A stretch of 64,000 nucleotides of DNA from a virus (lineage: Duplodnaviria; Caudoviricetes). Every line of letters begins with the position of its first letter. The stretch's first letter is position 1. The notes under the pieces were generated by a model. That model made no database searches. It was not told the DNA's origin and saw nothing but the letters and a program-made list of their open reading frames with translations. The stretch covers positions 1,624 to 65,623 of IMG/VR virus record IMGVR_UViG_3300011793_000004; one strand, 5' to 3'. This document shows positions 1 through 64,000 of this stretch, in pieces. Both the position numbers and the translations under genes were made by a program.

Positions 1-300
1 GTCTTCGATGACCGGACCGATCACCATCTTGGCGGTCGGATAGAGCTGCTTGACCGCGTGACCGATCAGGTGCGCGCAGGAGTGGCGGATGATCTCGACG
101 CCTTCCTGATCCTTCGGGGTGATGATCTGCAGGCGCGCGTCATGTTCGATGACATCGCTGGCGTCGACGAGACGGTCGTCGACCTTGCCCGCCACGGTGG
201 CCTTGGCCAGGCCAGCCCCAATGGATTGAGCCACCTCGGCAACGGATACCGGATGATCGAACGAACGCTGACTGCCGTCGGGAAGAGTGATGATGGGCAT
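1..300 (-). CDS. thrS: Threonyl-tRNA synthetase, N-terminal 100 codons (runs off the window)
   Basis: Manual translation [40 protein letters not shown]...[19 protein letters not shown]; TGS domain and HSCAH motif; SD GGAGG upstream. Confidence 0.97.
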
Positions 301-319
301 GGCGCCTCCTCTCCTAGTG

Positions 320-340
320 GTGACCCCTACCAAAGGCCAC
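320..340 (-). promoter_or_regulatory. Putative thrS translational operator, a tRNA-Thr anticodon-arm mimic
   Basis: Minus-strand RNA GUGGCCU-UUGGUAG-GGGUCAC: 7-bp stem, 7-nt loop with Thr anticodon GGU, just upstream of the thrS SD. Confidence 0.65.
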
Positions 341-619
341 GTGGGTTGGGATGAGCCAGTAAGCGATCCGGCGGTGTACCCGCCTCACAGTGGCTGGAGC
401 CCGAAGGCCAACCAGACCGGACCGGAGTCACTGGAAGTTTTGGAGGGCGGATGCTTTCAGAAACGCCGCTGCCTGACAAGCGAAAGGGCTAGAAACAGCT
501 AAATCCATGCGTTCAGCCGGCATTGGGAGGAAAATATCCGCAAGCAAACCTCCCTTTTCGAAACTGCCTTACCATCGGCGTAACAAACCCGACAAAACCC
601 CGCCACACGGGAGACCTCA

Positions 620-1093
620 ATGCGCATTTGGATACTTGTGGTTCTTGCCTATCTGCCCTGCGTCACCCATGCCACCACCGTGCTCAAATGCATCGACGCG
701 CAGGGCAACGTGAACTTCACCCAGACGGCCTGCCCGCCCGGACAACACCTGGACAGCATCAGCGAGCTGACCGCCCCACCACCGCCAAGCGGCGATGGCG
801 ACCCGGTCAAACTGGCGGAGCCAAAGGCACCCACTCCGGTGACTGACGCCGCACCCGCGCAACCGCCGATCGTCATCGTCGCCCCGACACCTGCGCCGGC
901 TACGGAGGTGCAAGGCGTCATTTCCGAGAGCTACCGCAGCTACCAGCGCCATGTGCCCTACCGGCACGATTATTACCCGCCGCCACCCGGTCACTGGGGA
1001 AAGCCACCAGGATCATGGCCGCCGCCACCGCCTCCGCGCCCGCCAGTGAAACCGGACGAACCACGGATCAAGGGAATGCCAATGGACCGCTGA
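620..1093 (+). CDS. DUF4124-type exported protein with Pro-rich tail
   Basis: Signal peptide, then VLKCIDAQGNVNFTQTACPPG. Confidence 0.75.
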   Translation: MRIWILVVLAYLPCVTHATTVLKCIDAQGNVNFTQTACPPGQHLDSISELTAPPPPSGDGDPVKLAEPKAPTPVTDAAPAQPPIVIVAPTPAPATEVQGVISESYRSYQRHVPYRHDYYPPPPGHWGKPPGSWPPPPPPRPPVKPDEPRIKGMPMDR

Positions 1094-1202
1094 GCGGCAG
1101 CTGGTGAAACGGCTGGCAAAGCGCGCTCCGCACGTCGAATTCAATGAAACCGTCGCAGCAACGGCTGTCCGAATCCATGAGGCATCACCCACCCACAGAC
1201 TG

Positions 1203-1466
1203 ATGGAGGCTCTCATGGCCATCGAACAAGCGCTCTGGAATGAAGTACTCACCCGGCTGCTGCATGCTCATCCGGCAGGACTCGGCAAGGAAGTCCTGGA
1301 CAACTATCGAGGCCAGCAGGCCGTCGTGGACTGCCTGGCCGATTTGCAGGAACGCGGATTGATTCAGGGAGGAACCATCCTGCCCGGCGCGGTGAACGAC
1401 CATTCCCTGGACTTGCCCGTAAAGCTGACATCCGCCGGCGTAGAGCAAGCCAAAGCGATCGAGTGA
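1203..1466 (+). CDS. Hypothetical protein, possible winged helix
   Basis: Part of ORF 1104..1466; C-terminal VKLTSAG wing-like motif; start uncertain. Confidence 0.5.
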   Translation: MEALMAIEQALWNEVLTRLLHAHPAGLGKEVLDNYRGQQAVVDCLADLQERGLIQGGTILPGAVNDHSLDLPVKLTSAGVEQAKAIE

Positions 1467-1540
1467 CCGTACGAGCCCGGCCTCGCCGGGCCTCCCGGAA
1501 CTACGATCCACCGCCTGGCGCGAATGTCGCCAGGCGCCGG

Positions 1541-1816
1541 CTACTTCGACTCCTGCCGGATGTCCAGAAGCACCCAGACATCCAGCCCTTGGGCGCGGGC
1601 GGCCTTTTCGGCCTCCAACTGAGCGGTCAGCCGGCTGATCGAGCGCGAGCGATGCTCGAAGCGGAACGGCGGGCCGCCGTTCTTGCGCACGCTCAACTCG
1701 ACCAGGGTGTAGGTAAAGGGATTAGTCGATTTTTCTTTTTTCTGTTTCTTCGGTGCGGCGGGGGTGAGGCCCAATGCTTGACGCACGTCGTCCTCGGACA
1801 AACTCAGATTGCTCAA
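1541..1816 (-). CDS. Hypothetical protein (91 aa)
   Basis: Clean ORF with natural composition. Confidence 0.6.
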   Translation of the reverse strand: MSNLSLSEDDVRQALGLTPAAPKKQKKEKSTNPFTYTLVELSVRKNGGPPFRFEHRSRSISRLTAQLEAEKAARAQGLDVWVLLDIRQESK

Positions 1817-1943
1817 CTACGAAACCCTGCTGCTGGATTGACCGCATACGGCCCGCGGCTGGATGCCGCAGCGATACTGTATCGTCAGCAACCATTGTCG
1901 ACAATCGACAGATCTAAATTCCGACAGAACCTAATAAGAGAAC

Positions 1944-2171
1944 CTAATAGAAGTGGATCTCGCCCCCTTCAATGCCGGCAATCTGATCAATGATGGCGGC
2001 CGCGGCGCATTCCGCCTCGACGAGGCTGGCGAAATCCTTCGTACGGGTCACTTGAAATGCCGCCGACTGTTCCGCGGTACGTCCTCGGAGCATGACGAAC
2101 GCCTTGATGCCGTCACTGTCCTGCACAGCACTAGACCAAACGCGCGTAGCACCTATCACTCGATAGCCCAT
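1944..2171 (-). CDS. Hypothetical protein (75 aa)
   Basis: ORF from MGYRVIG; start uncertain. Confidence 0.45.
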   Translation of the reverse strand: MGYRVIGATRVWSSAVQDSDGIKAFVMLRGRTAEQSAAFQVTRTKDFASLVEAECAAAAIIDQIAGIEGGEIHFY

Positions 2172-2297
2172 AGCCGTTACCCGTTCAGTTATGTCCAGGG
2201 TTAAGAGCGGCCAAAACGCTCGATAATTGCCCAACCAAAGGTTGGCGGGCCGTTGCCACCGTGTTTCGCAGGCGCGTAAGGCACCGACTAAACCCGC

Positions 2298-3164
2298 TCA
2301 AACCCGCGCCAGCAGCGCGCTGTTGGTCGCCTTTATGTCCTGCAAGGAGGGAAACCCGCCTTCGCCGGACGTGCTTCCGTTTTCCTTCCCGCTCGCGGAC
2401 AACAGGTCGAACAGGCTCGGCAGAGGTTTCGAGACCTGCTCCTTGAGCGCGGCCGTGCGAAGGGCCGTTTCGATGGGCGCCTTCTCCTGATTCCAGGCGG
2501 CCGAAGACTTCTCGTCGCTACTCACGGCAGCGAGGAATTTCGCGCCCGCGAGATTGCGCGCCGTCTCGTCCCCGGCGTATGGATCGACGAACTGGGCCTG
2601 GCTGCCCGCCGGGCCGACGAACTCACCTATCGCCAGCGACAGCTGCTGCTTCATCAGGGAACTCGCGGCTTTTTGCTCCTGCTCGGAGAACAGCCCACCG
2701 ACGTTCTCGCTGACCGAATACAACGAGCGTCGATCGAGGTTGCCCATCAGTGAAATGGTGTCGACATTGCCTGGGCTGTTCGCATCGTAAGGCGTGCCAC
2801 TGGCCTTCATCGTCGCGTAGTTGGCGTCCATGCGACTGCGCGCATCGGTAGCGACGTCCGCCAATGTCTTGCCCTGCGAGCTGGAAACGGAGCCCGGACT
2901 GATGACGCTGCGCACCAACGCATCCGAAGTCATTCCGGTTCGACTGGGAAAGAACTGCGCGTAGTAGTTGCTCAGCGCATTGGATTGCTGGGCCGCACTG
3001 GAGAGCGTAACGGTCGACGAATGCCCGGAGGTCGTCGACGCGGCCGTGTTCGCAAGGCTTGCCGTCGACGCCTCCAGAGCGCTTGTCGCCGTGGTCTTCT
3101 GGCCATACAGCGAAGACGCATTCGCCGAGTAGTAGCCCGCCGCGCCGCCGGAGATGATGCTCAT
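2298..3164 (-). CDS. Hypothetical protein with Ser/Thr/Ala-rich N-terminus (288 aa)
   Basis: ORF 2298..3257 with likely start MSIISGG after AAGGAA. Confidence 0.7.
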   Translation of the reverse strand: MSIISGGAAGYYSANASSLYGQKTTATSALEASTASLANTAASTTSGHSSTVTLSSAAQQSNALSNYYAQFFPSRTGMTSDALVRSVISPGSVSSSQGKTLADVATDARSRMDANYATMKASGTPYDANSPGNVDTISLMGNLDRRSLYSVSENVGGLFSEQEQKAASSLMKQQLSLAIGEFVGPAGSQAQFVDPYAGDETARNLAGAKFLAAVSSDEKSSAAWNQEKAPIETALRTAALKEQVSKPLPSLFDLLSASGKENGSTSGEGGFPSLQDIKATNSALLARV

Positions 3165-3283
3165 GCTGGGTTCCTTTTGCAGTGCAGGGCGTCGCCAGAG
3201 AAATGGCGCATACCCGGAGCTTTCAAGGTCTTCTGCAAGGACCACGCCAGGCGACAACGGGCTTCTGGCCGCAGCGAGGCCAT

Positions 3284-3309
3284 AAAAAAGCCCCGCATCG
3301 GCGGGGCTT
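3284..3309 (-). terminator. Intrinsic terminator after the lipoprotein gene
   Basis: aaaaaagccccgcatcggcggggctt: hairpin plus U-tract on the minus strand. Confidence 0.75.
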
Positions 3310-3325
3310 CTCGGTTGCAGGAAAC

Positions 3326-3535
3326 TCAGCGCTCCATCACCTGTTTTACCTGCGTCAGCGGAATCTGCTGGGTACGGCCGTCAGCGTCTTCGTACTCGTA
3401 GAGGCCGCTGTCTTCGTCCAGCTTAGGTTCGCCGTGGGCGGTGATCATCTGACCGTCATTGGTACTGATCACGTAATCGCTGGCACAGCCAGCGAGGCCC
3501 AGCACACAGAACGCGGCAAACATCCAATGCTTCAT
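3326..3535 (-). CDS. YgdI/YgdR (DUF903) family lipoprotein
   Basis: Lipobox LAGC; YVISTNDGQMITAHGEPKLDEDSGLYEYED. Confidence 0.9.
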   Translation of the reverse strand: MKHWMFAAFCVLGLAGCASDYVISTNDGQMITAHGEPKLDEDSGLYEYEDADGRTQQIPLTQVKQVMER

Positions 3536-3632
3536 AAGTGACTCCTTTAGTTAACCAAGAGAGGACACTGCGTCAGACACCCGCCGGTGAAATTCGCTCC
3601 CGGGCGCCTGCCAGGACTGCCGATTGCCCGGA

Positions 3633-3854
3633 TCAGCTATCCGTCTTCCGGCCTTCACCGCCGATGTGCGCTTTGGGCAGGTCATAGGGTGGCTCGACCT
3701 GTTTCTGCATCGGCGGTTTTGCATCGGGATCGTTTTTCAGCGGCACCGGCGCGTCCTCGATGACCGAACCGGGGTCCTCGTTGCCGGGATCGTTGATCAG
3801 CGACCCCTCGCCGAGGTCCTGATGCCCTTTCCCGTCGTTCGATTCCGTACCCAT
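3633..3854 (-). CDS. Small acidic, probably disordered hypothetical protein
   Basis: MGTESNDGKG... preceded by GAGGAGG. Confidence 0.55.
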   Translation of the reverse strand: MGTESNDGKGHQDLGEGSLINDPGNEDPGSVIEDAPVPLKNDPDAKPPMQKQVEPPYDLPKAHIGGEGRKTDS

Positions 3855-3966
3855 AGCGACCTCCTCACCCGGCCTGGAATAGACCTGTACCCATTTGAGG
3901 CCGCCGACGGCTGCGCGTTCCGAAATCAGTCGCCTGAGTGGAGTCTTGGCCCCCCTCAGTACGGCA

Positions 3967-4143
3967 CTAACGCCTGCGCATGGAGAATGCCAGCAGCAGG
4001 AAACCCGGCACGAGAAACGCCGGCGCCATGTACAGAAAAGTGTCGCCTCCGCCGCCCATCCCCACTGCCGCGAATGCCACGCCACAACACAGCAACGGCG
4101 TGGCTGCGATCATCAGGGGTTTCGGTTTGATCTTCTTCTGCAC
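3967..4143 (-). CDS. Small two-TM membrane protein
   Basis: GTG start after GGAG; two hydrophobic stretches. Confidence 0.4.
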   Translation of the reverse strand: MQKKIKPKPLMIAATPLLCCGVAFAAVGMGGGGDTFLYMAPAFLVPGFLLLAFSMRRR

Positions 4144-4257
4144 GGGTGACTCCAACGGATCTTCGGAACTCGCGGCGGACCGCGAAATGCACAACTACGA
4201 CGTATCGATTACGTATGAGTTCGGAATGTCCTGTCGCGGAAACAAGCGTGGCGCACC

Positions 4258-4827
4258 TCACGCGCCACCCAGATGCTCGTAAAGAAGGGTGCCGCCAACC
4301 AGGATCAGAACGATCCCGCCGGCAATTTCCGCGCGCCGCCCCACCATCGCGCCCAGCACCCGACCCAGCAGCGTTCCCAACGTCACCATCGTCATGGTCG
4401 CCAAGCCGATTGCCAGCGCCGCGACGGCGATGTTCACATCCACGAACGCCAGCCCCGCGCCTACGGCCAGCGCATCGATGCTGGTAGCGACCGCCGTCGC
4501 GGCGAGAATCCAGAACGAATGCTGCGTGGCCCTTCCCTCGGGCGCGGCCGCTTCCGGTTTCAAGCCGGCGTAGATCATGTGCAGGCCGAGCAGCAACAGG
4601 AGGCCGAAGGCGATCCAGTGATCCCATTCGGTCACGTAGCTGCTGGCAGCCTGCCCGATGAGCCAACCGACGACGGGCGTGAGGGCCTCGATGACACCGA
4701 AGATCAGACCGGTACGGAGCGCTTCGGCGAGAGATGGCTTGTGCAGGCTCGAGCCCTTGCCTACCGCCGCAGCGAAGGCGTCGGTGGACATGGCGAAGGA
4801 AAGGGAAATCAGCGAGAGGGTGTTCAA
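4258..4827 (-). CDS. mntP: Manganese efflux pump MntP
   Basis: [16 protein letters not shown] and [15 protein letters not shown] repeats; about 6 TM; TTG start inferred. Confidence 0.93.
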
Positions 4828-4849
4828 GGTGCAGCTCCAGCCGGGCATG

Positions 4850-4997
4850 AGTCCACGACACGCCGCGCGCCCAGCTTGAGCGCAGCAATGTCGTTGGTCT
4901 CACCAATCCGGCTGGATGCGCTGACCACGGCTGACTGCCGAGTATGTTGACCAGCGCGCCCGCGCATCACGCACAGGCAGGTTACTCCCCAAAGAGG
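4850..4997 (-). ncRNA. yybP-ykoY (Mn2+) riboswitch
   Basis: Minus strand has UUGGGGAGUAACC...GUCAACAUAC...GGUGAGACCAA directly upstream of mntP; boundaries approximate. Confidence 0.85.
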
Positions 4998-5192
4998 CAG
5001 CGGAGCGTAGCAGCCCCAGATGAAAAAAACGTGAACGCTGAAGATGGAGCGTCGATCAGCGTCATGGGCGGACACCACGCACTCATGACTTACCCATCAC
5101 AGGTAGATGGCCATGCAGACCGATCCTGCCAGAGTCATCTGCCGGGCTCTTTGACAGCGAAGGCCAACATCGAGCGAAGACAAAATCCACGC

Positions 5193-5302
5193 AAACAAAA
5201 AAGGCGATCCTTTCGGATCGCCTTCTAGGCCCCGTGCAGTACGGGTTTTGTTTGGTAGGCACAATTGGATTCGAACCAACGACCCCCACCATGTCAAGGT
5301 GG
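5193..5302. repeat. att repeat, left copy: 3' 50 nt of tRNA-Val plus spacer and terminator
   Basis: Identical to 62406..62515 except at 5208 and 5228. Confidence 0.95.
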
Positions 5303-5387
5303 CATCAGGGGCATCGCTACCTTATTGATATTTAAGGCTTTCTTAGCCACCATCAAGTGCCTGAAAACTGCACGATACCCTCATAAA

Positions 5388-5400
5388 AATCAACAACTTG
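5388..5400 (+). promoter_or_regulatory. IHF site in the att arm
   Basis: AATCAACAACTTG matches WATCAANNNNTTR exactly, 85 bp inside the att repeat. Confidence 0.6.
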
Positions 5401-5453
5401 GCGTTGTATTTTCATACAGCTGCGCCAGGCAAACCACGACAATCCTCCGCTGT

Positions 5454-6734
5454 TCAGCGGCTCGGAACCCTCCACAGCTGATCCATCCGCGTCGTGAACG
5501 ACTGGCTCATCAGCTCCCGCCTCATGCCCCACTCGGGGCTCGACGTCACCCGTCCGGGTCGCAACGTCCCCCTCCCCCATTTCGCATTGATCTCGTCCAG
5601 CACGCTCATGACCCGTTCGCTCGCCTCGGGCTGAGTAGTGGCGAACAGGTCGGCGGTGTATTCGCCGCGCTGGCAGAGGTCGAGCAGCAGGATCTCAGCC
5701 TTGCTGTAGTTGTAGCCCTCCCTGAAAACGCGATCGAGACCGGCCAGCGCCGCGGCGGTGAGCATGCGCACGTCGTCGGTCGGGTACGGCAGTTCGCAGA
5801 GCACGCCATTCGCGTATTTCGCCTCTTCCGGATTGAACATGCCGGTACGCACGCTCACGCGCAGGCGCTTGCACAGCGAGCCCTGGGCGCGGAGTTTCTC
5901 GCTGGCCCGCGCGGTGTAGCTGGCCACCGCTTCGCGGATCGGCTCGATTGCCTTCAGCCGCTGGCCGAACATCCGACTGCAGCAGATCTCCTGCTTCGGC
6001 GGATCGGGGTCGTCGAGTTGCAGGCAAGGCGTGCCGCGCAGCTCCCGCGCAGTCTTCTCGACCACGACGCTAAATTTCTTCCGCAGCATCCACGGGTCGG
6101 TCTGCGCCAGGTCCCATGCGGTCTTGATCTTCATCCCCTCGAAGTGCGCCTGGAGCTTCCGGCCTACGCCCCACACCTCACCCACGTCCAGCGCCCGTAA
6201 AAGCTTGTCGCGCCGCTCGGGGTCGCGGATGTCGACGACGCCCCCGGTCTGTTTCTGCCAGCGCTTCGCGGCGTGGTTCGCCAGCTTGGCCAGGGTCTTC
6301 GTTCCAGCGATGCCCACGCCGACCGGGATGCCGGTGCACTGCAGCACGCGCTGGCGAATCTCGCGGCCGAGCGGCTCGGCGCCGGCGATGCCGGTCAGAT
6401 CGGCGAAGGCCTCGTCGATGCTGTATACCTCGAGCGCCGGCACCAGGCTCTCGATGACCGTCATCACGCGCTGGCTGATGTCGCCGTAGAGGGCGTAGTT
6501 CGAGCTGAACGCCACCACGCCCCACCGCCGGAGGTCGTTCTTGATCTGGAAATACGGGGCGCCCATCTTGATGCCGAGGGCCTTGGCCTCGGGCGTGCGG
6601 CTGATCACGCAACCGTCGTTGTTGCTGAGCACCACGATTGGTGTGCGCAGCAGGTCCGGCCGCCAGACGCGCTCGCAGCTGCAGTAGAAGGAGTTGCAGT
6701 CGATCAGCGCGAAGACGGGTTCACGTGCAGCCAT
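5454..6734 (-). CDS. umuC: Y-family DNA polymerase V subunit (UmuC/RulB)
   Basis: ALIDCNSFYCSCER, VVLSNNDGCV, YSIDEAF motifs; C-terminal WGMRRELMSQSFTT. Confidence 0.96.
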   Translation of the reverse strand: MAAREPVFALIDCNSFYCSCERVWRPDLLRTPIVVLSNNDGCVISRTPEAKALGIKMGAPYFQIKNDLRRWGVVAFSSNYALYGDISQRVMTVIESLVPALEVYSIDEAFADLTGIAGAEPLGREIRQRVLQCTGIPVGVGIAGTKTLAKLANHAAKRWQKQTGGVVDIRDPERRDKLLRALDVGEVWGVGRKLQAHFEGMKIKTAWDLAQTDPWMLRKKFSVVVEKTARELRGTPCLQLDDPDPPKQEICCSRMFGQRLKAIEPIREAVASYTARASEKLRAQGSLCKRLRVSVRTGMFNPEEAKYANGVLCELPYPTDDVRMLTAAALAGLDRVFREGYNYSKAEILLLDLCQRGEYTADLFATTQPEASERVMSVLDEINAKWGRGTLRPGRVTSSPEWGMRRELMSQSFTTRMDQLWRVPSR

Positions 6735-7152
6735 GGCTGCGCACGCTGAATTTCACAACGCCCCAGATGCGCAGCTCATCGCCCTCGAGCACGAAGCGCG
6801 GCGGGAACTTGTCGTTCGCCGAAAGCAAGCGAATGTCCCCGCCGCGCTTGTGCAGGATTTTCACCATCGGCTCATCGTTGAGCGCCGCCACAACGACGGC
6901 GCCGTGCTCGGCCGGTAGCGAGCGGTCCACCACCAGCAGGTCGCCGTCGAAAATGCCGATCTCCCGGAGGCTCTCGCCGTCGACGTAGACCAGGTAGGTG
7001 TGAGGCGCGCGTATGTCGAACAGCGCGTCGAGCGATATCGTCTGCTCGAGATGATCCTGCGCCGGCGACGGGAAGCCGGCCGGTACGCGGAAACCGTAGA
7101 CCGGCAGCGGAACGCCGCCGCGCTCGATCTGGCCGACGATGAGAAGGTTCAT
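6721..7152 (-). CDS. umuD: UmuD/RulA S24 autopeptidase
   Basis: VPAGFPSPAQD cleavage site, GESL serine, VK lysine; overlaps the umuC start. Confidence 0.95.
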   Translation of the reverse strand: MNLLIVGQIERGGVPLPVYGFRVPAGFPSPAQDHLEQTISLDALFDIRAPHTYLVYVDGESLREIGIFDGDLLVVDRSLPAEHGAVVVAALNDEPMVKILHKRGGDIRLLSANDKFPPRFVLEGDELRIWGVVKFSVRSHGCT

Positions 7153-7169
7153 GTGGAATGGCCCAAATA

Positions 7170-7185
7170 CTGTTTATGCGTACAG
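7170..7185. promoter_or_regulatory. LexA (SOS) box between umuD and SRAP
   Basis: taCTGTTTATGCGTACAGta. Confidence 0.88.
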
Positions 7186-7249
7186 TAAAACAAGGGCGTG
7201 ATGGCGGGGTCAAACGGAACACGCAGTAGGACGACGACCGGAGAACGAG

Positions 7250-7993
7250 ATGTGCGGACGATTCACTCAGTACCGAACAGCCATCGAATATCTCGAAGCA
7301 TTGCGCTATGAGAAGGACATCATGGGCGGGTTCGATCCGGAGCCGATCGGGCGCTACAACGTCGCCCCACGGTCGCGTGTGCTGATGCTGTTCGAGAACG
7401 ACGAAGGCGCGCGCTTCGCCAAGATCCCTTGGGGCTACGAGCCGTTCTGGGCGAAGGGGAAAAGGCCGCCGGCGATCAACGCCAGAGTGGAGACGGCAGC
7501 CACCAGCCGATTCTTCCGGGACGTGTGGCGCAACGGTCGTTGCCTGGTGATGGCGGACGGGTGGTACGAGTGGGTGAAGGATGCCAACGACCCCAAGAAG
7601 AAACAGCCCTTCTACATCAGGCTGAAGAGCCAAGAGCCAATGTGGTTTACGGCGCTGGGCCAGTTCAATCGTGAGGGTCAGTTAGAAGAGCGCGAGGGAG
7701 ACGGCTTCGTGATCATCACCGCCGAAAGCGATCAGGGAATGGTGGACATCCACGACCGCCGGCCTGTCGTGCTGTCGCCCGAGCTGGCACGCGAATGGAT
7801 CGAGCCGGACCTGGGGGCCGAGCGCGCCGAGGAAATCGTGAGAACGCTTGGCACGCCGGTGGAGGACTTCGAGTGGTTCGAGGTGGATCGGGCGGTGGGG
7901 AATGTGAGGAACGAGGGGCCTGGGCTGATACGGCCATTGAGTCCCCATGTAGGCGAATCTGACGCAGTGGACGATTTCGATTTCACTGCTTAG
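7250..7993 (+). CDS. SRAP/YedK (HMCES) abasic-site protecting protein
   Basis: N-terminal MCGRF (catalytic Cys2), INARVET, RCLVMADGWYEW, IHDRRPV. Confidence 0.93.
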   Translation: MCGRFTQYRTAIEYLEALRYEKDIMGGFDPEPIGRYNVAPRSRVLMLFENDEGARFAKIPWGYEPFWAKGKRPPAINARVETAATSRFFRDVWRNGRCLVMADGWYEWVKDANDPKKKQPFYIRLKSQEPMWFTALGQFNREGQLEEREGDGFVIITAESDQGMVDIHDRRPVVLSPELAREWIEPDLGAERAEEIVRTLGTPVEDFEWFEVDRAVGNVRNEGPGLIRPLSPHVGESDAVDDFDFTA

Positions 7994-8039
7994 CTAGAAA
8001 GGTGGCACTTCCACCACCCATCCAAGAAAGGAGAAAGCC

Positions 8040-8213
8040 ATGGATGATCTCAGTAATCGAGGACCGCAAGACCGCGCACGGATAAACGTCGGCGAAGAGC
8101 ATGAGCTTCGCTACTGGACAAAAACGCTTGGGGTAACGGAGGCGGAGCTTCGGGCCGCAGTCAAAGCAGTCGGTGTGATGGCGGATAAAGTCCGCGCCTA
8201 CCTAAAGAAATGA
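8040..8213 (+). CDS. DUF3606 family protein (57 aa; not in the ORF track)
   Basis: MDDLSNRGPQDRARINVGEEHELRYWTKTLGVTEAELRAAVKAVG; SD AAGGAG. Confidence 0.85.
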   Translation: MDDLSNRGPQDRARINVGEEHELRYWTKTLGVTEAELRAAVKAVGVMADKVRAYLKK

Positions 8214-8314
8214 GGAGGGGTGCCGGCCAGCCCGGCGTCCACCCGCCCTGTATAGATCCAGCCGCCGAGAGATCGTAGTTCGCCGCAATTTACCGTCGCC
8301 AGCCATAGCGCTGG

Positions 8315-8587
8315 TCATCGACATGCCTGATTCGCCGCCAGCAGCTCCCCCTCGTAACCCATACGCTGCCGGCGTTCGGCGAGCAGCGCGCGCACCTTCA
8401 CCTCGAGCGAATCCGATTTCCGGAGGCCAGCAGCGGCCCAGGACGGCACGGCTACGTCCTTCGTGAGGCACGGAACCGGCACCGGCACTTCCACCCGCAC
8501 TACGCGTGGCTGCGGATCGACCGTTTCGGGATTCCCAGCGCAGCCCGCCAACAGCATCAGTGCGGCGATGATCAGCACAGCCTTCAT
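8315..8587 (-). CDS. o-spanin (Rz1-like lipoprotein)
   Basis: Lipobox LAGC, Pro-rich, follows the i-spanin. Confidence 0.8.
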   Translation of the reverse strand: MKAVLIIAALMLLAGCAGNPETVDPQPRVVRVEVPVPVPCLTKDVAVPSWAAAGLRKSDSLEVKVRALLAERRQRMGYEGELLAANQACR

Positions 8588-9006
8588 AGGCCCAACTCCT
8601 TGTCGATGATCGATTCTGCAGCGGCTGCGGGATCGCCGCCGATGCGCTCCTGCTGCAGGCGGTTGGCGGCCTGGTAGTCGGTTTGTGCTTGGGCGTGTGC
8701 GGCGTTCTGTGCGATCTCAGCAGCCTGTTCGCGCTGCGCGGCATCGACCTGCAGTTGGCCGAGCGCCCTGCCCTGCTCGCCCGTCAGCTCGACGAGGTTG
8801 TCGCGCGCGGCAGTGCATGCGACCACCTGTTCACCCTTCGCCGTAGCCACGGCCCGCGCCTCTTCCAGCTGCGGCGAGTAGTGCCGTCCGGCGAGCCACC
8901 ACGCCGTTGCCGCGCCGCCTCCGGCGCCCAGGCCGAGCAGGACGACGGCGCCCACAGCGAGGGCGGCGACTCGGTACTGGGCCGGGACCAGATCGGTCAG
9001 GCTCAC
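8584..9006 (-). CDS. i-spanin (Rz-like)
   Basis: N-terminal TM plus coiled coil, after the endolysin. Confidence 0.78.
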   Translation of the reverse strand: MSLTDLVPAQYRVAALAVGAVVLLGLGAGGGAATAWWLAGRHYSPQLEEARAVATAKGEQVVACTAARDNLVELTGEQGRALGQLQVDAAQREQAAEIAQNAAHAQAQTDYQAANRLQQERIGGDPAAAAESIIDKELGL

Positions 9007-9479
9007 CGATCCACCTCGGCCAAAGCCATCGAGTAGAGCCCCTCCCAGGTTTCGGGGTGCGGCTTTCCCGGCCGCCAGGTTCGGGCGTACAGACCCCAGG
9101 CGTGGTCGGACTGCCCGAGGGCGGGCAGCGGCGCGGCGTCAGACCACAGCAGCAGGCGGGCGAAGCCGGCGGCGAGGACATCGTCGTGTTCGAGCGCGGC
9201 GTAGACAGCGGACTCTGTGGGAGCCACGTGTCGTGCCTCGCACAGCACCCGCGCATGACCAGCTGTCGCGATGTGCCGGAGCACGCCGCGCACCCCGCCA
9301 CCCTGCTCGAACTGCCAGAAGCCCCTGGCAGGCCCGCCGACCTGGCGGCGGTGCGCGAAGCGGCTTTCCTGCAGCCCGATTGCCAGGAGCATCACCTCCG
9401 CCGGCGCGCTGGTGAAGCGAGCAGGGAGAAGGGCCAAGGCCGGCGCGATCGCGAGCCTCCGAACATCGGTGAGGGTCAT
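9003..9479 (-). CDS. Endolysin, lysozyme-like fold
   Basis: LLAIGLQESRF...GPARGFWQFEQGGG; upstream of the spanins. Confidence 0.8.
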   Translation of the reverse strand: MTLTDVRRLAIAPALALLPARFTSAPAEVMLLAIGLQESRFAHRRQVGGPARGFWQFEQGGGVRGVLRHIATAGHARVLCEARHVAPTESAVYAALEHDDVLAAGFARLLLWSDAAPLPALGQSDHAWGLYARTWRPGKPHPETWEGLYSMALAEVDR

Positions 9480-9496
9480 GTGTTTCTCCAGACGTT

Positions 9497-9519
9497 AAAA
9501 AGCCCGCACGGGGCGGGCT
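9497..9519 (-). terminator. Intrinsic terminator between tail-tip and lysis genes
   Basis: aaaaagcccgcacggggcgggct. Confidence 0.65.
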
Positions 9520-9537
9520 CGGTGGGTTGAGGGTGGG

Positions 9538-10233
9538 TCAGGCGTTCGCTTTGATCTTCGCGAACACGGCCGGGAACGGAACCAGGTTAGCGACTGGACG
9601 GGTGTAGCCGGGCTGGCCCTGGACGCCGGCGTACATGTAGCCGGCGGAGAAGTCCCAGCGGCTGATGGGCCAGACGTTTCGGCTGGCAAAGCCGATCAGG
9701 TCCATCGAGAACGAGTTGATGAGCAGGAAGACATCGGGCGGGAACGCGTACTGGAAGCGCGACCATTCGATCACCTCACCCAGCGAGCCGACCGTCTCCT
9801 GTCCGGCGTAACTCCATGTTCGGATGATGTCGGTGACGTTGACCAGCGGGCAGCCGGAGTCGAACAGCATCGAGCCGTCGGCCGCCCAGAGGCGCATGCC
9901 GAAATTCGCCGTCGCCCGCGCCGTGAATACCGCGGCAAACCATCTGCCGCTCTGTTGATAGCCCGTCGCCCATCCCCGGAGGTAAAAGCCGGTCCAGTTC
10001 CCGGGCGAGCCTAGCGCCCGGGCAAACACGGTCCGCGTATTTCCGGTGGGGCGGATGAAGAACAGCGGCGGTTCCTGCGTCAGCAGCGGCTGGGAGAACG
10101 TGATGTAGCTCGCGAGGCCGTTCTCCTGTCCGGTCGGCGCATAAGTCCCAGACTCGACAACGCTCAGCACCGGTGTCTCGCTGTCGATCTGCAGCACGAA
10201 GTCGTCGTTGACGGATTTGAAACCGAAGGACAT
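9538..10233 (-). CDS. Tail-tip associated protein
   Basis: MSFGF...LQID start, beta-rich, follows J. Confidence 0.65.
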   Translation of the reverse strand: MSFGFKSVNDDFVLQIDSETPVLSVVESGTYAPTGQENGLASYITFSQPLLTQEPPLFFIRPTGNTRTVFARALGSPGNWTGFYLRGWATGYQQSGRWFAAVFTARATANFGMRLWAADGSMLFDSGCPLVNVTDIIRTWSYAGQETVGSLGEVIEWSRFQYAFPPDVFLLINSFSMDLIGFASRNVWPISRWDFSAGYMYAGVQGQPGYTRPVANLVPFPAVFAKIKANA

Positions 10234-10550
10234 CAGCGGAACCCTATGACGATCAGGCGCATCGTCTCGCGTGAGCGTATCGTCGAGCCGCTCAGGAAAT
10301 TACGTACAGAGACCACGCCATTGGTGATCACCGCCTCGGCCTGCCTGTTGTTGGAGCTATAGGCAGTAAGCGGAAGCAGGATGGCATAGGCGTTGGCGGT
10401 GGTTACGCCCGGCACCGGAAATGTGCGGGTCTGGTTACTGGTCGACGTCGAGAAGTCCACCAGCGTGGACAGCAGCAGGCGATACGAGAAGGTCGTCGTA
10501 TCGATCTGCACCGAGCCGTCCTCGAGGAACGTCCGTAGGCCAAAGCTCAT
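10233..10550 (-). CDS. Small tail-tip associated protein
   Basis: MSFGLRTFLEDGSVQID, N-terminus similar to the next gene. Confidence 0.65.
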   Translation of the reverse strand: MSFGLRTFLEDGSVQIDTTTFSYRLLLSTLVDFSTSTSNQTRTFPVPGVTTANAYAILLPLTAYSSNNRQAEAVITNGVVSVRNFLSGSTIRSRETMRLIVIGFR

Positions 10551-13543
10551 GCGCTGAGATCTCCGAGCTGCACGCGCAAGGCGCCGGCCGCGTCGAAGAC
10601 CTTCACCGCCCTGTTAGTGATCGAGAGACGCCCACCCCCAGGAACCACCGCATTCGACTGCAGCGCCCCACTCTGAAAGTTCAGGCTGAGCACGGGCTGG
10701 CCATCTGGCGTCTGCGCGACCGACTCCAGCGTGGCGCCAATCAGTGCGTTGGTGATGGTCACGGAGCCGATGAAGGCCTCGTTGATGAATACCTGCCCGT
10801 TCTGGATCACGAACGGGTAGACGGTCTCGCCGGTGTTCGGGTCGATCACCGCGAAACGGCTCGCCGCGATCAGTACCTGGCTGGTGATGACCCCTTCGTC
10901 GTTCTCGACGCCGACGCCGATGCCAGCGAGGTAGGGTTTCCCGTCGACCGTCAGCTGGGTCTTGATCGTGTACATCGCCGCCAGCTCGCTCACCAACTCC
11001 TGCACCACCACCATCGCATCGCCGCCGCCCTCGATCTGCTCGAGCAACGCCTGGCTGAGCTGGGTGTCGGTGATCTGCCCGGACAGGTAATCGAGGATCG
11101 GGCCGGCATCGCTGCTGGCCTGCCCGTTGACGAACGCGGTCCAAGGCCCGACGTTGCCGGTGCGGTCGACCAGTCGCCCGCGGAACCAGAGCGAAGTGCC
11201 GGCGGCCAGGCCGGTCAACACGTGGGTGTTCTGCGGATAGGCGAAGTCGCCCAGCTGCATCACGCCCTCCTCGCTCGGCGTGGTGTTGTACTGCAACTCG
11301 GTGCGCTGGGTGTCGTCGGCTCCTTCGGGGAACGTCCAGCGCAGGCTCACGCCGAACAGGATGCTGCTGGCCACCAGCGATGCCAGCGCCGGCGGTGCGC
11401 CGACCTTGCCCTGCAGGGTGGTGAGCGCCGAGGTTACCGGGACAGACGCCACGTCCATGACGTTCACCGCCCGCACGCGCGCCAGGTAGTTGCCGGCGTA
11501 GATGCCCTCGACATCGATGTTGCTGTTCCCCGTCCGCGGCAGGCGAATCCAGTCACCGCTGTCGCGCCGCCACTCGACATCGAAGCCGACGGCGTTCTCC
11601 GGTGGCGTCCAGGCGATGGTCATCGTGGTGACCGCCAGGCCTTGGCTGGTCGCGGTGTTCGAGGAAATCGTGACATCCGTTGGCGGCGCCTGCACCCCGG
11701 GTGGGGTGACGGTAATCGGGCGGTCCTCGATCCGCGCGCCGGTGTCGATGTGCTCGAACTTGCTCGCGTCGTGGAACGTGGCGGTGATCGTGAATAGATG
11801 CGCCTCGTCGCGGGTGCGGCTGGTGACGCGGTAGAGCTGGATCGCGAGGTCGTCGGCATCGATGGACCACTGCAGCTGCGCTTCAGGCAGCTCGCTGTAC
11901 TCGGTCGAGACCTGCACGCGCGCGGCGTCCACCGCTGACACTGTTCTGGCTTCGGCTTTCCCGCTGGGCAGGTTGACGATCAGTCGGTCGCCGACCTTGG
12001 CGGCCGAGACGCGATCGAGCGTGACCCAGCGCCCGGCGACTTCGCTGATGCGTCCGCCGATGGCCCGGCCGGCCAACAGCGGGTCGGCTACGCCGATGAT
12101 GTGCCCGGGCAGCGGGATGTTCCCGTCGAGCCCCACCTGGAAGGTCACCGTGCGGTCCTTGCTGTTGGTCAGCACCGCCCACTTCCCGCGGCGCTGTGCC
12201 TCTGACTCGCGGGTGCAGCCGATCGCCGCCAGCTCGATGACGTTGTCGCCATAGCGCCGCTGCAGCTTCAGGTCCGAGTATGGGGTGACGTCCGACTCAT
12301 ACCCGTTCGCCGGGTTGTCCCAGCTCACCAGCGCACGGGTGTAGCGGACGCGCTCGCTGCTCGATGAGTAGTTGAACTTGCCGTCGATCACGTTGGCGCG
12401 GGTGTAGATGAAGTCCACGTCGCGCGGCATGTCCGCGTGGCTGATCATCTGCCCACCGGCCCAGTACGTCATGCCGCGGTAGATGGCCGCCAGGTCGCGC
12501 AGCACCACCCAGGCGTCCGCCTTGGACTGGATGTACAGGTCGCACTTGTAGCGCGGTTCGCTGCCGCCCTTGCCATCGGGCACGAGCTGGTCGCAGTACT
12601 GGGCGATGCGGTAGAGCTCCCACTTGTCGACCATGGACGCGTCGATGCGCCGACCCAGACCGAAGCGGTCGGACAGGATGATGCCGTAGGTCACCCACGC
12701 CGGGTTGTCCGTCCAGGCGCTCTTGAAGGTGCCGTCCCATGCGCCGGTGTAGATGCGCGTCTCCGGGTCGTAGTTGCTGGGCACCTGCCAGATCCGGCCG
12801 TAGGGCTCGCAGGCGATCTGCGGGATGTTCTGGAACTGGCTGGCATCGAACTCGACGAACAGCAACGCGGTGTTCGGGTAGCGGAATTTCTCGTCGATGA
12901 CTTCGGTGAAGGCCACCACCTGCATGGTGTCCGCATACCGCCCGCTGTCCTGGTTTGGGGTGATGCGGCGCACGCGGATCTGCCAGCCGCTGTTCGCCGC
13001 AGGCAGGTCGATGCGGTGGCTGCGCTCATAGCCGGTGGTGGTCTTGCCATCCACAGCCGTGGTCAGCGCGTTCTGGTAGGCGCCGCCGTCGGTCTGCACG
13101 TCGATGGCGTACTCGATCCGGTAGCCGACGACATCGCCGTTGTCCTTCTGCCGCTGCAGGAATGGCCACTTGAAACGCAGGCGCACAGCGGAAAGCTGGG
13201 TGTTGGTGACGGCGCGGATGTACGGGGTATCCGCGCGCAGCTCGACGGACTGCGACACCTCGTTCTCGACGCTGGGCATGCCCTGGATATAGGCCTGGTG
13301 CTGGCTGCCCGTGCGGAACTCCCACTTCACACCGGGGAAGTTCTCGGCGCCGGTAGAGTCGAGCAGCGGGGTTCCGTCGAGGTAGATGTCGCGGCCAGTT
13401 AGGCGGCCTTCGAACTCACCCTCGCCCAGGGCCAGCAGGATCTTCGCCTTGGCCACGCTGATCAGGCTGTCGGTTGCTTCCTTGGGGACATACGGCTTGT
13501 CGTCGCCGCCCTTGCGGCCTTGAATGCTCGGTGCTGCGCCCAT
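10547..13543 (-). CDS. Central tail fibre / host specificity protein J (998 aa)
   Basis: LALGEGEFEG, AWTDNPAW, GCTRESEAQRRGKW, FN3 repeats, DUF1983-like C-terminus. Confidence 0.93.
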   Translation of the reverse strand: MGAAPSIQGRKGGDDKPYVPKEATDSLISVAKAKILLALGEGEFEGRLTGRDIYLDGTPLLDSTGAENFPGVKWEFRTGSQHQAYIQGMPSVENEVSQSVELRADTPYIRAVTNTQLSAVRLRFKWPFLQRQKDNGDVVGYRIEYAIDVQTDGGAYQNALTTAVDGKTTTGYERSHRIDLPAANSGWQIRVRRITPNQDSGRYADTMQVVAFTEVIDEKFRYPNTALLFVEFDASQFQNIPQIACEPYGRIWQVPSNYDPETRIYTGAWDGTFKSAWTDNPAWVTYGIILSDRFGLGRRIDASMVDKWELYRIAQYCDQLVPDGKGGSEPRYKCDLYIQSKADAWVVLRDLAAIYRGMTYWAGGQMISHADMPRDVDFIYTRANVIDGKFNYSSSSERVRYTRALVSWDNPANGYESDVTPYSDLKLQRRYGDNVIELAAIGCTRESEAQRRGKWAVLTNSKDRTVTFQVGLDGNIPLPGHIIGVADPLLAGRAIGGRISEVAGRWVTLDRVSAAKVGDRLIVNLPSGKAEARTVSAVDAARVQVSTEYSELPEAQLQWSIDADDLAIQLYRVTSRTRDEAHLFTITATFHDASKFEHIDTGARIEDRPITVTPPGVQAPPTDVTISSNTATSQGLAVTTMTIAWTPPENAVGFDVEWRRDSGDWIRLPRTGNSNIDVEGIYAGNYLARVRAVNVMDVASVPVTSALTTLQGKVGAPPALASLVASSILFGVSLRWTFPEGADDTQRTELQYNTTPSEEGVMQLGDFAYPQNTHVLTGLAAGTSLWFRGRLVDRTGNVGPWTAFVNGQASSDAGPILDYLSGQITDTQLSQALLEQIEGGGDAMVVVQELVSELAAMYTIKTQLTVDGKPYLAGIGVGVENDEGVITSQVLIAASRFAVIDPNTGETVYPFVIQNGQVFINEAFIGSVTITNALIGATLESVAQTPDGQPVLSLNFQSGALQSNAVVPGGGRLSITNRAVKVFDAAGALRVQLGDLSA

Positions 13544-13599
13544 GCTTCATTTCCTTCAGGCAATAAAAAACCCGCGCGCGGCGGGTCGTGGAAAGCAGG

Positions 13600-13615
13600 C
13601 TGTATCGATAGCCAG
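13600..13615. promoter_or_regulatory. Putative LexA box upstream of the moron at 13692
   Basis: CTGTATCGATAGCCAG (CTG-N10-CAG), intergenic. Confidence 0.5.
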
Positions 13616-13691
13616 GCTGTAGTAAACGCCAGTAGCGGGCCCCGGGCAGGCGATGTAGCTTCGGAATTCACCTAAGCGAACGGAGGTCGCC

Positions 13692-13973
13692 ATGAGCGAT
13701 TCAACGGACAGAATCGAAGCCCTGATTCATGCACAGTCACTGCTGATCCAGGACCTGTACGCCCAGGTCTACGCGTCCCGCCCCGACGAACTGGAAAATT
13801 GCAGGGAGCACTTGACCCACATGCTGAAATACAAATGGGAGCTCCCGGCCGGATCTAGCGCACGCGACGCCGATAGGGTGATGCGGCTACAACCGCTGGC
13901 AGTTGCTGAGCTTGAACGGAACTTCGCCCAGATTCGGAAGATGATCCAGTCCATGCCGCCACTGCCAAACTGA
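13692..13973 (+). CDS. Moron, hypothetical helical protein antisense to the tail operon
   Basis: SD GGAGG; 93 aa. Confidence 0.7.
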   Translation: MSDSTDRIEALIHAQSLLIQDLYAQVYASRPDELENCREHLTHMLKYKWELPAGSSARDADRVMRLQPLAVAELERNFAQIRKMIQSMPPLPN

Positions 13974-14049
13974 CGTGCTCAGGCGAGTACCCGGCCTGGC
14001 TGGGTCGGTACTGGTCTATCAGCAATCGGTTATCAATCATGGTCGGCCC

Positions 14050-14649
14050 TCACGTCACGTCTTCGGCGTAGATGCCGGCGGAGATGATGGCGCCACCGAT
14101 GCGGCGGCGGCCGGCGAGGATGCCGACAGGGTTACCCATCGCCGTGGTGTTCACCGGCCCGCCGAAAGCGTAGGAGGGTTTGTTGTCGGGGTCCTCTCGG
14201 CCCTTGAGGCCTTTGGATTGAGGGCTGAGCATCTGGATCACGCCGCCGGCAGCAAGCGCTATACCAGGCCCGACCAGGGCCATGCTCGCGCCGCCAGTAA
14301 AGGGTGCCAGTACGTAACCGGCGACGATCATGACCGCGCCAATGATGGTCTGCAGAGTGCCGCCGCGCTTGCTCCCAGCAAGGACGGGCACGACTCGAAT
14401 CTCTTGCGTGCCCCCCAGATCGAACTCATCCACGCCCACGTTCTGTCGGTTGCGGAAGATCGCGTAGCGCATCCCGAGCTTCTCTGCCTTCGCGATGGCT
14501 TCGCTGAAGCCGGGCAAGGTGTTCCGCAGGGCGCTGAAAGCCTCGGTCGTAGTTCCACTCTCCAGATGGCGGTGATGCTCCCGCCCGAACAACTGAGCCA
14601 GGCGGCCGGATAGTTTGATGGTGCACATCGCATTGCATTTGTTCTGCAT
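14050..14649 (-). CDS. Tail assembly protein I
   Basis: IKLSGRLAQLFG; SYAFGGPVNTTAMGNPV...IISAGI. Confidence 0.92.
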   Translation of the reverse strand: MQNKCNAMCTIKLSGRLAQLFGREHHRHLESGTTTEAFSALRNTLPGFSEAIAKAEKLGMRYAIFRNRQNVGVDEFDLGGTQEIRVVPVLAGSKRGGTLQTIIGAVMIVAGYVLAPFTGGASMALVGPGIALAAGGVIQMLSPQSKGLKGREDPDNKPSYAFGGPVNTTAMGNPVGILAGRRRIGGAIISAGIYAEDVT

Positions 14650-14708
14650 GGTTTGCTCCGGGCATAAAAAAACCGGCCTTGGCCGGTTGTGCTATCGATC
14701 CTTCAGGC

Positions 14709-15044
14709 TCAGAGGCAGCGGCGCGCCGCAGACTCCCAACCACTCGCACCCTTCCAGGTGCTCATTAGGTAAACCTTCACAGTCGCCCCTGATTCGCTAC
14801 CGTCCACCGTGGCCATTACCGGAACGCCAATCCACTCGACATTGAGCAGCAGTCGGTAGCCTCGCTCTGTTTCCGTCGAGGTCACGGAAGAGTTGATGTC
14901 CTGCCACGCAGGCGTTAGGCATCTGGCGTACTCGCGCGGCGACTTGGCTGTGTGGCTTTCAAGCGTGGGCCCGGACTGTTCGAGGCCTGCGATGGACGAG
15001 CAGCCAGCCAGGACCAGTGCAGCGGCAATGATCAGGAAACGCAT
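14709..15044 (-). CDS. Lipoprotein moron between K and I
   Basis: MRFLIIAAALVLAGC lipobox; SD AAGGAGG. Confidence 0.75.
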   Translation of the reverse strand: MRFLIIAAALVLAGCSSIAGLEQSGPTLESHTAKSPREYARCLTPAWQDINSSVTSTETERGYRLLLNVEWIGVPVMATVDGSESGATVKVYLMSTWKGASGWESAARRCL

Positions 15045-15102
15045 TGAGTCGATCCTCCTTGGTCGGTGCCGCGACTGTAGCGCGCGCGCGTGGCGCGTTC
15101 CA

Positions 15103-15810
15103 CTACACGCTCCGATGCCGCACCACCAGCCTGGCACGCTCGGCCCAGTACCCGCCCCATACGTCGCGACTCGACAGCCGGCCGTGCAGGTGGTGCAGGA
15201 GCAACCCGTCGCCCAGGTAGACCGCGCCGTGATTCACCTGTTTCGACTGGATCTGCATCAGGATCAGGTCGCCGGCCTGCAGGCTGCCGTCGGTAACCTG
15301 CTCGAACCCGGCCTCCTGGTGGTGCTTCATGTAGAGGTCTTCCCCGCGCTCCCACCAGCCGTCCGCGCGCTCGAAGTCCGGCAGGGTGATGCCGCGCTCG
15401 ATCTGGTACCAGTCGCGGATCAGCCCCCAGCAGTCCCAGGTGCCGTGCACGAAGGGCCGCCCGATCAGGGGCTGCATCTCACCAGTGGGCACGATGGTGC
15501 GCAGGTCGCCCTCCGGCCACGACAGGATGTGCCAGGGCAGGCCGGACGCTTCGCACTGCGCCGTGTCGGCCGTCGAGGGCCGGCTGGTTGCGTCGGGGTG
15601 GGAATGCACCACGCCGATGATGCGCCCGCGATCCTCCGCGGCGGCGTACTCCTCCGGCGCGATGCGGAATTCCTCGCCCGGGTCGGTGGCCGTGTTGGTG
15701 CACGGAACGTATTCATGCCGCCGGCCGACAGCCAGCACCAGGCCACAGGCCTCGCGCGGGTACTGCTCCGCGGCGTGGGCCTGGATGGCGCTCAGGATGT
15801 GCTTGCGCAT
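15103..15810 (-). CDS. Tail assembly protein K (JAB + NlpC/P60)
   Basis: YPREACG, VHSHPDATSRPS, WDCWGLIRDW, NHGAVYLG. Confidence 0.93.
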   Translation of the reverse strand: MRKHILSAIQAHAAEQYPREACGLVLAVGRRHEYVPCTNTATDPGEEFRIAPEEYAAAEDRGRIIGVVHSHPDATSRPSTADTAQCEASGLPWHILSWPEGDLRTIVPTGEMQPLIGRPFVHGTWDCWGLIRDWYQIERGITLPDFERADGWWERGEDLYMKHHQEAGFEQVTDGSLQAGDLILMQIQSKQVNHGAVYLGDGLLLHHLHGRLSSRDVWGGYWAERARLVVRHRSV

Positions 15811-16622
15811 CAGTTGCCCCTCAGCAGCGAGGCGCCGGCGAAGCCACCGAACGGTAGCTCGGCGTTCTCGCCGAAGCGTAATTTGCAGGAACGCACCAAG
15901 CCGCCGCACTCGTCGAGCGCTGGGTCGTCGGTGGGTTCGTCGTCTTCGGTGAAGCGCGCCGCGCCGGTGTAGCCGCACTCCGGCCCGCGGTATCTCCCGC
16001 GCATGCACCACTCGCAGAGGCCGGTGATGATCCTCGCCGGGATTACCTGGCCAGACACATCGCCAGGGCTGGACAGCTCCCACTGCACGACCTCGCTGGT
16101 CTCCTGCGACTTCCGATCGATGTACCAGATGTCGACCGCCTCCTGGCTCGGGTCGGCATCCGGGTTGCCGCCCTCGAAGTTCTCGCCGTCCAGGTACTTG
16201 GTCAGGGTCTGGCGGATGGTGACCTTGGCCTGGGCCAGGTCCTCGAACCGCAGGCACGCGGCGCTGATCGTGCCGTCGATGTTGCCGACCGACAGCGTTG
16301 GGGTGGACGGCGAACCGCTGCTGTTCGCCTCGATGCCTTCCACCTCGCACGGCCAGGCGCCGTACTCCTCGCCCTGCCACCAGATCGGCCGGGGCGCGAG
16401 CGTGCCGCCGCCGCGGCCTGCCTTGATGCTGGAGTCGCCCGCCTTCCAGCGCAGCGAGCCGGCGTAGAGTGGGTTCGCCAGGGCTTCCAGTTCCGCCTCG
16501 GTATGCGCGATCTGGTGGCCGTGAAAGCGTAGTATGTCGGCGCCGAAGGCGGTGCAGTCGACCTCGATCAACTGGACGTAGCTGCCCGGCTCGAGCTTCT
16601 GGATGTCGGTGACGAAGGCCAT
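15810..16622 (-). CDS. Minor tail protein L
   Basis: C-terminal Cys cluster CEWC...ECGY...DECGG...SCKLRFG. Confidence 0.93.
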   Translation of the reverse strand: MAFVTDIQKLEPGSYVQLIEVDCTAFGADILRFHGHQIAHTEAELEALANPLYAGSLRWKAGDSSIKAGRGGGTLAPRPIWWQGEEYGAWPCEVEGIEANSSGSPSTPTLSVGNIDGTISAACLRFEDLAQAKVTIRQTLTKYLDGENFEGGNPDADPSQEAVDIWYIDRKSQETSEVVQWELSSPGDVSGQVIPARIITGLCEWCMRGRYRGPECGYTGAARFTEDDEPTDDPALDECGGLVRSCKLRFGENAELPFGGFAGASLLRGN

Positions 16623-17026
16623 TACGCCTCCTCAGAAACAGAAGACCCCGCATCGGGCGGGGTCTGTTCTGGATCGGGATCGCTGCTTCGTGAACGCAAC
16701 GTCTCGAGCTCGGCGGTCAGCCGTTGAATCTCGACATTGGCCGACTCGAGTTGCACAGCAAGCCCATCGGCCCGCGCGGCATTCGCAGTCGCCTGCGTCG
16801 CCAGCCCGACGTTCACCGCCCCGATGGCCAGCGCGAGCGCCGTCGAGTTGCTGTCGGCAGGCTGGGCGTCCCCTTCTTTCGAAGTGAAGACCGAGCCGTC
16901 ATCGTTCAAAACAAGTTGGAGCTCGCGGTAGTGCGCGCCCTCGATTATCGGCGCATCGACGGTTCCACCAAGACGGAAGAACAGCTCATAAGGGATGGTT
17001 ACAATTTGCATATCGATCTCCGTCAA
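16622..17026 (-). CDS. Hypothetical protein, possible fibre chaperone
   Basis: Coupled to the fibre gene; C-terminal coiled coil. Confidence 0.55.
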   Translation of the reverse strand: MTEIDMQIVTIPYELFFRLGGTVDAPIIEGAHYRELQLVLNDDGSVFTSKEGDAQPADSNSTALALAIGAVNVGLATQATANAARADGLAVQLESANVEIQRLTAELETLRSRSSDPDPEQTPPDAGSSVSEEA

Positions 17027-18258
17027 GCGGCAGCCGCCGCCGTGTTATCGGCGGCTTTCAGCCAAGAAGTGCCGTTACTGAAAACCGGGGCGTTGCCGCC
17101 TGCCAGGTTCGAACACATGACCATCAACCCATTGTTGCCGGATGCCGCAGGCAGCGTCGCGAAGGTGTAGCTCAGCAGCTTGATGGGCTGAAGGTTGCCT
17201 TCGTGAAAAATCTTGCGCCAAGTTCCGGTTCCGGTGGCGCCGACCTTGCGCACGAAAAACGTCTCGGTCTGCACGTCCCCGGCGAAGTCGAACCCGTAAA
17301 GCTGATCGCCATACTTGATGTGCATCCCTGCCCCGTATTCGCACGGGCGGTCTGTCATGTTGGGGTTGATCGTGTAGAAGAACGTGAAATTGGAGAACCC
17401 GAGGGTTGGGCTAGGCAGGAGCAACATGTCCAAACCGGCTGCGCCGAGCCCGAAATCGCCTGCTCTAGTCACCTTGCCGGCGCCTGTATCAGCTGCAGTG
17501 GCAGTCTTCTCCAAGTTGCCCGAGTGCCACTGGTTGTACCACGGCGACCAGCTCGTGCCTGACTTGCTTCGGAAGTAATCGACGCCCGAAGTCCTCGACG
17601 TGTACCTTTGCAAAACCAGCTGTGACCCAGCGCGCCTGATGTCTATAAACCCGGCCTGTGCTACGGGTATACCTACCGTTGCCGCGGTGACTGCGTAGAG
17701 CCCAGTAGGGATGGTATCGAGAGAAACGTCTGTCAGGCTCGGAACCGAAAATGCGCCCAGGCCAAATGCACCAACAGTCAGCACCCGGCCACTTGTCGCG
17801 TCGGTGTCAGAAGTAGTTGTGTTTGCCGCTGCTGCGGTACCTGCATTCGATATCGTGGACAGCAGTTGCGTGCCGGTGTGGTTCGCACGGTTGAGCAGAG
17901 TCGCGTCGGAACTGTTGGCCGTAGCACCGGCTGCGATACCGTCCAGCTTCGACTTCGCCGCGCTGGCGGCCCACCACGCTGCTATCGCCTGCCAGACGCG
18001 CACCGCCGTCCAGGCACGGCGGGTCGTAGCGCTTCCGGCCTCGGCTTCTGCCTGGGAAATCGTCGCCGCTATCCACTCCCGAGCATCGGTGAAGCGTGCA
18101 TCGTTGCTGTCGGCCTTCCCGGCAATGTCCTCGGCATTCTGCGCGCTGCGCGCATCCAGCTCGGCGAAGTTCTGGTTTACGGTTGTGAACGCCTCGCGCG
18201 CGTCGGCGCCGTCCTCGCCATAGGGCGCCTGCCCAAGCGGGATCTGTTCGATAGCCAT
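17023..18258 (-). CDS. Side tail fibre / receptor-binding protein (411 aa)
   Basis: GEDGADAREAFTTVNQNFAEL anchor, Ala/Thr shaft, two VGAFGLG/AGDFGLG-initiated knob-like units. Confidence 0.78.
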   Translation of the reverse strand: MAIEQIPLGQAPYGEDGADAREAFTTVNQNFAELDARSAQNAEDIAGKADSNDARFTDAREWIAATISQAEAEAGSATTRRAWTAVRVWQAIAAWWAASAAKSKLDGIAAGATANSSDATLLNRANHTGTQLLSTISNAGTAAAANTTTSDTDATSGRVLTVGAFGLGAFSVPSLTDVSLDTIPTGLYAVTAATVGIPVAQAGFIDIRRAGSQLVLQRYTSRTSGVDYFRSKSGTSWSPWYNQWHSGNLEKTATAADTGAGKVTRAGDFGLGAAGLDMLLLPSPTLGFSNFTFFYTINPNMTDRPCEYGAGMHIKYGDQLYGFDFAGDVQTETFFVRKVGATGTGTWRKIFHEGNLQPIKLLSYTFATLPAASGNNGLMVMCSNLAGGNAPVFSNGTSWLKAADNTAAAAA

Positions 18259-18267
18259 GCAGGCTCC

Positions 18268-18606
18268 TTACGGCGCGAAGGCCTGGTCGAAGGTGAGCGA
18301 CAGTGAGCCGACCGCACCGGGCCGGCTGCTGTCGTTGTAGGTTTCGCAGCGGTACAGCCCCAGCTCGCCGCGGGGGTTCGTCCACAGGAACGCCCGGTAG
18401 CCGGCGTGCCGGCGGATGAAGGCCAGGACCTCGCCGCGCTCGGCGTTGTCGCCGCCGAAGGTCAGGGTCCAACTCTGCTCTTCGTTGTTCGGGCCGTCCC
18501 CGGTGACCTGGGCATAGCCGTAGCCGAACTGCGCACGGCGTACCCGGAAGGTGCCGGCGTTGCCGGCCTCGTCGTCCGGGGAAAACGTGAAGGTCTCGAT
18601 CGCCAT
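18268..18606 (-). CDS. Minor tail protein M (distal tail)
   Basis: RRAQFGYGYAQ...F..RHAGYRAFLWTNP. Confidence 0.9.
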   Translation of the reverse strand: MAIETFTFSPDDEAGNAGTFRVRRAQFGYGYAQVTGDGPNNEEQSWTLTFGGDNAERGEVLAFIRRHAGYRAFLWTNPRGELGLYRCETYNDSSRPGAVGSLSLTFDQAFAP

Positions 18607-21600
18607 CAGGCCCTCCCTTGGGCATTGCGATAGCTGACGCCGCCCGGACGCCAGGAGTCTGCGACTGCTTTGTTCGCGACGCCGGTCATCTGGGATTGAA
18701 GGGTTCGCTGCAACGCATCGGCGTCCAGCTGCATGCCCTCGTCGCTGCGGTCAGCCGTGGTGACGCTGACGGGAACGGTGACCTGGATGACCGTCGATCC
18801 TCCGGCGCCCTCCCCGCCACCGACAGCACGGACGCCGAGCGAGCCGTCGGCGGCGCGCGCCAGCGGCATGATCGCTTCCGGCCCTGCCTCGCCCATCACA
18901 CCCAGGTCGCCACCGGCCATGCCGAAGGCGGTTGGCCGGTTGACCACGCTGTTGGTGAAACCGGCGCCATTGGCGAAGAACTGCACACCGCCGGACCAGC
19001 CTCCGCCGTCAGCCTGCGGAAAGTAGGTGGACGAGTAGCCGGCCTGGCTGGCTCCCAGTGAACTGGAGCCACTGCCGACCGATCCGCCGAAGTAGGAAAC
19101 GCCGGCGCCGACAAGGCTACTGAGCAGCGAGCTGGCGGCCTGCTGGCTGGCGATGCGGGCCATGTCTGCGATCACGCTGTTGGCGAAGTCCTTGAACGTG
19201 CCCTTGCCTGTTACGGCGAACTCGGCGAGCGAATCCCGCGCGGTGTTGAATCCGGCGGTGAGCGTGTCGTCGGTAGCGCTGGCTACGTCCGCGGCGTCGG
19301 CCTGGATATTCGCCCATGCGCGGCGAGCGCCGTTACGGTAGTCGGCCTGCGCCTGCAGCCGGGCGCTGTAGCCGTCCACCTCCATCTGCATCTCGCGTGC
19401 CTGAAAGTCGGCAAGGTCGGCCAGCCGCTGCTCATACGCGGTCTGGCTAAGCCGTCGGGACGCGTCCTCCTGCTGCTCCTCAAGTTGACGCCGCAGATCC
19501 GCGTACTTGGCCCGCACAGCATTGAGCCGGTCGGCCTGCTCACTCTCATCGTCGCCCATGCCCACGGCGGCGACATCCGCATCGATGGCGTCCTGCCGCG
19601 CCTGCAGGACGACCTCCATCGCCTTGCGGTAGGCCTCGGCGCTATTCTTTCGAGCCTCGGCGAGCTTCTGCTCCTCCTTCGTCCGCTGCTGCAACGAAGT
19701 GTCGGCATAGGCCACGTTCAGGTTCTTGATGCCGAGTTCCATCTCGTCGGCGGTGATCTTGCCGGTGGCATGCGCCTTGCGCAGACCTTCCACGCCGGCT
19801 GCCAGGTCGGCCAGGCGCTTCTTCTCCGGCAGGGCCTTGTCGAGCAGGGTATCGAGGGCTTTCACCTCATCCTGGATCGACTTGGTGCGGGCCTTGGTGC
19901 CGGCAGTGGCGGCCTGGTTGGCGGCGCGCTGGGACTCGATGGCGTTGGCAGCAGAGAGAATCGCCTGGCGATCGGTCTCGGTGAGCTGGGCGTTGTCAGC
20001 GATATAGCGGTTCGCCGCGGCGATGGCGCTGCCGTTGTCCTGCAACCCGGCAAGCTGCTTCTGCAGCGTCTCGAGGTACTTCTCGCCAGCGGTGCTCATC
20101 CCCGACTTGGCGACGTTGTTGGCCTGGGTCGACGCGGTGTTGTCGTCCATGGCGCCAGTTAGCACGCGCAGCGTGTCGGCGATCAGCGCAGACTTCTGGT
20201 CCGCATCGCTGACGGCGCCGGCCTGCTTGACCCAGCCAGCGACGACGGCCGGGTCGATGTGCAACTGCTGGCCAACGTCCTGCAGGATCGGCGCAAGCGA
20301 TTGCCCGCTCGCCTTCGCGGCGTTCAGACGGTCGATGATGTCCTGGTAGGTCTTGGACACCGCGCCCATCGACTCGGTCATGTCCATGGCGGGGTCGCTG
20401 ACGGCCTCGCGGATGTCGGACGCGAGCTGGCGGTATTGCTCGCTGACCTGCTCGGTTGCCTCGGCTTGCTTGTCGGCCCACTTCGCGACCGCCGCTTCGC
20501 GCTGGTCGCGGTTCAGCTTCGCGAACTCCTCGCGCAGTTGCTCGACTGGCTTGTGCAGATCCTCGAGGCTGATCCCGGCCTGGTCGGAGTTGTCGCGCAA
20601 AAGCAAGAAGCTGGCGGCGGCAGTACCTGCGAGCAGCGCCAGGCCCATCGGGCCACCGAGCAAAGTGGCCATTCCAAGCGCGGCCGAGCGCAGGCCAGTC
20701 TGCGCCGCCGCAACAGCAGCAGTTGCCGCCGCTTCGCGCTGGCGCGCCTGCGCGAGCTGGATCGACATTTGCGTCTGGACGGCGGTGGCCTTCGCCGCGT
20801 CGGCTTCGCGGGCTGCCAGGATGGTGGCGGTCTGTGCCTTGCGCTGGTCGGCGATGGCGGCCTGCAGCACGGCCTGCGCCTGATCAATCCGCACCTTCCT
20901 GTCATAGACCGCCGCGCCCGCAGCGTGCAATGTCGAGACAGCGGCGATGGCGGCCTTGGCACTGTACAGAACAAGCGCCGCAGTACCGGCGCCACCGACG
21001 ACGAAAGCCAAACTGTCGACGTGGTCGGCAACCACACCCAGCGCGCTCGCCAACAGGCCCAACGCGCCGGTGCTGTCCTCCATCCCTCCCAGGAACTTAC
21101 CGAGGGCATTTTCGATGTTCACCAGCGCATCCTGAACGCTGACGGACATATCGGCCGCCGCCTTGCGGTTTGCTTCGACCGTGTTCAAGAGCCCGGTGTT
21201 GATATCGTCCAGGGACAGCTTGCCTTGCACGCCAAGGCGCCGCACCTCGTCGGCGCTTTTGCCGGTGGCGGTGGTGATCGCGTTGACGATGGTCGGCATC
21301 GCGGTCTGGATGGAAACCCAGCCGTCAGCCTCAACCTTCCCCGTCGCCAGGGCCTTGGAATACGCATCCAGCGCGCTCTGTGCCTTGTCGGCCGAGGCCG
21401 CGTTGGTCACCAGCAGGAAGCTGAAGCTTTCGGTGATGTCGAGGGTCTGTTGGGTGTTGTAGCCCAGGCTGCGCATCACGTCCGCGGTGCGGATGTAGAG
21501 TTCCTGCGCCTCGGCGAGCGGCCGGTAGGTCTCCTGCGCGGTGCGTAGCAGGTGCTCCTGCACTGCCTGGTATTCGCTGGAACTGCCGGCGGCGGCACGC

Positions 21601-21878
21601 ATCCGGTCCGCCATCTGCCCGTAGGCATCCACCTGGCGGATGATGCTGCCGACCAGGCCGGCCCCGGCAACCGCCGCGAAGGCGCCCTTGATCAGGTTGC
21701 CGGCCCGCTGCGCGGAAACGCCGGCGGCATCGAAAGCGGAGTCCACGTTGGCCAGGTTGCGGTCGATGGCCTGCGTGGTGCGGGCAACGACCTGATCCGC
21801 GCTGGCCAGTTCGCGACGCAGCTGCGCCGTGGTGGCCTCGATCTGGATCAGCATTCCCTGGACTTCTTGGTCTGACAT
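18606..21878 (-). CDS. Tail tape measure protein (1090 aa)
   Basis: Ala-rich helical protein; lambda TMP-like C-terminus (FANGAGF, MGEAGPEAIMPL). Confidence 0.94.
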   Translation of the reverse strand: MSDQEVQGMLIQIEATTAQLRRELASADQVVARTTQAIDRNLANVDSAFDAAGVSAQRAGNLIKGAFAAVAGAGLVGSIIRQVDAYGQMADRMRAAAGSSSEYQAVQEHLLRTAQETYRPLAEAQELYIRTADVMRSLGYNTQQTLDITESFSFLLVTNAASADKAQSALDAYSKALATGKVEADGWVSIQTAMPTIVNAITTATGKSADEVRRLGVQGKLSLDDINTGLLNTVEANRKAAADMSVSVQDALVNIENALGKFLGGMEDSTGALGLLASALGVVADHVDSLAFVVGGAGTAALVLYSAKAAIAAVSTLHAAGAAVYDRKVRIDQAQAVLQAAIADQRKAQTATILAAREADAAKATAVQTQMSIQLAQARQREAAATAAVAAAQTGLRSAALGMATLLGGPMGLALLAGTAAASFLLLRDNSDQAGISLEDLHKPVEQLREEFAKLNRDQREAAVAKWADKQAEATEQVSEQYRQLASDIREAVSDPAMDMTESMGAVSKTYQDIIDRLNAAKASGQSLAPILQDVGQQLHIDPAVVAGWVKQAGAVSDADQKSALIADTLRVLTGAMDDNTASTQANNVAKSGMSTAGEKYLETLQKQLAGLQDNGSAIAAANRYIADNAQLTETDRQAILSAANAIESQRAANQAATAGTKARTKSIQDEVKALDTLLDKALPEKKRLADLAAGVEGLRKAHATGKITADEMELGIKNLNVAYADTSLQQRTKEEQKLAEARKNSAEAYRKAMEVVLQARQDAIDADVAAVGMGDDESEQADRLNAVRAKYADLRRQLEEQQEDASRRLSQTAYEQRLADLADFQAREMQMEVDGYSARLQAQADYRNGARRAWANIQADAADVASATDDTLTAGFNTARDSLAEFAVTGKGTFKDFANSVIADMARIASQQAASSLLSSLVGAGVSYFGGSVGSGSSSLGASQAGYSSTYFPQADGGGWSGGVQFFANGAGFTNSVVNRPTAFGMAGGDLGVMGEAGPEAIMPLARAADGSLGVRAVGGGEGAGGSTVIQVTVPVSVTTADRSDEGMQLDADALQRTLQSQMTGVANKAVADSWRPGGVSYRNAQGRA

Positions 21879-21923
21879 GCGGATCTCCGGGCATAAAAAA
21901 ACCGCCCGTAGGCGGTGGGTCTG

Positions 21924-22154
21924 TTACGTGTCGCGGCGCCCCGTCAGGAAGGCCTTCAACCGCTCGGCGACATTGCCGCGCTTTGCAGGCGGAGCACCCT
22001 TGGCCGGCGCCGGCCCGGGGTTCATCCAATCCAGGTGCGCAGTCAGAGCCAGCATGATCTGCGGGATGGGTGTGCGCCAGGCGGTTTCGGGCGGCCAGCC
22101 CAGCCAGCCGGTTGCCACGCCGAACAGATAGTCGACGTAGCTGCCGTCTTTCAC
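21924..22154 (-). CDS. Tail assembly chaperone, T segment (C-terminus of the GT fusion)
   Basis: GWLGWPPETAW; reached from G by a -1 frameshift. Confidence 0.8.
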   Translation of the reverse strand: MKDGSYVDYLFGVATGWLGWPPETAWRTPIPQIMLALTAHLDWMNPGPAPAKGAPPAKRGNVAERLKAFLTGRRDT

Positions 22155-22495
22155 TGCGCTGTGCTGTCCGCCTCGGGCTTTCCCCGCTCGACGACGCTCG
22201 GCGGTACCGGGCTCAACAGAACGGTCAGGTATTGGGTCAGCTCGGTGCTGACCTTGGCCACGCCCGTGTGGAAGATGTCATTGCCCAGAGCAGCATGATC
22301 CTCCGGCTTGAGGCCGGCGCCGGCGATGACGATATCCGCGCAGGCGCCGATGCCGAGCATGCGCAGCGATTCCAGGGCGGGACGCAGGCCGCCGAACCGG
22401 GCTTCGATCTTCAAGGCTGCTTCCAGGGTCGGCTGCAGGGTATAGGTGCGAGCACCGATCACCATCGTGACGGTGCCGTGCAGGGCTTCGCTCAT
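22151..22495 (-). CDS. Tail assembly chaperone G
   Basis: Between tail tube and tape measure genes. Confidence 0.82.
   Translation of the reverse strand: MSEALHGTVTMVIGARTYTLQPTLEAALKIEARFGGLRPALESLRMLGIGACADIVIAGAGLKPEDHAALGNDIFHTGVAKVSTELTQYLTVLLSPVPPSVVERGKPEADSTAQ
22178..22184 (-). other. Programmed -1 frameshift heptamer G GGA AAG
   Basis: In-frame cgG GGA AAG (same as lambda G/T); -1 frame reads GKARGGQHSAVKDGSYVDY into the T ORF. Confidence 0.85.
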
Positions 22496-22532
22496 GCGTT
22501 ACTCCAGGCGAACGGGGCTCGCGCCCCGCCGA

Positions 22533-23027
22533 TCAGGCAGCCGGGCCGGCCGCGATTTCGAGAATATCGGTGTTGATGCCCAGCGTGACGTTGCGGCGCA
22601 CGACGTTGTCGGCGCTGCCCGCGGCGACGGCGTTGTTCATCACCTTCACACCGAAGTAGAAGGTGGTCGGCAGCACCACGGGAGTGGCGGTAGGGTCACC
22701 ATCGTTGAGCGTGACGCGCACGTTGTAGTTGCCCTTCGTGCGGTCGGCATGGGCGACCTTGAGCTTCTGCTGGCCGGCGTCGCCATTGTCCAAGCCGATG
22801 GTCAGCGTCATGTCGCCGGCATCGGCGGTGCCCTTGTACTTGCGCACGCGGCCATCGGCCAGGCTGGTGAAGTTGACCGAACTGAAGGTGTCGCCGAAGT
22901 CGCCCAGCTCTTCGATCTCGCCGATCTCGGTGTAGACGTCGTCCTCGTAGTCGGCCACGTCGGTGGCCGGGGTTTTGGTACCGAGCGCCAACCGGCAGCC
23001 GGCGGCGGTGTTCAGATTGTCAGCCAT
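22533..23027 (-). CDS. Major tail tube protein
   Basis: MADNLNTAAG...GRVRKYKGTADAG; SD GGAGG. Confidence 0.85.
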   Translation of the reverse strand: MADNLNTAAGCRLALGTKTPATDVADYEDDVYTEIGEIEELGDFGDTFSSVNFTSLADGRVRKYKGTADAGDMTLTIGLDNGDAGQQKLKVAHADRTKGNYNVRVTLNDGDPTATPVVLPTTFYFGVKVMNNAVAAGSADNVVRRNVTLGINTDILEIAAGPAA

Positions 23028-23076
23028 GGGTAATCCTCCAATGACGCGTTGGTGTGCCGGTGTGGCGGTGGGTGAA

Positions 23077-23463
23077 TCAGAAGGTGGTGATGACTCGGAT
23101 GGCGACTGAGCCCTGATAGGTGCGGCCATCCGGTTCGCGGTTGCTGTCGGCACTTACCAGGCGCACCGACACGGCGCGCCCGTCCTCGAGCGGCAGCGCG
23201 CGCTCGTCCAGCGCGGCGGCGATCTCGCCGTTGATGCGCTTGACCTCGGCCTGGCCCTGGTAGTCGCTCCAGACGCTCAGGTAAACCAGCCGCTGCTGCC
23301 GCTTACGGCCAGCGATGGGGCTGATGTTGGTGACGCGCTCGCTGTCGATGGTGACGTAGGGATAGGGTGTATCCATCGGAACGGCGTCGTAGACCGGCAC
23401 GGACAGCTCGGCCGTCAGCCGCTGGAAGATAGCCTTCTGCAAGGCGAAACCTGGTTCAGGCAT
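23077..23463 (-). CDS. Tail terminator (DUF3168-like)
   Basis: ALQKAIFQRL...VYDAVP...YPYVTI. Confidence 0.85.
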   Translation of the reverse strand: MPEPGFALQKAIFQRLTAELSVPVYDAVPMDTPYPYVTIDSERVTNISPIAGRKRQQRLVYLSVWSDYQGQAEVKRINGEIAAALDERALPLEDGRAVSVRLVSADSNREPDGRTYQGSVAIRVITTF

Positions 23464-23956
23464 TGCGTGCTTCCTGTGCCGCGCGACGCAGCGTGCTGTC
23501 GATGGCACCGCGGATGATGACGCGGATGTCATCGCGATTCGTTTGGTAACTGGGGCGCAGCCAGGGATGCGCCGGCCGGGCCGGGATGTCCGGGTATTTG
23601 CCGAACCAGTGCTCGCCGTCCGATTTGTTGGAGGGCCGGCGGTTGCGGTTGCCCGAGCGCTTTTCGCCCTGATAGCCCTTGGTGCCGTACTCCAGGAACT
23701 TCACGTAGAAGAACTCGCGCTGCTTGCGCTTGCCGATGATGCCGATGCGCGCGTCAAGGCCGCTGGAGCTGATGCGAACCTCCAGCGCATCAGCAGCAGC
23801 GCCGGTGTCCTTCGGGATCAGCTGCTGCTGGGTGGCCAGCACCAAGTCCGCCGCCTGCGCCATCGCCGCGGGCAGGTCGCTCTGGTCGAGTTGCGCGATG
23901 CGCCGGAGCACGCCTCGCAGCTTGAAGTCACCTTTGATGCGTGAGCGACGGGCCAT
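23456..23956 (-). CDS. HK97 gp10-like tail completion protein
   Basis: PKDTG, FYVKFLEYGT, PAHPWLRP. Confidence 0.88.
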   Translation of the reverse strand: MARRSRIKGDFKLRGVLRRIAQLDQSDLPAAMAQAADLVLATQQQLIPKDTGAAADALEVRISSSGLDARIGIIGKRKQREFFYVKFLEYGTKGYQGEKRSGNRNRRPSNKSDGEHWFGKYPDIPARPAHPWLRPSYQTNRDDIRVIIRGAIDSTLRRAAQEARNA

Positions 23957-23958
23957 GA

Positions 23959-24195
23959 TCAGGTGATAACCGGCAGCCGCTCAACGCTGACTTGGCGCAG
24001 TTGCTCATCGAGCAGCGCATCAAGGTGACGGCTCAAGCGTTCGGACAGAGCGCCTTCGGCATCCTTGAGCAAGATGCAGATACGCTCGATGGCCTCGTTC
24101 AGTTCGTAGCCGACGACGTTCTGCAGTTCCTGAATTACGCCGCGCAGCTCGGTAGCAGCTTCGGACGCATCGATCTTCATCATTACTTCACTCAT
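23959..24195 (-). CDS. Hypothetical protein inserted in the neck genes
   Basis: Helical 78-aa ORF, SD GAGG. Confidence 0.5.
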   Translation of the reverse strand: MSEVMMKIDASEAATELRGVIQELQNVVGYELNEAIERICILLKDAEGALSERLSRHLDALLDEQLRQVSVERLPVIT

Positions 24196-24197
24196 GA

Positions 24198-24524
24198 TCA
24201 CCTCGGTGTGGGTGTGACGTTGGAACACAACAGCCGAAGCAGGCTGTTCTCGTTGTCCAGCAGCGCCGCCTCGATCAGGTAGGTAGCGCCGCGGTGCACG
24301 AGTCGCCGGCCGGCCACGAGAGCGGCGGACGGCCTTGCGCGGATCTCGGCCGTGACCACGTTCTGCAACTGGTCGGCGACAGTGGCCACCCGCCCGGTGG
24401 GCAGCGTGATCTCAACCCAGACCTTCCGCTGCTCGACCCAGGCGTCGACGTAGCCGCCGGCGCCGTCGGGCACGCGCTGTTGCTCGAGCAGGGTTGCCCG
24501 ATGGCGGAGTGGGCCTGCTCTCAT
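24198..24524 (-). CDS. Head closure protein (SPP1 gp16-like)
   Basis: MRAGPLRHRATL...DGAGG. Confidence 0.88.
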   Translation of the reverse strand: MRAGPLRHRATLLEQQRVPDGAGGYVDAWVEQRKVWVEITLPTGRVATVADQLQNVVTAEIRARPSAALVAGRRLVHRGATYLIEAALLDNENSLLRLLCSNVTPTPR

Positions 24525-24862
24525 ACGCCCATCCCGATGCGATAGGGCATCAGCAGCGAACGAGAGCTCAGTGGAATTTCTGTGGCTATAGTGCCGGTGA
24601 TCACGTCTTCGCGGTTGGCGTAGAGGTGGCCGAGGATCAGCAGCGTGGCGGCGCGGATGGAGTCGTTGGCGACGATAGGGCGCTCGCCGGCGGTCTCTGC
24701 GGTGAGGGCAGCAGCGAGGGCCGCCTCGTCTGCGTAGACGTTACGATCGAGGAATTGGGCGGCCTGGTCCTCGGCTGCGGATAGCAGCAGTATCAGGTAG
24801 GTGTCGTCATCCTCGGGATCGCGCAAATGCGTCTTGGCCACTGCCAGTTCCACGAATGCCAT
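24521..24862 (-). CDS. Head-tail connector (HK97 gp6-like)
   Basis: AKTHLR...ATLLILGHLYANRE. Confidence 0.9.
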   Translation of the reverse strand: MAFVELAVAKTHLRDPEDDDTYLILLLSAAEDQAAQFLDRNVYADEAALAAALTAETAGERPIVANDSIRAATLLILGHLYANREDVITGTIATEIPLSSRSLLMPYRIGMGV

Positions 24863-24865
24863 GGA

Positions 24866-25111
24866 TCAGTCCTTCGGGCTCTGGTCAGTGGCGAGCCCCC
24901 GGGCGACCAGTTGCTGAGCCTTGGCCTTGATGACGGCATAGCCGGCACCGCCCTTGCGGCGGATTTCGCCGGCGTCCTGGTAGGTGCGCAGCGGGTAGAT
25001 GGTGACGGTGGTGTCCTTCTCCGCCGGTTTGGTCTTTTGCTCGGCGGTGTCGGCAGGCGCGGCGGCCGCCAGGGCGGTGGCTGCAGCGGCTGGGGTATTG
25101 GTGCGTGCCAT
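24866..25111 (-). CDS. Small head-associated hypothetical protein
   Basis: SD AGGAGG; typical slot after the capsid gene. Confidence 0.65.
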   Translation of the reverse strand: MARTNTPAAAATALAAAAPADTAEQKTKPAEKDTTVTIYPLRTYQDAGEIRRKGGAGYAVIKAKAQQLVARGLATDQSPKD

Positions 25112-25159
25112 GGTGTTTCCTCCTGGCCCGGCCGCCGGAGCGGCCGGGTTGTGGTTGGC

Positions 25160-26533
25160 TTAAGCGCCGGTGAGCGGGCCGGTGACGAAGGCTTCGGGGC
25201 GATACACAGCAAAGGCCAGGCGCTCTTCAGCGCGGATGGTCACCATGTTCTTCTCGAAGTCGTCGGCGTTCTCGGTGGATACGAGAACCTCGATGCCCAT
25301 GCGGTCGAAGATCTGCGCCGCCAGGCTGAAGGCGCCGACAAGGAAGTCGTTCTGCACCATGGCCTGGGTCTCGACCACCGGCAGGTTCCAGAGGCGCGGC
25401 GAGGTACCTTCCTGCGGGCGACCGATGAGGTAGCGGTTTTCGCCATCCTTGAGCAACTCGATCAGCGCCCAGTCGATCGGGTGCAGCACAATGCCGGTGG
25501 ACGGGAACTCGGCCAGGGTCGCCTGCAGCAGTGCCAGGCGGATGCGGTCGATGCGCTGCTCGGCGGTCACGGTCACGCCGGCCGGCGCGGCGTATTCCTG
25601 GGCCTGCGGCACGATGCCGGCGATGTTGTTGCCGGTGCCGTTGCCGTAGAGCAGTTGCGCTTCCTCGGCCAGCAGCAGCCCGTAGCGAGCGCGCGCGTCG
25701 ATGAAGCTCTGCAGCGCGGCGGCGTCGTCGAGGATCTGGCGGCTACCCTTGAACAGGTGAGCGATGGTGCGGACGTTCGCAGTTTCCAGTTCGAAGGTCA
25801 GGTCGCTGTAGGGCTTTTGGGCGCCTTCGGCGACGATTGCAGCATTGTTGGTGAAGCCCGTCTCACGGACGTACTCGATGGAGTTGCTGCCGGTGGTGCC
25901 AGGCGCCACCAGGTCGCGAATGGTGAGGCGGCGCTCCGGAATGGCGAGCACACCAGGACGGCGGTCGGCCGGTACCAGGTCACCGCCAGAGCCCGTCACG
26001 GAGGTGATCGCAGCGCGCGGCACCTCTACACGCCGCGAGCCGCGGAAACCACTGCCCACGCCCTCTTCCTTGAGCTTTGCGGCAACCAGTGCACCGGCCG
26101 ACTCCTGGCGCTCGTCCTGGTCGCGCGTGCCGGCGCTGACCAGCTTCTGCTCGGCTTCCTGCATACGCGCTTGCAGTTCGCCCTGCTTTAGCAGCAGCTC
26201 GTCGACTTTGGCACGGGTTTCTTGGCTCATTTCCTTGTGCCGCTCGACATCTTTCGCGGCCTGTTCGGCATGCGCCTTCAACTGGTCGCCGATGACCTTC
26301 AGGTTTGCCTGCACTTCGGTGTACTGCTGCTCGATGTCGGCTTCGCCGATCTTGCCGAGCTGGCTGCGCATGCCGGTGTAGCGGGCAGTGCCCGGTTGCA
26401 CCAGGAAGGCTGCGCCGAACGCCAGCAGCGCGGCGGCGATCAGGGATTGAGTGGAGATGCCCATGGCCAGCGGCACGACCGCGACGACGGAGAGCACCGC
26501 CATCATGAACGTCGGGGAGAGACGGAATTTCAT
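25160..26533 (-). CDS. Major capsid protein, HK97 fold, with hydrophobic N-terminal extension
   Basis: RLTIRDL, AEGAQKP, TIRAEERLAFAVYRPEAF; start MKFRLS after GAGGAA. Confidence 0.95.
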   Translation of the reverse strand: MKFRLSPTFMMAVLSVVAVVPLAMGISTQSLIAAALLAFGAAFLVQPGTARYTGMRSQLGKIGEADIEQQYTEVQANLKVIGDQLKAHAEQAAKDVERHKEMSQETRAKVDELLLKQGELQARMQEAEQKLVSAGTRDQDERQESAGALVAAKLKEEGVGSGFRGSRRVEVPRAAITSVTGSGGDLVPADRRPGVLAIPERRLTIRDLVAPGTTGSNSIEYVRETGFTNNAAIVAEGAQKPYSDLTFELETANVRTIAHLFKGSRQILDDAAALQSFIDARARYGLLLAEEAQLLYGNGTGNNIAGIVPQAQEYAAPAGVTVTAEQRIDRIRLALLQATLAEFPSTGIVLHPIDWALIELLKDGENRYLIGRPQEGTSPRLWNLPVVETQAMVQNDFLVGAFSLAAQIFDRMGIEVLVSTENADDFEKNMVTIRAEERLAFAVYRPEAFVTGPLTGA

Positions 26534-26543
26534 GGTGTGTTCC

Positions 26544-27380
26544 TCAGAGGGGGAATTGAAGTTTCGGGAGCGGTTCCAGCGACAGCTCGACAGCGCGCGG
26601 CGTATCGGTCGGGCCAGCGTCATGCGTGGCCCCGCCAGCAGCGCGCGGCGTGCTGGACTTGAAAGCGGCGAAGAGGTCGCGGCGCTCGGCGCGGCTCATA
26701 CCGGCCTTGGCCAGGGCGATGTCCATGGCCTTGAGTGCGCTGGTCTGGCGACTCTCGTCCGTCTCGCGCTCGGTGAGCTCGTCGGCGGAGAGCAGCGACG
26801 TGGCGAGGCCAAGCTCCATGGCGCGCTTGCCGCGGATGAACGTTTCGTCGTCCATCAGCTCGCCCATGTCACCTGCTGGCTGGCCGCTGACTTCTCCGTA
26901 GAGATCGGCCATGGCGGCGTCGAACTCTTCCAGGTCGTCTGCGGTGGCGCGAAGGCCGTGCCGGTTGCCGTCGAGCCGGGTCCAGCAGTTGTGGATCATC
27001 AGGAAGCCGGTGGAGGCGATCTGCCGCTCGGCGCCGGCCATGGCGATGACGGAAGCGGCACTGGCGGCGAGACCGAGGACCTTGGTGGTGACCTTCTGGC
27101 TGTGCTCGCGCAGGCGGCTGTAGATGGCGAGGCCCTCGAACATGTCGCCGCCGGGCGAGTTGACGTAGACGGTGACTTCCTTGTCACCGATGGTGCGCAG
27201 CGCGGCGTCGATGCGGTTCACGGTGACACCCTCGCCGTACCAGTCCTGGCCGATCACGCCGTAGATGGTGATGGTGTTGGAGGTGGTTTCCACCGCCGCC
27301 TGGATGGCCGGGTTCCAGCGTTCGAGCGCACGGGGGCTGAGCTCGCAACGGAAGCTGCCAGCTTTGAGTTTGGGGAACAT
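26544..27380 (-). CDS. ClpP-type prohead protease
   Basis: VNSPGGDMFEG, LAASAASVI, LMIHNCW, ETF. Confidence 0.93.
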   Translation of the reverse strand: MFPKLKAGSFRCELSPRALERWNPAIQAAVETTSNTITIYGVIGQDWYGEGVTVNRIDAALRTIGDKEVTVYVNSPGGDMFEGLAIYSRLREHSQKVTTKVLGLAASAASVIAMAGAERQIASTGFLMIHNCWTRLDGNRHGLRATADDLEEFDAAMADLYGEVSGQPAGDMGELMDDETFIRGKRAMELGLATSLLSADELTERETDESRQTSALKAMDIALAKAGMSRAERRDLFAAFKSSTPRAAGGATHDAGPTDTPRAVELSLEPLPKLQFPL

Positions 27381-27382
27381 GG

Positions 27383-28693
27383 TTACTCCTTGGAGGGCGC
27401 TGGGTCGGTCAGCCAGTTCTGCAGGGCGGCGCGCACGGTCTGGCCGTCGCCGCCCTGCCCGAGGGCATCGAGCGGGGTGAGGTTGCTTTGCACGGTGAGC
27501 ACATCGGCATTGCCGCCCTTGCGCGGGAGGTTTTCGCGCACGCGGCAGTCGTCGCGGGTGTAGATGCCGTTCTGGGTCATCTGGGAGTAGAACGCCGCGC
27601 GCGCCTCGCTATCGGCGCGCAGGAGGCCTTCGATGGCGAACTCCGGATAGAGCGTGCGGCGCTCGGCGGGCGTGAGCAGGTGCTTGCTGACAGCTTCCTC
27701 AATCCGGCGCATGTAGGTGCGCAGGGTGAAGGTGAGGAAGCGCAGCATCTTCTGCTCCAGCCCGGTGCCCCAGTTCGAGGCCTTGTCGGCGTAGCCGATG
27801 ATGGTCGGGTCGATCAGGAAGAACCGGCAGATGTCCTCGGCGCTGTACTGGCGGGACTCTAGGAGTTGGGCGTCGATCGGGTTGATGCCGATGGTCTTGG
27901 CGGTGACGCCCTCCTCAAGCACCGGCGACAGGCCGGCGTTCATCGCGCCCGAGATGCGCCGGACGTAGTCGCGGAACTCGTCGCGCTGCTCGGGCCTGAG
28001 GGTGCGATTGACCTCGAAGGCGACGGTCTGGTGCAGGCCGTTCTTGAAGGTCGAACCGGCCACGTCCTCCGCCGACATCGCGGAGCCGAACACGTCGGCG
28101 CCGTAGGAGATCGGCGAGAGGCCGATCTGGCCATCCAGCGAGAACGCCGGGATGTGCAGCATGTTGTCCCGGGCGATTTGGCGCCGCGTTCCCTTGCGTG
28201 GCGTGTACCAGTATTCGAGGTTGCCGGCGCTGTCGGCATCCACGTCAACCCGGCCCGGAATGAGGAAGTCGAGGGCGACGACTCTGGTACCGGAGCGATG
28301 AATCTCGACGTAGGCGTTCCCCTTCAGCAGCATGGAGGCGACCACCGCCTCCCAGAACTGGACGGACGTCATCCGGCTGTTAGGGCTGCTGCGCAGAACC
28401 CAGTGAAGATCGTGGCCGGAAGCGGCTTCCCGGCCGCCATCGTCGAGGCGGCGGTAAAGGCCCAAGGGCAGCGTGGCGATGGTTTCGGAGATGATCCGCA
28501 CGCACGACCAGACCGCGGTGAGCCGCATGGCGTTGTTCACCGTGACCGTCTTGCCGCTGGCGGATACACCGCCCATGAACTGAGACCAGAAGCCGCCATC
28601 CGTGAGGCGGATGGGTTTACCGATCCAGTCCGCCAGGGACGCGCGCGGCGCGGTGGCGGCGCGGTTCAGCACGTGGATTAGGGATTTACTCAC
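27383..28693 (-). CDS. Portal protein, HK97 family
   Basis: AVWSCVRIISETIATLP, GLSPI, DAQLLESR. Confidence 0.95.
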   Translation of the reverse strand: MSKSLIHVLNRAATAPRASLADWIGKPIRLTDGGFWSQFMGGVSASGKTVTVNNAMRLTAVWSCVRIISETIATLPLGLYRRLDDGGREAASGHDLHWVLRSSPNSRMTSVQFWEAVVASMLLKGNAYVEIHRSGTRVVALDFLIPGRVDVDADSAGNLEYWYTPRKGTRRQIARDNMLHIPAFSLDGQIGLSPISYGADVFGSAMSAEDVAGSTFKNGLHQTVAFEVNRTLRPEQRDEFRDYVRRISGAMNAGLSPVLEEGVTAKTIGINPIDAQLLESRQYSAEDICRFFLIDPTIIGYADKASNWGTGLEQKMLRFLTFTLRTYMRRIEEAVSKHLLTPAERRTLYPEFAIEGLLRADSEARAAFYSQMTQNGIYTRDDCRVRENLPRKGGNADVLTVQSNLTPLDALGQGGDGQTVRAALQNWLTDPAPSKE

Positions 28694-28850
28694 CGGTCAG
28701 TCCCTTGCGCACGAAGCCTGCGACGCAGAAGCACGACGCGGCACCGGCCAGCAGTGCCCAGCCCGCGCCGAACAACACAAGAACCCCGCCCACGAGCAGG
28801 CCGAAGCCCAGCATCCCGGTCAGGATGTAGATGACGGTTGCGACGTTCAT
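28686..28850 (-). CDS. Small two-TM protein between terL and portal (54 aa)
   Basis: [22 protein letters not shown]...; overlaps both neighbours. Confidence 0.7.
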
Positions 28851-30580
28851 GCGAAGAGAGGGTCCCGGATTGCTGCCATGAAGGATTTCTCGCCGGCGGC
28901 ATGTGAGTCGGTAACGGCAGCCATAGCCCGGCCCACCGCCATGATCAGCGCGACGGCGCCATCGATCTTGTTGTCGTTGCCCTGCTTGATCGGCCTGACC
29001 ACGTCGTCGTTGCCAGGCAGGTTCTTGCCGATCACGTTGCCGATGCACCAGCTCATGATGATGTTGCCGTCGTGGTGGAACCGGCCGCTGGCGATCGCCG
29101 CTTCCAGCTCCTTCATCGGGATGCTCATGTTGGTGTAGTTCTGGGTGATGACGACCGGCGTCAGGCCTTCGTCCTCCAGCTCGTGCTGAAGGCCGGTGGC
29201 GCCGTGCGGGTCGATGGGGCTTTCCCTGACCGGGCTGGCGCGGGCCGCCTCGCAGGCTTCGGCGAGGATCTCGCGGTAGTCCACCTCGGCGCCGGGGGTT
29301 TCGATCAGATCGCCGGTGTTTACCCAGGCCTGGAAGCGTTCGGCCATGCGCTGGTTGTCGCTGGAGCGCACCTGGTCCTCTGGCACCCAGAACCGCGGAG
29401 AGACGCAGTAGTAGTGGATCTTCTCGTCGATCACTCGCCAGAACAGGCGGGCCATGCTGTTCATGTCCAGCTTGCGCGCCAGGTCGAAGCCGAGGATGCA
29501 CTCCTGGCCCTCGAACTGCTCCAGGGTCAGGCTGGTGTCCTCGCATTCGCGCCAGGACTCCATGTTGAAGAAGCCGGTCTTCGCCGACACCCAGACGTTC
29601 AGATGCTTCGTCTTGAACGTGTTGGTGAAGCGCGCAGAGCGGATGGCGCGCTGCTGCTGGCTGGCGAGGTACTCCTGGAACACCGACACGCCGAAGTTCG
29701 GGTTCGCCTTGGCCATGACCTTCGGGTCGGTCCAGTCGTCGCCCTCGTCGATGGTCCAGATCCAGCCGAAAAGCTCGTCGTCCGGCACGGTGCCCTCGAG
29801 CATCTCCACGACCTGGCGGCGCTTGTCGTAGCACGGGCCTTCGATGTTCGCGCCGGCGGTGGTGATGATGAACATCAGCGGCTGCCGGCGGGCGCCCATG
29901 CCGGTGAGCATGGTTTCGTAGAGCGCCGAGCTGTCGTGCTCGTGGTATTCGTCGACGATGGCGCAGCTTGGCGATGCGCCGTCGCCCGGCTTGCCAATCA
30001 GCGGCTCGAAGCGGCTGGCGTCCAGCGGGCGATTCATGTTCGACGCGTTGACCTCGATGCCGGCCGCCTCGATGAGCATCGGCGAGCGGGAGACCATCAG
30101 GCGTGCGGGGCGGAACACCTCCCAGGCCTGCTTCTCGGTCGTGGCGCCGGCGTAGACCTCGGCACCGAACTCGTCGTCCGCGGTGAACATGCTGATGCCG
30201 ACGCCCGCGGCGATGACGCTCTTGCCGTTCTTGCGCGGGACTTCCCAGTAGCTCTCACGGAAGCGGCGAAAGCCGGTCTTCTTGCGGACCCAGCCGAACG
30301 TGCAGGCCAGCCCGAAGAGCTGCCAGGGCTCGAGGGTGACCAGCTGCCGCTTGAAGGCCCACTCGCCCTTGGTGTGCGGCATCATCTGGATCAGGCGGAG
30401 CTTCTTCTCGGCCTTCGCCGCGTCGAAGCGGTATCGGAACTTGGCGGATCGGCTGACAGCCAGGTCGCAGAAGTGCCGCTGCACCGCCAGTTGCACATAA
30501 CGACAGCACGGCACCTTGCCGGCAACCACGCGCTTGCCCCAACGCATCGCCGCTTCGACGTTGGAGTACTTCGCGGCCAT
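28847..30580 (-). CDS. Terminase large subunit
   Basis: Walker [10 protein letters not shown], Walker [25 protein letters not shown]. Confidence 0.96.
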
Positions 30581-30584
30581 GTGG

Positions 30585-31061
30585 TCAGGTCAGCAGGTCG
30601 AGGAACGGGTTGTTGGCTTTGGATTTCTTGCCGCCGGTGAGGCGGGCCCGGCTCGAAGGGTCGAGGCCGAGCATCGCGCCGAAGGTGACCATCTGCGCCA
30701 TGGCTTCTTTCGCGGCGGTGAGCGCCGGATTCTTCATCGGGCTGCCCATCGCGGACTGCACAACCGGACCGTGCTCCACCACCATCGCCTGGGCGGCGCG
30801 CCAGTTGGCGTAGGCGGTGCAGAAGGCCTCGACGTTGTGCAGGTCGGTGATGCAGACGATCTTCTGCGCGAGCAATTCGGGGAGCACCATCTCCCACATC
30901 TGGATGGCCAGCGGCTGCATCCACTCAGGCGGATCAACCTGGGTGATCTCGCTGAACTGCGGCTCCGCTTTATTCAGTGCGCGCTTGCCAGGATTGCCAG
31001 CGAGCGCCTTCTGAGAGGTGGGCTTGGGGCGGCGCCCCGATCGCCCCTTGACCCCCGGCAT
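30585..31061 (-). CDS. Terminase small subunit, P27 family
   Basis: GRRPKPT...[23 protein letters not shown]. Confidence 0.93.
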
Positions 31062-31074
31062 CGGCGCGACTCCT

Positions 31075-31165
31075 GAATTTCATTTTTCGCGGGCGTGTGA
31101 AAAGGGTTGGGGAGGCGGTCTCTTAAGTGAGAGTAGGGAGGTTTTGACCCACCCTCCCCTAGACG
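31075..31165 (-). other. Putative cos region
   Basis: Non-coding gap between HNH and terS with GGGAGGGTGGGTCAAAACC...GACCGCC...CACACGCCCGCGAAAAA; exact nick site not determinable. Confidence 0.5.
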
Positions 31166-31192
31166 CACGATCTTGGTGCGTGGGTTCTACCC

Positions 31193-31564
31193 TCAAAGCG
31201 GACGCCCAGCCCTGCGCTCCCGCGCGGTCTTGGCTCGGTGGCACGGCCCGCAGATCGCCTCCAGATTGTCTGGATGATCCGTGCCACCCATCGCCTTCGC
31301 TACCCGGTGATCAACCTCAGTGGCACTCGTTGCACGTCCGAGCCGGTAACAGTTTTGGCAGACGTAACAGTCGCGCTTGAGTATCTGTTCGCGAAGCATC
31401 CTCCACCCATATCCATATCCTCGAAAGGACGCGTTACCTACCCATGCGGGGCGCTTCTCCCAATTGGAGGCTTGGGACTCATGCGCTTCACAGTAGCCTT
31501 TCGGGTTACGCGTGAGGACATTGCAAAGCCGGGCCCGGCACGGCCGCAGACCACGGACTGGCAT
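31193..31564 (-). CDS. HNH packaging endonuclease (HK97 gp74-like)
   Basis: RGYGYGW, CQNC, VDHR...NLEAICGPCH. Confidence 0.9.
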   Translation of the reverse strand: MPVRGLRPCRARLCNVLTRNPKGYCEAHESQASNWEKRPAWVGNASFRGYGYGWRMLREQILKRDCYVCQNCYRLGRATSATEVDHRVAKAMGGTDHPDNLEAICGPCHRAKTARERRAGRPL

Positions 31565-31899
31565 CAGGGCGTGCTCTGAGTTGGTGGCTGAGCAATCACA
31601 TCCGCCGCCTTGTTGGCCGCCTGGCTGGCCGTCTCCGCAGCCGAGGCCGCGGTCTTGGCCGCCTCGCTGGTGGTCTCCACCAGGCTCTCCAGTCGCTCGT
31701 CCTTGCGCCCCATCGCGTGGTCATAAGCCGCACGTATGTTCGTCAACTCGATGATCATCATCCGGTGCGCGTTGTACATGGCCATCTGATAGCCGATGGT
31801 CATACCTGACAACACCAATAGCCCGGCGATCAGCCACAGCTCCGCCCGGCGCCACCAGTGCTTAGCTCGTTTCACCACTGTTTCGCCGTTCATTGCCAC
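31564..31899 (-). CDS. Single-TM protein, holin/antiholin associated
   Basis: TM segment WLIAGLLVLSGMTIGY; overlaps the upstream gene. Confidence 0.6.
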   Translation of the reverse strand: MAMNGETVVKRAKHWWRRAELWLIAGLLVLSGMTIGYQMAMYNAHRMMIIELTNIRAAYDHAMGRKDERLESLVETTSEAAKTAASAAETASQAANKAADVIAQPPTQSTP

Positions 31900-32245
31900 T
31901 CCTCTGCATCGCCTGCCGAAGCTGGGCGACCTCTTGGGTGAGTTGCGTGATGTGGCCCTCCTGCAGATCCAGCTGCGACTTCATCGCCCTCATCGTGCCT
32001 GTCAGCTCGCCGATGGTTTTGTACATGTCGTTGCGCTCCCTGGTTACCGTCTCCAGCAGCCCACGCAGTTTGTCGTTCTCGCCGGTCAGGCGGTCGAGCA
32101 TGTCCTTCTCGGCGCGGTCATTGGCTACCGAAGCGTTCGTGCCGGAGAACAGCTTCCGAAGCCAGGTCATCGCCCAAGCCAGGCCAATACCGCTGGCGGT
32201 GAACCACCCAACCGCATTGCCAGTGCCTAGGTCATTCGGGTCCAT
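31862..32245 (-). CDS. Putative holin-like protein (1 TM plus coiled coil)
   Basis: First membrane gene of the late operon; holin role inferred from position only. Confidence 0.5.
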   Translation of the reverse strand: MDPNDLGTGNAVGWFTASGIGLAWAMTWLRKLFSGTNASVANDRAEKDMLDRLTGENDKLRGLLETVTRERNDMYKTIGELTGTMRAMKSQLDLQEGHITQLTQEVAQLRQAMQRSGNERRNSGETS

Positions 32246-32276
32246 ACATCAGCTCCAGAAACGAAAAAGCCCAGCG

Positions 32277-32492
32277 CTATGGCTGGGCTTGGTCGGCTCG
32301 TCTCTCCTGGATTGTCAGGGCGCCCCAGTATTTCCTAGGGTTCCCACACATGAAGCAGGAGCAGACTTTTCCGTGATGGGCGTAGAGCCCTGCGCTTCGC
32401 TCATCCGTCGACCAGAGCTTTTGGCTCGATTGTCTGCGGAAGAACTTCGCCTTAATACGTTGCTCGTGATGTCTTCGTTCGGATCGGTCCAT
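32277..32492 (-). CDS. Small Cys/His phage protein
   Basis: HHGKVCSCFMCGNPRK; SD GGAG. Confidence 0.65.
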   Translation of the reverse strand: MDRSERRHHEQRIKAKFFRRQSSQKLWSTDERSAGLYAHHGKVCSCFMCGNPRKYWGALTIQERRADQAQP

Positions 32493-32515
32493 GGTTTCTC
32501 CAAGGGCTAGATCCG

Positions 32516-32542
32516 AAAAAGCCCCGGCATATGCCGAGGCTC
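32516..32542 (-). terminator. tR'-like terminator downstream of the late promoter
   Basis: Minus strand GAGCCUCGGCAUAUGCCGGGGCUUUUU. Confidence 0.75.
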
Positions 32543-32572
32543 TAAATGCGGAAGAACCGCACAATGGCTGTA

Positions 32573-32601
32573 TTTGTACGCTCGCTGTAATCCACTGTCA
32601 A
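32573..32601 (-). promoter_or_regulatory. Late promoter pR' (sigma70)
   Basis: TTGACA-N17-TACAAA downstream of Q, about 30 bp before a terminator. Confidence 0.7.
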
Positions 32602-32627
32602 TACATCCAGGCTGGACGCATAAACAG
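32595..32627. promoter_or_regulatory. Tandem LexA boxes over the -35 of pR'
   Basis: CTGTCAATACATCCAG (32595-32610) and CTGGACGCATAAACAG (32612-32627); reverse complement of the second matches the umuD box at 15/16. Confidence 0.7.
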
Positions 32628-32739
32628 ATAAAAGCCCGGCGTACAGGATGCCACTATTCAAAGTACCGGACCTTCGAGCGCTAACAAGCAACAGCGTACG
32701 AGGTCGTTAATTTGCTATGCCATTTGCCAAGGAGCCGGC

Positions 32740-33288
32740 ATGTCCATCGAAGTTCTTGAATACATTCCAGACCTAAAAGACTTTATCGTTCCCGCCGTTG
32801 GTGGCGGATTGCTGTGGATACTGCGCAAAGTCAAAAGACCGAGCGGAGTCCTTTTCTTCAACTTCGCAAGATGGCTCGTGCACCGGGATACAGTCCGATC
32901 GAAGCGAATCAGGACCTGCCCGTTCGCCATACAGCGGGAGATATCCAAGGAGTCTGCGCTTTTCGTAGCGTTTGTCTTGAGTGCCACGATTGCGCTTTCC
33001 GCACTGACCGTCACGGTTCCGAGCCAGCCGTGGTCAGTACGTATAGCACTATATTGCTGGCTACTACTGCCGGTGGTCGTGGTCGAAATCTGGTGGATTT
33101 CACACAAGCAATTCGTGAGCGAACTGCTGAAGAGTGCCTCCCGCATTGGTCCTGGCTTCAAGCGTTTGATCCCGCCACGTCAGCAAGGCGATCGCCGAAT
33201 CGACTTCCGGCGGCAGCGTCAGAAGAAGATCCGGGATCGCGCATTGAACCGCGGGGAACATCGCATCGTGCCTCGGCGAATGAACTGA
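32740..33288 (+). CDS. Membrane moron between Q and pR' (182 aa)
   Basis: SD AAGGAG; 2-3 TM; basic C-terminus; opposite strand. Confidence 0.7.
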   Translation: MSIEVLEYIPDLKDFIVPAVGGGLLWILRKVKRPSGVLFFNFARWLVHRDTVRSKRIRTCPFAIQREISKESALFVAFVLSATIALSALTVTVPSQPWSVRIALYCWLLLPVVVVEIWWISHKQFVSELLKSASRIGPGFKRLIPPRQQGDRRIDFRRQRQKKIRDRALNRGEHRIVPRRMN

Positions 33289-33294
33289 GCCGTC

Positions 33295-33663
33295 CTACGC
33301 GGCCGCCTCATACGCGCACAACGCAGAGTCGATCCAAGCAGTACCGACGCGCACCATCTCTTGGGCCTTCACGTGCGTGCACGCCATCAGCCGGCCGAGC
33401 TGCCGATAGGTCATGCCGCGGTAGCGGTACCAGTTCCACAGCGCAACGCCCGCCTCTGGATAGCGGGCATGCAGCCGGCACACCAGCCGATCGATCACCA
33501 TCCCGAGGTCATCGCTGATGTCAGGCGTCAGCCCGTCGTGTTGCTCCACGTTGTCGCGCATCAGCGCGTAGGCCGGTGACACGTAGCGGGGCACGCCGGC
33601 CTGCACTCTTAACCACACGCCCCATTCCTGCAGCAGGTATTCCGTATCCAAATGCTTGCCCAT
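33295..33663 (-). CDS. Late antiterminator Q
   Basis: EYLLQEWGVW, DDLGMVIDRLV, C-terminal HTH; position before the late operon. Confidence 0.85.
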   Translation of the reverse strand: MGKHLDTEYLLQEWGVWLRVQAGVPRYVSPAYALMRDNVEQHDGLTPDISDDLGMVIDRLVCRLHARYPEAGVALWNWYRYRGMTYRQLGRLMACTHVKAQEMVRVGTAWIDSALCAYEAAA

Positions 33664-33674
33664 AGCCGCCCTCC

Positions 33675-33995
33675 TCAATCGCCCGTCCAGTTCCCGCCGC
33701 CGCGGTGATGCTTGTTCTCCCTGCCGCCGTAGTCCGCCCCTGGCCCGGCCGGCTGGGTTTGTTCGTACAGCCGGACGATCTGCATCGCCCGGTTGAGCCG
33801 CAGGCGCAGCAGCACGACCAGTTCCTTCGGGTCGATCCGCTCACCCGTCGCCCGGTCCACCAGCCCGCCGCCGTCGCAGCTGGCGCACTCCATTTCGTGG
33901 AACACACCCCGGATCCACCCGTTGCCCTGGCACGCCTCGCACTCCTTCAGCGGCCGCTGCGGCAAGCGGGTGTCCGGTCCGTGGCGCCGCTTCAC
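33675..33995 (-). CDS. Zn-finger (CxxCxGxG) nin-region protein
   Basis: CEACQGNG...CASCDGGG. Confidence 0.7.
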   Translation of the reverse strand: MKRRHGPDTRLPQRPLKECEACQGNGWIRGVFHEMECASCDGGGLVDRATGERIDPKELVVLLRLRLNRAMQIVRLYEQTQPAGPGADYGGRENKHHRGGGNWTGD

Positions 33996-34432
33996 CCCTT
34001 CACCGCCTGCGTAGGCGAATGCGCCAGGTAGCCATCGATCACCTGCATCGCCTCGTCCATGCCGCGGCATACGAGTGCCATGTACCCCTGCTGCTCCACG
34101 GCCATGAGGAACGCAGTCTGCGAGGGCGACACTGCAGCGTCGTGGGGCGGCGTCGCCTTGAACTCGATGTACAGCCCGAACCATCCGCCGCGCGCCATCG
34201 GCAGGCAGATGTCGCTCACCCCGGCTTTCACACCCTGGGCCTTCAATTTCGCGGCGACGGCCTTCACCCGGTGGCCGCCGTTCGCCGGGTGGTACGCCAG
34301 CTTCCACGCCAGTGGGTGGCGCACCTGCATCCAGCGGAACAGCGCCGCCTGCTCCATCCCCTCGTAGTCGACCGAGGGTGCGCGCCGCGGCGCGGTTTGC
34401 CGCTTCCACTTCTTGAGCAACGCCTCACCCAT
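33992..34432 (-). CDS. VRR-NUC nuclease
   Basis: HPANGG, GVKAGVSDI, LYIEFKA, SPSQ. Confidence 0.9.
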   Translation of the reverse strand: MGEALLKKWKRQTAPRRAPSVDYEGMEQAALFRWMQVRHPLAWKLAYHPANGGHRVKAVAAKLKAQGVKAGVSDICLPMARGGWFGLYIEFKATPPHDAAVSPSQTAFLMAVEQQGYMALVCRGMDEAMQVIDGYLAHSPTQAVKG

Positions 34433-34796
34433 GGACGACTCCAACCGGACGCCGCCGGCGCGCCTTCGATTCACACACCTTGCAGCGCTCCCAGGAGCCC
34501 GCCTCGAACATCGGCCAGCGGCTGGTCGAAACCGCAGCCACGCCGCACAGCGAGATCCATTTCCGCTCCCTGCCCTGGGCGCCGATCCGGTCACTCGAAA
34601 TGGGCCTGAACAGGTGAGCCTTCACCCCCACGAAGCAGGCCTTCCCCCAGCCCTCGCGCTCCATCGGGCGCCCACCGATCTGGATGCCCGAATCCGGCTC
34701 GAACACACCGATCTCTGCAAGGCTGGCAGCACGCATCAGGGCGGCGACGGCATCCGGCTTTTCGCCTGGCTTCTGCTCTTTTTCCATGTTTTCCAT
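34425..34796 (-). CDS. Hypothetical nin-region protein
   Basis: 123-aa coupled ORF, Cys motifs. Confidence 0.6.
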   Translation of the reverse strand: MENMEKEQKPGEKPDAVAALMRAASLAEIGVFEPDSGIQIGGRPMEREGWGKACFVGVKAHLFRPISSDRIGAQGRERKWISLCGVAAVSTSRWPMFEAGSWERCKVCESKARRRRPVGVVHG

Positions 34797-34841
34797 CTAC
34801 CTCTATTGGAAATGGGATTTATCGCCGAAGGCCGCGCAGCA

Positions 34842-35825
34842 CTAAGCCGCCACGTCATTCGTGGAAGATGTGGTTTCGGGTGTTTGCAGGCCGTGCGCTT
34901 CGGTGAATCCGCGCTCATCCAGCCACGTGTGCCAACGCTCGAGCGCCTCGCGGCGAAGGTCGATCACCGTCGTCTTGATGTAGGTTCCGGCCAGCTTGCC
35001 CATCGAGTGATTCAGCAGCAGCTCGCCCACCAGGTAGTCGATGCCGATCTCCGCCCACACGGTACGCGCCAGCTTGCGCAGGTCGTGGCTACGCCATTGC
35101 CGCTGGCTGATGGCACGGATCATCGCGCTGGCCTGCTCCTTCGAGGGCGCCTCACCACCCTGGAGCGCGAACACCCACGGGCTTCCCCGGCGAGCCGCGT
35201 GCTGCCGCTGGCGGTAGCGATCGAGCAGCGCGCACACCTGGGCAGTCAGCGGCACCGTTAGCTCGACACCGGTCTTCGTGTTTTCGGCCGGGATGATCCA
35301 CACCCGCTCCGCCAGGCTGATGTGCTGCCAGCGCGCCATGGCGGTCTCGGATATCCGCGTGCCATGGGCCAGCATCATCAGCGCCAGCAGGCCGCTCACC
35401 GCGTCTTCGCCGAAGGCCTTGCACAGCGCTGGCACCAGCGCAGGCACGTCGACCGGCAGCAACCGGGCAGCGCGCGGGGGAAGCTGCCCGGTCCAGAAGT
35501 CCCGCCAGTTCACCGCCGCCAGTGGGTTCTCGTCGATTCGTCCCTGCCGCTCCGCGAGCGCCAGCGCCTGCTGCAAGCCCTGCACGGCCTTGTGCACCGT
35601 GTGCGGCGAGTGCGTCTGCTGCATCGGCCAAACCAGGCGGTCGTCGATGACAGCGCGGCTCAGCTTCTTCACCACCACCGCTCCCAGCGCGGGGATGACA
35701 TGCCGGCGGATCAGGCTGCGCATCGTGCGGCGGTAGCTGGCAGAGACGGACCGGTTGAGATCGAGGCGGTCGACCCACCATGTCAGCACCTGGGCGGTGG
35801 TGCGCAGGTAGGCGGTCTTGCTCAC
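34842..35825 (-). CDS. Second tyrosine recombinase (core and catalytic domains, no arm-binding domain)
   Basis: HGTRISE, ENTKTG, SHDLRK, LLNH, TYIK. Confidence 0.9.
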   Translation of the reverse strand: MSKTAYLRTTAQVLTWWVDRLDLNRSVSASYRRTMRSLIRRHVIPALGAVVVKKLSRAVIDDRLVWPMQQTHSPHTVHKAVQGLQQALALAERQGRIDENPLAAVNWRDFWTGQLPPRAARLLPVDVPALVPALCKAFGEDAVSGLLALMMLAHGTRISETAMARWQHISLAERVWIIPAENTKTGVELTVPLTAQVCALLDRYRQRQHAARRGSPWVFALQGGEAPSKEQASAMIRAISQRQWRSHDLRKLARTVWAEIGIDYLVGELLLNHSMGKLAGTYIKTTVIDLRREALERWHTWLDERGFTEAHGLQTPETTSSTNDVAA

Positions 35826-36097
35826 GCCTTCACCTCGTTCGCCTTGGTCAGCGGCACGTAACCGTAGCCTCGTAGGGGCATGAGATGGTGGGGCGGAAAC
35901 CTGTCACCGGTGGGGTCGCCTTCACGCCGGACGATCCAGAGATCGGAGTCGGCCGTGAATTCGTATCCGGTGATGTCCCTGCACCGATCCCCCTTCGGAA
36001 TGAAGTGGCAGAGGACGACCTCGGCCATGGCCGGCCAGTCGACACCCTCGACGAGGGTGAGCGCCAGATCGCCCGGGGCGAAGCGATGCTCACTCAT
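35822..36097 (-). CDS. Hypothetical phage protein
   Basis: FAPGDLAL; overlapping start/stop. Confidence 0.65.
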   Translation of the reverse strand: MSEHRFAPGDLALTLVEGVDWPAMAEVVLCHFIPKGDRCRDITGYEFTADSDLWIVRREGDPTGDRFPPHHLMPLRGYGYVPLTKANEVKA

Positions 36098-36392
36098 GGC
36101 TCACCACCCGCAACGCCTGGGCGCCGCTGCTGAAAACCAGGTTGATCCTGCTGGCATCCATCACCGGCGACCGCAGCAGCTCGGCGATCTTGTCCGGCAG
36201 GGCCTCGAGCATCGCCGCGGGCATGTCGCTGTAGTCCACGCAGTGCAGCAGCTGCAGCTCCCGCATCAGCGCCTTGGGCGGCGTGAGCTCCAGGGTTTCG
36301 CAGATGGAGCGGATGACGCAGATGTCGAAATGCCCCTTCGCGAACATCGCTCGCAGCGCGACCTCCACGGCCATCAAGCGGAAGTCAGCCAT
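36090..36392 (-). CDS. Hypothetical phage protein
   Basis: FDICVI...LLHCVDY; coupled ORF. Confidence 0.7.
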   Translation of the reverse strand: MADFRLMAVEVALRAMFAKGHFDICVIRSICETLELTPPKALMRELQLLHCVDYSDMPAAMLEALPDKIAELLRSPVMDASRINLVFSSGAQALRVVSHE

Positions 36393-36654
36393 TCACCACC
36401 TCCAGCGCAGCCGGTTGAGGGCTACGGTCGACGGTGATCTTCAGCTGAGCGATCACCTGTACGGGGCTGACCATCGCCGCACCGTCCTCGAAGAAAGCCA
36501 CGGAGGCGGACACGGCGCTCGAACCTGCCGAGATGCCAAGCCGCTTGCAGGCCTCGGCGATCAGGATCTGTTCTATCTCTTCCTCCTGCAGTGTCACGCT
36601 GACGTCCAGCCGGTTCACTTCGCTGCGCACAACGCGCTGTTCCCAGTCACTCAT
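36385..36654 (-). CDS. Hypothetical phage protein
   Basis: SD GGAG; coupled ORF. Confidence 0.55.
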   Translation of the reverse strand: MSDWEQRVVRSEVNRLDVSVTLQEEEIEQILIAEACKRLGISAGSSAVSASVAFFEDGAAMVSPVQVIAQLKITVDRSPQPAALEVVNG

Positions 36655-37349
36655 GTCCGTTTCTCCGTGTTGATGCCCATCCGCTTCAGCAGCTGCTCCC
36701 GGGCGCCCTGCCCGGTGCTTGCCAGCCCTTCCCGCTCCAGCCGCGCGCGCATTTCCTGCTCGGCGTGTTCTTCGTGCACCTGGGCGGCCGGCTTGCTGCC
36801 GTCGTGCGCCAGGGCCAGGCGTGGCGGGGTCAGTTCCTCGCCGCAGGCCACCTGCAGCACCAGTTGCTCGTAGTGCGCCTCGAAGGCTTTGCGCAGCGCG
36901 GCGGTGCGGTAGCCATCGGCGGTGCGCAGGTCGTGCGCGCCGGTAGCGATCGCGGCGATCTTCACGGCCGGGTGGCTCCAGCGGTGCCGGGTGTTCATCG
37001 CGTGGCTCACGGCCTCGCGGTAGGCCGCGTCCATTGTCGGCAGCCCCACAGCCTCGGGCCGGGGCCGGCACAGCGCCAGGAAGTCCCCGTAGCTGGGCAG
37101 GCTCTTGCTGGCCCGCCCCACTTGGTGCTCGGCGCCCAGGCGCATCAGCGCCAGGTCGAACAACGGCTTTGGCACCTTGGCCAAGCCCATGCGCATCCAG
37201 CTCGCCTTGGCCGCCCGCAGCTTCGCCGGGTCGCCGGCGGGGAACTCGAACCGGAAGGTCGCCGCCAGGCCCAGATCGGTCTGCAGCGTGGCGAACACCA
37301 GGTTCACCCGCGCCGCCAGCTCGGCGCTGTCACAGAACGTCGATCCCAT
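36651..37349 (-). CDS. Replication protein P-like helicase loader
   Basis: GLPTMDAAYREA...WSHPAV...RKAFEAHY. Confidence 0.8.
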   Translation of the reverse strand: MGSTFCDSAELAARVNLVFATLQTDLGLAATFRFEFPAGDPAKLRAAKASWMRMGLAKVPKPLFDLALMRLGAEHQVGRASKSLPSYGDFLALCRPRPEAVGLPTMDAAYREAVSHAMNTRHRWSHPAVKIAAIATGAHDLRTADGYRTAALRKAFEAHYEQLVLQVACGEELTPPRLALAHDGSKPAAQVHEEHAEQEMRARLEREGLASTGQGAREQLLKRMGINTEKRT

Positions 37350-38217
37350 CGGCCCAGCTGGTGTCGGTGAGGTTTTCGGCGAGGGTGATGCCGCAGCCAG
37401 CAGCGCCGCCACGGGTTGGGGTCGAGTCATGGGTTGCTCCAGCGGCCAGCGTGGCCCGATTGCGCACGGCGTGCTGCACCAGGCGGCGGCACCAGTCGGC
37501 GTGGGTGAATTCGTGGGGTTGGGTGAGCCAGTAGCCGGTGAACTCGTCGACCACCGCCGGCGTGATCGCCTCCAGCGCCAGCCCGGCGGTGCGCAGCGGA
37601 AAGCGCAGGTTCACCTCGTCCGGTTGCCAGTCCGCGTGCATCTCGAACCGCCGTCGCCGGTCCTCACCGGAGGTAGCGTTAGCTACCGAAGGTGAAGATG
37701 AAGAAGAAGAGGAAGATGTAGAGCCGTCACTTTCGTGCGGGGTGGGTGCGGCCTTGGGTGTTGCACCCTTGTTCGCACCAAAGCCCCCCTTTGGTGAAGG
37801 GTTAGGGTCATCACCATTGCTCGCACCAAAGCGCGAACTCTCCCCCCGCTTGGTGCGCACATACTCGTCACGCACCATGCGCGGCGAGTACCAGATCGGC
37901 CCGGCCTGGGCGGCGATCAGCTCCACCGGCTCGCCCTGCTTCCGCCCGCTCACCGGCGTGTAAATCATCGGCTCGCACTGGCCGGCCTCGGCGCCGTACA
38001 GCACGCCCTTCTCCACCAGCTCGCGCACCAGCGAGATCGGCGCGCCCAGAGCCTGGGCAATCTCCTTGAGGGTCCAGCGCAGCACGCCGTAGTGGTCGCT
38101 GTCGTGCATCAGCCCCATCAGCTCTATCCACACGCCCCGCGCACCCCAGCTGCAGCGCCGCAGCTTCGCGTTGTTGCGCCAGTCGGCCGGGTAGAACTGG
38201 AAGGCTGGGCGCTTCAC
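37330..38217 (-). CDS. Replication initiator (O-like; DUF1376-type N-terminus, DnaT-like C-terminus)
   Basis: MKRPAFQFYPADW; FEMHADWQP...EFTGYW. Confidence 0.78.
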   Translation of the reverse strand: MKRPAFQFYPADWRNNAKLRRCSWGARGVWIELMGLMHDSDHYGVLRWTLKEIAQALGAPISLVRELVEKGVLYGAEAGQCEPMIYTPVSGRKQGEPVELIAAQAGPIWYSPRMVRDEYVRTKRGESSRFGASNGDDPNPSPKGGFGANKGATPKAAPTPHESDGSTSSSSSSSSPSVANATSGEDRRRRFEMHADWQPDEVNLRFPLRTAGLALEAITPAVVDEFTGYWLTQPHEFTHADWCRRLVQHAVRNRATLAAGATHDSTPTRGGAAGCGITLAENLTDTSWADGIDVL

Positions 38218-38996
38218 AGCCGCCCCCTGGCCGAGTACTCCTCAGTCACCACCGTGCGCCGCACCAGCTGCGCCGGTATCGGCAGGCGCTCCAGCACGTC
38301 GGCCGGGCGGTCCTCGAGCAGCAGGTGGCCCATGCCGACCACCAACCGCTCGCAGATGCCGTCCACCACCTCATTGAACTGCGGCACCGTCTCCAGCCCG
38401 CGGCGCTGGCATTCCTCCCAGATGCGCCGCTCCGCCAGGCTGATCTGCGCCAGCGCGTGGTGGCTCATGCGGTCGCGGGGCGTGCCGCTCTCCATCCCGT
38501 ACAGCTTGCGCAGCGCCTTGGCCGTACCCGCCACCCCGCCGGTCAGCGCGCGGTAGATGCGGTTGGTGGCGTTCTCGTGCGCCCAGCGGCGCTGGTTCTC
38601 GCTGCCGTCCAGGGTGCCGATGTAGTCGTGCAGGCTCTTGAACATCGCCTTGCCGATGCGCCGCTGTTCCGACCATGCCGCGTCACGGCCACCTGTCACG
38701 GCGTGTTGTTTTGCAGCGTCCTCCAACTCGCGCCAACGGCGGATCACCTTCATCCGCAGCGGCGCGCTGTAGCCGGTCAGCAGGCAATCCGTGTGGTCGC
38801 GGTCCAGCCGGTACTCGGTCTGCGGCCTATTCCGGCTGTCCGAGTAGATGTGCCCAAATTTGGATGCATCTACTTCGAGGTCTTTCAGCATCACCTCGAT
38901 GTCGCGCTTCACGTGGAAGTGCTTCTTCCCGGTCAGCGTGGCAATCTCCCGGCTCGACATCGTCAGCGGGTTGTCGCTCTTGGTCACTTGGCTCAT
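38214..38996 (-). CDS. Rha family regulator
   Basis: TMSSREIATLTGKKHFHVKRDI, LLTGYSAPLRMKVIRRW. Confidence 0.9.
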   Translation of the reverse strand: MSQVTKSDNPLTMSSREIATLTGKKHFHVKRDIEVMLKDLEVDASKFGHIYSDSRNRPQTEYRLDRDHTDCLLTGYSAPLRMKVIRRWRELEDAAKQHAVTGGRDAAWSEQRRIGKAMFKSLHDYIGTLDGSENQRRWAHENATNRIYRALTGGVAGTAKALRKLYGMESGTPRDRMSHHALAQISLAERRIWEECQRRGLETVPQFNEVVDGICERLVVGMGHLLLEDRPADVLERLPIPAQLVRRTVVTEEYSARGRL

Positions 38997-39069
38997 AATC
39001 GCTCCAGTGAATGTTGCATTGCGTTGTTGAAGAAGCCGGGTGGCAGCCCGGCTTTTTTGTGCCTGCGAT

Positions 39070-39693
39070 TCAGCTCACCACATGCAGGGGGCTCACCCCG
39101 CGCTGGGCGGCCAGCTCGTTTTCCATCCGGCGGCGCATCTCGTGCGCGCGGCTTTCCACCGCCAGCAATGCGGCGATCGCGTTCGGCAGCAGCGGCAGGT
39201 CGCTCGCATCGATCTTCCCGTCCGCCAGCACCGCGCCGGCGTGCTCCACCACCTCGCCCAGGCGCACCACCAGTTGGCCGAAGGCGTTGATCGGGCAACC
39301 CTCCGTGCCGGCCGCGCGTGCGCCGATCAGCCCGTGCCGCGCCGCGAGCTCGTTCAGGCAGCGCTCGCGGTACTCCGCGTCCAGCGCCTGCACCCACGCC
39401 TCCTCCACCCAGGCCGGCAGCTCCACGTCGCCGCCAAGCCAGCGTTGCACCTTCTTCAGCCAGGCGCCGGCCTTGGTCAGGTAGGCCGCGGCGTCGCCGG
39501 TCTTCTCCATCGCTTGCAGGTCGGGCACCCCCTTCTCCGCCGCGCGCACCGGCACCAGCCGGTACAGCTCGCGGTTCAGCGCGTGGGCGAAGTGGTCCTG
39601 GCTCAAACTCGTGCGCGCGATCATCTCGGCGGCGTGCGCCACCAGCACCTGGTCGCGGCTCTCGGCGGTATGTCGTGGACTGGACGTGTTCAT
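39070..39693 (-). CDS. CII-position regulatory protein
   Basis: Sits after cro, before Rha; helical; SD GAGG. Confidence 0.55.
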   Translation of the reverse strand: MNTSSPRHTAESRDQVLVAHAAEMIARTSLSQDHFAHALNRELYRLVPVRAAEKGVPDLQAMEKTGDAAAYLTKAGAWLKKVQRWLGGDVELPAWVEEAWVQALDAEYRERCLNELAARHGLIGARAAGTEGCPINAFGQLVVRLGEVVEHAGAVLADGKIDASDLPLLPNAIAALLAVESRAHEMRRRMENELAAQRGVSPLHVVS

Positions 39694-39731
39694 GTTGCGG
39701 CGCACCTCGTACGCTGGATTCATGGAAAGGC
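39671..39731. repeat. 61-bp direct repeat, copy A (RBS and start of the CII-like gene)
   Basis: 58/61 identical to 40164..40224. Confidence 0.92.
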
Positions 39732-39828
39732 CAGCAGGCAACAAGCCTGCCCAGCAGCAAAAAGGCACCGGGCGCCCGAGTGGTATCGTTCAGTCTCCAC
39801 ACGAAACGAATGGCCATGGAGGCCCGGC

Positions 39829-40089
39829 ATGACGGACGAAATCGATCGCATCATCGCGACCCTGAACCATCAGAAAGGGGAGCTGATCGGCGTACACAGC
39901 ATGATGGCGGCGTTCGCGAGAACGCTTGCTCCAACCGATCTCGCTCGATTACTTGCAGAGTTCGATACCGAAGTCGCTCACGCGCGCTCGACGCTGGCGT
40001 ATTCGCCAGTGCCCGAGGAAGTGATCGCAGGGTTTGAGGGATACGTGACGATGTGGAGCCTGATCCGCGGCAACCCCAGCCCAACATGA
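39829..40089 (+). CDS. Moron between the direct repeats (86 aa)
   Basis: SD GGAGG; MTDEIDRIIATLNHQKG. Confidence 0.7.
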   Translation: MTDEIDRIIATLNHQKGELIGVHSMMAAFARTLAPTDLARLLAEFDTEVAHARSTLAYSPVPEEVIAGFEGYVTMWSLIRGNPSPT

Positions 40090-40163
40090 GCGCCTGGAGG
40101 TAGAACGACTTCCGGCTTCGCTCTTCCGAACGAAGCGCAGCGGCCGGCACTGCCTGCGGATCG

Positions 40164-40224
40164 TGTCGTGGACTGGACGTATTCATGGGGCGGCGCACCT
40201 CGTACGCTGGATTCATGGAAAGGC
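40164..40224. repeat. 61-bp direct repeat, copy B
   Basis: 58/61 identical to 39671..39731. Confidence 0.92.
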
Positions 40225-40299
40225 AGATAGGGATGTCACTCGTGAAGCATCAACCGCGGCCGGATAAAGCCGGCCAAGAGCGAGGCAGCCGTATGCCGT

Positions 40300-40485
40300 T
40301 CAGGCCGCTGCTTTGGCGAGCTCTTCCTGATACAGCGCTTCGATCGCTTTGCCGGTTTCATAACGGACACCGGCGCCCTTCGCCGCCCGGTGGATCGTGG
40401 GCTGCGTTGTCCCACACCGATCGGCAATCGCCTTCTGAGAAATCCCTCTGGCAGAGAGATCAGCCAACATTTCCTGAACGGTCAT
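40300..40485 (-). CDS. Cro-like repressor
   Basis: HTH SQKAIADRCGTTQPTIHR; divergent from cI. Confidence 0.88.
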   Translation of the reverse strand: MTVQEMLADLSARGISQKAIADRCGTTQPTIHRAAKGAGVRYETGKAIEALYQEELAKAAA

Positions 40486-40496
40486 CACGACCTCAC

Positions 40497-40572
40497 AATG
40501 CACATTCGTATGCCTCATAATACGCAACCGTATTGCACACAGCAATACACTCGCCCAATACGTTTATCTATT
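40497..40572. promoter_or_regulatory. OR operators (AATACG-N4-CGTATT)
   Basis: Perfect site 40519-40534; degenerate sites 40497-40512 and 40557-40572. Confidence 0.75.
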
Positions 40573-40581
40573 GGCGACCAG

Positions 40582-41406
40582 ATGAAGATTGGTGATCGGA
40601 TTGAGGCCGAGATGAAGCGGCGCGGCTGGAGCGAAGGCGAACTAGCTCGTCGCGCAGGGACCACGCAGCCGACAGTCCACCGGATCATCAAGGGCGAGTC
40701 GAAGAGCCCCCGTCAGGAAAACATCCAGGCGATCGCGAAAGCGTTCGGGTGCTCAGCAGAGTGGCTTTGGAGCGGCACCGGAAGAACTCCAGCAGGCGCC
40801 GAGGACTCACAGCCGAGCAAAACGTCGGCCGATATCGTCCGAGACATGCTCGCCAAGCATGGCAAGGGGCTGAGCGACGGCGCGCGCGAGAAGATTGCCT
40901 CTGCTGTTGAAGAGGCACAGGGAACCTACGAGCAGTCGGCCAACGTAATCACGGCGGATTTCTCCCGGCCTGGCTTGGTCGGCGATGAAATCGTCATTCC
41001 GCACTACGACGTTCGTGCGGCGATGGGCGACGGCCAGTTGCCGGCCGACTACGTCGAGGTGCTGCGCAACGTCACGGTCAGCCAGAAGCACATCAAGGAC
41101 CTGGGCGTCTCATACGACTCCGCAACCCACCTCGGTCTCATTACCGGTTGGGGTCAGTCGATGGAGCCGACCATCAACGACAAAGATCCACTGATCATTG
41201 ATCTGAGCATTCGCGAATTCGATGATGACGGGATCTTCGTACTCACCTGGCAGAACCATGTCTACATCAAGCGCTTGCAGATCGCCGACGCCGAGCACTT
41301 CGACATGATCAGCGACAACCCACAGCACAAGGACCGGTTGGTCCGCATCGAGGATGTGACCATCCATGCCCGAGTGAAGCTGGTGTGGAATGCAAAAAAG
41401 GTTTGA
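40582..41406 (+). CDS. CI repressor (HTH + S24 autopeptidase)
   Basis: HTH SEGELARRAGTTQPTVHR; AAMGDG, GQSMEPTI, YIKRL. Confidence 0.95.
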   Translation: MKIGDRIEAEMKRRGWSEGELARRAGTTQPTVHRIIKGESKSPRQENIQAIAKAFGCSAEWLWSGTGRTPAGAEDSQPSKTSADIVRDMLAKHGKGLSDGAREKIASAVEEAQGTYEQSANVITADFSRPGLVGDEIVIPHYDVRAAMGDGQLPADYVEVLRNVTVSQKHIKDLGVSYDSATHLGLITGWGQSMEPTINDKDPLIIDLSIREFDDDGIFVLTWQNHVYIKRLQIADAEHFDMISDNPQHKDRLVRIEDVTIHARVKLVWNAKKV

Positions 41407-41542
41407 TTCGATGCATTGAGCTACTGCGCCTCGAACATGCCACCCTGTTGCACTGGAAGAATTACCAGCTGTTCGGCTATCCGTTCAGATGGCATATTGC
41501 CCAACCTTGCAGCACACGGTTATCTACTGCAAGGTTGCAACG

Positions 41543-42688
41543 ATGACAATCAAGGATGATCAAGTGACCCCAAAGCCCCATTACCGCCACACTATAACCA
41601 CGCTGTCGCTCGGCTCTGAGGAAAAGCGAGATAGTGGCGAAGCCCCAAAAGCCACCGAAGATGGTTTCGACCCCGCACGAGTCGCGCTGGAGCAGCTTGA
41701 CTGCGATTTGCTAATCCATGCTGGCGGCATCAGCTTCGGCCAAGAGTTTCACTACCTGAACATATTTGAAGCTCAGGAGCAGCGAGCCGAACACGTTATC
41801 CTCTGGTTGACATCTCCCGGCGGAGATCCCGATACCGCCTACCAAATCGCGCGACTGTTGCAGAAGCGCTATGAACGGGTTTCGGTGTTCATAAATGGTT
41901 GGTGTAAAAGCTCTGGCACCCTCATCTGCCTAGGCGCGAACGAAATATTAATGGACGACCTAGGGCAGCTTGGACCGCTAGATATTCAAATATTGAACCG
42001 TGAAGAGTTTGGGGAAAGATTGTCCGGATTGAATCCGATCGAGGCATTGAAATCCATCAGCCTTCAGTCGTTAGAGTTGCTGAAGCAGCAGTTTCTTAAC
42101 GTCCGGTTCGGTGGCGGGCTGAGCACAAAGCAGGCCCTCGAGGTGGCCACCAATCTTACTGGACAGCTCATGAGCCCCATAACCGCTCAGCTAGATATAA
42201 TGAAATACGGAGAGTTCACCCGTTCCATGCGCATTGCAGTGGAATACGGGCAACGCCTCGCCAAGAGCTGCCGCGCCAATAACCTCAAGCCGGATGCGAT
42301 AAATCTCCTCACTACAGGATATCCATCCCACGGTTTTGTGATCGATTTCGACGAGGCTCGTGAAAGCCTGTTCAACAACGTCAGTACGCCGTCGGAGAAC
42401 CTAAAGGTAATCGCCAAAACGTTGCAGCCTTTTGTTGACACTTGGGCGGTCGGCACCAACAATTCGGCGATGATCATCGACGCGAGGCACGCCTTAGGTG
42501 TGCCTTTTGTACCGCTACAGCCATCAGAAGCTGAGGAAGCAGTCGCGGACCCGAACCCTCAACCGGGATCGGCGTCTAAACGGAAAAGCAAACCTGCCAA
42601 GGAAAGGGCGAAAAGCTCGACTCAACCGGAGGCTCTCAATGATGAACCAACCGCAAATGAAGATGAACCCGGTCAAGAAAGGGCTTGA
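41543..42688 (+). CDS. SDH-family ClpP-fold serine protease
   Basis: LTSPGGDP, CKSSGTLICLGA, LGPLDIQ, YPSHGFVID; AT-richer than flanks. Confidence 0.8.
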   Translation: MTIKDDQVTPKPHYRHTITTLSLGSEEKRDSGEAPKATEDGFDPARVALEQLDCDLLIHAGGISFGQEFHYLNIFEAQEQRAEHVILWLTSPGGDPDTAYQIARLLQKRYERVSVFINGWCKSSGTLICLGANEILMDDLGQLGPLDIQILNREEFGERLSGLNPIEALKSISLQSLELLKQQFLNVRFGGGLSTKQALEVATNLTGQLMSPITAQLDIMKYGEFTRSMRIAVEYGQRLAKSCRANNLKPDAINLLTTGYPSHGFVIDFDEARESLFNNVSTPSENLKVIAKTLQPFVDTWAVGTNNSAMIIDARHALGVPFVPLQPSEAEEAVADPNPQPGSASKRKSKPAKERAKSSTQPEALNDEPTANEDEPGQERA

Positions 42689-42830
42689 TGTCTCTCGTGG
42701 CAATTCTCTGGTCACCCGAGACCTCGTAAAAAACGCTTTTGATGCCATCAAGTTGCCCAGCCCGCCGCATCATGGCAGGCAGCCGGCCGTGATCGTCGGA
42801 GAAGAAGCCCTTTTCCCGAAGGCCGACTGA
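42639..42830 (+). CDS. Small ORF (63 aa) overlapping the protease 3' end
   Basis: GGAGG 6 nt before the ATG; ends just before the shared terminator. Confidence 0.5.
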   Translation: MMNQPQMKMNPVKKGLDVSRGNSLVTRDLVKNAFDAIKLPSPPHHGRQPAVIVGEEALFPKAD

Positions 42831-42837
42831 AAGAAAC

Positions 42838-42866
42838 AGAAACCCCGCATACGCGGGGTTTTCTTT
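42838..42866. terminator. Bidirectional intrinsic terminator
   Basis: agaaaccccgcatacgcggggttttcttt. Confidence 0.8.
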
Positions 42867-42888
42867 GTAGGTACTGCTCCGGAAAACC

Positions 42889-43218
42889 TTAGTGCGGGCC
42901 ACTGCGATTCATTCCGCACATCATGCACTTCCGGTACTCACCCCACCGCCCCTTCAGTTCCCTCATTGCCCCGCCGCAGTTGTGGCAATCGCCGACCAAC
43001 TCGCCGTTCTCCCACCTGATGAGCACCCAGGCCCGCCAGGCTAGCCAGATCCATCCCCCCAACCCTACGACCGATACCGCGGCCGCGATGTAGTGGAAGG
43101 ACTGCGCCAGCATGGCCGGAGGCTCTGCCCTCGTAAGGACTATTACGACGATGATGCTCACGATTACCAGAAACCCTGGCACCGCGAATACTCGGAAATA
43201 GCGTTCCAGCTCGTTCAT
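42889..43218 (-). CDS. Two-TM protein with C-terminal Zn ribbon
   Basis: Two TM segments; CHNC...CMMC. Confidence 0.7.
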   Translation of the reverse strand: MNELERYFRVFAVPGFLVIVSIIVVIVLTRAEPPAMLAQSFHYIAAAVSVVGLGGWIWLAWRAWVLIRWENGELVGDCHNCGGAMRELKGRWGEYRKCMMCGMNRSGPH

Positions 43219-43316
43219 GTTGAAGACACCTCTTCCATGAGAAAAGAAGCAGCCTAGCTCTAGCCGTCGTAGGCGGCTCGTGCCCACATCAACGACACGT
43301 AAGCTTTTCAAGCAGA

Positions 43317-43628
43317 TCAGAACGGCGCCGGCTCCTCGTCCACTACCACAACCTCATCGCGCTCGATGACGCGGTCATCTTCGGATACCAGGTCCCACCG
43401 CAGCGTCACGGTGCCAACCTCGTTGTGCACCAGCGCGATGCCGTCGGTTTCACCCAGAAGATCCACTACCTGCAGCCAATCCTCATCCGCGTCCGTATCG
43501 AGTCGGTGAATCGTCACTGTCCGCTCCAGCTGCGCCCTGGGCGAGTTGATCATCGCCGACACCCGAAGACCTAGGCGCTCCAGCGCCGTCAGCGGTTTCT
43601 GCTCCTGATATCCCTTCCGCTTAGCCAT
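43317..43628 (-). CDS. DUF1654 family protein
   Basis: ERLGLRVSAMINSPRAQLERTVTIHRLD. Confidence 0.85.
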   Translation of the reverse strand: MAKRKGYQEQKPLTALERLGLRVSAMINSPRAQLERTVTIHRLDTDADEDWLQVVDLLGETDGIALVHNEVGTVTLRWDLVSEDDRVIERDEVVVVDEEPAPF

Positions 43629-43647
43629 CCCGCCTCCTCCTCAAATA

Positions 43648-43663
43648 CTGGATGTAGATACAG
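43648..43663. promoter_or_regulatory. LexA box upstream of DUF1654
   Basis: aataCTGGATGTAGATACAGtatt. Confidence 0.8.
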
Positions 43664-43700
43664 TATTTATGCGACCCAAAAATCTCAAGCGAAAAAAAAT

Positions 43701-43743
43701 AATACGCTCGCGTATTGACCGACCCAATACGCAGGCGTATTGT
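43701..43743 (+). promoter_or_regulatory. pL promoter with OL operators
   Basis: Perfect AATACG-N4-CGTATT at 43701-43716 and 43726-43741; TTGACC-N17-TATTGT. Confidence 0.8.
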
Positions 43744-43786
43744 CCGCCCATCGCCGGCCACAGCCGGCAGGCAGCGAAAGCCGCCA

Positions 43787-43798
43787 CGCTCTTTAAAA
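43787..43798 (+). promoter_or_regulatory. boxA-like antitermination element
   Basis: CGCTCTTTAAAA about 40 nt after pL. Confidence 0.55.
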
Positions 43799-44048
43799 AC
43801 CAGCGCCATGAACAGCTAGCCGCACCCGCGGCGAGGCAGCCCGAGCGATCTCCTGGCGGGCGAAAGGAATCCAGGGGAAACAGCAATAGACCGTAGTGCC
43901 TCTACCGGCGACCGGCGATCCGACAGGCCCGAACGCCTGCCCACGACAGGACAACCCTGGACGGCGGATCGAGGGCGAAACGCCCGAACCGCGCGAACGA
44001 CCCGGCACGCACTACGCCCCGCCCACCGGGCGGCAATGAGCACCACCA

Positions 44049-44097
44049 CCGCATCACTGATGCGCCTTGGCAACAGGGCGCATTGGGATGCCAACCA
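44049..44097 (+). repeat. 49-bp hairpin repeat, copy 1
   Basis: 45/49 identical to 44361..44409; stem with GCAA loop. Confidence 0.85.
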
Positions 44098-44114
44098 CCA
44101 CCCTGGAGAACGAC

Positions 44115-44354
44115 ATGATCGACCTCGGCAAGAAGGCCCGCGACAAGGTGACCCTCTTTGAAGGCGTGATCACCGGGCGCGCTCAGTACCTCACGGGCTG
44201 CGACCAGTACGAACTCGCCCCACAGGGCAACCCCAACAACCTGACGACCCAGTGGTTCGACGAAGGCCGCATCGAGGTCATCGGGGAAGGCATCAGCGCC
44301 GCCTCGGTGCAGGTCGAGCGCAACGGCGGCCCCAATCGCGACGCCCCGCGCTGA
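44115..44354 (+). CDS. Hypothetical early protein
   Basis: ARDKVTLFEGVITGRAQYLTGCDQY...WFDEGRI; SD GGAG. Confidence 0.75.
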   Translation: MIDLGKKARDKVTLFEGVITGRAQYLTGCDQYELAPQGNPNNLTTQWFDEGRIEVIGEGISAASVQVERNGGPNRDAPR

Positions 44355-44360
44355 ACGCAC

Positions 44361-44409
44361 CCGCATCACTGATGCGCCTTTGCAACAGGACGCATTGGCA
44401 TGCCAGCCA
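44361..44409 (+). repeat. 49-bp hairpin repeat, copy 2
   Basis: 45/49 identical to 44049..44097. Confidence 0.85.
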
Positions 44410-44421
44410 ATGGAAACCGCC

Positions 44422-44691
44422 ATGACCCCAGAAGAAAGAGTTGCGTTGATCAACCGGCTCGACCGCTCGTTCGCGGCGCTGCCGAACTGGGCAAAAGCTG
44501 CGACGAAGCATGCCCTCGCGGCGCCTAAAACGAACCCGCGCACTGGCCTTCCGTTCACCTCATTCCGCGAGGTCGTCACCGTGGCCTGCGACGAGACGTT
44601 GATGACGCTGAAGGAGGACTTCGAAGACAACGATGACCTACTGCCAGCGGACCCGTCCGACAACATCCCCCACCCCGAGGAAACCCCATGA
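44422..44691 (+). CDS. Hypothetical early protein
   Basis: 89 aa, coupled to the next gene. Confidence 0.6.
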   Translation: MTPEERVALINRLDRSFAALPNWAKAATKHALAAPKTNPRTGLPFTSFREVVTVACDETLMTLKEDFEDNDDLLPADPSDNIPHPEETP

Positions 44692-45572
44692 AATCCAAAC
44701 TGCTCCTGCTCGCCGCCCTGCTGGCCGTCACCGGCGCGGCCAGCGCAACGCCCGGCCCGCTCCGCTTCTGCACCGGCGGCGAAGGCGGCTTCTACGAGAG
44801 CCTGGGCCAGGCGATCGGCAAGGCCATCACCAAGCACACCGGCGCCGAGCTGGAGGTGCTGAACACCGGCGGCTCGGTGGAGAACGCCGCGCTGTTGAAG
44901 GACGGCGACTGCGACATCGCCATCATCCAGGCGGACGCCGTCACCAGCCTGCCGCTGCCGGCGGACATCAAGGTGGGCGACGCGCACACCGAGGTCGTCT
45001 ACTGGCTGCACGGCAAGGGCGGCGTCGATGACTTCGGCAAGATGGAAAACGACAGCGTGGCCAGCAAGTACGCCTTCGCCGCAGTGGCCGGCTCCGGCGC
45101 GCTGGTGACGGTGAAGAACTGGATCGCCACGGACAAGGACTACGAAGGCGCGCGCATCGTCGAGTTCGACGACTGGTACAGCGCCGCCGAGGCGGTCGCC
45201 CAGGGCTACGTGTCCAGGGCCGGCGTGCGCATCGAGATAGCCGGCATGCTCTACATCGGCCGCGCCGGCAAGATCACCACGGACATCACCGAGGACTTCT
45301 CCAACCAGATCCTGATCGGCGAGGTGAACGACAGCTCGTTCGAAAACGCGAAGGACGCTAACAACAACCCGCTGTACCAGCACTGCACCGTGGCCGGCGA
45401 GGCAACGTCGGGTCTGAAGACCTCCACTACCCTGGCGCCGGACACCTACTGCCTGCGCGCCCAGGTCGTCTACAACAACGACTACCACAAGGGTCTGCCG
45501 CCGAAGGAGCAGCGAGAGGTGCGCCGCGCGGTGGACAAGGGCATCAACGGCGTCGTCAAGGCGGTTCGCTGA
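44688..45572 (+). CDS. TAXI-family TRAP solute-binding-like periplasmic protein
   Basis: Signal peptide; FCTGGEGGFY, NTGGSVEN, CDIAIIQADA, GSGA. Confidence 0.82.
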   Translation: MKSKLLLLAALLAVTGAASATPGPLRFCTGGEGGFYESLGQAIGKAITKHTGAELEVLNTGGSVENAALLKDGDCDIAIIQADAVTSLPLPADIKVGDAHTEVVYWLHGKGGVDDFGKMENDSVASKYAFAAVAGSGALVTVKNWIATDKDYEGARIVEFDDWYSAAEAVAQGYVSRAGVRIEIAGMLYIGRAGKITTDITEDFSNQILIGEVNDSSFENAKDANNNPLYQHCTVAGEATSGLKTSTTLAPDTYCLRAQVVYNNDYHKGLPPKEQREVRRAVDKGINGVVKAVR

Positions 45573-45573
45573 G

Positions 45574-45729
45574 ATGTTCCGCGGCGCCCTGGCGGTGATG
45601 CTGGCCGGCCTGCTCTTCACCGCCTCGACGCTGCTGCACATCCTCTCCGCAACCTACCTCGCAGGCGTGCTGTCTGGCCTGCTGATCGGCGCCGTGCTGT
45701 GGATCAAGGCCCGCAGGCGCCATCGCTGA
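45574..45729 (+). CDS. 51-aa two-TM membrane protein (not in the ORF track)
   Basis: [51 protein letters not shown]; starts 1 nt after the TAXI stop. Confidence 0.55.
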
Positions 45730-45778
45730 AAACATCTCAACGGGCACCCGCCCGGGCAATCGACCAAGGAGAAGGACA

Positions 45779-45967
45779 ATGCTCATCCTCACCCGCCGCG
45801 TAGGCGAAACCATCCTCATCGGTGATGACATCACCATCACCGTCATGGGCATCAAGGGCAACCAGGTGCGCATCGGCATCGACGCGCCGAAGGGCGTGGA
45901 CATCGCCCGCGACGACATGATCAAAGGCCGCTCGGTCCCGGTCGAAGAGCCGGCCGAGCAGCTGTAA
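45779..45967 (+). CDS. csrA: Phage CsrA/RsmA homologue
   Basis: [44 protein letters not shown]. Confidence 0.93.
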
Positions 45968-46721
45968 CACCTCCCTCCCCCGTGCCGGTTCGGCATGCAC
46001 ACGGGTTAGCGCGGCCAACATCAACCGCAGAGCAGGCGGACCAACGCCCGGCTCAAAGCGCCCGTGTGTTCGAGTAAATCGGAAGTCTGAGGCGACCGCT
46101 GAAGGGCGGCGGCCTCGCTACCCCAGTAGCTGCGCTGGGAGACGAAAGAGCAGCCCGAGAAACCCCATGGGGCGTATCGGAAAGAGCGCGGGATGGAAAA
46201 AATGACTGCCCCAGCCGCATCAAGCGCAATTCCCGGTGCGCGCGGCCCATGAGTTGGGGATACCGCTCTTTTTCCGATGCTCCCCAGCATCACCCCGCCG
46301 AGCTGGCCGGCGGACCCTTGACAGGGACCTGCAAATAACGCGACCGGGCGCGGTGCCAGACCCCGGACACTCGACCTCGGCGAGCGGCCGCCACCCCTAC
46401 AACGCCGCGCCCAACAGGAGATCACCCCATGAAATAGCTCATGCGATAGCGCGTGCTCGGACATAAGGCGGCTTGTGTCGAGCGACTCACCCGAGCGGAC
46501 ATCCACGTCCGCGCACGCTCGGGTGTTTCACCTGTGCGCGGCGGTCCGGTTGGCGCCCGGTTTGGGAATCAGCGAGCCATACGAGTCCGGCCCTGGGCAT
46601 GGCAGAAAAAGGCCCAATACCCCGATCCCCATCCGCATGCGCTCTCCCCGGCCCCCATCGGGCACGTCGCCGTGCGCGCAGAGCGCACCCGCATGCAGAT
46701 CAACCCACCGAGGCAACCACC

Positions 46722-46901
46722 ATGGCACCGATACAGATTCGCAGCGCCGGCCGGCACGTGCTCGGCCCCAAACCTCAAACCGGCTTCTGGCAGCTCGAGC
46801 AGAGCGGCCGCGTCATCGGCTGGGCGGGCTCGTATGTCGAGGCCCTGGCCCGGCGCGAGCGCTTCGAGAAAGCCGCCAGCACGCCGGCGGTGGTGGCCTG
46901 A
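46722..46901 (+). CDS. Small hypothetical protein
   Basis: SD GAGG; 59 aa. Confidence 0.55.
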   Translation: MAPIQIRSAGRHVLGPKPQTGFWQLEQSGRVIGWAGSYVEALARRERFEKAASTPAVVA

Positions 46902-46902
46902 C

Positions 46903-47325
46903 ATGCTGGCCCACGACGAACCCATCTACGACCGCATCAACACCCTCGCGAGTCGCGAGCAGGCGCGCCAGCAACTGGCCGCCCAGGTGGCGGACTTCGA
47001 ACGCAACGGCGGCCAAGTGCAACGGCTGGACGGGTTCCAGGCCGCCACCCCGCCACCGCCCACCAGCTGGAACAGCAGCATCACCCGGCAGCGCAAGATC
47101 CGCCGCCAGTACGAGCAACTGCAGCAGGTGCTGGCCGAGCAGATCCGCGAGCTCGCCGTGGTCGAGACCAAGCACGGCCCGGTGCGCCGCACCAGCAGCG
47201 AGGTGCGCAGCAAGCTCAAGGCCCGAGACATCAAAGTCAACGTGCTGCAGATCGAACAGATCGCCGCGAAGCACCTTATTGAGCTGCGCGATGACGGGCC
47301 GGTCCGGCTATCACCCGACGAGTAG
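46903..47325 (+). CDS. Protein with SutA-like RNAP-binding motif
   Basis: REQARQQLAAQVADFERNGGQVQRL resembles the SutA R..L......F..RGGKVQ helix. Confidence 0.55.
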   Translation: MLAHDEPIYDRINTLASREQARQQLAAQVADFERNGGQVQRLDGFQAATPPPPTSWNSSITRQRKIRRQYEQLQQVLAEQIRELAVVETKHGPVRRTSSEVRSKLKARDIKVNVLQIEQIAAKHLIELRDDGPVRLSPDE

Positions 47326-47422
47326 TGATGAAGGAGCCGTGTGGATAGCAAAAATCCTTGATGTGAAACTTGCTGCCCCTCTATTAGAGTCAACACTTTC
47401 TGCCATGCACCGAGGGAGCGAT

Positions 47423-47974
47423 ATGGCCTACGACATTCATTACATTGTGGTGGGGTCTGCAAGCGGAACAGATTGGGGCACTTGGATTGCCATCTTTATT
47501 TCAGCGCTAGCTCTTATCGCAACGGGGTGGCAGGCGCACGTAACCAGGGTCCATAACCGGCTTTCAGTACAACCGCAGCTAGAAGGCCATAGCCACATGG
47601 AGGACGGAATCTACACGCTGACGGTGCGTAATGACGGTCTAGGCCCAGCAATACTCACGCAGGCAAGGGTCTATTACCGCGGGAGGTTAGTTGAGGGTGA
47701 AGGCACTGCGCTCATCGATGCAGCCTTCGCTAACGTGCCCGACTGTACATTACTCAGTCGTGCGTTTTTCCACCCCCCTTTCGTACTGCCTGCTGGTAAA
47801 TCCATTGAGGTGTTTGAAGTGAAGTGCGAGATAGACTTCGAAGATATCGAAGTCTATCTCGGTTGTCTCCTTCACCTCCAGATCGACTATGAATCTGCAT
47901 ACCACGAGAAACGCCCTATGTACGAAACTCGTCGCTCCCCCATGCCTGATAGCGTCAATCAGCCGCTCCTCTAA
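47423..47974 (+). CDS. Single-TM moron (183 aa), AT-richer
   Basis: TM WIAIFISALALIATGW plus beta-rich domain. Confidence 0.65.
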   Translation: MAYDIHYIVVGSASGTDWGTWIAIFISALALIATGWQAHVTRVHNRLSVQPQLEGHSHMEDGIYTLTVRNDGLGPAILTQARVYYRGRLVEGEGTALIDAAFANVPDCTLLSRAFFHPPFVLPAGKSIEVFEVKCEIDFEDIEVYLGCLLHLQIDYESAYHEKRPMYETRRSPMPDSVNQPLL

Positions 47975-48155
47975 TCCCGCTTGGTATCCCGGCGAAACCG
48001 GCATGAGTCACGTGAGAGACCCCAAACATTACCCGACGCTCGTACTCATTCCCAAACTCGGCAGCAATCTTCCGTGCCTCATCCGAATTGATCGAAGCGG
48101 AGCGTCTAGTCAATTAGGAGCGGCTAATCACTAACTTGCACCGGAGCGAACTGCT

Positions 48156-48416
48156 ATGACCGCCAAGACCGCCGCCCAGCGCCAGGCCGAGAAGCGCGAG
48201 CGCGATAGGCAGACGGAAGAGGAACGCCTCGCCCGCCTGCTCTCCCGCCGCCTGCAGATCGACCTGTTCAAACGCACCGACGCCATGCTCATCGAGATCA
48301 TGGACACCGCCCACATCGAAGAGCCGCAGGACATGCTCCAGCGCCTCATCCACGGCGCCCACCGCCTCGCCCACCAGGCCCCCGCGGTGTTCGCCGAGCT
48401 CGTCCGCCTGCCGTAG
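48156..48416 (+). CDS. Hypothetical phage protein
   Basis: MTAKTAAQRQAEKRER. Confidence 0.7.
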   Translation: MTAKTAAQRQAEKRERDRQTEEERLARLLSRRLQIDLFKRTDAMLIEIMDTAHIEEPQDMLQRLIHGAHRLAHQAPAVFAELVRLP

Positions 48417-48774
48417 CTGTCACGGCAACCTGTCACGCTGCCCTTTATAGGTGTTGGCCGGTGAGGCGCCGCACCAGCAGGTCATGTGAACCCGTTCACA
48501 CTTCGTAATGGCGATCTGGAACCATGCCGTCGCCGGGGTGCCCTATCAATGTCCCGCATCACGATGAGGCGGGCCGCAGTCGCAATCGGCCAGGCAGGCC
48601 GATGAGGTAAGCCCACTGCAGGAAGCGGCCACGCCAGGCTGGCGTTGCTCCAAGGCGAGAGGGTGAGCAGACCGGGCAGCACGCCCGGGTGTTCAAGCTC
48701 AGCGACCTAAAGCGTGGATTACTCGCTACCCCAAACGGCGAGATAAGCAAAACAGCGCTCAGGGAATGAGATTG

Positions 48775-48804
48775 AAAAAGGAGGCCCACGGGCCTCCTTT
48801 TTTT
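48775..48804. terminator. Bidirectional intrinsic terminator
   Basis: aaaaaggaggcccacgggcctccttttttt. Confidence 0.85.
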
Positions 48805-48814
48805 CGCCCCTGCT

Positions 48815-49069
48815 TCACACCTCGTCCAGCGGCACCACGCCGGTGTGCGCGGTGTACTCGCCCGCCATACCGCGCACCCGCGCGCGCAGGTCCAGCGGGA
48901 TCGACTTCATGAAGTGCACGGCGTGCCCGGTGATATGCCCGGCATCGTCCAGCAGCTCCTCCTCATCGACCATCCACTCCTCGAGCTCCTCAAGGGTGAT
49001 CCCCAGTTGCTCCGCCAGCTGCGCGTGGTAGCGCGCCTGGTCGCAATCCTCAATCCGCTCATCACTCAT
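48815..49069 (-). CDS. Acidic hypothetical protein on the opposite strand
   Basis: SD AGGAGG; LAEQLGITLEEL. Confidence 0.65.
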   Translation of the reverse strand: MSDERIEDCDQARYHAQLAEQLGITLEELEEWMVDEEELLDDAGHITGHAVHFMKSIPLDLRARVRGMAGEYTAHTGVVPLDEV

Positions 49070-49146
49070 CGCCGTCACCTCCTGGCCTACTCGTCTATGT
49101 ATGGCCCCGGTGGCGCGCGGCAGTTCATCCGGAACAACAGGCACCC

Positions 49147-50307
49147 ATGAATCCCAGCCACCAGATACTGGTGGGCGACTCCCTGGAATTGCTTCGGCAG
49201 ATGCCAGAACGGTCTGTCCACACCTGCGTCACCAGCCCGCCCTATTACGGCCTGCGCGACTACGGACTTTCCCCAACGGACTGGCCTGCGATGGAGTTCA
49301 ACCCAATGCCAGGACTCCCCACTACCTCGATCCCTTCCATGCTCTGCTGTCTCGGTATGGAACAGGATCCCTGGGCGTTCATCGCCCACATGGTGGCGAT
49401 CTTTCGCGAGGTGCGCCGGGTACTCCGAGACGACGGAACCTGCTGGGTGAACATGGGCGACAGTTATGCGTCAGTTGCTGGCGGATATGCACCCAGTGGC
49501 TCAAAGGGGAAGCACGACATCGTGTCGAGCGCCACCCGCGGTGCCGTGCTGCATGGTCGCCGCCGAAATCCACCAAGCGGCCTGAAGCACAAGGACCTGA
49601 TGGGCATTCCATGGCGCCTCGCCTTCGCATTGCAGGCCGATGGCTGGTATCTGCGCCAGGACATCATCTGGCACAAGCCAAACCCTATGCCCGAATCGAC
49701 CCGAGACCGCTGCACCAAAGCGCACGAATACCTGTTCCTGCTCAGCAAGTCCCGGAAGTACTACTTCAACCAAGCTGCCATCGCAGAACCACTTGCCCCC
49801 GCCAGCGTTGAACGCCTGTCCCAGGAAAACTGGGAAGACCAGAAGGGCAGCGAGCGCGTGCCAGGCAAGACCAACGGAGCCATGAAGGCTGTCGGCGGCA
49901 GTAGACGAAACAGCTTTGCCAGGGAGACGAAGTACTCCGCTGGCGAGCACGGCCAGAAAGGGCAGCATCGCCCTGACCGTCCCAACATCGACTACAGCGA
50001 GACGCGAAACAAGCGCAGCGTCTGGTCTGTGCCCACAGTCGGGTTCAAGGGCGCCCACTTCGCAACCTTCCCTCCGAACCTTATCCGCCCCTGCATCCTC
50101 GCCGGTGCACCGCGTGGCGGCATGGTACTCGACCCGTTCGGCGGCGCCGGTACCACCGCCCTCGTGGCGATGCAGGAAGGTCGCCGCTCGATCCTCTGCG
50201 AACTCAACCCCGAATACGCCGCCCTCGCCCGCGCCAGGCTCGACGCCGCCTGGCTGAACGGCGACTCGCAGCTCGACGTATTCCTCGATCAGGAACCCGC
50301 CGCATGA
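49147..50307 (+). CDS. Orphan N4-C/N6-A DNA methyltransferase, beta class
   Basis: VTSPPYY motif IV before LDPFGGAGTT motif I; HFATFP. Confidence 0.93.
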   Translation: MNPSHQILVGDSLELLRQMPERSVHTCVTSPPYYGLRDYGLSPTDWPAMEFNPMPGLPTTSIPSMLCCLGMEQDPWAFIAHMVAIFREVRRVLRDDGTCWVNMGDSYASVAGGYAPSGSKGKHDIVSSATRGAVLHGRRRNPPSGLKHKDLMGIPWRLAFALQADGWYLRQDIIWHKPNPMPESTRDRCTKAHEYLFLLSKSRKYYFNQAAIAEPLAPASVERLSQENWEDQKGSERVPGKTNGAMKAVGGSRRNSFARETKYSAGEHGQKGQHRPDRPNIDYSETRNKRSVWSVPTVGFKGAHFATFPPNLIRPCILAGAPRGGMVLDPFGGAGTTALVAMQEGRRSILCELNPEYAALARARLDAAWLNGDSQLDVFLDQEPAA

Positions 50308-52367
50308 CGTCACCAGCGCCCCACCACTTCCGCACCCAATACGCCCTCCCCCTCAACGCCCAGGACGAAGAGATCAACGTCGACCTCTTCGCCGGCGGCG
50401 GTGGCGCCAGCACTGGCATCGAGATGGGCCTGGGCCGCCCGGTGCACATCGCCATCAACCACAACCCAGCGGCGATCAGCATGCACCAGGCCAACCACCC
50501 CGGCGCGCTGCACCTGCAAACGGACGTGTGGGAGGTGGACCCGCTCACCGTGCTCGCCGGCCGGCACATCGGCTGGTTCCACGCCTCGCCGGACTGCACC
50601 CATCACAGCCAGGCCGCGGGCGGCCAGCCGCGCAAGAAGGAAATCCGCGACCTCTCGTGGGTGGTGATCAAGTGGGCCGGCATCGGCAAGCCGCGCATCA
50701 TCAGCCTCGAGAACGTGAAGCAGATCCGCCAGTGGGGGCCGCTGATCGCCAAGCGCTGCAAGAAGACCGGCCGCGTCCTGCGCCTGGACGGCAGCGTGGC
50801 GGCGCCGGGCGAGCGCGTGCCGCGGCACGAACAGTTCCTGGTGCCGGACCCGAAGCGCAAGGGCACCACCTGGCGCAAGTTCCTCGGCTGCCTGGAGGCG
50901 CTCGGCTACATCGTCGACCACCGAGTGCTGAAGGCCTGCGACTTCGGCGCCCCCACCAGCCGCGAGCGGCTCTTCCTCGTCGCCCGGCGCGACGGCCACC
51001 CCATCGTCTGGCCGGCGGCCACCCATGCCGCCAAGCCGGCGAAGGGCCAACAGCCCTACCGCACCGCCGCCGAGTGCATCGACTGGTCCGTGCCGAGCCA
51101 GAGCATTTTCAACCGCAAGAAGCCGCTGGCCGAAGCCACCGAGCGCCGCGTGCACAAGGGCATCGTGCGCGAGGTGCTGGAGAAGAAGCAGCCCTTCATC
51201 GTGCCGATCGCCAACTGGTCGAGGGACGCCCTGCATCCGGCCGATCAGCCGCTAAACACCGTAACCGCCTGGCCGCGCGGCGGTTCGTTCGCGGTCGTCG
51301 CCCCGCAGCTGGTGAAATTCCGCTTCGACGAGGGCGGCCTGCCCCTGGACCAGCCTCTGCCCACCATCACCTCCGGCGGCAACTGCGCACGCCCGGCCGG
51401 CGCCGCGCATGCGATGGGTGTTGCCGGCGCCGTGATGATCAACGCCGCCCACGGCGAAGGGCGCCCGGATGGAGTGAAACGCTGGGGGAGCGGAAGCCGA
51501 TCGGTTGAAGCGCCCCTGCCAACCGTAACCGCCGGCGGCAGCGGCGGGCATGCGGTCGCCAGCCCGATCCTGGTAGGCGTCTGCGGCCGCGCCGGGCAAA
51601 CCGAACCGCGCGCCGGCGATGAGCCGATGTACACCATCACCAGCAAGGGCGACGCTGCCGTGGCCACGGCATTCCTGGCCCAGGCGAACGGCGGGTTCAA
51701 CACCACCCACTCCAAGCCGCTGGATGACCCGATGACCACCGTCACCAACACCGGCAGCCAGCAGCAGCTTGTCACCGCCAACCTGGTGCACCTGCGCGGC
51801 AACTGCGACGCTCGGTCGGTGGGAGATCCGCTGCACACCGTCAGCGCCCGCGGCCAGCACCATGCGGCGGTCACCGCCTTCCTGTCCCGCCAGTTCGGCG
51901 CCAGCATAGGCCAGGGCCTGGAAGAACCGGCGCCGACCATCACCGCCGGCAGTGGCGGAAAGTCCGCGCTGGTCGAATTGCAGCTGTCACCCGAGGCCCA
52001 GGAAGGCGCGCTGCGCTGCGCGGCGTTCCTGATGAAGTACTTCGGGAAAGGAGAAGGCGTGATCGGCATGGGCGAGACCGTGTCGACGTTAACCACCAAG
52101 GACCGCCTGGCCCTGGTCACGGTGTGGATCGGCGGAGACCCCTACGTGATCGTCGACATCCACCTGCGCATGCTCCAGCCCCACGAGCTCTACGCCGCCC
52201 AGGGCTTCCCGCCGAACTACATCATCACCCACGGGCACGACGGTCGGCGCTTCACGAAGTCCGAGCAGGTGTTCATGTGCGGCAACAGCGTCAGTCCGCC
52301 GCCGATGGCCGCGATCGCCCGGGCGAATGATCCGTGGAGAGAGGTTCGGCAGCCGTTGGCGGCGTAA
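50304..52367 (+). CDS. Orphan C5-cytosine DNA methyltransferase with repetitive variable region
   Basis: DLFAGGGGAS, ASPDCTHHS, ENV, PTSRERLF, CGNSVSPP. Confidence 0.93.
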   Translation: MTSPAPHHFRTQYALPLNAQDEEINVDLFAGGGGASTGIEMGLGRPVHIAINHNPAAISMHQANHPGALHLQTDVWEVDPLTVLAGRHIGWFHASPDCTHHSQAAGGQPRKKEIRDLSWVVIKWAGIGKPRIISLENVKQIRQWGPLIAKRCKKTGRVLRLDGSVAAPGERVPRHEQFLVPDPKRKGTTWRKFLGCLEALGYIVDHRVLKACDFGAPTSRERLFLVARRDGHPIVWPAATHAAKPAKGQQPYRTAAECIDWSVPSQSIFNRKKPLAEATERRVHKGIVREVLEKKQPFIVPIANWSRDALHPADQPLNTVTAWPRGGSFAVVAPQLVKFRFDEGGLPLDQPLPTITSGGNCARPAGAAHAMGVAGAVMINAAHGEGRPDGVKRWGSGSRSVEAPLPTVTAGGSGGHAVASPILVGVCGRAGQTEPRAGDEPMYTITSKGDAAVATAFLAQANGGFNTTHSKPLDDPMTTVTNTGSQQQLVTANLVHLRGNCDARSVGDPLHTVSARGQHHAAVTAFLSRQFGASIGQGLEEPAPTITAGSGGKSALVELQLSPEAQEGALRCAAFLMKYFGKGEGVIGMGETVSTLTTKDRLALVTVWIGGDPYVIVDIHLRMLQPHELYAAQGFPPNYIITHGHDGRRFTKSEQVFMCGNSVSPPPMAAIARANDPWREVRQPLAA

Positions 52368-52495
52368 GGGAGGTATGGGTGGATAAGCGGAGTGTTATCC
52401 ACCCTACTCGCTGCGCGCGTGGGTGCTGACCCGAAGCAATGCGAGCTGAGGTTGGAGTAGCGATAGGGAATGACCTAGGCATCCAATGTGTGGGC

Positions 52496-53503
52496 CTATA
52501 AGCTATTAATTTCACATTCCTTCTTATTGCCAACGTTTGCCAATGTTTTGAAACCTAATGGCGACTCCCAACACATTAACCTTAAAGCTGGGTTGCCCTC
52601 TGTGATATGCATTCGCCATGCGCTATGGTCATCTTTAACCCTCTGCTTTCCCGAGCCCGCCGAGGTCTCAAATGGACTGACCTGGCATTTAGGTACTCCG
52701 GCTACATATCCGGTCATGATTGCAAAACAAACGTTTGAGAACTTTTGACCTGGATAACACTGGTGGTCCAATAAGGATTGAACAAACCCTTTGCCGAGTG
52801 CAAAACAGTTAGTTCTAAATTTCATTTCCGAGCTATGGCTCCTTAAGACCTGCAATGCGCCTACGTAGATAGCCCGGGTGATCTCAGCCTCAGAACGTGC
52901 ACTAGCATATAGCGCACTCGCATCTATCGCCTCCAGCAGAGCACCATACCCACTATAAACCTTCAAGTCATGATCAACATGGAAGGGCGGATGGCGAAGT
53001 TCGGGTTCGATTGCGCAAATCAGACCAGATACTTTCGCTATTTGTGACGGAATTTTTGGAAAGTGAATCAGTGCGATATCTTGCACTTCAAGATACGAAA
53101 TTAGCCCGACATGCCTTATCAAATCAGCGCATGGGCCATGACGTCTATGCGTTAGCCCAACATCAGGCAAGGGTGCGAATGTTTCCCACTCGACAATGAC
53201 ATCCTCAAATCCCGAGAACTCTTCTACCAGCTGCAAGATTGAGTTAATCATCCTAGCTATATCCTTTGCTGAATAGGCATCCTCGCCAATTTTCGACAGG
53301 TTATTTTTATAGATCTTCTCGCTGGGGTACATTCCAAGCTCGGCCAATTTGCGTGGTATTTCATTCTCCAATAAAAAACATCCACACCCGCCCTGCACAT
53401 CCTTACGGATCATCAGAAGATCCTCTATATAATCTTCTATCAATTCAATAGGGCAAAATGCAGGAGACATGAAATATTCGGCGGTGAGTACAGCATGCAT
53501 CAT
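52496..53503 (-). CDS. Putative defence effector with C-terminal RelE/ParE-like nuclease domain
   Basis: Starts 4 nt after the ATPase stop, SD AAGGA; C-terminal AWRMHIT...ALRLMCW...LANVGNK. Confidence 0.55.
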   Translation of the reverse strand: MMHAVLTAEYFMSPAFCPIELIEDYIEDLLMIRKDVQGGCGCFLLENEIPRKLAELGMYPSEKIYKNNLSKIGEDAYSAKDIARMINSILQLVEEFSGFEDVIVEWETFAPLPDVGLTHRRHGPCADLIRHVGLISYLEVQDIALIHFPKIPSQIAKVSGLICAIEPELRHPPFHVDHDLKVYSGYGALLEAIDASALYASARSEAEITRAIYVGALQVLRSHSSEMKFRTNCFALGKGFVQSLLDHQCYPGQKFSNVCFAIMTGYVAGVPKCQVSPFETSAGSGKQRVKDDHSAWRMHITEGNPALRLMCWESPLGFKTLANVGNKKECEINSL

Positions 53504-53507
53504 GCGT

Positions 53508-55412
53508 TCATCCTTGATTTTTCTTATCGGCACGCTTTTTCTTCGAAGCTTCCAAGAGAATGGCTTCGACCTCTCGATCAGTTTGATCAAAAAAGTCATC
53601 TGGCCAGTCTGAAATAGCTCCGTAAGTATTGATTACTACCTTTCGAAAATATGATTTTGCTTCTTTCTTTTCGATGAAGTAGATCGGTGTATTTTCGCCA
53701 AGTCCAACCTGCTTTCCTTGAACAATACGCAAGCGCAGTCTATTGATAAGATACTCGCTATGAGTTTCGACTAGGCACTGGCGATCAAACCCAGATATAG
53801 CAATAAAGAAATCACAAAGCCGTGACTGGACTTTAGGATGCAAGTGCAACTCGGGCTGTTCAAATACCAATATATCATCACGAGTTGATAACAAACTCAT
53901 TAGGACGATAGGCAGCACCTGGCTTACGCCCACCCCAACATGCGTAAGATCTTGCCACTTCTCATGCGGATTAGTCTTCACCTGCAATTCATAGCCCAAC
54001 TTTCCTTTGTCTTGGGTACGTACATCACTTACAACACCAAGATAAGAAAGCCACTCACTGCAAGCGCTTAATAGTGTTCCACGCTTTAATTTATATTCAA
54101 AGCCCCCCTCTGCATCAACAGCGGGAGAATGGTATGAAATATTTCTATACTTATTTATATGGAGAACAGCAGCAGTAAACTCACCTTTCAAACCGACGTT
54201 TGCAGGATCGATTTGTCCAATGAATGGGTACACCGCCAAAGGTTCATTGCGAAGGGGCCCAAGATATTTTATTGACCTTGAAAAATCATAGTTAAGATAA
54301 TGAGCTGCACTGTCAAAAACCTTCAATGCATATGTATCTCGTCGCCTCTCCTTGTCCACCCCTTGATACCATATATCTTGGAGATCCGCCCGATTCTTAT
54401 CCACAAACTCTATCAACGCCTTTTTAGACTTAGGGTCTAAATTATTTAGAAATTGCAACCATGTACCGAGCGTTGTAAAGTCGGACTCTATGAAGCTATC
54501 ACTGATAATTTCTTCTTTGAGAGCAAAGGTCGCATTAAGCAACTCCTGCTTGATTTGCTCTATCGTTATGTGCTCCCTCCCCATAATGGAGTACTTATTA
54601 ATAAGAACATCTTCAATTTCTTCAGGTATTTTCAAGACACGAAGAGCTTCCCCTCGCTCTCGAGATATGCGAGCCCGGACTGCCAAAAAAAAGGACTTGG
54701 GTATCTTGATACCGGATTCGTCAATGGGCTTTCCTCGGCCATGGCTGCGCTTACTCCACATACCGGTAATCATAGCCAGAATTTGCGAACTCATCTTCTT
54801 TGTATGATCATAATCAACAAGTAATGTTGAAGGTATCAATCCAAGCTTGGTACATCCCACAATCTCGTAATCAGGAAATTCTTTACTTATAGCTTCTTCT
54901 TCTGAGCTTATGAAACTGCGCACATCAAAATATGCCCCATCATTAGAATCATTATCTTGAGCAGGACTGACCTCCAAATGTTCGTTGTATTCCTCTCCGT
55001 CCTTCCCGGACAGAGAAACCGAAGCTCTCAGAAGAGCGGGATGTAAATCATCATCGCCAGATTGGATCTTATTAATCCGCCCGAACGTTAGCTCAACATC
55101 AATACTGTTAAGCCCGCTCAACCAAGGACGATGATCTCTAACCTCTACTGAAAAATTGAAGTTAATCTCATTCAGTGAGGACGAGTGATTTTTGATGTCG
55201 TCAAATGATCCTAGCCGGGTCAGATGACCGTTAAGCATCATCGAGTCTTGAGAATACCTTGAGGATAGCGTCTGGCTTAGCATCAGCAGCGCTTGGATCA
55301 GTGAACTTTTGCCGCTACTATTTGATCCGCAAAATATAGAGAATCCACCTAATATAAGTGGGACCTCATTATCGAGAGACTTGAAGTTTCTTAGCTGAAT
55401 TCCGTTAATCAT
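53508..55412 (-). CDS. ABC/OLD-type ATPase (AAA_15/AAA_21-like, DUF3696-like C-terminus)
   Basis: LRNFKS, Walker A GSNSSGKS, VGVGVSQVLP, Walker B FEQPELHLHP, VETHSEYL, C-terminal GAISDWPDDFFDQ. Confidence 0.9.
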   Translation of the reverse strand: MINGIQLRNFKSLDNEVPLILGGFSIFCGSNSSGKSSLIQALLMLSQTLSSRYSQDSMMLNGHLTRLGSFDDIKNHSSSLNEINFNFSVEVRDHRPWLSGLNSIDVELTFGRINKIQSGDDDLHPALLRASVSLSGKDGEEYNEHLEVSPAQDNDSNDGAYFDVRSFISSEEEAISKEFPDYEIVGCTKLGLIPSTLLVDYDHTKKMSSQILAMITGMWSKRSHGRGKPIDESGIKIPKSFFLAVRARISRERGEALRVLKIPEEIEDVLINKYSIMGREHITIEQIKQELLNATFALKEEIISDSFIESDFTTLGTWLQFLNNLDPKSKKALIEFVDKNRADLQDIWYQGVDKERRRDTYALKVFDSAAHYLNYDFSRSIKYLGPLRNEPLAVYPFIGQIDPANVGLKGEFTAAVLHINKYRNISYHSPAVDAEGGFEYKLKRGTLLSACSEWLSYLGVVSDVRTQDKGKLGYELQVKTNPHEKWQDLTHVGVGVSQVLPIVLMSLLSTRDDILVFEQPELHLHPKVQSRLCDFFIAISGFDRQCLVETHSEYLINRLRLRIVQGKQVGLGENTPIYFIEKKEAKSYFRKVVINTYGAISDWPDDFFDQTDREVEAILLEASKKKRADKKNQG

Positions 55413-55704
55413 TTTATACTTCCATGCATGTGTTGGATCGGATCACTGCGATACTAGCTCCATGTGCTTCCCTAGTCACCACCTGTGATGAGGGCCAAAT
55501 CGCCAATGAATTCACGCAGAGATATCGTCGTCAGCTGTGCCAAACGACGCAGTTGAGAACTCCATTGAGTGACCCAGTCTATTTGGATGCCTATCCTTAG
55601 CAAATCGCCGCAAATTCGGTGATCGGGTTTGGTCGGCCGGATTGCTCAGGTGCACAAGGCACCGCGGAAGCGTTTTTTTGTGCCTGTTGTACGGCTACGC
55701 GCTT

Positions 55705-55784
55705 CATGGGCGGAGCCGTGTGGGAGCCCTTCGAGGCTGCCGGTGCCTGAGCCCGGTCGACCAACCTACACGGTTCCGTCCACC
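55705..55784 (+). ncRNA. C4-type antisense RNA, copy 1
   Basis: ATGGGCGGAGCCGTGTGG...CTACACGGTTCCGTCCACC cloverleaf; loops complementary to 55626-55651. Confidence 0.7.
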
Positions 55785-55933
55785 AGTATCCCTCGTTGAC
55801 ACACCCTGAGCCTTCGGTCTACCTTCTCCGCGTCGCCGCAAATTCGGCGACCTGGGATTGGTCTCCCGGAAGCTAGGCGGGTACCCGCCGCTAACAAGCG
55901 GTTTTTTTGTGCCCGCAGCACGGCTGCTCGCTT

Positions 55934-56012
55934 TATGGGCGGGCCGTGTAGGGGCGCCCTCGGGCGCGCCGGACCTAGCCCGGTAGACCAACCCTGCACG
56001 GTTCCGCCCACC
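55934..56012 (+). ncRNA. C4-type antisense RNA, copy 2 (controls the antirepressor)
   Basis: Loops CCTAGC and AGACCAA complementary to 55858-55877 and to 56017-56052, which covers the ant SD. Confidence 0.78.
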
Positions 56013-56062
56013 CTGATTGGTCTCGGAGTTGGCGGAGTTCAAGTCAGCTAGGAGACACCGCG

Positions 56063-56932
56063 ATGTCGAATCCCACTCACATAGCACCATCCGCTCAACT
56101 CGTACCCGTGACCGATGGAGATATCGGTGGCGCTGTTCTGCCAATCGTTAACGCTCGAGATCTCCATACGTTCCTGGAGAATCGAGACCTCTTCGCCAAC
56201 TGGATCAAAGCGCGCGTCGAGAAGTACGGATTCGAGGAAAACCGGGACTTCCGTATCGATTTGGTAAAAACCAAAACGATACGAACATACCGCGGTGGCG
56301 AGCGAATCGGCACCTCTACCCGAACTGACTACCATCTCACCCTCGACATGGCGAAAGAGCTTTCGATGGTGGAGAACAACGCCAAAGGCCGCGAGGCGCG
56401 CCGCTACTTCATCGACATGGAGCGCCAGGCGCTGGCCGCGGCCGGCCAGCAGCCGCAGACCATCGCGGGGCAAACCATCGGCATGGACGGCTTTCACGTG
56501 CTCGGCGCGCTGGTGGCCGGCAAGCTCCGCGCCCTGCCCTCGCCCGCTCGCTCCCGAGCCCGCGCCCGCCTCTGGTCCCAGGTGCACACCGCCTTCAACG
56601 TCCGCTCCGCCCAGGACATTCCTGCCGATCAACTGGATGCCGCCCGCAACTTCGTTGCCGCGTATGCATTGGAGGGGGAATGGCTGGGCCGCGATGAGGC
56701 CGCTAATCGCAGGGAGGCAGGAGACTGGTCCAACATCGGCGCGATGATCCACTGCATCGAGCAAACCTACGCAGTGCTCGAAACCCACAAGCTCTACACC
56801 CACCTCACTGCCCTGGGCTGCGATGCCGGCGTGCTGATGCTGGGCTTGCTTTGGGACGGGCTCGGTTCGGCTGGCCACGTACGCAAGCACTGCGCGGCAC
56901 AATTGGCGTTGGGAGTGAGAGCGCCGGCCTAA
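56063..56932 (+). CDS. Antirepressor (AntA/AntB N-terminal domain)
   Basis: VNARDLHTFL...FANWIKARVEKYGFEENRDF...YHLTLDMAKELSMVE...ARRYFI. Confidence 0.9.
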   Translation: MSNPTHIAPSAQLVPVTDGDIGGAVLPIVNARDLHTFLENRDLFANWIKARVEKYGFEENRDFRIDLVKTKTIRTYRGGERIGTSTRTDYHLTLDMAKELSMVENNAKGREARRYFIDMERQALAAAGQQPQTIAGQTIGMDGFHVLGALVAGKLRALPSPARSRARARLWSQVHTAFNVRSAQDIPADQLDAARNFVAAYALEGEWLGRDEAANRREAGDWSNIGAMIHCIEQTYAVLETHKLYTHLTALGCDAGVLMLGLLWDGLGSAGHVRKHCAAQLALGVRAPA

Positions 56933-57005
56933 GCGCAGCTGTGATCGTGCGCAGGCGGCACCCGACGAAACCCCATCGACGCCGCCGCCTGCACCTCGCA
57001 GAATG

Positions 57006-57021
57006 CTGGATATCCAACCAG
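57006..57021. promoter_or_regulatory. Putative LexA box
   Basis: tgCTGGATATCCAACCAGta, 11 nt before the ATG at 57033. Confidence 0.6.
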
Positions 57022-57032
57022 TAAATGCCGCC

Positions 57033-57335
57033 ATGTATTTCGACATCGTCCCGATGCGCGTCCGGGGTAAGCCGCGCGAGCCGCGAGACCTGCGCAACGC
57101 TCAGCCGGTGCGGGGCGACGTGCACATGGTGCAAGCGCGCGAAACGCCGCTTGGCCGCGCCTCCACCGTCGCCTACCTGCAGAACCAGCACCACGACCTG
57201 GACCAGTTGCCGAGGCTCTATGACGCCGTGATTCATGGCATGGCCAGCAACGGCGCCACCATCACCGGCATTGAGCTGGTCGACGGCGCCGCCTACGCCC
57301 AGTCCTGGTGGATCAGAACGCCAGGGCCGCAGTGA
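57033..57335 (+). CDS. Hypothetical protein, probably SOS-inducible
   Basis: MYFDIVPMR...ITGIELVDGAAYAQSWW. Confidence 0.7.
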   Translation: MYFDIVPMRVRGKPREPRDLRNAQPVRGDVHMVQARETPLGRASTVAYLQNQHHDLDQLPRLYDAVIHGMASNGATITGIELVDGAAYAQSWWIRTPGPQ

Positions 57336-57359
57336 GCCGAATAAGCCCCGCTATTCGCC

Positions 57360-57602
57360 TCACGCGAGCGGCACCTGAATCGCCAACCCAGCCGCCTGCA
57401 GCCCCTCGGCTATCTCGTCGAGCACCGAGAGGGTGAGCAATTGCCGGGTTTCGATGATGAGGCGGCAGGGGTCGTTCGGGTCGGTCGGCGGCTCGCCCCA
57501 GATGTGAACGCCAAGCTCCCTTTCGCCGGCGGGTGCAACGACCACCTGGCACACCTGGGTGAAGTCCACGCTCGCGATATCGCTAGGCAGGATGACTTTC
57601 AT
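57360..57602 (-). CDS. Hypothetical protein
   Basis: 80 aa, SD GGAG. Confidence 0.5.
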   Translation of the reverse strand: MKVILPSDIASVDFTQVCQVVVAPAGERELGVHIWGEPPTDPNDPCRLIIETRQLLTLSVLDEIAEGLQAAGLAIQVPLA

Positions 57603-57834
57603 TCTTCGCTCCATGAAGAAAAACGGACGTGACTGGCTGTCACGCAATCGACTGGCGGGACACAGCCCGCCAACTCCGCATTGCACCACCCGCTGGGCGG
57701 GAAGGCTCGTGCGAATAGGCCGCCCCACCCGGCGGCCATCCTTGCCCGATGCGCAGCCGGGCGAGCGGCGCCCGCGGAGTATCCCATCTTTCCCTTACCG
57801 ATCACCGCCATCTGCCAGGCGGCAAGGAGTCGCT

Positions 57835-58329
57835 ATGCATGCACCAACCCTCAAGCGCATCTACGTGAGCGGCCCGATGACCGGCCTGCCCGACCTCAAC
57901 TTCCCCGCGTTCTACGCCGAGGCTGCGCGCCTTGAGGCGATGGGCTACGAGGTGGTGAACCCCGCGTCGCTCAACCCGGCGAACGCCACCTGGGCCGAGT
58001 GCATGCGCACCGACATCGCCGCACTGATGACCTGCGACGCCCTGGTGTTGCTCCCCGGCTGGGCGGACTCCAACGGCGCCATGGTCGAGCTGCAGCTGGC
58101 CCACCGGCTGGGCATGCGTGTGCTGACCACGGCGGAGATTCCAGCACCAGAAGCGCCGGCGGCGGCCGGCACCATCGCAGTGGATGCCGAGGCGCTGCGC
58201 ACCATCCTCCAGGCCCTGCTCGGCTCGCCGAATCTTATCTTCGACTCGAAGCTGCCGGGCTGTGCACTCGGAAAGCTGGTCAACCAATACGAAGCATGGG
58301 CAACCGAGCAGCCGAGGGCGCAGGCATGA
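57835..58329 (+). CDS. DUF4406 family protein (nucleoside deoxyribosyltransferase-like fold)
   Basis: RIYVSGPMTGLPDLNFPAF, VVNPA, LLPGWADSNGAMVE. Confidence 0.88.
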   Translation: MHAPTLKRIYVSGPMTGLPDLNFPAFYAEAARLEAMGYEVVNPASLNPANATWAECMRTDIAALMTCDALVLLPGWADSNGAMVELQLAHRLGMRVLTTAEIPAPEAPAAAGTIAVDAEALRTILQALLGSPNLIFDSKLPGCALGKLVNQYEAWATEQPRAQA

Positions 58330-59027
58330 AGACAGGGCAGATCCTGTTCAGCGGGCAGATGGTTCGGGCGATACGGGCGGGACGGAAGACGGTGACGAGG
58401 CGCGTGGTGAAGCCGCAGCCAAGCCTTCCAACCACTATCTGGTGGGCATCGAATGGGCGCGGCCCCAAATGGATGGCAGAAGGGCCAAGCGGGGCGACCG
58501 GCGGTATGCGCCAAACTTGGGGCTGGATGGATTGCCCCTACGGCCAGCCCGGCGACCGCCTCCGCGTGAAGGAAGCCGCCTGGATGTGGTGCGAGCGCCA
58601 GCCCAACGGCCTCACGCCTACGGGCCGGCCGAAATGGCACTACGTCCCGATGCGTGAGGCACCGGTTATCTACGCCGCCGACCACCCCGACAAACCGCAG
58701 ACCCGCATCGTCTCGCCCGACACCGGCAACCAATGGGGCTGGCGGTTGAAGATCGGCCGCTTCCTACCGGCGTGGGCTGTGCGCATCGAACTGGAGATCA
58801 CTGCGATCACCGTCGAGCGCCTCCAGGACATCAGCACCGAACAGGCCCTGGCTGAAGGTGTGCAGCCTTTCGCCTCCGGCGGATTCCACGTCGAGGACGG
58901 CCGCCACCACCACGCTACCGATCCGCGTCTGAGCTTCGCCAGCCTCATCGAATCCACCACCGGCGACGGGCTATGGGCAGCGAATCCCTGGGTCTGGGCC
59001 ATCAACTTCAAACCGGTGACACCATGA
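58326..59027 (+). CDS. ASCH/PUA-like phage protein
   Basis: ILFSGQMVRAIRAGRKTVTRR, CPYGQPGDRLRVKE, WAANPWVW. Confidence 0.75.
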   Translation: MKTGQILFSGQMVRAIRAGRKTVTRRVVKPQPSLPTTIWWASNGRGPKWMAEGPSGATGGMRQTWGWMDCPYGQPGDRLRVKEAAWMWCERQPNGLTPTGRPKWHYVPMREAPVIYAADHPDKPQTRIVSPDTGNQWGWRLKIGRFLPAWAVRIELEITAITVERLQDISTEQALAEGVQPFASGGFHVEDGRHHHATDPRLSFASLIESTTGDGLWAANPWVWAINFKPVTP

Positions 59028-59413
59028 GCCTCTCCCGCAACGAACGCCGGGCACTTCATCGCTCCAACGAGTCGCAACCTCGTTACCTCGCGCAGGTGCC
59101 GCGCGCGGCCTGGCCAGCACACAACCAGCCAGGCCTGATCGAGGTGTGGCGCAGCCGCCACTACCTCGTGCAGGTCTTCGACGAGGCAGAGGGCGTGCAG
59201 CGTCTCAGCGTGTGTCGCACCAGCCACAACGGCGACAGCTGGGTCGACCAGATCACCTGGGACGAACTCATGCAGTGCAAGCGCGAATGCGGCCGCGGTG
59301 ACCGGGATGCCCTGGAGGTTTACCCGGCAGATCGCGACGTGGTGAACGTCGCCAACATGCGCCACCTCTGGCTGCCGCCAGCGCCCGTGCCCTTCGCCTG
59401 GAGAAAGCGATGA
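59024..59413 (+). CDS. Conserved phage hypothetical protein
   Basis: ITWDELMQCKRECG...EVYP...NVANMRHLW. Confidence 0.75.
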   Translation: MSLSRNERRALHRSNESQPRYLAQVPRAAWPAHNQPGLIEVWRSRHYLVQVFDEAEGVQRLSVCRTSHNGDSWVDQITWDELMQCKRECGRGDRDALEVYPADRDVVNVANMRHLWLPPAPVPFAWRKR

Positions 59414-59495
59414 CCGCCCGCACCTTCTGCCGCACCCACCGCAAACCCGCCAGCGAATGCCCCTGCTTCCGCTGCAACCCGCCGGAGCCCACGCC

Positions 59496-59723
59496 ATGCC
59501 CGAGCCCCACCGCCTGATCGCCAGCCACTGCGAGGACGTCATCGGCCGCCGGCTGATCGTCCTCGACGGCATGCCCGGCAACCGCGCCGAGCTCTACCCG
59601 AAAGACCTCCGCGCCCTCGCCCGCCAACTCATCCAGATCGCCAACGACGCCGACCAAGGCGCCACCGGCCTCATCACCTACCCGGACGACCTGTCCGATA
59701 ACGTCCACCAGGAGGCTCCGTAG
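59496..59723 (+). CDS. Hypothetical phage protein
   Basis: 75 aa, SD GGAG. Confidence 0.55.
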   Translation: MPEPHRLIASHCEDVIGRRLIVLDGMPGNRAELYPKDLRALARQLIQIANDADQGATGLITYPDDLSDNVHQEAP

Positions 59724-59725
59724 CC

Positions 59726-60118
59726 ATGGAGAAGAACACGCCTGATTTACTCGAACTGATCCGCCGCGCATGGCGACTGAGTGCAGCCATCAACCCGACA
59801 CCCGCCCCCGCCGCTGCATGCGAATGGTGCGCCGGAGCTGGGCACGATCATTTCGGCGATCCGTGCGACCACTGCGCGACAACCCCCGACACCGCCGCGC
59901 TGGTAGAGGCGCTGGAAGAAATCGTGAAGCAGTACCCGAATCCCGATATCTCTCACGTCGATTACCGGGTGCATGCCTGCCGGCATGCTGAACAGGCCCT
60001 CGCCGCCTACCGCGCACAGCAGGACCCCGCCCCTCGCCCCTCCTGGCTCGACGGTGGCGCTGAGGCGGTGGCGATGGCAAAAGAGGACGATCAGCACCAG
60101 CAGGAGGTGAAGCCGTGA
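59726..60118 (+). CDS. Hypothetical phage protein with CxxC motifs
   Basis: CEWCAGAG...CDHC. Confidence 0.6.
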   Translation: MEKNTPDLLELIRRAWRLSAAINPTPAPAAACEWCAGAGHDHFGDPCDHCATTPDTAALVEALEEIVKQYPNPDISHVDYRVHACRHAEQALAAYRAQQDPAPRPSWLDGGAEAVAMAKEDDQHQQEVKP

Positions 60119-60546
60119 GCCTCCCATACGAAAACGCCAGCTCCGGCGACAAGGCCTTCGCCGAAATCCAGAAGATCCTCGCCCGCTTCGGCTGCGACAA
60201 CTACGGGATCATGCAGAAGCGCGCCGAGCAGGTGACGCTGCTTCAATTCGAATGGCACGGCCGAACGGTGCAGGTGCCGGCGAACTGGGGCGGCTACGCC
60301 ACCACTTGGCTGCGCGAGCACCCGCACACTTCCCGCATGCGCTCCACCCAGGCGGAGTATCGCGAGCGAGCGATGGAGATCGCGCAGATCGCTGTGTGCT
60401 CGGTGCTCCGCGACTGGGTGAAGGCCCAGGTCACCATGGTCGAGTGCCAGCTCATGACGCTCGAGGAAGTCTTCATGCCCCACATGCTGCTGCCGAACGG
60501 CAAACGCCTGGTCGAGCACGCCCAGAAACTGCTGGAGAACGACTGA
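60115..60546 (+). CDS. Conserved phage hypothetical protein
   Basis: EIQKILARFGC, VLRDWVKAQ, EEVFMPH. Confidence 0.75.
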   Translation: MSLPYENASSGDKAFAEIQKILARFGCDNYGIMQKRAEQVTLLQFEWHGRTVQVPANWGGYATTWLREHPHTSRMRSTQAEYRERAMEIAQIAVCSVLRDWVKAQVTMVECQLMTLEEVFMPHMLLPNGKRLVEHAQKLLEND

Positions 60547-60989
60547 TGAGCGACGACATCATCGACTGCCCGGCCCTGCACCAGCAGAGCGCCAACTACC
60601 CCTTCGGCCGCCGCGTGCCGAAGACCGTGCGCATGCTCCGCCACGTAACCCCGGACCCGATGCCGGGGATCGGTCTGGCCTATCTGGACCAAGGCAAACC
60701 GATCCCCGAAGCAACTGCGGAGGCGCTGATTCCGGTCTGGACCAACAGCTACGGTGCAGTCGCGGCGGTGCTCCCTGACGGCCAGCGCCTCGGCCTTAAG
60801 CCGGACGAGTTCGAGGTGGTCGAGTGGATCGACCTCGACCCGCCCGACCCGCTACCGGCCGCCCTCGCCCTGCTCAAACGCGCGAATCGCTACGTCGGCG
60901 TGCACGCCAGCATCGGCGGCCAGAAGCTGGGCGCCGAAATCACCGAGTTCATCGCCAGTGCCGGAAGGCAGGTGCGCAAAGGAGAATGA
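60546..60989 (+). CDS. Hypothetical phage protein
   Basis: Coupled ORF, 147 aa. Confidence 0.6.
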   Translation: MSDDIIDCPALHQQSANYPFGRRVPKTVRMLRHVTPDPMPGIGLAYLDQGKPIPEATAEALIPVWTNSYGAVAAVLPDGQRLGLKPDEFEVVEWIDLDPPDPLPAALALLKRANRYVGVHASIGGQKLGAEITEFIASAGRQVRKGE

Positions 60990-61222
60990 GCATGGCCAGG
61001 GTCATTTCACAGATGACGGTGCAACTGCCCCGCCTTATGGAGGCCAGCGAGTACCGCAAACTTCGGTACGCCGGCGGAAAACCGAGTCTGCAGCAGTTGA
61101 AGAAGTGGATCGAGGAAGGTGAATTGGAAGGGGAAATCCGAGGCGGCGTGTACTTCGTGGATTTGCAGGCCGCCCTGCTGGGCAGCAGCGATCCGCTTCT
61201 GGCCCGAATGCTGGAGCATTGA
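60986..61222 (+). CDS. Excisionase-like winged-helix protein
   Basis: SLQQLKKWIEEGELEG...YFVD; directly before int. Confidence 0.72.
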   Translation: MSMARVISQMTVQLPRLMEASEYRKLRYAGGKPSLQQLKKWIEEGELEGEIRGGVYFVDLQAALLGSSDPLLARMLEH

Positions 61223-61223
61223 C

Positions 61224-62363
61224 ATGCCGCCGCGCCGCCGCAATGCAAAAAATCGCGATCTCCCGCCCAATCTGTACCCCAACGGGCGCTACTGGCAGTA
61301 CCGCAACCCCATCACCGGCAAGAAGACCAGCATCAACAAGCCATTGGCCGAGGCAATCAAACTCGCCAGAGTGGCCAACGCGAAGCTGGCGCCGCTCATG
61401 GCCGACGACGGTGCACTGCTAGCGCTGATCACCGGAGAAGAGGCGCCCACCGTGAAGCGCCTGCTCCAGCGCTTCGAGCTGGAGTGGCTGCCCACTCGCG
61501 GGCTCGCGGAGTCGACGGCGAAAGAGGTGCGCATCAAGCTGGAGCGCTACCGCGCCGACTTCAGCGGGAAATTGGTCGGGCAGATCGACGTGCTCGCCAT
61601 GGCCGACTACCTCGACCAGTTCACGAACAACGCCTACACCAAGCACCGCGGGCTGCTGATCCAGGTCTGGGACTTCGCCGTGGCCAAGGGGTTGGCCGAG
61701 CGCAACGTCGCCGATATGACGCTGAAGAAGAAGGAGGCCGAGAAGAAACGCCAGCGCCATACTCTGGAGGGCGTGCAGAAGATCCTCTCCGCGGACACAA
61801 CACCGGACTGGCTGCGGCGCGCGATCCGCCTGGCCCTGCTCAGCCTGCAGCGGCGCGAGGACTTGGTGACGTGGCAGCGGACCGCTGTCGATATGGCGGA
61901 AGGCATCATCAGAGTCAGCCCTGGGAAAACCGCCGGCTACGAGAATCCTATCCACTTGGAAATAGAAATGGGTCCTGACCTGCGCGCAGTAGTCCAGGAA
62001 TGTTTGGCGGACCCGATCGCCGGCCCCACCCTACTCCGCTACCGGCCTATGGCGCGCCGCCGCGAGCAGATCGACGCGAAGCAGCATTGGTCAGCAATTA
62101 CCGAAAACTACCTGACGAACGAGTTTCGGAAAGCCCGCGACGCGGCTCATGCCTACGACCAAATCGAGGACCCACGAGCCCGACCGACCGTGCATGAACT
62201 CCGCGCGCTCGGTGCCTGGCTCTACGAACAGCAGGGGTATCCGCTGGAGTATGTGCAGGCGCTGATGGGTCACGCTGACGGGGAAATGACCGCTTATTAC
62301 CAGGGAGGGCACGTGAAGCAGGAAGCCCATTTCACGAGGGTTCAGGCGGGGTTGAAGCTGTAG
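61224..62363 (+). CDS. int: Prophage integrase (lambda Int family)
   Basis: Arm domain LPPNLY...WQYRNP; LQRRED, GKT, TVHELRAL, LMGH, AYY. Confidence 0.95.
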   Translation: MPPRRRNAKNRDLPPNLYPNGRYWQYRNPITGKKTSINKPLAEAIKLARVANAKLAPLMADDGALLALITGEEAPTVKRLLQRFELEWLPTRGLAESTAKEVRIKLERYRADFSGKLVGQIDVLAMADYLDQFTNNAYTKHRGLLIQVWDFAVAKGLAERNVADMTLKKKEAEKKRQRHTLEGVQKILSADTTPDWLRRAIRLALLSLQRREDLVTWQRTAVDMAEGIIRVSPGKTAGYENPIHLEIEMGPDLRAVVQECLADPIAGPTLLRYRPMARRREQIDAKQHWSAITENYLTNEFRKARDAAHAYDQIEDPRARPTVHELRALGAWLYEQQGYPLEYVQALMGHADGEMTAYYQGGHVKQEAHFTRVQAGLKL

Positions 62364-62377
62364 ATCGGGTGGTCGTT

Positions 62378-62406
62378 TTCCCAATCTATTCCCAATGATT
62401 GCCCAA
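62378..62406 (+). repeat. Putative Int arm-type sites, tandem at about 11-bp pitch
   Basis: ttcccaat (62378), ttcccaat (62389), ttgcccaa (62399) abutting the att repeat. Confidence 0.55.
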
Positions 62407-62515
62407 AACAAAAAAGGCGAACCTTTCGGATCGCCTTCTAAGCCCCGTGCAGTACGGGTTTTGTTTGGTAGGCACAATTGGATTCGAACCAACGACCCCC
62501 ACCATGTCAAGGTGG
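62406..62515. repeat. att repeat, right copy
   Basis: 108/110 identical to 5193..5302. Confidence 0.95.
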
Positions 62516-62542
62516 TGCTCTAACCAACTGAGCTATGTGCCT
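62466..62542 (-). tRNA. tRNA-Val(GAC), 77 nt, CCA encoded
   Basis: AGGCACATAGCTCAGTTGGTTAGAGCACCACCTTGACATGGTGGGGGTCGTTGGTTCGAATCCAATTGTGCCTACCA. Confidence 0.97.
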
Positions 62543-62716
62543 GCATTGGCCGCGCATTTTACGGAGCGGCGCCGGGGTGTCAACTATTTTTTCGCTAACG
62601 TGCTGAAAAAACGTGTTTTTTAAAGTCTGGCCAAGGAATGAACAGCGCTGGCGGCGGAGTGAGCTTCTCGGTTAGCATCGACGCATCCGTAAAAAATAAA
62701 GAACAGAGACTCCAAT

Positions 62717-64000
62717 ATGTCGCACACAGCCTACCCGCAGTCCTATTACGCCGCCTCCGCCAACCCGGTGCCGCCGCGCCCGGCGCTGGACGGCGAAGTG
62801 GAAACCGACGTGTGCGTCATCGGCGCCGGCTATACCGGCCTGTCGACAGCCCTGTTCCTGCTGGAGAACGGTTTCCGCGTGACCGTGCTGGAAGCGGCGA
62901 AAGTGGGCTTCGGCGCGTCCGGGCGAAACGGCGGGCAGATCGTCAACAGCTACAGCCGCGACATCGACGTCATCGAGCGCACGCTACCCGCACAGCAGGC
63001 GCGGCTGCTCGGCGAGATGGCGTTCGAGGGCGGGCGCATCATCCGGGAGCGGATCGCCACCTACGGCATCGCCTGCGACCTCAAGGACGGCGGCGTCTTC
63101 GCCGCGCTGAGCGCCAAGCAGATGGGGCACCTGGAGTCGCAAAAGGCGCTCTGGGAGCGCTATGGCCATAGCCAACTGAAACTGCTCGACCGTCAGGGCA
63201 TACGCGACGTGGTGGCCAGCGACAACTACCTCGGCGGCTTACTGGACATGAGCGGCGGGCATATCCACCCGTTGAACCTCACGCTTGGCGAAGCCGCGGC
63301 GGTGGAATCGCTCGGCGGCACGATCCACGAGCAATCGCCCGCCACACGTATCGAGCGCGGCGCCAATCCGGTCGTGCACACGCCTCGGGGTCGTGTACGG
63401 GCGAAGTTCGTGGTGGTCGCCGGCAACGCCTACCTGGGCAACCTGATCCCGGAGCTGGCGGCGAAGTCGATGGCCTGCGGGACCCAGGTGATCACAACCG
63501 AGCCGCTGTCCGAGGACCTGGCGCGCTCGCTGCTGCCCCAGGATTACTGCGTGGAGGACTGCAATTACCTGCTGGACTACTACCGCCTCTCCGGCGATCG
63601 TCGGCTGATCTACGGCGGTGGCGTGGTCTACGGCGCCCGCGACCCGGCGAACATCGAGGCGATCATCCGGCCGAAGATGCTCAAGACCTTCCCGCAGCTC
63701 AAAGACGTGAAGATCGACTTCGCCTGGACCGGTAACTTCCTGCTCACCCTCTCGCGCCTGCCACAGGTCGGCCGGTTGGGCGACAACATCTACTACTCCC
63801 AGGGCTGCAGCGGGCATGGCGTGACCTACACGCACCTGGCCGGCAAGGTCCTGGCCGAAGCGCTGCGCGGCCAGGCCGAACGCTTCGATGCCTTCGCCGG
63901 GCTGCCGCACTACCCCTTCCCTGGCGGCCGGCTGCTGCAGGTGCCGTTCAGTGCGCTGGGCGCCTGGTATTACACGCTGCGCGACAAGTTCGGCCTATGA
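62717..64000 (+). CDS. puuB: FAD-dependent oxidoreductase, gamma-glutamylputrescine oxidase type
   Basis: VCVIGAGYTG, GASGRNGGQ, VEDCNYLLDYYR, GCSGHGV. Confidence 0.85.
   Translation: MSHTAYPQSYYAASANPVPPRPALDGEVETDVCVIGAGYTGLSTALFLLENGFRVTVLEAAKVGFGASGRNGGQIVNSYSRDIDVIERTLPAQQARLLGEMAFEGGRIIRERIATYGIACDLKDGGVFAALSAKQMGHLESQKALWERYGHSQLKLLDRQGIRDVVASDNYLGGLLDMSGGHIHPLNLTLGEAAAVESLGGTIHEQSPATRIERGANPVVHTPRGRVRAKFVVVAGNAYLGNLIPELAAKSMACGTQVITTEPLSEDLARSLLPQDYCVEDCNYLLDYYRLSGDRRLIYGGGVVYGARDPANIEAIIRPKMLKTFPQLKDVKIDFAWTGNFLLTLSRLPQVGRLGDNIYYSQGCSGHGVTYTHLAGKVLAEALRGQAERFDAFAGLPHYPFPGGRLLQVPFSALGAWYYTLRDKFGL

Follow-up and report, generated by a model that had tools for sequence, protein, structure and literature searches.

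Does an AT-rich cassette lodged in a Pseudomonas prophage, in which an ABC-type ATPase gene is followed by a gene without a family name, constitute an anti-phage system of its own, and from which described system would it derive? Analysing the window—the whole stretch of 64,000 nucleotides of prophage DNA—we find the cassette to be the NsnB–NsnC core of Menshen (Millman et al. 2022; for an analysis, see Li et al. 2025, PMC12065111) minus NsnA (ParB/DUF262). The pair is probably anti-phage, and we consider it likely that its two genes make up an autonomous anti-phage moron of Menshen stock, working without the NsnA sensor. The coordinates of its features are collected in Table 1.

Base composition marks the cassette as foreign to the surrounding prophage: in 500-nt windows, GC content is 41–47% across positions 52500–55250, as compared to 63–71% at 50000–52250 and 58–68% from 55750 onward. 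A preliminary description of this DNA had called it an AT-rich antisense block, which agrees with two coupled minus-strand genes of this composition between flanking genes on the plus strand. In a megablast search against a phage collection, the island and its right flank returned no match, and the left flank only partial methylase matches. No direct repeats were found to flank the cassette as insertion marks, and a consensus scan yielded no convincing promoter or terminator, with no more candidates than in shuffled sequence.

Table 1 Features of the cassette and its surroundings (window coordinates; gene spans of the ATPase and the effector include the stop codon).
Feature	Position	Strand	Remark
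Two DNA methyltransferases	49147-52367	+	flank the cassette
AT-rich block, 41-47% GC	52400..55500	.	cassette and short flanks, inside Pseudomonas prophage of 61-71% GC
335-aa effector	52496..53503	-	NsnC-like architecture
RelE/YafQ/YoeB-like (BECR) C-terminal domain	52511..52816	-	residues 230-331
PIN-like N-terminal domain	52925..53503	-	residues 1-193; conserved acidic quartet missing
Gene junction	53501..53515	-	AAGGA over TGA stop of ATPase gene; ATGATG after a 4-nt spacer
634-aa ABC ATPase	53508..55412	-	NsnB (Menshen) clade, long form
DUF3696 C-terminal tail	53565..53693	-	residues 574-616, WPDDFFDQ; Pfam 1.5e-9
Signature-like GVGVSQ, Walker B FEQPE, H-loop ETHSE	53751..53954	-	residues 487-554; invariant columns, 110 homologues
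Variable insertion	54285..55193	-	residues 74-376; absent from canonical NsnB (BLASTP, conservation, secondary structure)
Walker A	55305..55331	-	CGSNSSGKS at residues 28-36; no variation among 110 homologues
c4-a1b1 RNA	from 55591		Rfam
C4 RNAs	55702-55787 and 55931-56015		Rfam
Ant-like anti-repressor	56063-56932	+	flanks the cassette

The first gene of the pair encodes the ATPase, which matches AAA_15 (4e-25), AAA_21 (2e-17) and DUF3696 (1.5e-9) in Pfam. Its translation contains GSNSSGKS, VGVGVSQVLP, FEQPELHLHP, VETHSE and GAISDWPDDFFDQ, so that its earlier portrayal as an ATPase with intact motifs and a DUF3696-like tail holds. Walker A, signature-like motif, Walker B and H-loop of the SMC/Rad50/OLD branch of ABC ATPases are all there, and Walker B carries E518–Q519 where D-E would be expected, a place at which canonical NsnB reads IENPE. 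The public gene call for the window's ATPase gives 375 aa only. BLASTP against canonical NsnB aligned residues 1–73 and 377–615 alone; in between, about 300 variable residues stand where canonical NsnB has about 52. Mean column conservation is 0.36–0.39 in this insertion versus 0.63–0.80 in the core, and its secondary structure is beta-rich from about residue 82 to 202 and helical from about 203 to 351. By analogy, the insertion is a candidate built-in sensor.

The longest open reading frame for the partner runs from 53599 to 52496 (minus strand; 367 aa), while its homologues all start within 1–2 residues of a shorter, 335-aa form beginning at the ATG at 53503. This ATG sits 4 nt after the TGA stop of the ATPase gene, the spacing given in the preliminary description, and the layout of the junction suggests translational coupling of the two genes. 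The motifs AWRMHIT, ALRLMCW and LANVGNK were confirmed in the translation. No family in Pfam, NCBIfam or PADLOC matches the partner; it matches phrog_25609 at 1e-49, and its family comprises 698 clusters at 50% identity, the module therefore being common. Its structure model (pLDDT 94.6, pTM 0.90) has a PIN-like plus RelE fold, which, together with the lack of a Pfam match, agrees with the earlier remark that the protein shows neither an HNH nor a TOPRIM motif.

With respect to the PIN-like domain, the metal-binding acidic quartet of PIN nucleases is not conserved in the partner family (138 sequences): D81 is acidic in 86%, other candidate positions in ≤54%, and strand 1 is devoid of Asp. The domain probably serves as an adaptor. 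The last ~100 residues, suspected beforehand to be RelE/BECR-like, indeed take a RelE/YafQ-like fold in the model, and their best structural matches are RNase members of the fold, with YafQ at the top. Foldseek with the whole partner model returned nothing at E ≤ 0.001 in PDB or BFVD viral models and found RelE (1wmi) at a probability of 0.75. None of the 138 family members matched the Pfam RelE/ParE, YoeB, YafQ or Gp49 models at E ≤ 0.01, and PDB sequence searches, with single proteins as well as with the partner profile, gave chance matches only. As judged from the model, the kinship of the partner with RelE/BECR proteins is thus one of fold, not of sequence.

Both proteins resemble components of Menshen (NsnA–NsnB–NsnC). 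NsnB is the best PADLOC match of the ATPase, which belongs to the NsnB clade; NsnB and the window ATPase share a DUF3696 tail, GxG for SGG, a Walker B other than DE and an Arg replacing the Gln of the Q-loop, and the SMC head entry 5h68 is the top structural match for both. The gene order ATPase–effector matches NsnB–NsnC, and the partner has the layout of NsnC, an inactive PIN-like domain (without D-E-D-D) plus a BECR RNase-fold domain, with YafQ as its best match, as for PB-BECR1 of Menshen (PMC12065111). Unlike in Menshen, NsnA (ParB-DUF262 + ParBDB) is absent from the cassette, the provirus and the homologous loci; the ATPase has 634 aa as opposed to about 345–390 aa for NsnB, an excess of about 260 aa that is hard to square with the earlier label of a ‘minimal’ system; and the partner matches no NsnC HMM. 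In a canonical three-gene locus serving as control (L043), the PADLOC models detected NsnA (2e-122), NsnB (3e-116) and NsnC (5e-52); of the same Menshen models, the window ATPase matched NsnB only, split over two stretches. The NsnC models matched neither the partner nor eight relatives, and hhalign of the partner profile versus canonical NsnC gave a probability of 0.1. As NsnC is highly polymorphic, this missing sequence match counts weakly, and we infer common descent of the partner with NsnC from architecture. The window form lies outside the 1,997 systems of Li et al., since these were mined through NsnA (PMC12065111). Within the part covered of the supplementary material by Rousset et al. 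(2022), every occurrence of DUF3696 is in a three-gene cassette led by DUF262.

The nearest precedent for the pair is the validated HEC-03 (Payne et al. 2024; bioRxiv 10.1101/2024.01.29.577857), a two-gene system of an ABC ATPase and a PIN-domain protein, both needed for defence, which is likewise embedded in larger defence systems. Its ATPase model in PADLOC is matched by the window ATPase at 3e-49, only over the C-terminal half (212–454 of 458), and no HEC-03 model is matched by the partner; the HEC-03 effector is a VapC-like PIN by description, whereas the partner has a degenerate PIN plus a RelE-fold domain. PARIS (AriA–AriB) and Septu (PtuA–PtuB) differ in their effectors, TOPRIM (DUF4435) and HNH, respectively, and their ATPases are without the DUF3696 tail, the likeness being confined to the ATPase core (AriA 5e-28). 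In contrast to the RelE/YafQ/YoeB type II toxins and Cami1, the pair has no antitoxin gene, and its toxin fold is fused C-terminally to a probable PIN-like adaptor and teamed with an ATPase; unlike RelE, YafQ and YoeB, the partner does not belong to any Pfam toxin family by sequence. The PADLOC candidate PDC-M55 is matched partially by the ATPase (3.5e-39), with no PDC-M55 model matching the partner. No named or tested system matching the pair was found in the literature, the ABC ATPase classification of Krishnan et al. 2020 being outside the scope. The cassette had been put forward as an undescribed system; this stands insofar as no described two-gene system gave a full match, with PADLOC run on the partner and eight relatives, but a two-gene combination of ABC ATPase and PIN protein is already validated as HEC-03.

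How consistently do the two genes travel together? In 18 of 18 other distinct loci, a gene of the partner family comes after a long ATPase (604–664 aa); four of these loci were reached via the ATPase or an NsnB model, independently of the partner, and the locus search with a 10-sequence partner alignment yielded six. Of the shorter NsnB-like ATPases, about 20 in number, not one has such a partner. The long ATPase and the partner form a co-occurring lineage of their own. The ATPase ahead of a distant partner, P0066, is called at 377 aa on the edge of a contig and may be an NsnB of the short type or a long one cut off. Occurrence is sporadic (4/401 sampled genomes of one family). The P2-like phage gpA–portal hotspot, which is the old/tin locus (PMC9122126), holds the pair in two loci (L003, L017) and in Klebsiella phage Kp4861-1. 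One pair interrupts a BREX operon, with the methylase on one side and BrxHI helicase/PglZ on the other, another adjoins a NACHT protein, and a further one marks the end of a Pf-like prophage, where AbiJ and HEPN-Toprim genes are its neighbours.

These locations bear on whether the pair might instead be an addiction or stabilisation module, with a RelE-fold toxin and the ATPase as antitoxin or regulator, that ensures retention of its carrier in the cell, be it this prophage or an island of P2, Pf or BREX type, and does not defend against phages. Its restriction to mobile elements would fit such a role, as would the classic type II toxin fold of the partner model, the Pfam label of AAA_21 (‘putative AbiEii toxin, Type IV TA system’) and the toxicity of induced HEC-03 expression (bioRxiv 10.1101/2024.01.29.577857). 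However, the sites are defence hotspots, not maintenance loci (the P2 old/tin slot, within BREX, beside a NACHT protein), and for the like-built PARIS and HEC-03 the toxin–antitoxin view was rejected on test, or both genes were needed, which renders this explanation unlikely. Addiction and defence roles of the pair can coexist.

The preliminary description saw no space for a DUF262 gene in the roughly 190 bp that separate the C4 region from the start of the ATPase gene; we measured this gap at 178 bp, so a third gene has no room upstream of the ATPase, and the whole 65.6-kb provirus record contains no DUF262/GmrSD_N (PF03235) match, while control genomes did match. A neighbourhood survey upheld the two-gene arrangement in the loci examined: no DUF262 gene occurs among the annotated neighbours of 13 homologous loci, one pair-bearing Paracoccus genome lacks DUF262 matches altogether, and the sole match in a pair-bearing Leclercia genome is 6.3 Mb away. 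The pair could still be non-autonomous, a form of Menshen in which another gene has taken the first place and whose sensor acts in trans or comes from another neighbour (the two methyltransferases just upstream, a host ParB-like protein). A DNA methyltransferase does lie within a few kb of the pair in the window and three other loci (L003, L017, L012), but the upstream neighbours differ wholly from locus to locus (peroxidase, aminotransferase, relaxase, phage gpA, Pf genes), and both the DUF262-free Paracoccus genome and the lineage-specific 300-aa insertion in the ATPase, which fits an internalised function, argue for autonomy. We regard dependence on a sensor from outside the pair as quite unlikely.

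As to what the effector does, R297, R308 and K327 are invariant, and H299 (97%), W312 (99%) and N323 (96%) are conserved across the 138 family sequences; R297, H299, R308 and K327 fall on sheet strands 2–4. RelE, YoeB and YafQ bear basic and histidine catalytic residues on strands 2–4, a correspondence by strand, not by 3D mapping onto the partner. From these four conserved residues, the partner is a candidate RNase. A defence module whose effector is no translation-arresting RNase, being a gyrase poison like ParE or a mere binding module while another activity kills, is decidedly improbable in view of these residues and of best fold matches that are RNase members; the BECR domains of Menshen NsnC, too, are read as RNases. 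That the cassette is a decayed Menshen, no longer working after loss of nsnA, is very improbable: although Menshen domains are lost sporadically according to Li et al. (PMC12065111) and the public ATPase gene call is short, both ORFs are intact, here as well as in the 18 other loci, which come from Alpha-, Beta- and Gammaproteobacteria, the catalytic motifs of the ATPase are invariant, and the long ATPase and its partner make up a lineage of their own.

For the preferred reading, a self-contained anti-phage pair, the Menshen models, PARIS and Septu suggest by analogy how it might operate. In the Menshen models, the DUF3696 tail clamps the effector's PIN-like domain (PMC12065111); ATPase oligomers of the window form may likewise grip the PIN-like domain by their DUF3696 tails and hold the putative RNase in check. 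In place of a sensor protein, the variable insertion would recognise a phage product, upon which ATP binding or slow hydrolysis (given a Walker B with E-Q, not D-E) would release or activate the effector. The latter would cleave RNA, either ribosome-bound mRNA or tRNA/rRNA, and halt translation, aborting infection by the superinfecting phage and protecting the lysogen population. We infer both translation arrest and lysogen protection from this analogy. At slightly less than an even chance, and hence tentatively, we propose an autonomous ‘sensor-in-the-ATPase’ form of Menshen, in which the hypervariable 300-aa insertion would directly read a phage protein or nucleic acid, the RelE fold would arrest translation, and temperate phages (P2-like hotspot, Pf-like, lambdoid) would spread the pair against competing phages.

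PADLOC v2.0.0 cannot recognise the pair as a system, because the partner matches none of its models and nsnA is absent. If active, the pair would be one more compact defence system carried by phages, and in this prophage a lysogen-protecting moron adjoining an immI-like c4/ant switch. How NsnA signals to NsnB was left unanswered by Li et al. (PMC12065111); a natural NsnA-less lineage, if active, would offer a simpler system for finding the Menshen trigger and could show by what means an ATPase with a DUF3696 tail governs an effector of PIN-like/RelE type. Known here from genes and models, the pair is a widespread but unnamed relative of three-gene Menshen.

Within the window, the ATPase-partner cassette is of foreign composition, with a GC content of 41-47% in the block versus 61-71% around it. 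The record is a 65.6-kb provirus whose partial DNA relatives are Pseudomonas phages, and the block is flanked on one side by two DNA methyltransferase genes on the plus strand and on the other by a c4/ant immunity region of P1 type. AAGGA overlaps the ATPase TGA stop, ahead of the partner ATG. The partner is also readable as a 367-aa protein; all 10 homologues compared begin at the 335-aa position. The two large phage methyltransferases directly adjoin the cassette (immediately upstream), and the C5-type enzyme carries long internal insertions. On the upstream side, the cassette abuts a P1-type immI region of a Pseudomonas lambdoid prophage (55591-56932), in which each of two tandem C4 antisense RNA units is preceded by c4-a1b1/isrK-like matches. 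A 58-aa ORF (55424-55600, plus strand) runs divergently from the ATPase start in the gap of 178 bp or more; it had no PHROG match and is probably not a gene.

Coordinates of the cassette, its flanking features and the Menshen control loci
Feature	Position	Strand	Remarks
DNA methyltransferases	49147-52367	+ (opposite cassette)	386-aa N6/N4-type and 687-aa C5-type
Partner ORF	start ATG at 53503	-	335 aa; 4 nt past ATPase TGA
ATPase ORF	55412..53508	-	634 aa
c4-a1b1	from 55591		c4/ant region; Rfam
C4 RNAs	55702-55787 and 55931-56015		Rfam C4, 65.7 and 55.4 bits
Ant-like anti-repressor gene	56063-56932		behind tandem C4 units
Canonical Menshen controls (NsnA, NsnB, NsnC)	L043:2436-5701; L044:2411-5363		sampled gammaproteobacterial genomes

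The preliminary description had proposed an undescribed pairing of an ATPase with a RelE-like nuclease, and all motifs that it quoted were present in the translations. The partner had no family match in Pfam, NCBIfam or PADLOC, nor did eight relatives; no Pfam family matched any of 138 partner-family members, and the PHROGs entry, phrog_25609, carries no functional annotation. An exhaustive profile search with the partner family matched 698 clusters at E ≤ 1e-3. The structure model of the partner was very confident (pLDDT 94.6, pTM 0.90), and an all-against-all structural search with it revealed two domains, one PIN-like and one with a RelE fold, the same two folds that the ESM Atlas independently returned. 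Across the family (n=138 sequences), R297, R308 and K327 are invariant and H299, W312 and N323 are conserved at 96-99%. The PIN-like half retains a single conserved acidic position (D81, 86%) and therefore lacks the D-E-D-D quartet.

The ATPase matched AAA_15, AAA_21 and a DUF3696 tail in Pfam. Its public product is only 375 aa long (P0160, 100% identical over 59% of the ORF at 53508-55412). With the 634-aa frame intact and homologues aligning over its full length, the start of the shorter product appears to have been miscalled, the gene being AT-rich within a GC-rich record. Homologues all share Walker A, the GVGVSQ signature and the H-loop without variation. Walker B reads F-E-Q-P-E (residues 517-521, within 53751-53954), with E-Q instead of D-E; E518 and Q519 are invariant (n=110 homologues), and canonical NsnB has E-N there. 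Because an E-to-Q change blocks hydrolysis in other ABC ATPases, the long-ATPase clade may, by analogy, switch slowly instead of working as a motor.

Menshen has three parts: NsnA, a ParB-DUF262 protein that also has a DNA-binding domain and is taken to be the sensor; NsnB, an ABC ATPase with DUF3696 that is taken to be the transducer; and the effector NsnC (Li et al. 2025, PMC12065111). PADLOC ranked Menshen NsnB first for the window ATPase (3.7e-73), ahead of HEC-03 (3e-49), PDC-M55 (3.5e-39) and AriA (5e-28). The positive control L043, a canonical three-gene Menshen locus, scored 2e-122 for NsnA, 3e-116 for NsnB and 5e-52 for NsnC with the same library; in a second canonical locus, L044, NsnC is only 249 aa long. 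The window pair mirrors the NsnB and NsnC halves nearly number for number, and the proposed RelE assignment was therefore right. The partner nevertheless belongs to the NsnC type of effector, and the cassette is a relative of Menshen, not something unrelated. NsnA, however, is absent: there is no space for it upstream of the ATPase, and no DUF262 was found anywhere in the 65.6-kb provirus. Only residues 1-73 and 377-615 of the window ATPase aligned to the 372-aa NsnB of L043 (29-34% identity), leaving ~300 residues where NsnB has ~52. No other part of the ATPase is as poorly conserved as this insertion (mean column conservation 0.36-0.39 versus 0.63-0.80 in the core), which is predicted to comprise one beta-rich and one helical part.

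In 18 of 18 further distinct loci, four of them found via the ATPase or NsnB model rather than the partner, a long ATPase (604-664 aa) is followed by a partner-family member, usually overlapping. None of ~20 shorter NsnB-like ATPases fetched likewise had such a partner. No DUF262 occurred among annotated neighbours (13 loci); a Paracoccus genome with the pair had zero DUF262 matches, and the sole match in a Leclercia genome lay 6.3 Mb away. Given this constant pairing, the partnerless shorter ATPases and the lack of adjoining DUF262, the long ATPase and its partner are a lineage of their own, intact and inherited together, which occurs in Alpha-, Beta- and Gammaproteobacteria. On a JGI 3300050821 contig encoding the public protein P0086, two gene calls cover the ATPase (258 aa, N-terminal P-loop; 407 aa, AAA_21/DUF3696) before a 367-aa partner, owing either to a natural split or to a frameshift; ScoMcrA_N-HNH and NmeDI_C proteins are encoded in the same island.

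The pair occupies the gpA-portal slot of P2-like phages in L003, L017 and Klebsiella phage Kp4861-1, a slot known as the old/tin hotspot (Rousset et al. 2022, PMC9122126). Elsewhere it sits inside a BREX operon (L012:2345-12905), between a 924-aa N6_N4 methylase and a BrxHI helicase (PADLOC E = 0) followed by PglZ, with a second small AAA_21 ATPase and a 169-aa protein upstream. It adjoins a NACHT protein at one locus. In P. aeruginosa (L014:1-13899; also L015 and L016), it lies near AbiJ and HEPN-Toprim genes where a Pf-like filamentous prophage, marked by Zot and DUF2523, ends; in two of these three contexts it adjoins a 615-aa integrase, then DUF4917, AbiJ_NTD4 and HEPN_Toprim_N genes. Methylases are also near the pair in L003, L017, L012 and L001. 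Occurrence is sporadic: in one family, 4 of the 401 genomes sampled carried the pair. By strong guilt by association, these contexts mark the pair as a candidate anti-phage defence module.

Domains, two-gene coupling, obligate pairing and conservation pattern are observed for the pair itself; for its mechanism, we drew on AlphaFold3 models of Menshen and on PARIS and Septu structures, as quoted in PMC12065111. By analogy, ATPase oligomers would grip the PIN-like domain through their DUF3696 tails, holding the toxin silent, and the variable insertion would act as sensor in place of NsnA. A nucleotide-dependent rearrangement would then release or activate the RelE-fold domain, which would cleave RNA and arrest translation.

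Our literature search on DUF3696 returned no description of a DUF262-less DUF3696 pair. Li et al. mined Menshen via NsnA (PMC12065111), and a 2026 BECR preprint likewise links the Menshen effectors that it describes to a ParB-ABC module. Among validated systems, HEC-03 comes closest as a precedent: it pairs an ABC ATPase with a VapC-like PIN protein in two genes, both of which are required (bioRxiv 10.1101/2024.01.29.577857). The HEC-03 ATPase model gives a partial match to the window ATPase, and the partner has no match to the HEC-03 effector model. Judged from sequence and structure models, the window pair is an uncatalogued, widespread, putative defence relative of Menshen.

Follow-up and report, generated by a model that had tools for sequence, protein, structure and literature searches.

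The classic example of immunity determined by RNA is that of phages P1 and P7, which encode C4-type antisense RNAs and whose immI regions are ordered a1b1-c4-a2b2-icd-ant1/2. The window studied here (the whole analyzed stretch of 64,000 nucleotides [nt], part of an IMG/VR provirus record of 65.6 kb) was noted in a preliminary description to carry two tandem C4-type cassettes with a repeated unit of about 230 bp, the first of which has no downstream target or gene. This raises the question of what a C4 RNA without a gene is doing directly in front of a canonical one, and how it came to be there. The right flank of the window (62400 to 64000, with a tRNA-Val at 62466 to 62542) shows 96% identity to a contig of Pseudomonas kuykendallii NRRL B-59562 (the genome with locus L153), so the host is P. 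kuykendallii or a close relative.

Rfam searches confirmed the presence of two C4 RNAs. The C4 model (RF01695) matched at 55702 to 55787 with 55.4 bits (copy 1, termed C4-1 herein) and at 55931 to 56015 with 65.7 bits (copy 2, C4-2), in both cases above the gathering score (GA) of 45 and over the full length of the model (positions 1 to 87). The repeated units are arranged head-to-tail with a start-to-start spacing of 227 to 229 bp, and the two copies are 77% identical. In the MFE structures of both copies, the C4 fold is seen (three helices, with a′ exposed in a hairpin loop and b′ left single stranded), both carry the AU/GGG junction and the CCACC 3′ tail typical of the family, and in both, a1/b1 sites complementary to the a′/b′ loops stand upstream of the C4 RNA. 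The coordinates and loop sequences given in the preliminary description were all correct. The leaders were less uniform: the isrK model (RF01394) scored 51.2 bits for leader 2 (55832 to 55908), above its GA of 50, and 35.2 bits for leader 1 (55604 to 55679), below it. The c4-a1b1 model (RF03163), which had been proposed as a further check, did match at both leaders (40.3 bits at 55591 to 55643 and 39.4 bits at 55819 to 55872; E, ∼1e-8 in a local search), yet with scores lower than its GA of 46.7; the isrK match of leader 1 and both c4-a1b1 matches come from a permissive local search. Small open reading frames (ORFs) overlapping the C4 region were set aside, as the sequence is accounted for by the RNA evidence.

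Judged from its sequence, copy 2 reads as a canonical P1-immI-type switch and an ordinary member of a known system. Its promoter, P2 (55796 to 55825, plus strand), consists of TTGACA (55796 to 55801), an 18-nt spacer, and TACCTT (55820 to 55825) and scores 9/12 against the sigma-70 consensus, which is typical of the family. The leader that follows on the same strand is of the IsrK/c4-a1b1 type, begins at ∼55832 with a 5′ hairpin, and has the canonical fold (z, −2.84); it contains b1 (TTGGTCT, 55858 to 55864) in a hairpin loop, a1 (GCTAGG, 55872 to 55877), and an intrinsic terminator (55887 to 55902 plus U-run) that was called by a terminator scan. C4-2 (plus strand) scores 81 bits with our own model (R1), has an MFE of −54.2 kcal/mol (z, −4.66), and exposes the loops a′ (ACCTAGC, 55973 to 55979) and b′ (AGACCAA, 55985 to 55991). 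Its target on the ant mRNA (56017 to 56054, plus strand), located by pattern search and sequence reading, comprises b2 (TTGGTCT, 56017 to 56023) and a2 (GCTAGG, 56047 to 56052), and a2 overlaps the Shine-Dalgarno (SD) sequence AGGAG (56050 to 56054) of ant, so that a2/b2 lie over the ribosome-binding site (RBS) of the gene. The ant ORF (56063 to 56932, plus strand, with its ATG at 56063) encodes a 289-amino-acid antirepressor with an AntA/AntB domain (Pfam PF08346 AntA; E = 6e-23). The loops of copy 2 had been described as pairing both upstream and over the ant SD sequence, and the bipartite pattern TTGGTCT..GCTAGG indeed occurs on the plus strand of the window at exactly these two sites (55858 to 55877 and 56017 to 56052; 0.03 expected by chance). 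Minus-strand matches of this search and of the corresponding copy-1 search are the C4 loops themselves.

These elements (promoter, terminated a1b1 decoy leader, C4, and b2/a2 over the ant RBS) would make unit 2 a working switch on ant. RNase P presumably excises C4-2 from the read-through transcript, and the RNA would then pair via a′ and b′ with the ant leader and block translation, while the short leader RNA could titrate C4-2. In the window (55876 to 55902) and in the alignment of the Pseudomonas clade described below, all clade members have a GGCGG directly 3′ of a1 that pairs with a CCGCC overlapping the 5′ arm of the terminator, and C4 binding at a1 might influence the termination of its own leader.

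Unit 1 carries its own promoter-like element, leader, and C4 RNA. The putative promoter, P1 (55569 to 55597, plus strand; GTGACC at 55569 to 55574, a 17-nt spacer, and TATCCT at 55592 to 55597), scores 8/12 against the sigma-70 consensus and matches the register of the family, with 31 nt from the −10 element to b1 in comparison to 32 nt in unit 2; a strict consensus promoter scan called neither P1 nor P2. Leader 1 (plus strand, also of the IsrK/c4-a1b1 type) opens with the same 5′ hairpin as leader 2 (55604 to 55623), followed by b1 (TTGGTCG, 55629 to 55635), a1 (GCTCAGG, 55644 to 55650), a hairpin of GGTGC/GCACC (55649 to 55663), a 3-bp stem of CGC/GCG with a GGAA loop (55663 to 55672), and a U7 run (55673 to 55679). 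The GGTGC/GCACC hairpin is GGCGG/CCGCC in all clade relatives and is kept in leader 1 by two compensatory pairs. The terminator stem has been reduced to 3 bp by a 6-nt deletion, and the U7 run is conserved; the terminator scan called no terminator in leader 1, and the leader folds no better than its shuffles (z, −0.9). C4-1 (plus strand) scores 78.9 bits with model R1, has an MFE of −48.7 kcal/mol (z, −4.25), and adopts the canonical three-helix shape with zero broken helices, presenting the loops a′ (TGCCTGAGC, 55744 to 55752) and b′ (CGACCAA, 55758 to 55764).

The −35 element of P2 starts only 8 nt past the 3′ end of C4-1, which leaves copy 1 with neither a downstream a2/b2 site nor a gene, and no recognizable remnant of either survives between C4-1 and P2. 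The bipartite pattern TTGGTCG..GCTCAGG has a single plus-strand site in the window (55629 to 55650; 0.06 expected by chance), and the window contains no second copy-1 site that could lie over an RBS. This agrees with both earlier statements on copy 1, namely, that the upstream site of its own unit is the only one its loops pair with and that neither a target nor a gene follows it. By these features, copy 1 is a structurally competent orphan with a cognate a1/b1, a promoter-like element, and an intact fold, and unit 1 probably still yields C4 RNA. Its downstream target and gene were either lost or never present, and a C4-1 RNA with no target in cis could act only in trans; candidate partners are a foreign leader that carries the matching key or, as a weaker candidate, the sites of unit 2.

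The spacer of P2 carries CCTGAGCC (55805 to 55812) in the same sense as the a′ loop of C4-1, and its plus-strand CCTGAGC is seen as a minus-strand GCTCAGG match at 55805 to 55811. Over its longer extent (55805 to 55823), this element (CCTGAGCC..CGGTC.ACC) is an imperfect same-sense copy of the a′-to-b′ segment of C4-1 (55746 to 55762); recombination may have left it as a footprint, or it may offer a1 of leader 1 a third pairing site.

Copy 1 had been proposed to embody a second specificity. It does have a different key and pairs only with its own site, but the difference amounts to one base per loop: b′ differs at the outermost position (CGACCAA in C4-1 and AGACCAA in C4-2), and a′ differs by one inserted G (CCUGAGC and CCUAGC, respectively), with matching changes in the a1/b1 sites. 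Among loop-only duplex energies, that of C4-1 on its own a1b1 was the strongest of all combinations (−25.0 kcal/mol), and C4-2 reached −18.4 kcal/mol on its own a1b1 and a2b2. The cross-combinations were also substantial, with −14.1 kcal/mol for C4-1 on the a2b2 of the ant leader, −17.9 kcal/mol for C4-1 on the a1b1 of leader 2, and −15.1 kcal/mol for C4-2 on the a1b1 of leader 1, so that predicted cross-pairing amounts to 77 to 97% of the cognate value in this loop-only calculation, which ignores kissing-loop kinetics. With a single base per loop separating the keys and cross-pairing predicted to be this strong, the orthogonality of the two keys is possible rather than established; we regard it as doubtful, and the case for a second specificity is weaker than had been assumed. 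RNase P processing of C4 and loop-determined specificity have been summarized (PMC5320573), and in P1/P7, four base changes suffice to abolish cross-reaction (Citron and Schuster 1990, as cited in PMC5320573). The similarity of the two keys was also considered as a sign of in situ duplication, and this was rejected, since 13% of random unit pairs are equally close.

A natural leader with the copy-1 key, which the preliminary description had suggested looking for in other prophages, turned up in none of the sequence sets searched, namely, the provirus, ∼290 collected loci, IMG/VR, and metagenome contigs. Within the provirus window, the bipartite pattern gave no target other than that of leader 1 itself; in the ∼290 loci, it gave two matches only (L155 and L156), both within coding sequence and read as chance. 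C4 RNAs with the exact copy-1 loops numbered 0 in IMG/VR and 0 in metagenome contigs, and a search with a relaxed b′ returned one match, in a tail-fiber-like coding sequence, again attributed to chance. Since 107 distinct (a′, b′) keys were found among 130 units, any given key is rare, and the missing copy-1 partner is therefore weak evidence of absence.

To place the two units in their family, we gathered ∼145 loci with C4 by pattern scans, built a covariance model from those loci, and searched all of them with it. The family fold is strongly conserved, with 98.6% of cells paired and covariation in all five pairs of helix 2. In the 130 distinct units, loop complements were found on both sides of the C4 RNA in 109, downstream only in 11, upstream only in 7 (including copy 1), and on neither side in 3. 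A −35 element of TTGACN stood at the same register in 96 of the 117 units with a scored promoter (119 were examined), and the family median promoter score was 9/12. The Pseudomonas aeruginosa phages CF23a, YMC11/07/P54, and HB2107-3I each have the layout of unit 2 once, with other keys. Two probes proved uninformative: a leader-hairpin 15-mer gave 76 loci in IMG/VR that were all chance matches with no C4, and the Ant protein recovered four distant viral loci and none in genome contigs, which made it useless for comparison with close relatives. C4 matches were present in 92 of 151 sampled Pseudomonadaceae genomes. Some of these genomes (G112, G147, G155, G165, and G076) carry 18 to 36 Rfam C4 matches each, scattered over the chromosome, which would seem to be far above the expectation from prophage immunity regions alone; these high-copy chromosomal C4 RNAs resemble the C4-like small RNA (sRNA) family of Acinetobacter baumannii.

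Two C4 units in close proximity are rare. No second C4 within 1.3 kb was found among the ∼145 C4 loci; two of these loci (L141 and L218) have two full cassettes of different keys, 1.4 to 1.7 kb apart. Pairs that are 540 to 860 bp apart exist in Pseudomonadaceae genomes, for example, in L232, where a short ORF-bearing gap of ∼450 bp separates the units. A spacing-limited pattern search of 401 Pseudomonadaceae genomes identified tight arrays in 3 of them; a reversed-pattern control gave about a dozen matches across the same 401 genomes, and because the tight-tandem pattern alone is thus no evidence, each match was verified with Rfam. The same pattern had 0 matches in IMG/VR and 49 in metagenomes, of which one alone (L275) was real. 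In L235, a leaderless C4 with a different a′ loop lies 239 bp ahead of a canonical unit. In L233 (1481 to 1968) and L234 (minus strand), a row of three C4 RNAs adjoins a 3′ end resembling that of a tRNA or tmRNA. Neither of the first two has a leader; they are only 36 nt apart and differ in their a′ loops. The third is canonical, with an a1b1/IsrK leader and an a2/b2 site on a gene. The metagenome contig L275 has three units, the middle of which keeps a2/b2 and a truncated gene remnant, and a leaderless C4 with its own gene follows 137 nt after the middle unit. At 1668 to 3060 of this contig, the C4 cassettes gate a small protein family (N terminus, ...PDPPDEHSLKRLTFGTCNGHHEP...) with no recognizable antirepressor, and one gene copy is cut to ∼15 codons between two C4 RNAs.

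Tight arrays with an orphan C4 upstream are therefore rare but recurring (3 of 401 genomes plus one metagenome contig), and they probably arise by deletion inside stacked C4-gene cassettes. With its visible deletion scar, L275 would be the best model for the origin of the arrangement in the window, although the window differs from L235, L233/L234, and L275 in that its orphan retains its own leader and promoter-like element. Among the listed papers that mention "c4 antisense," none was seen to describe prophage C4 units that are orphaned or arranged in tandem.

Sequence comparisons ruled out a recent duplication in situ as the source of copy 1: copy 2 is only 72 to 77% identical to copy 1 but shares 83% identity with L094 (by blastn) and 86% with L199 (in the tree alignment), both of which are units of other genomes. 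A maximum-likelihood tree of 120 leader-plus-C4 units placed both copies in one Pseudomonas clade of 17 rows (support, 80/92), with copy 2 as the sister of L094 (92/90). The terminal branch of copy 1 (0.71) is eight-fold longer than the family median (0.085), which could reflect relaxed constraint. Copy 1 may therefore be either an old in situ duplication with accelerated change or a captured, diverged cassette. In the P. kuykendallii genome, a related mosaic prophage occupies the same tRNA-Val but contains only one C4 unit, located elsewhere in the mosaic, which indicates that C4 cassettes move between positions. In this relative (L288, 3610 to 3855), the single C4 cassette sits ∼950 bp into a slot whose length in the window is just 44 bp (48437 to 48481), and the cassettes of the window lie 7 kb beyond that slot.

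The earlier proposal of retention or capture for copy 1 is reasonable, yet the data would equally suit a remnant left by the rearrangement of stacked cassettes. Unit 1 would most likely have originated when stacked C4-gene cassettes with different keys were rearranged by deletion or recombination. Its sequence would then have changed fast, but with its helices and the match between its loops and a1b1 kept; the deletion step is suggested by other loci rather than visible in the window. Taken as a whole, we read the locus, with a probability of about 0.6, as a switch of the P1-immI/Gifsy-1-IsrK kind in tandem, in which unit 2 is working and unit 1 is an orphan left by cassette rearrangement.

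With P1/P7 immI, the locus shares the RNA family and fold, the recognition loops a′ and b′, the complementary sites upstream and over the RBS of the downstream gene, the control of an antirepressor, and the setting of specificity by a few loop bases. P1 has one unit, whereas the window has two in tandem, the first without a2/b2 and gene. Unlike in P1, there is no icd-like leader ORF in the window, since a2 overlaps the SD sequence of ant itself, and, as for IsrK, an intrinsic terminator closes the leader; moreover, the phage in the window is lambdoid and integrated at tRNA-Val, whereas P1 is a plasmid prophage. The IsrK-orf45 (STnc1160)-anrP region of Gifsy-1 in Salmonella (RF01394) is similar in its terminated short leader and its read-through transcript with an antirepressor-like gene. 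In that system, the read-through isrK-orf45-anrP RNA is a target in trans of short IsrK, and processing of the orf45 region, downstream of the IsrK terminator, gives rise to an ∼80-nt RNA (PMC4825925), which we infer to be the C4 homologue. The region after IsrK in Gifsy-1 has been read as a small ORF and is a single unit, whereas in the window, Rfam calls C4 explicitly and twice. A. baumannii has a large chromosomal family of C4-like sRNAs (Group 1 sRNAs) whose a′ loops vary and whose processing, at a GG(W) site, is C4-like, and for which incoming phage or host RNAs were suggested as targets (PMC5320573). Like the orphan of the window, they have the C4 fold with no obvious antirepressor target adjacent, but their copies are dispersed on the chromosome, whereas the orphan lies inside a prophage, directly before a canonical unit, and keeps its own a1b1 decoy. 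The stacked cassettes of L141, L218, L232, and L275 repeat promoter, leader, and C4 head-to-tail, with a key of its own for each copy; there, every C4 has a gene of its own to control, with a period of 0.6 to 1.7 kb, compared to a first unit without a gene and a period of 229 bp in the window.

What unit 1 does at present can be read in several ways, each of which we hold to be less probable than not. It is possible, although we would not expect it, that unit 1 is simply a recent recombination scar with no present role, intact owing to the short time elapsed or to its having diverged earlier, while still in a functional context. The absence of both target and gene, the eroded terminator and poor fold of leader 1, and the very long terminal branch would fit such a remnant, as would the single, differently positioned unit of the P. 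kuykendallii relative, which shows the cassettes to be mobile, and the deletion scars displayed by L275. However, the helices of C4-1 are unbroken despite ∼23% divergence from copy 2, and both helix 2 and the leader hairpin show compensatory changes; the complementarity of the loops to a1b1 is perfect over 7 + 7 nt and extended by wobble pairs; and the promoter-like element is kept in register. In another reading, that of the preliminary description, C4-1 would act in trans as a heteroimmunity RNA, silencing the ant leader of a rival phage with the GCTCAGG/TTGGTCG key and thereby preventing induction of the resident prophage, with its own a1b1 as a decoy. Both C4-1 and the a1b1 it matches are intact, their complementarity is strong, and the a′ loop keeps the CCU that pairs with the AGG of an SD sequence. 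The many C4 units held by polylysogens, with 18 to 36 Rfam matches in some Pseudomonadaceae genomes, and the recurrence of orphan C4 RNAs upstream of canonical units point the same way. Trans-acting antirepressors that cross-induce prophages have been documented (PMC3121763), and orphan C4-like RNAs directed against incoming phage were proposed for Acinetobacter (PMC5320573). Against this stand the lack of any unit or leader with the copy-1 key in the sequences searched and the diversity of keys, with which any one key would fit very few phages, and we consider this role unlikely. The generalization that orphan C4 RNAs before a canonical switch are stand-alone RNA keys against rival antirepressors, making tight arrays anti-induction immunity arrays, is likewise improbable.

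The energies given above would also allow a further role, in which C4-1 exerts partial repression on the ant leader or titrates the leader of unit 2, and C4-2 is itself titrated in part by leader 1, so that unit 1 tunes the threshold of release and adds no specificity. C4-1 is predicted to bind a2b2 and, nearly as well as the cognate C4-2, a1b1 of unit 2 (−14.1 and −17.9 versus −18.4 kcal/mol), C4-2 would in turn bind a1b1 of leader 1 (−15.1 kcal/mol), and the keys are separated only by the outermost base of b′ and the inserted G of a′. Duplex energies, however, take no account of the kinetics of loop-loop kissing, in which a single mismatch or bulge matters. In addition, P1 and P7 cease to cross-react through a 4-nt change (Citron and Schuster 1990, as cited in PMC5320573), and the orphans of other arrays have quite different a′ loops. 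We hold such cross-talk to be the least probable of these roles. The remaining probability falls to other or mixed roles.

Directly upstream of the locus, on the opposite strand (50304 to 55412), lies a Menshen-like pair consisting of a 634-amino-acid ATPase (PADLOC NsnB; E = 4e-73) and a 367-amino-acid partner for which no family match was found, and this pair is preceded by a 687-amino-acid C-5 cytosine methyltransferase. With the Menshen-like pair and the methyltransferase adjoining it, the C4-ant module borders a defense island, which is absent from the related P. kuykendallii prophage.

C4-type antisense RNAs prove to be very common in Pseudomonadaceae. If orphan copies do act in trans, prophages would police each other's antirepressors with cheap RNA genes of 85 nt, an added RNA layer in prophage-prophage conflict within polylysogens. 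If they are scars, they would still illustrate the shuffling of these cassettes and the way in which loop and target, each changing by one base in a coordinated manner, give new keys. In both cases, the two units of the window form a compact natural system in which to ask how many bases must change before two C4 switches become orthogonal.
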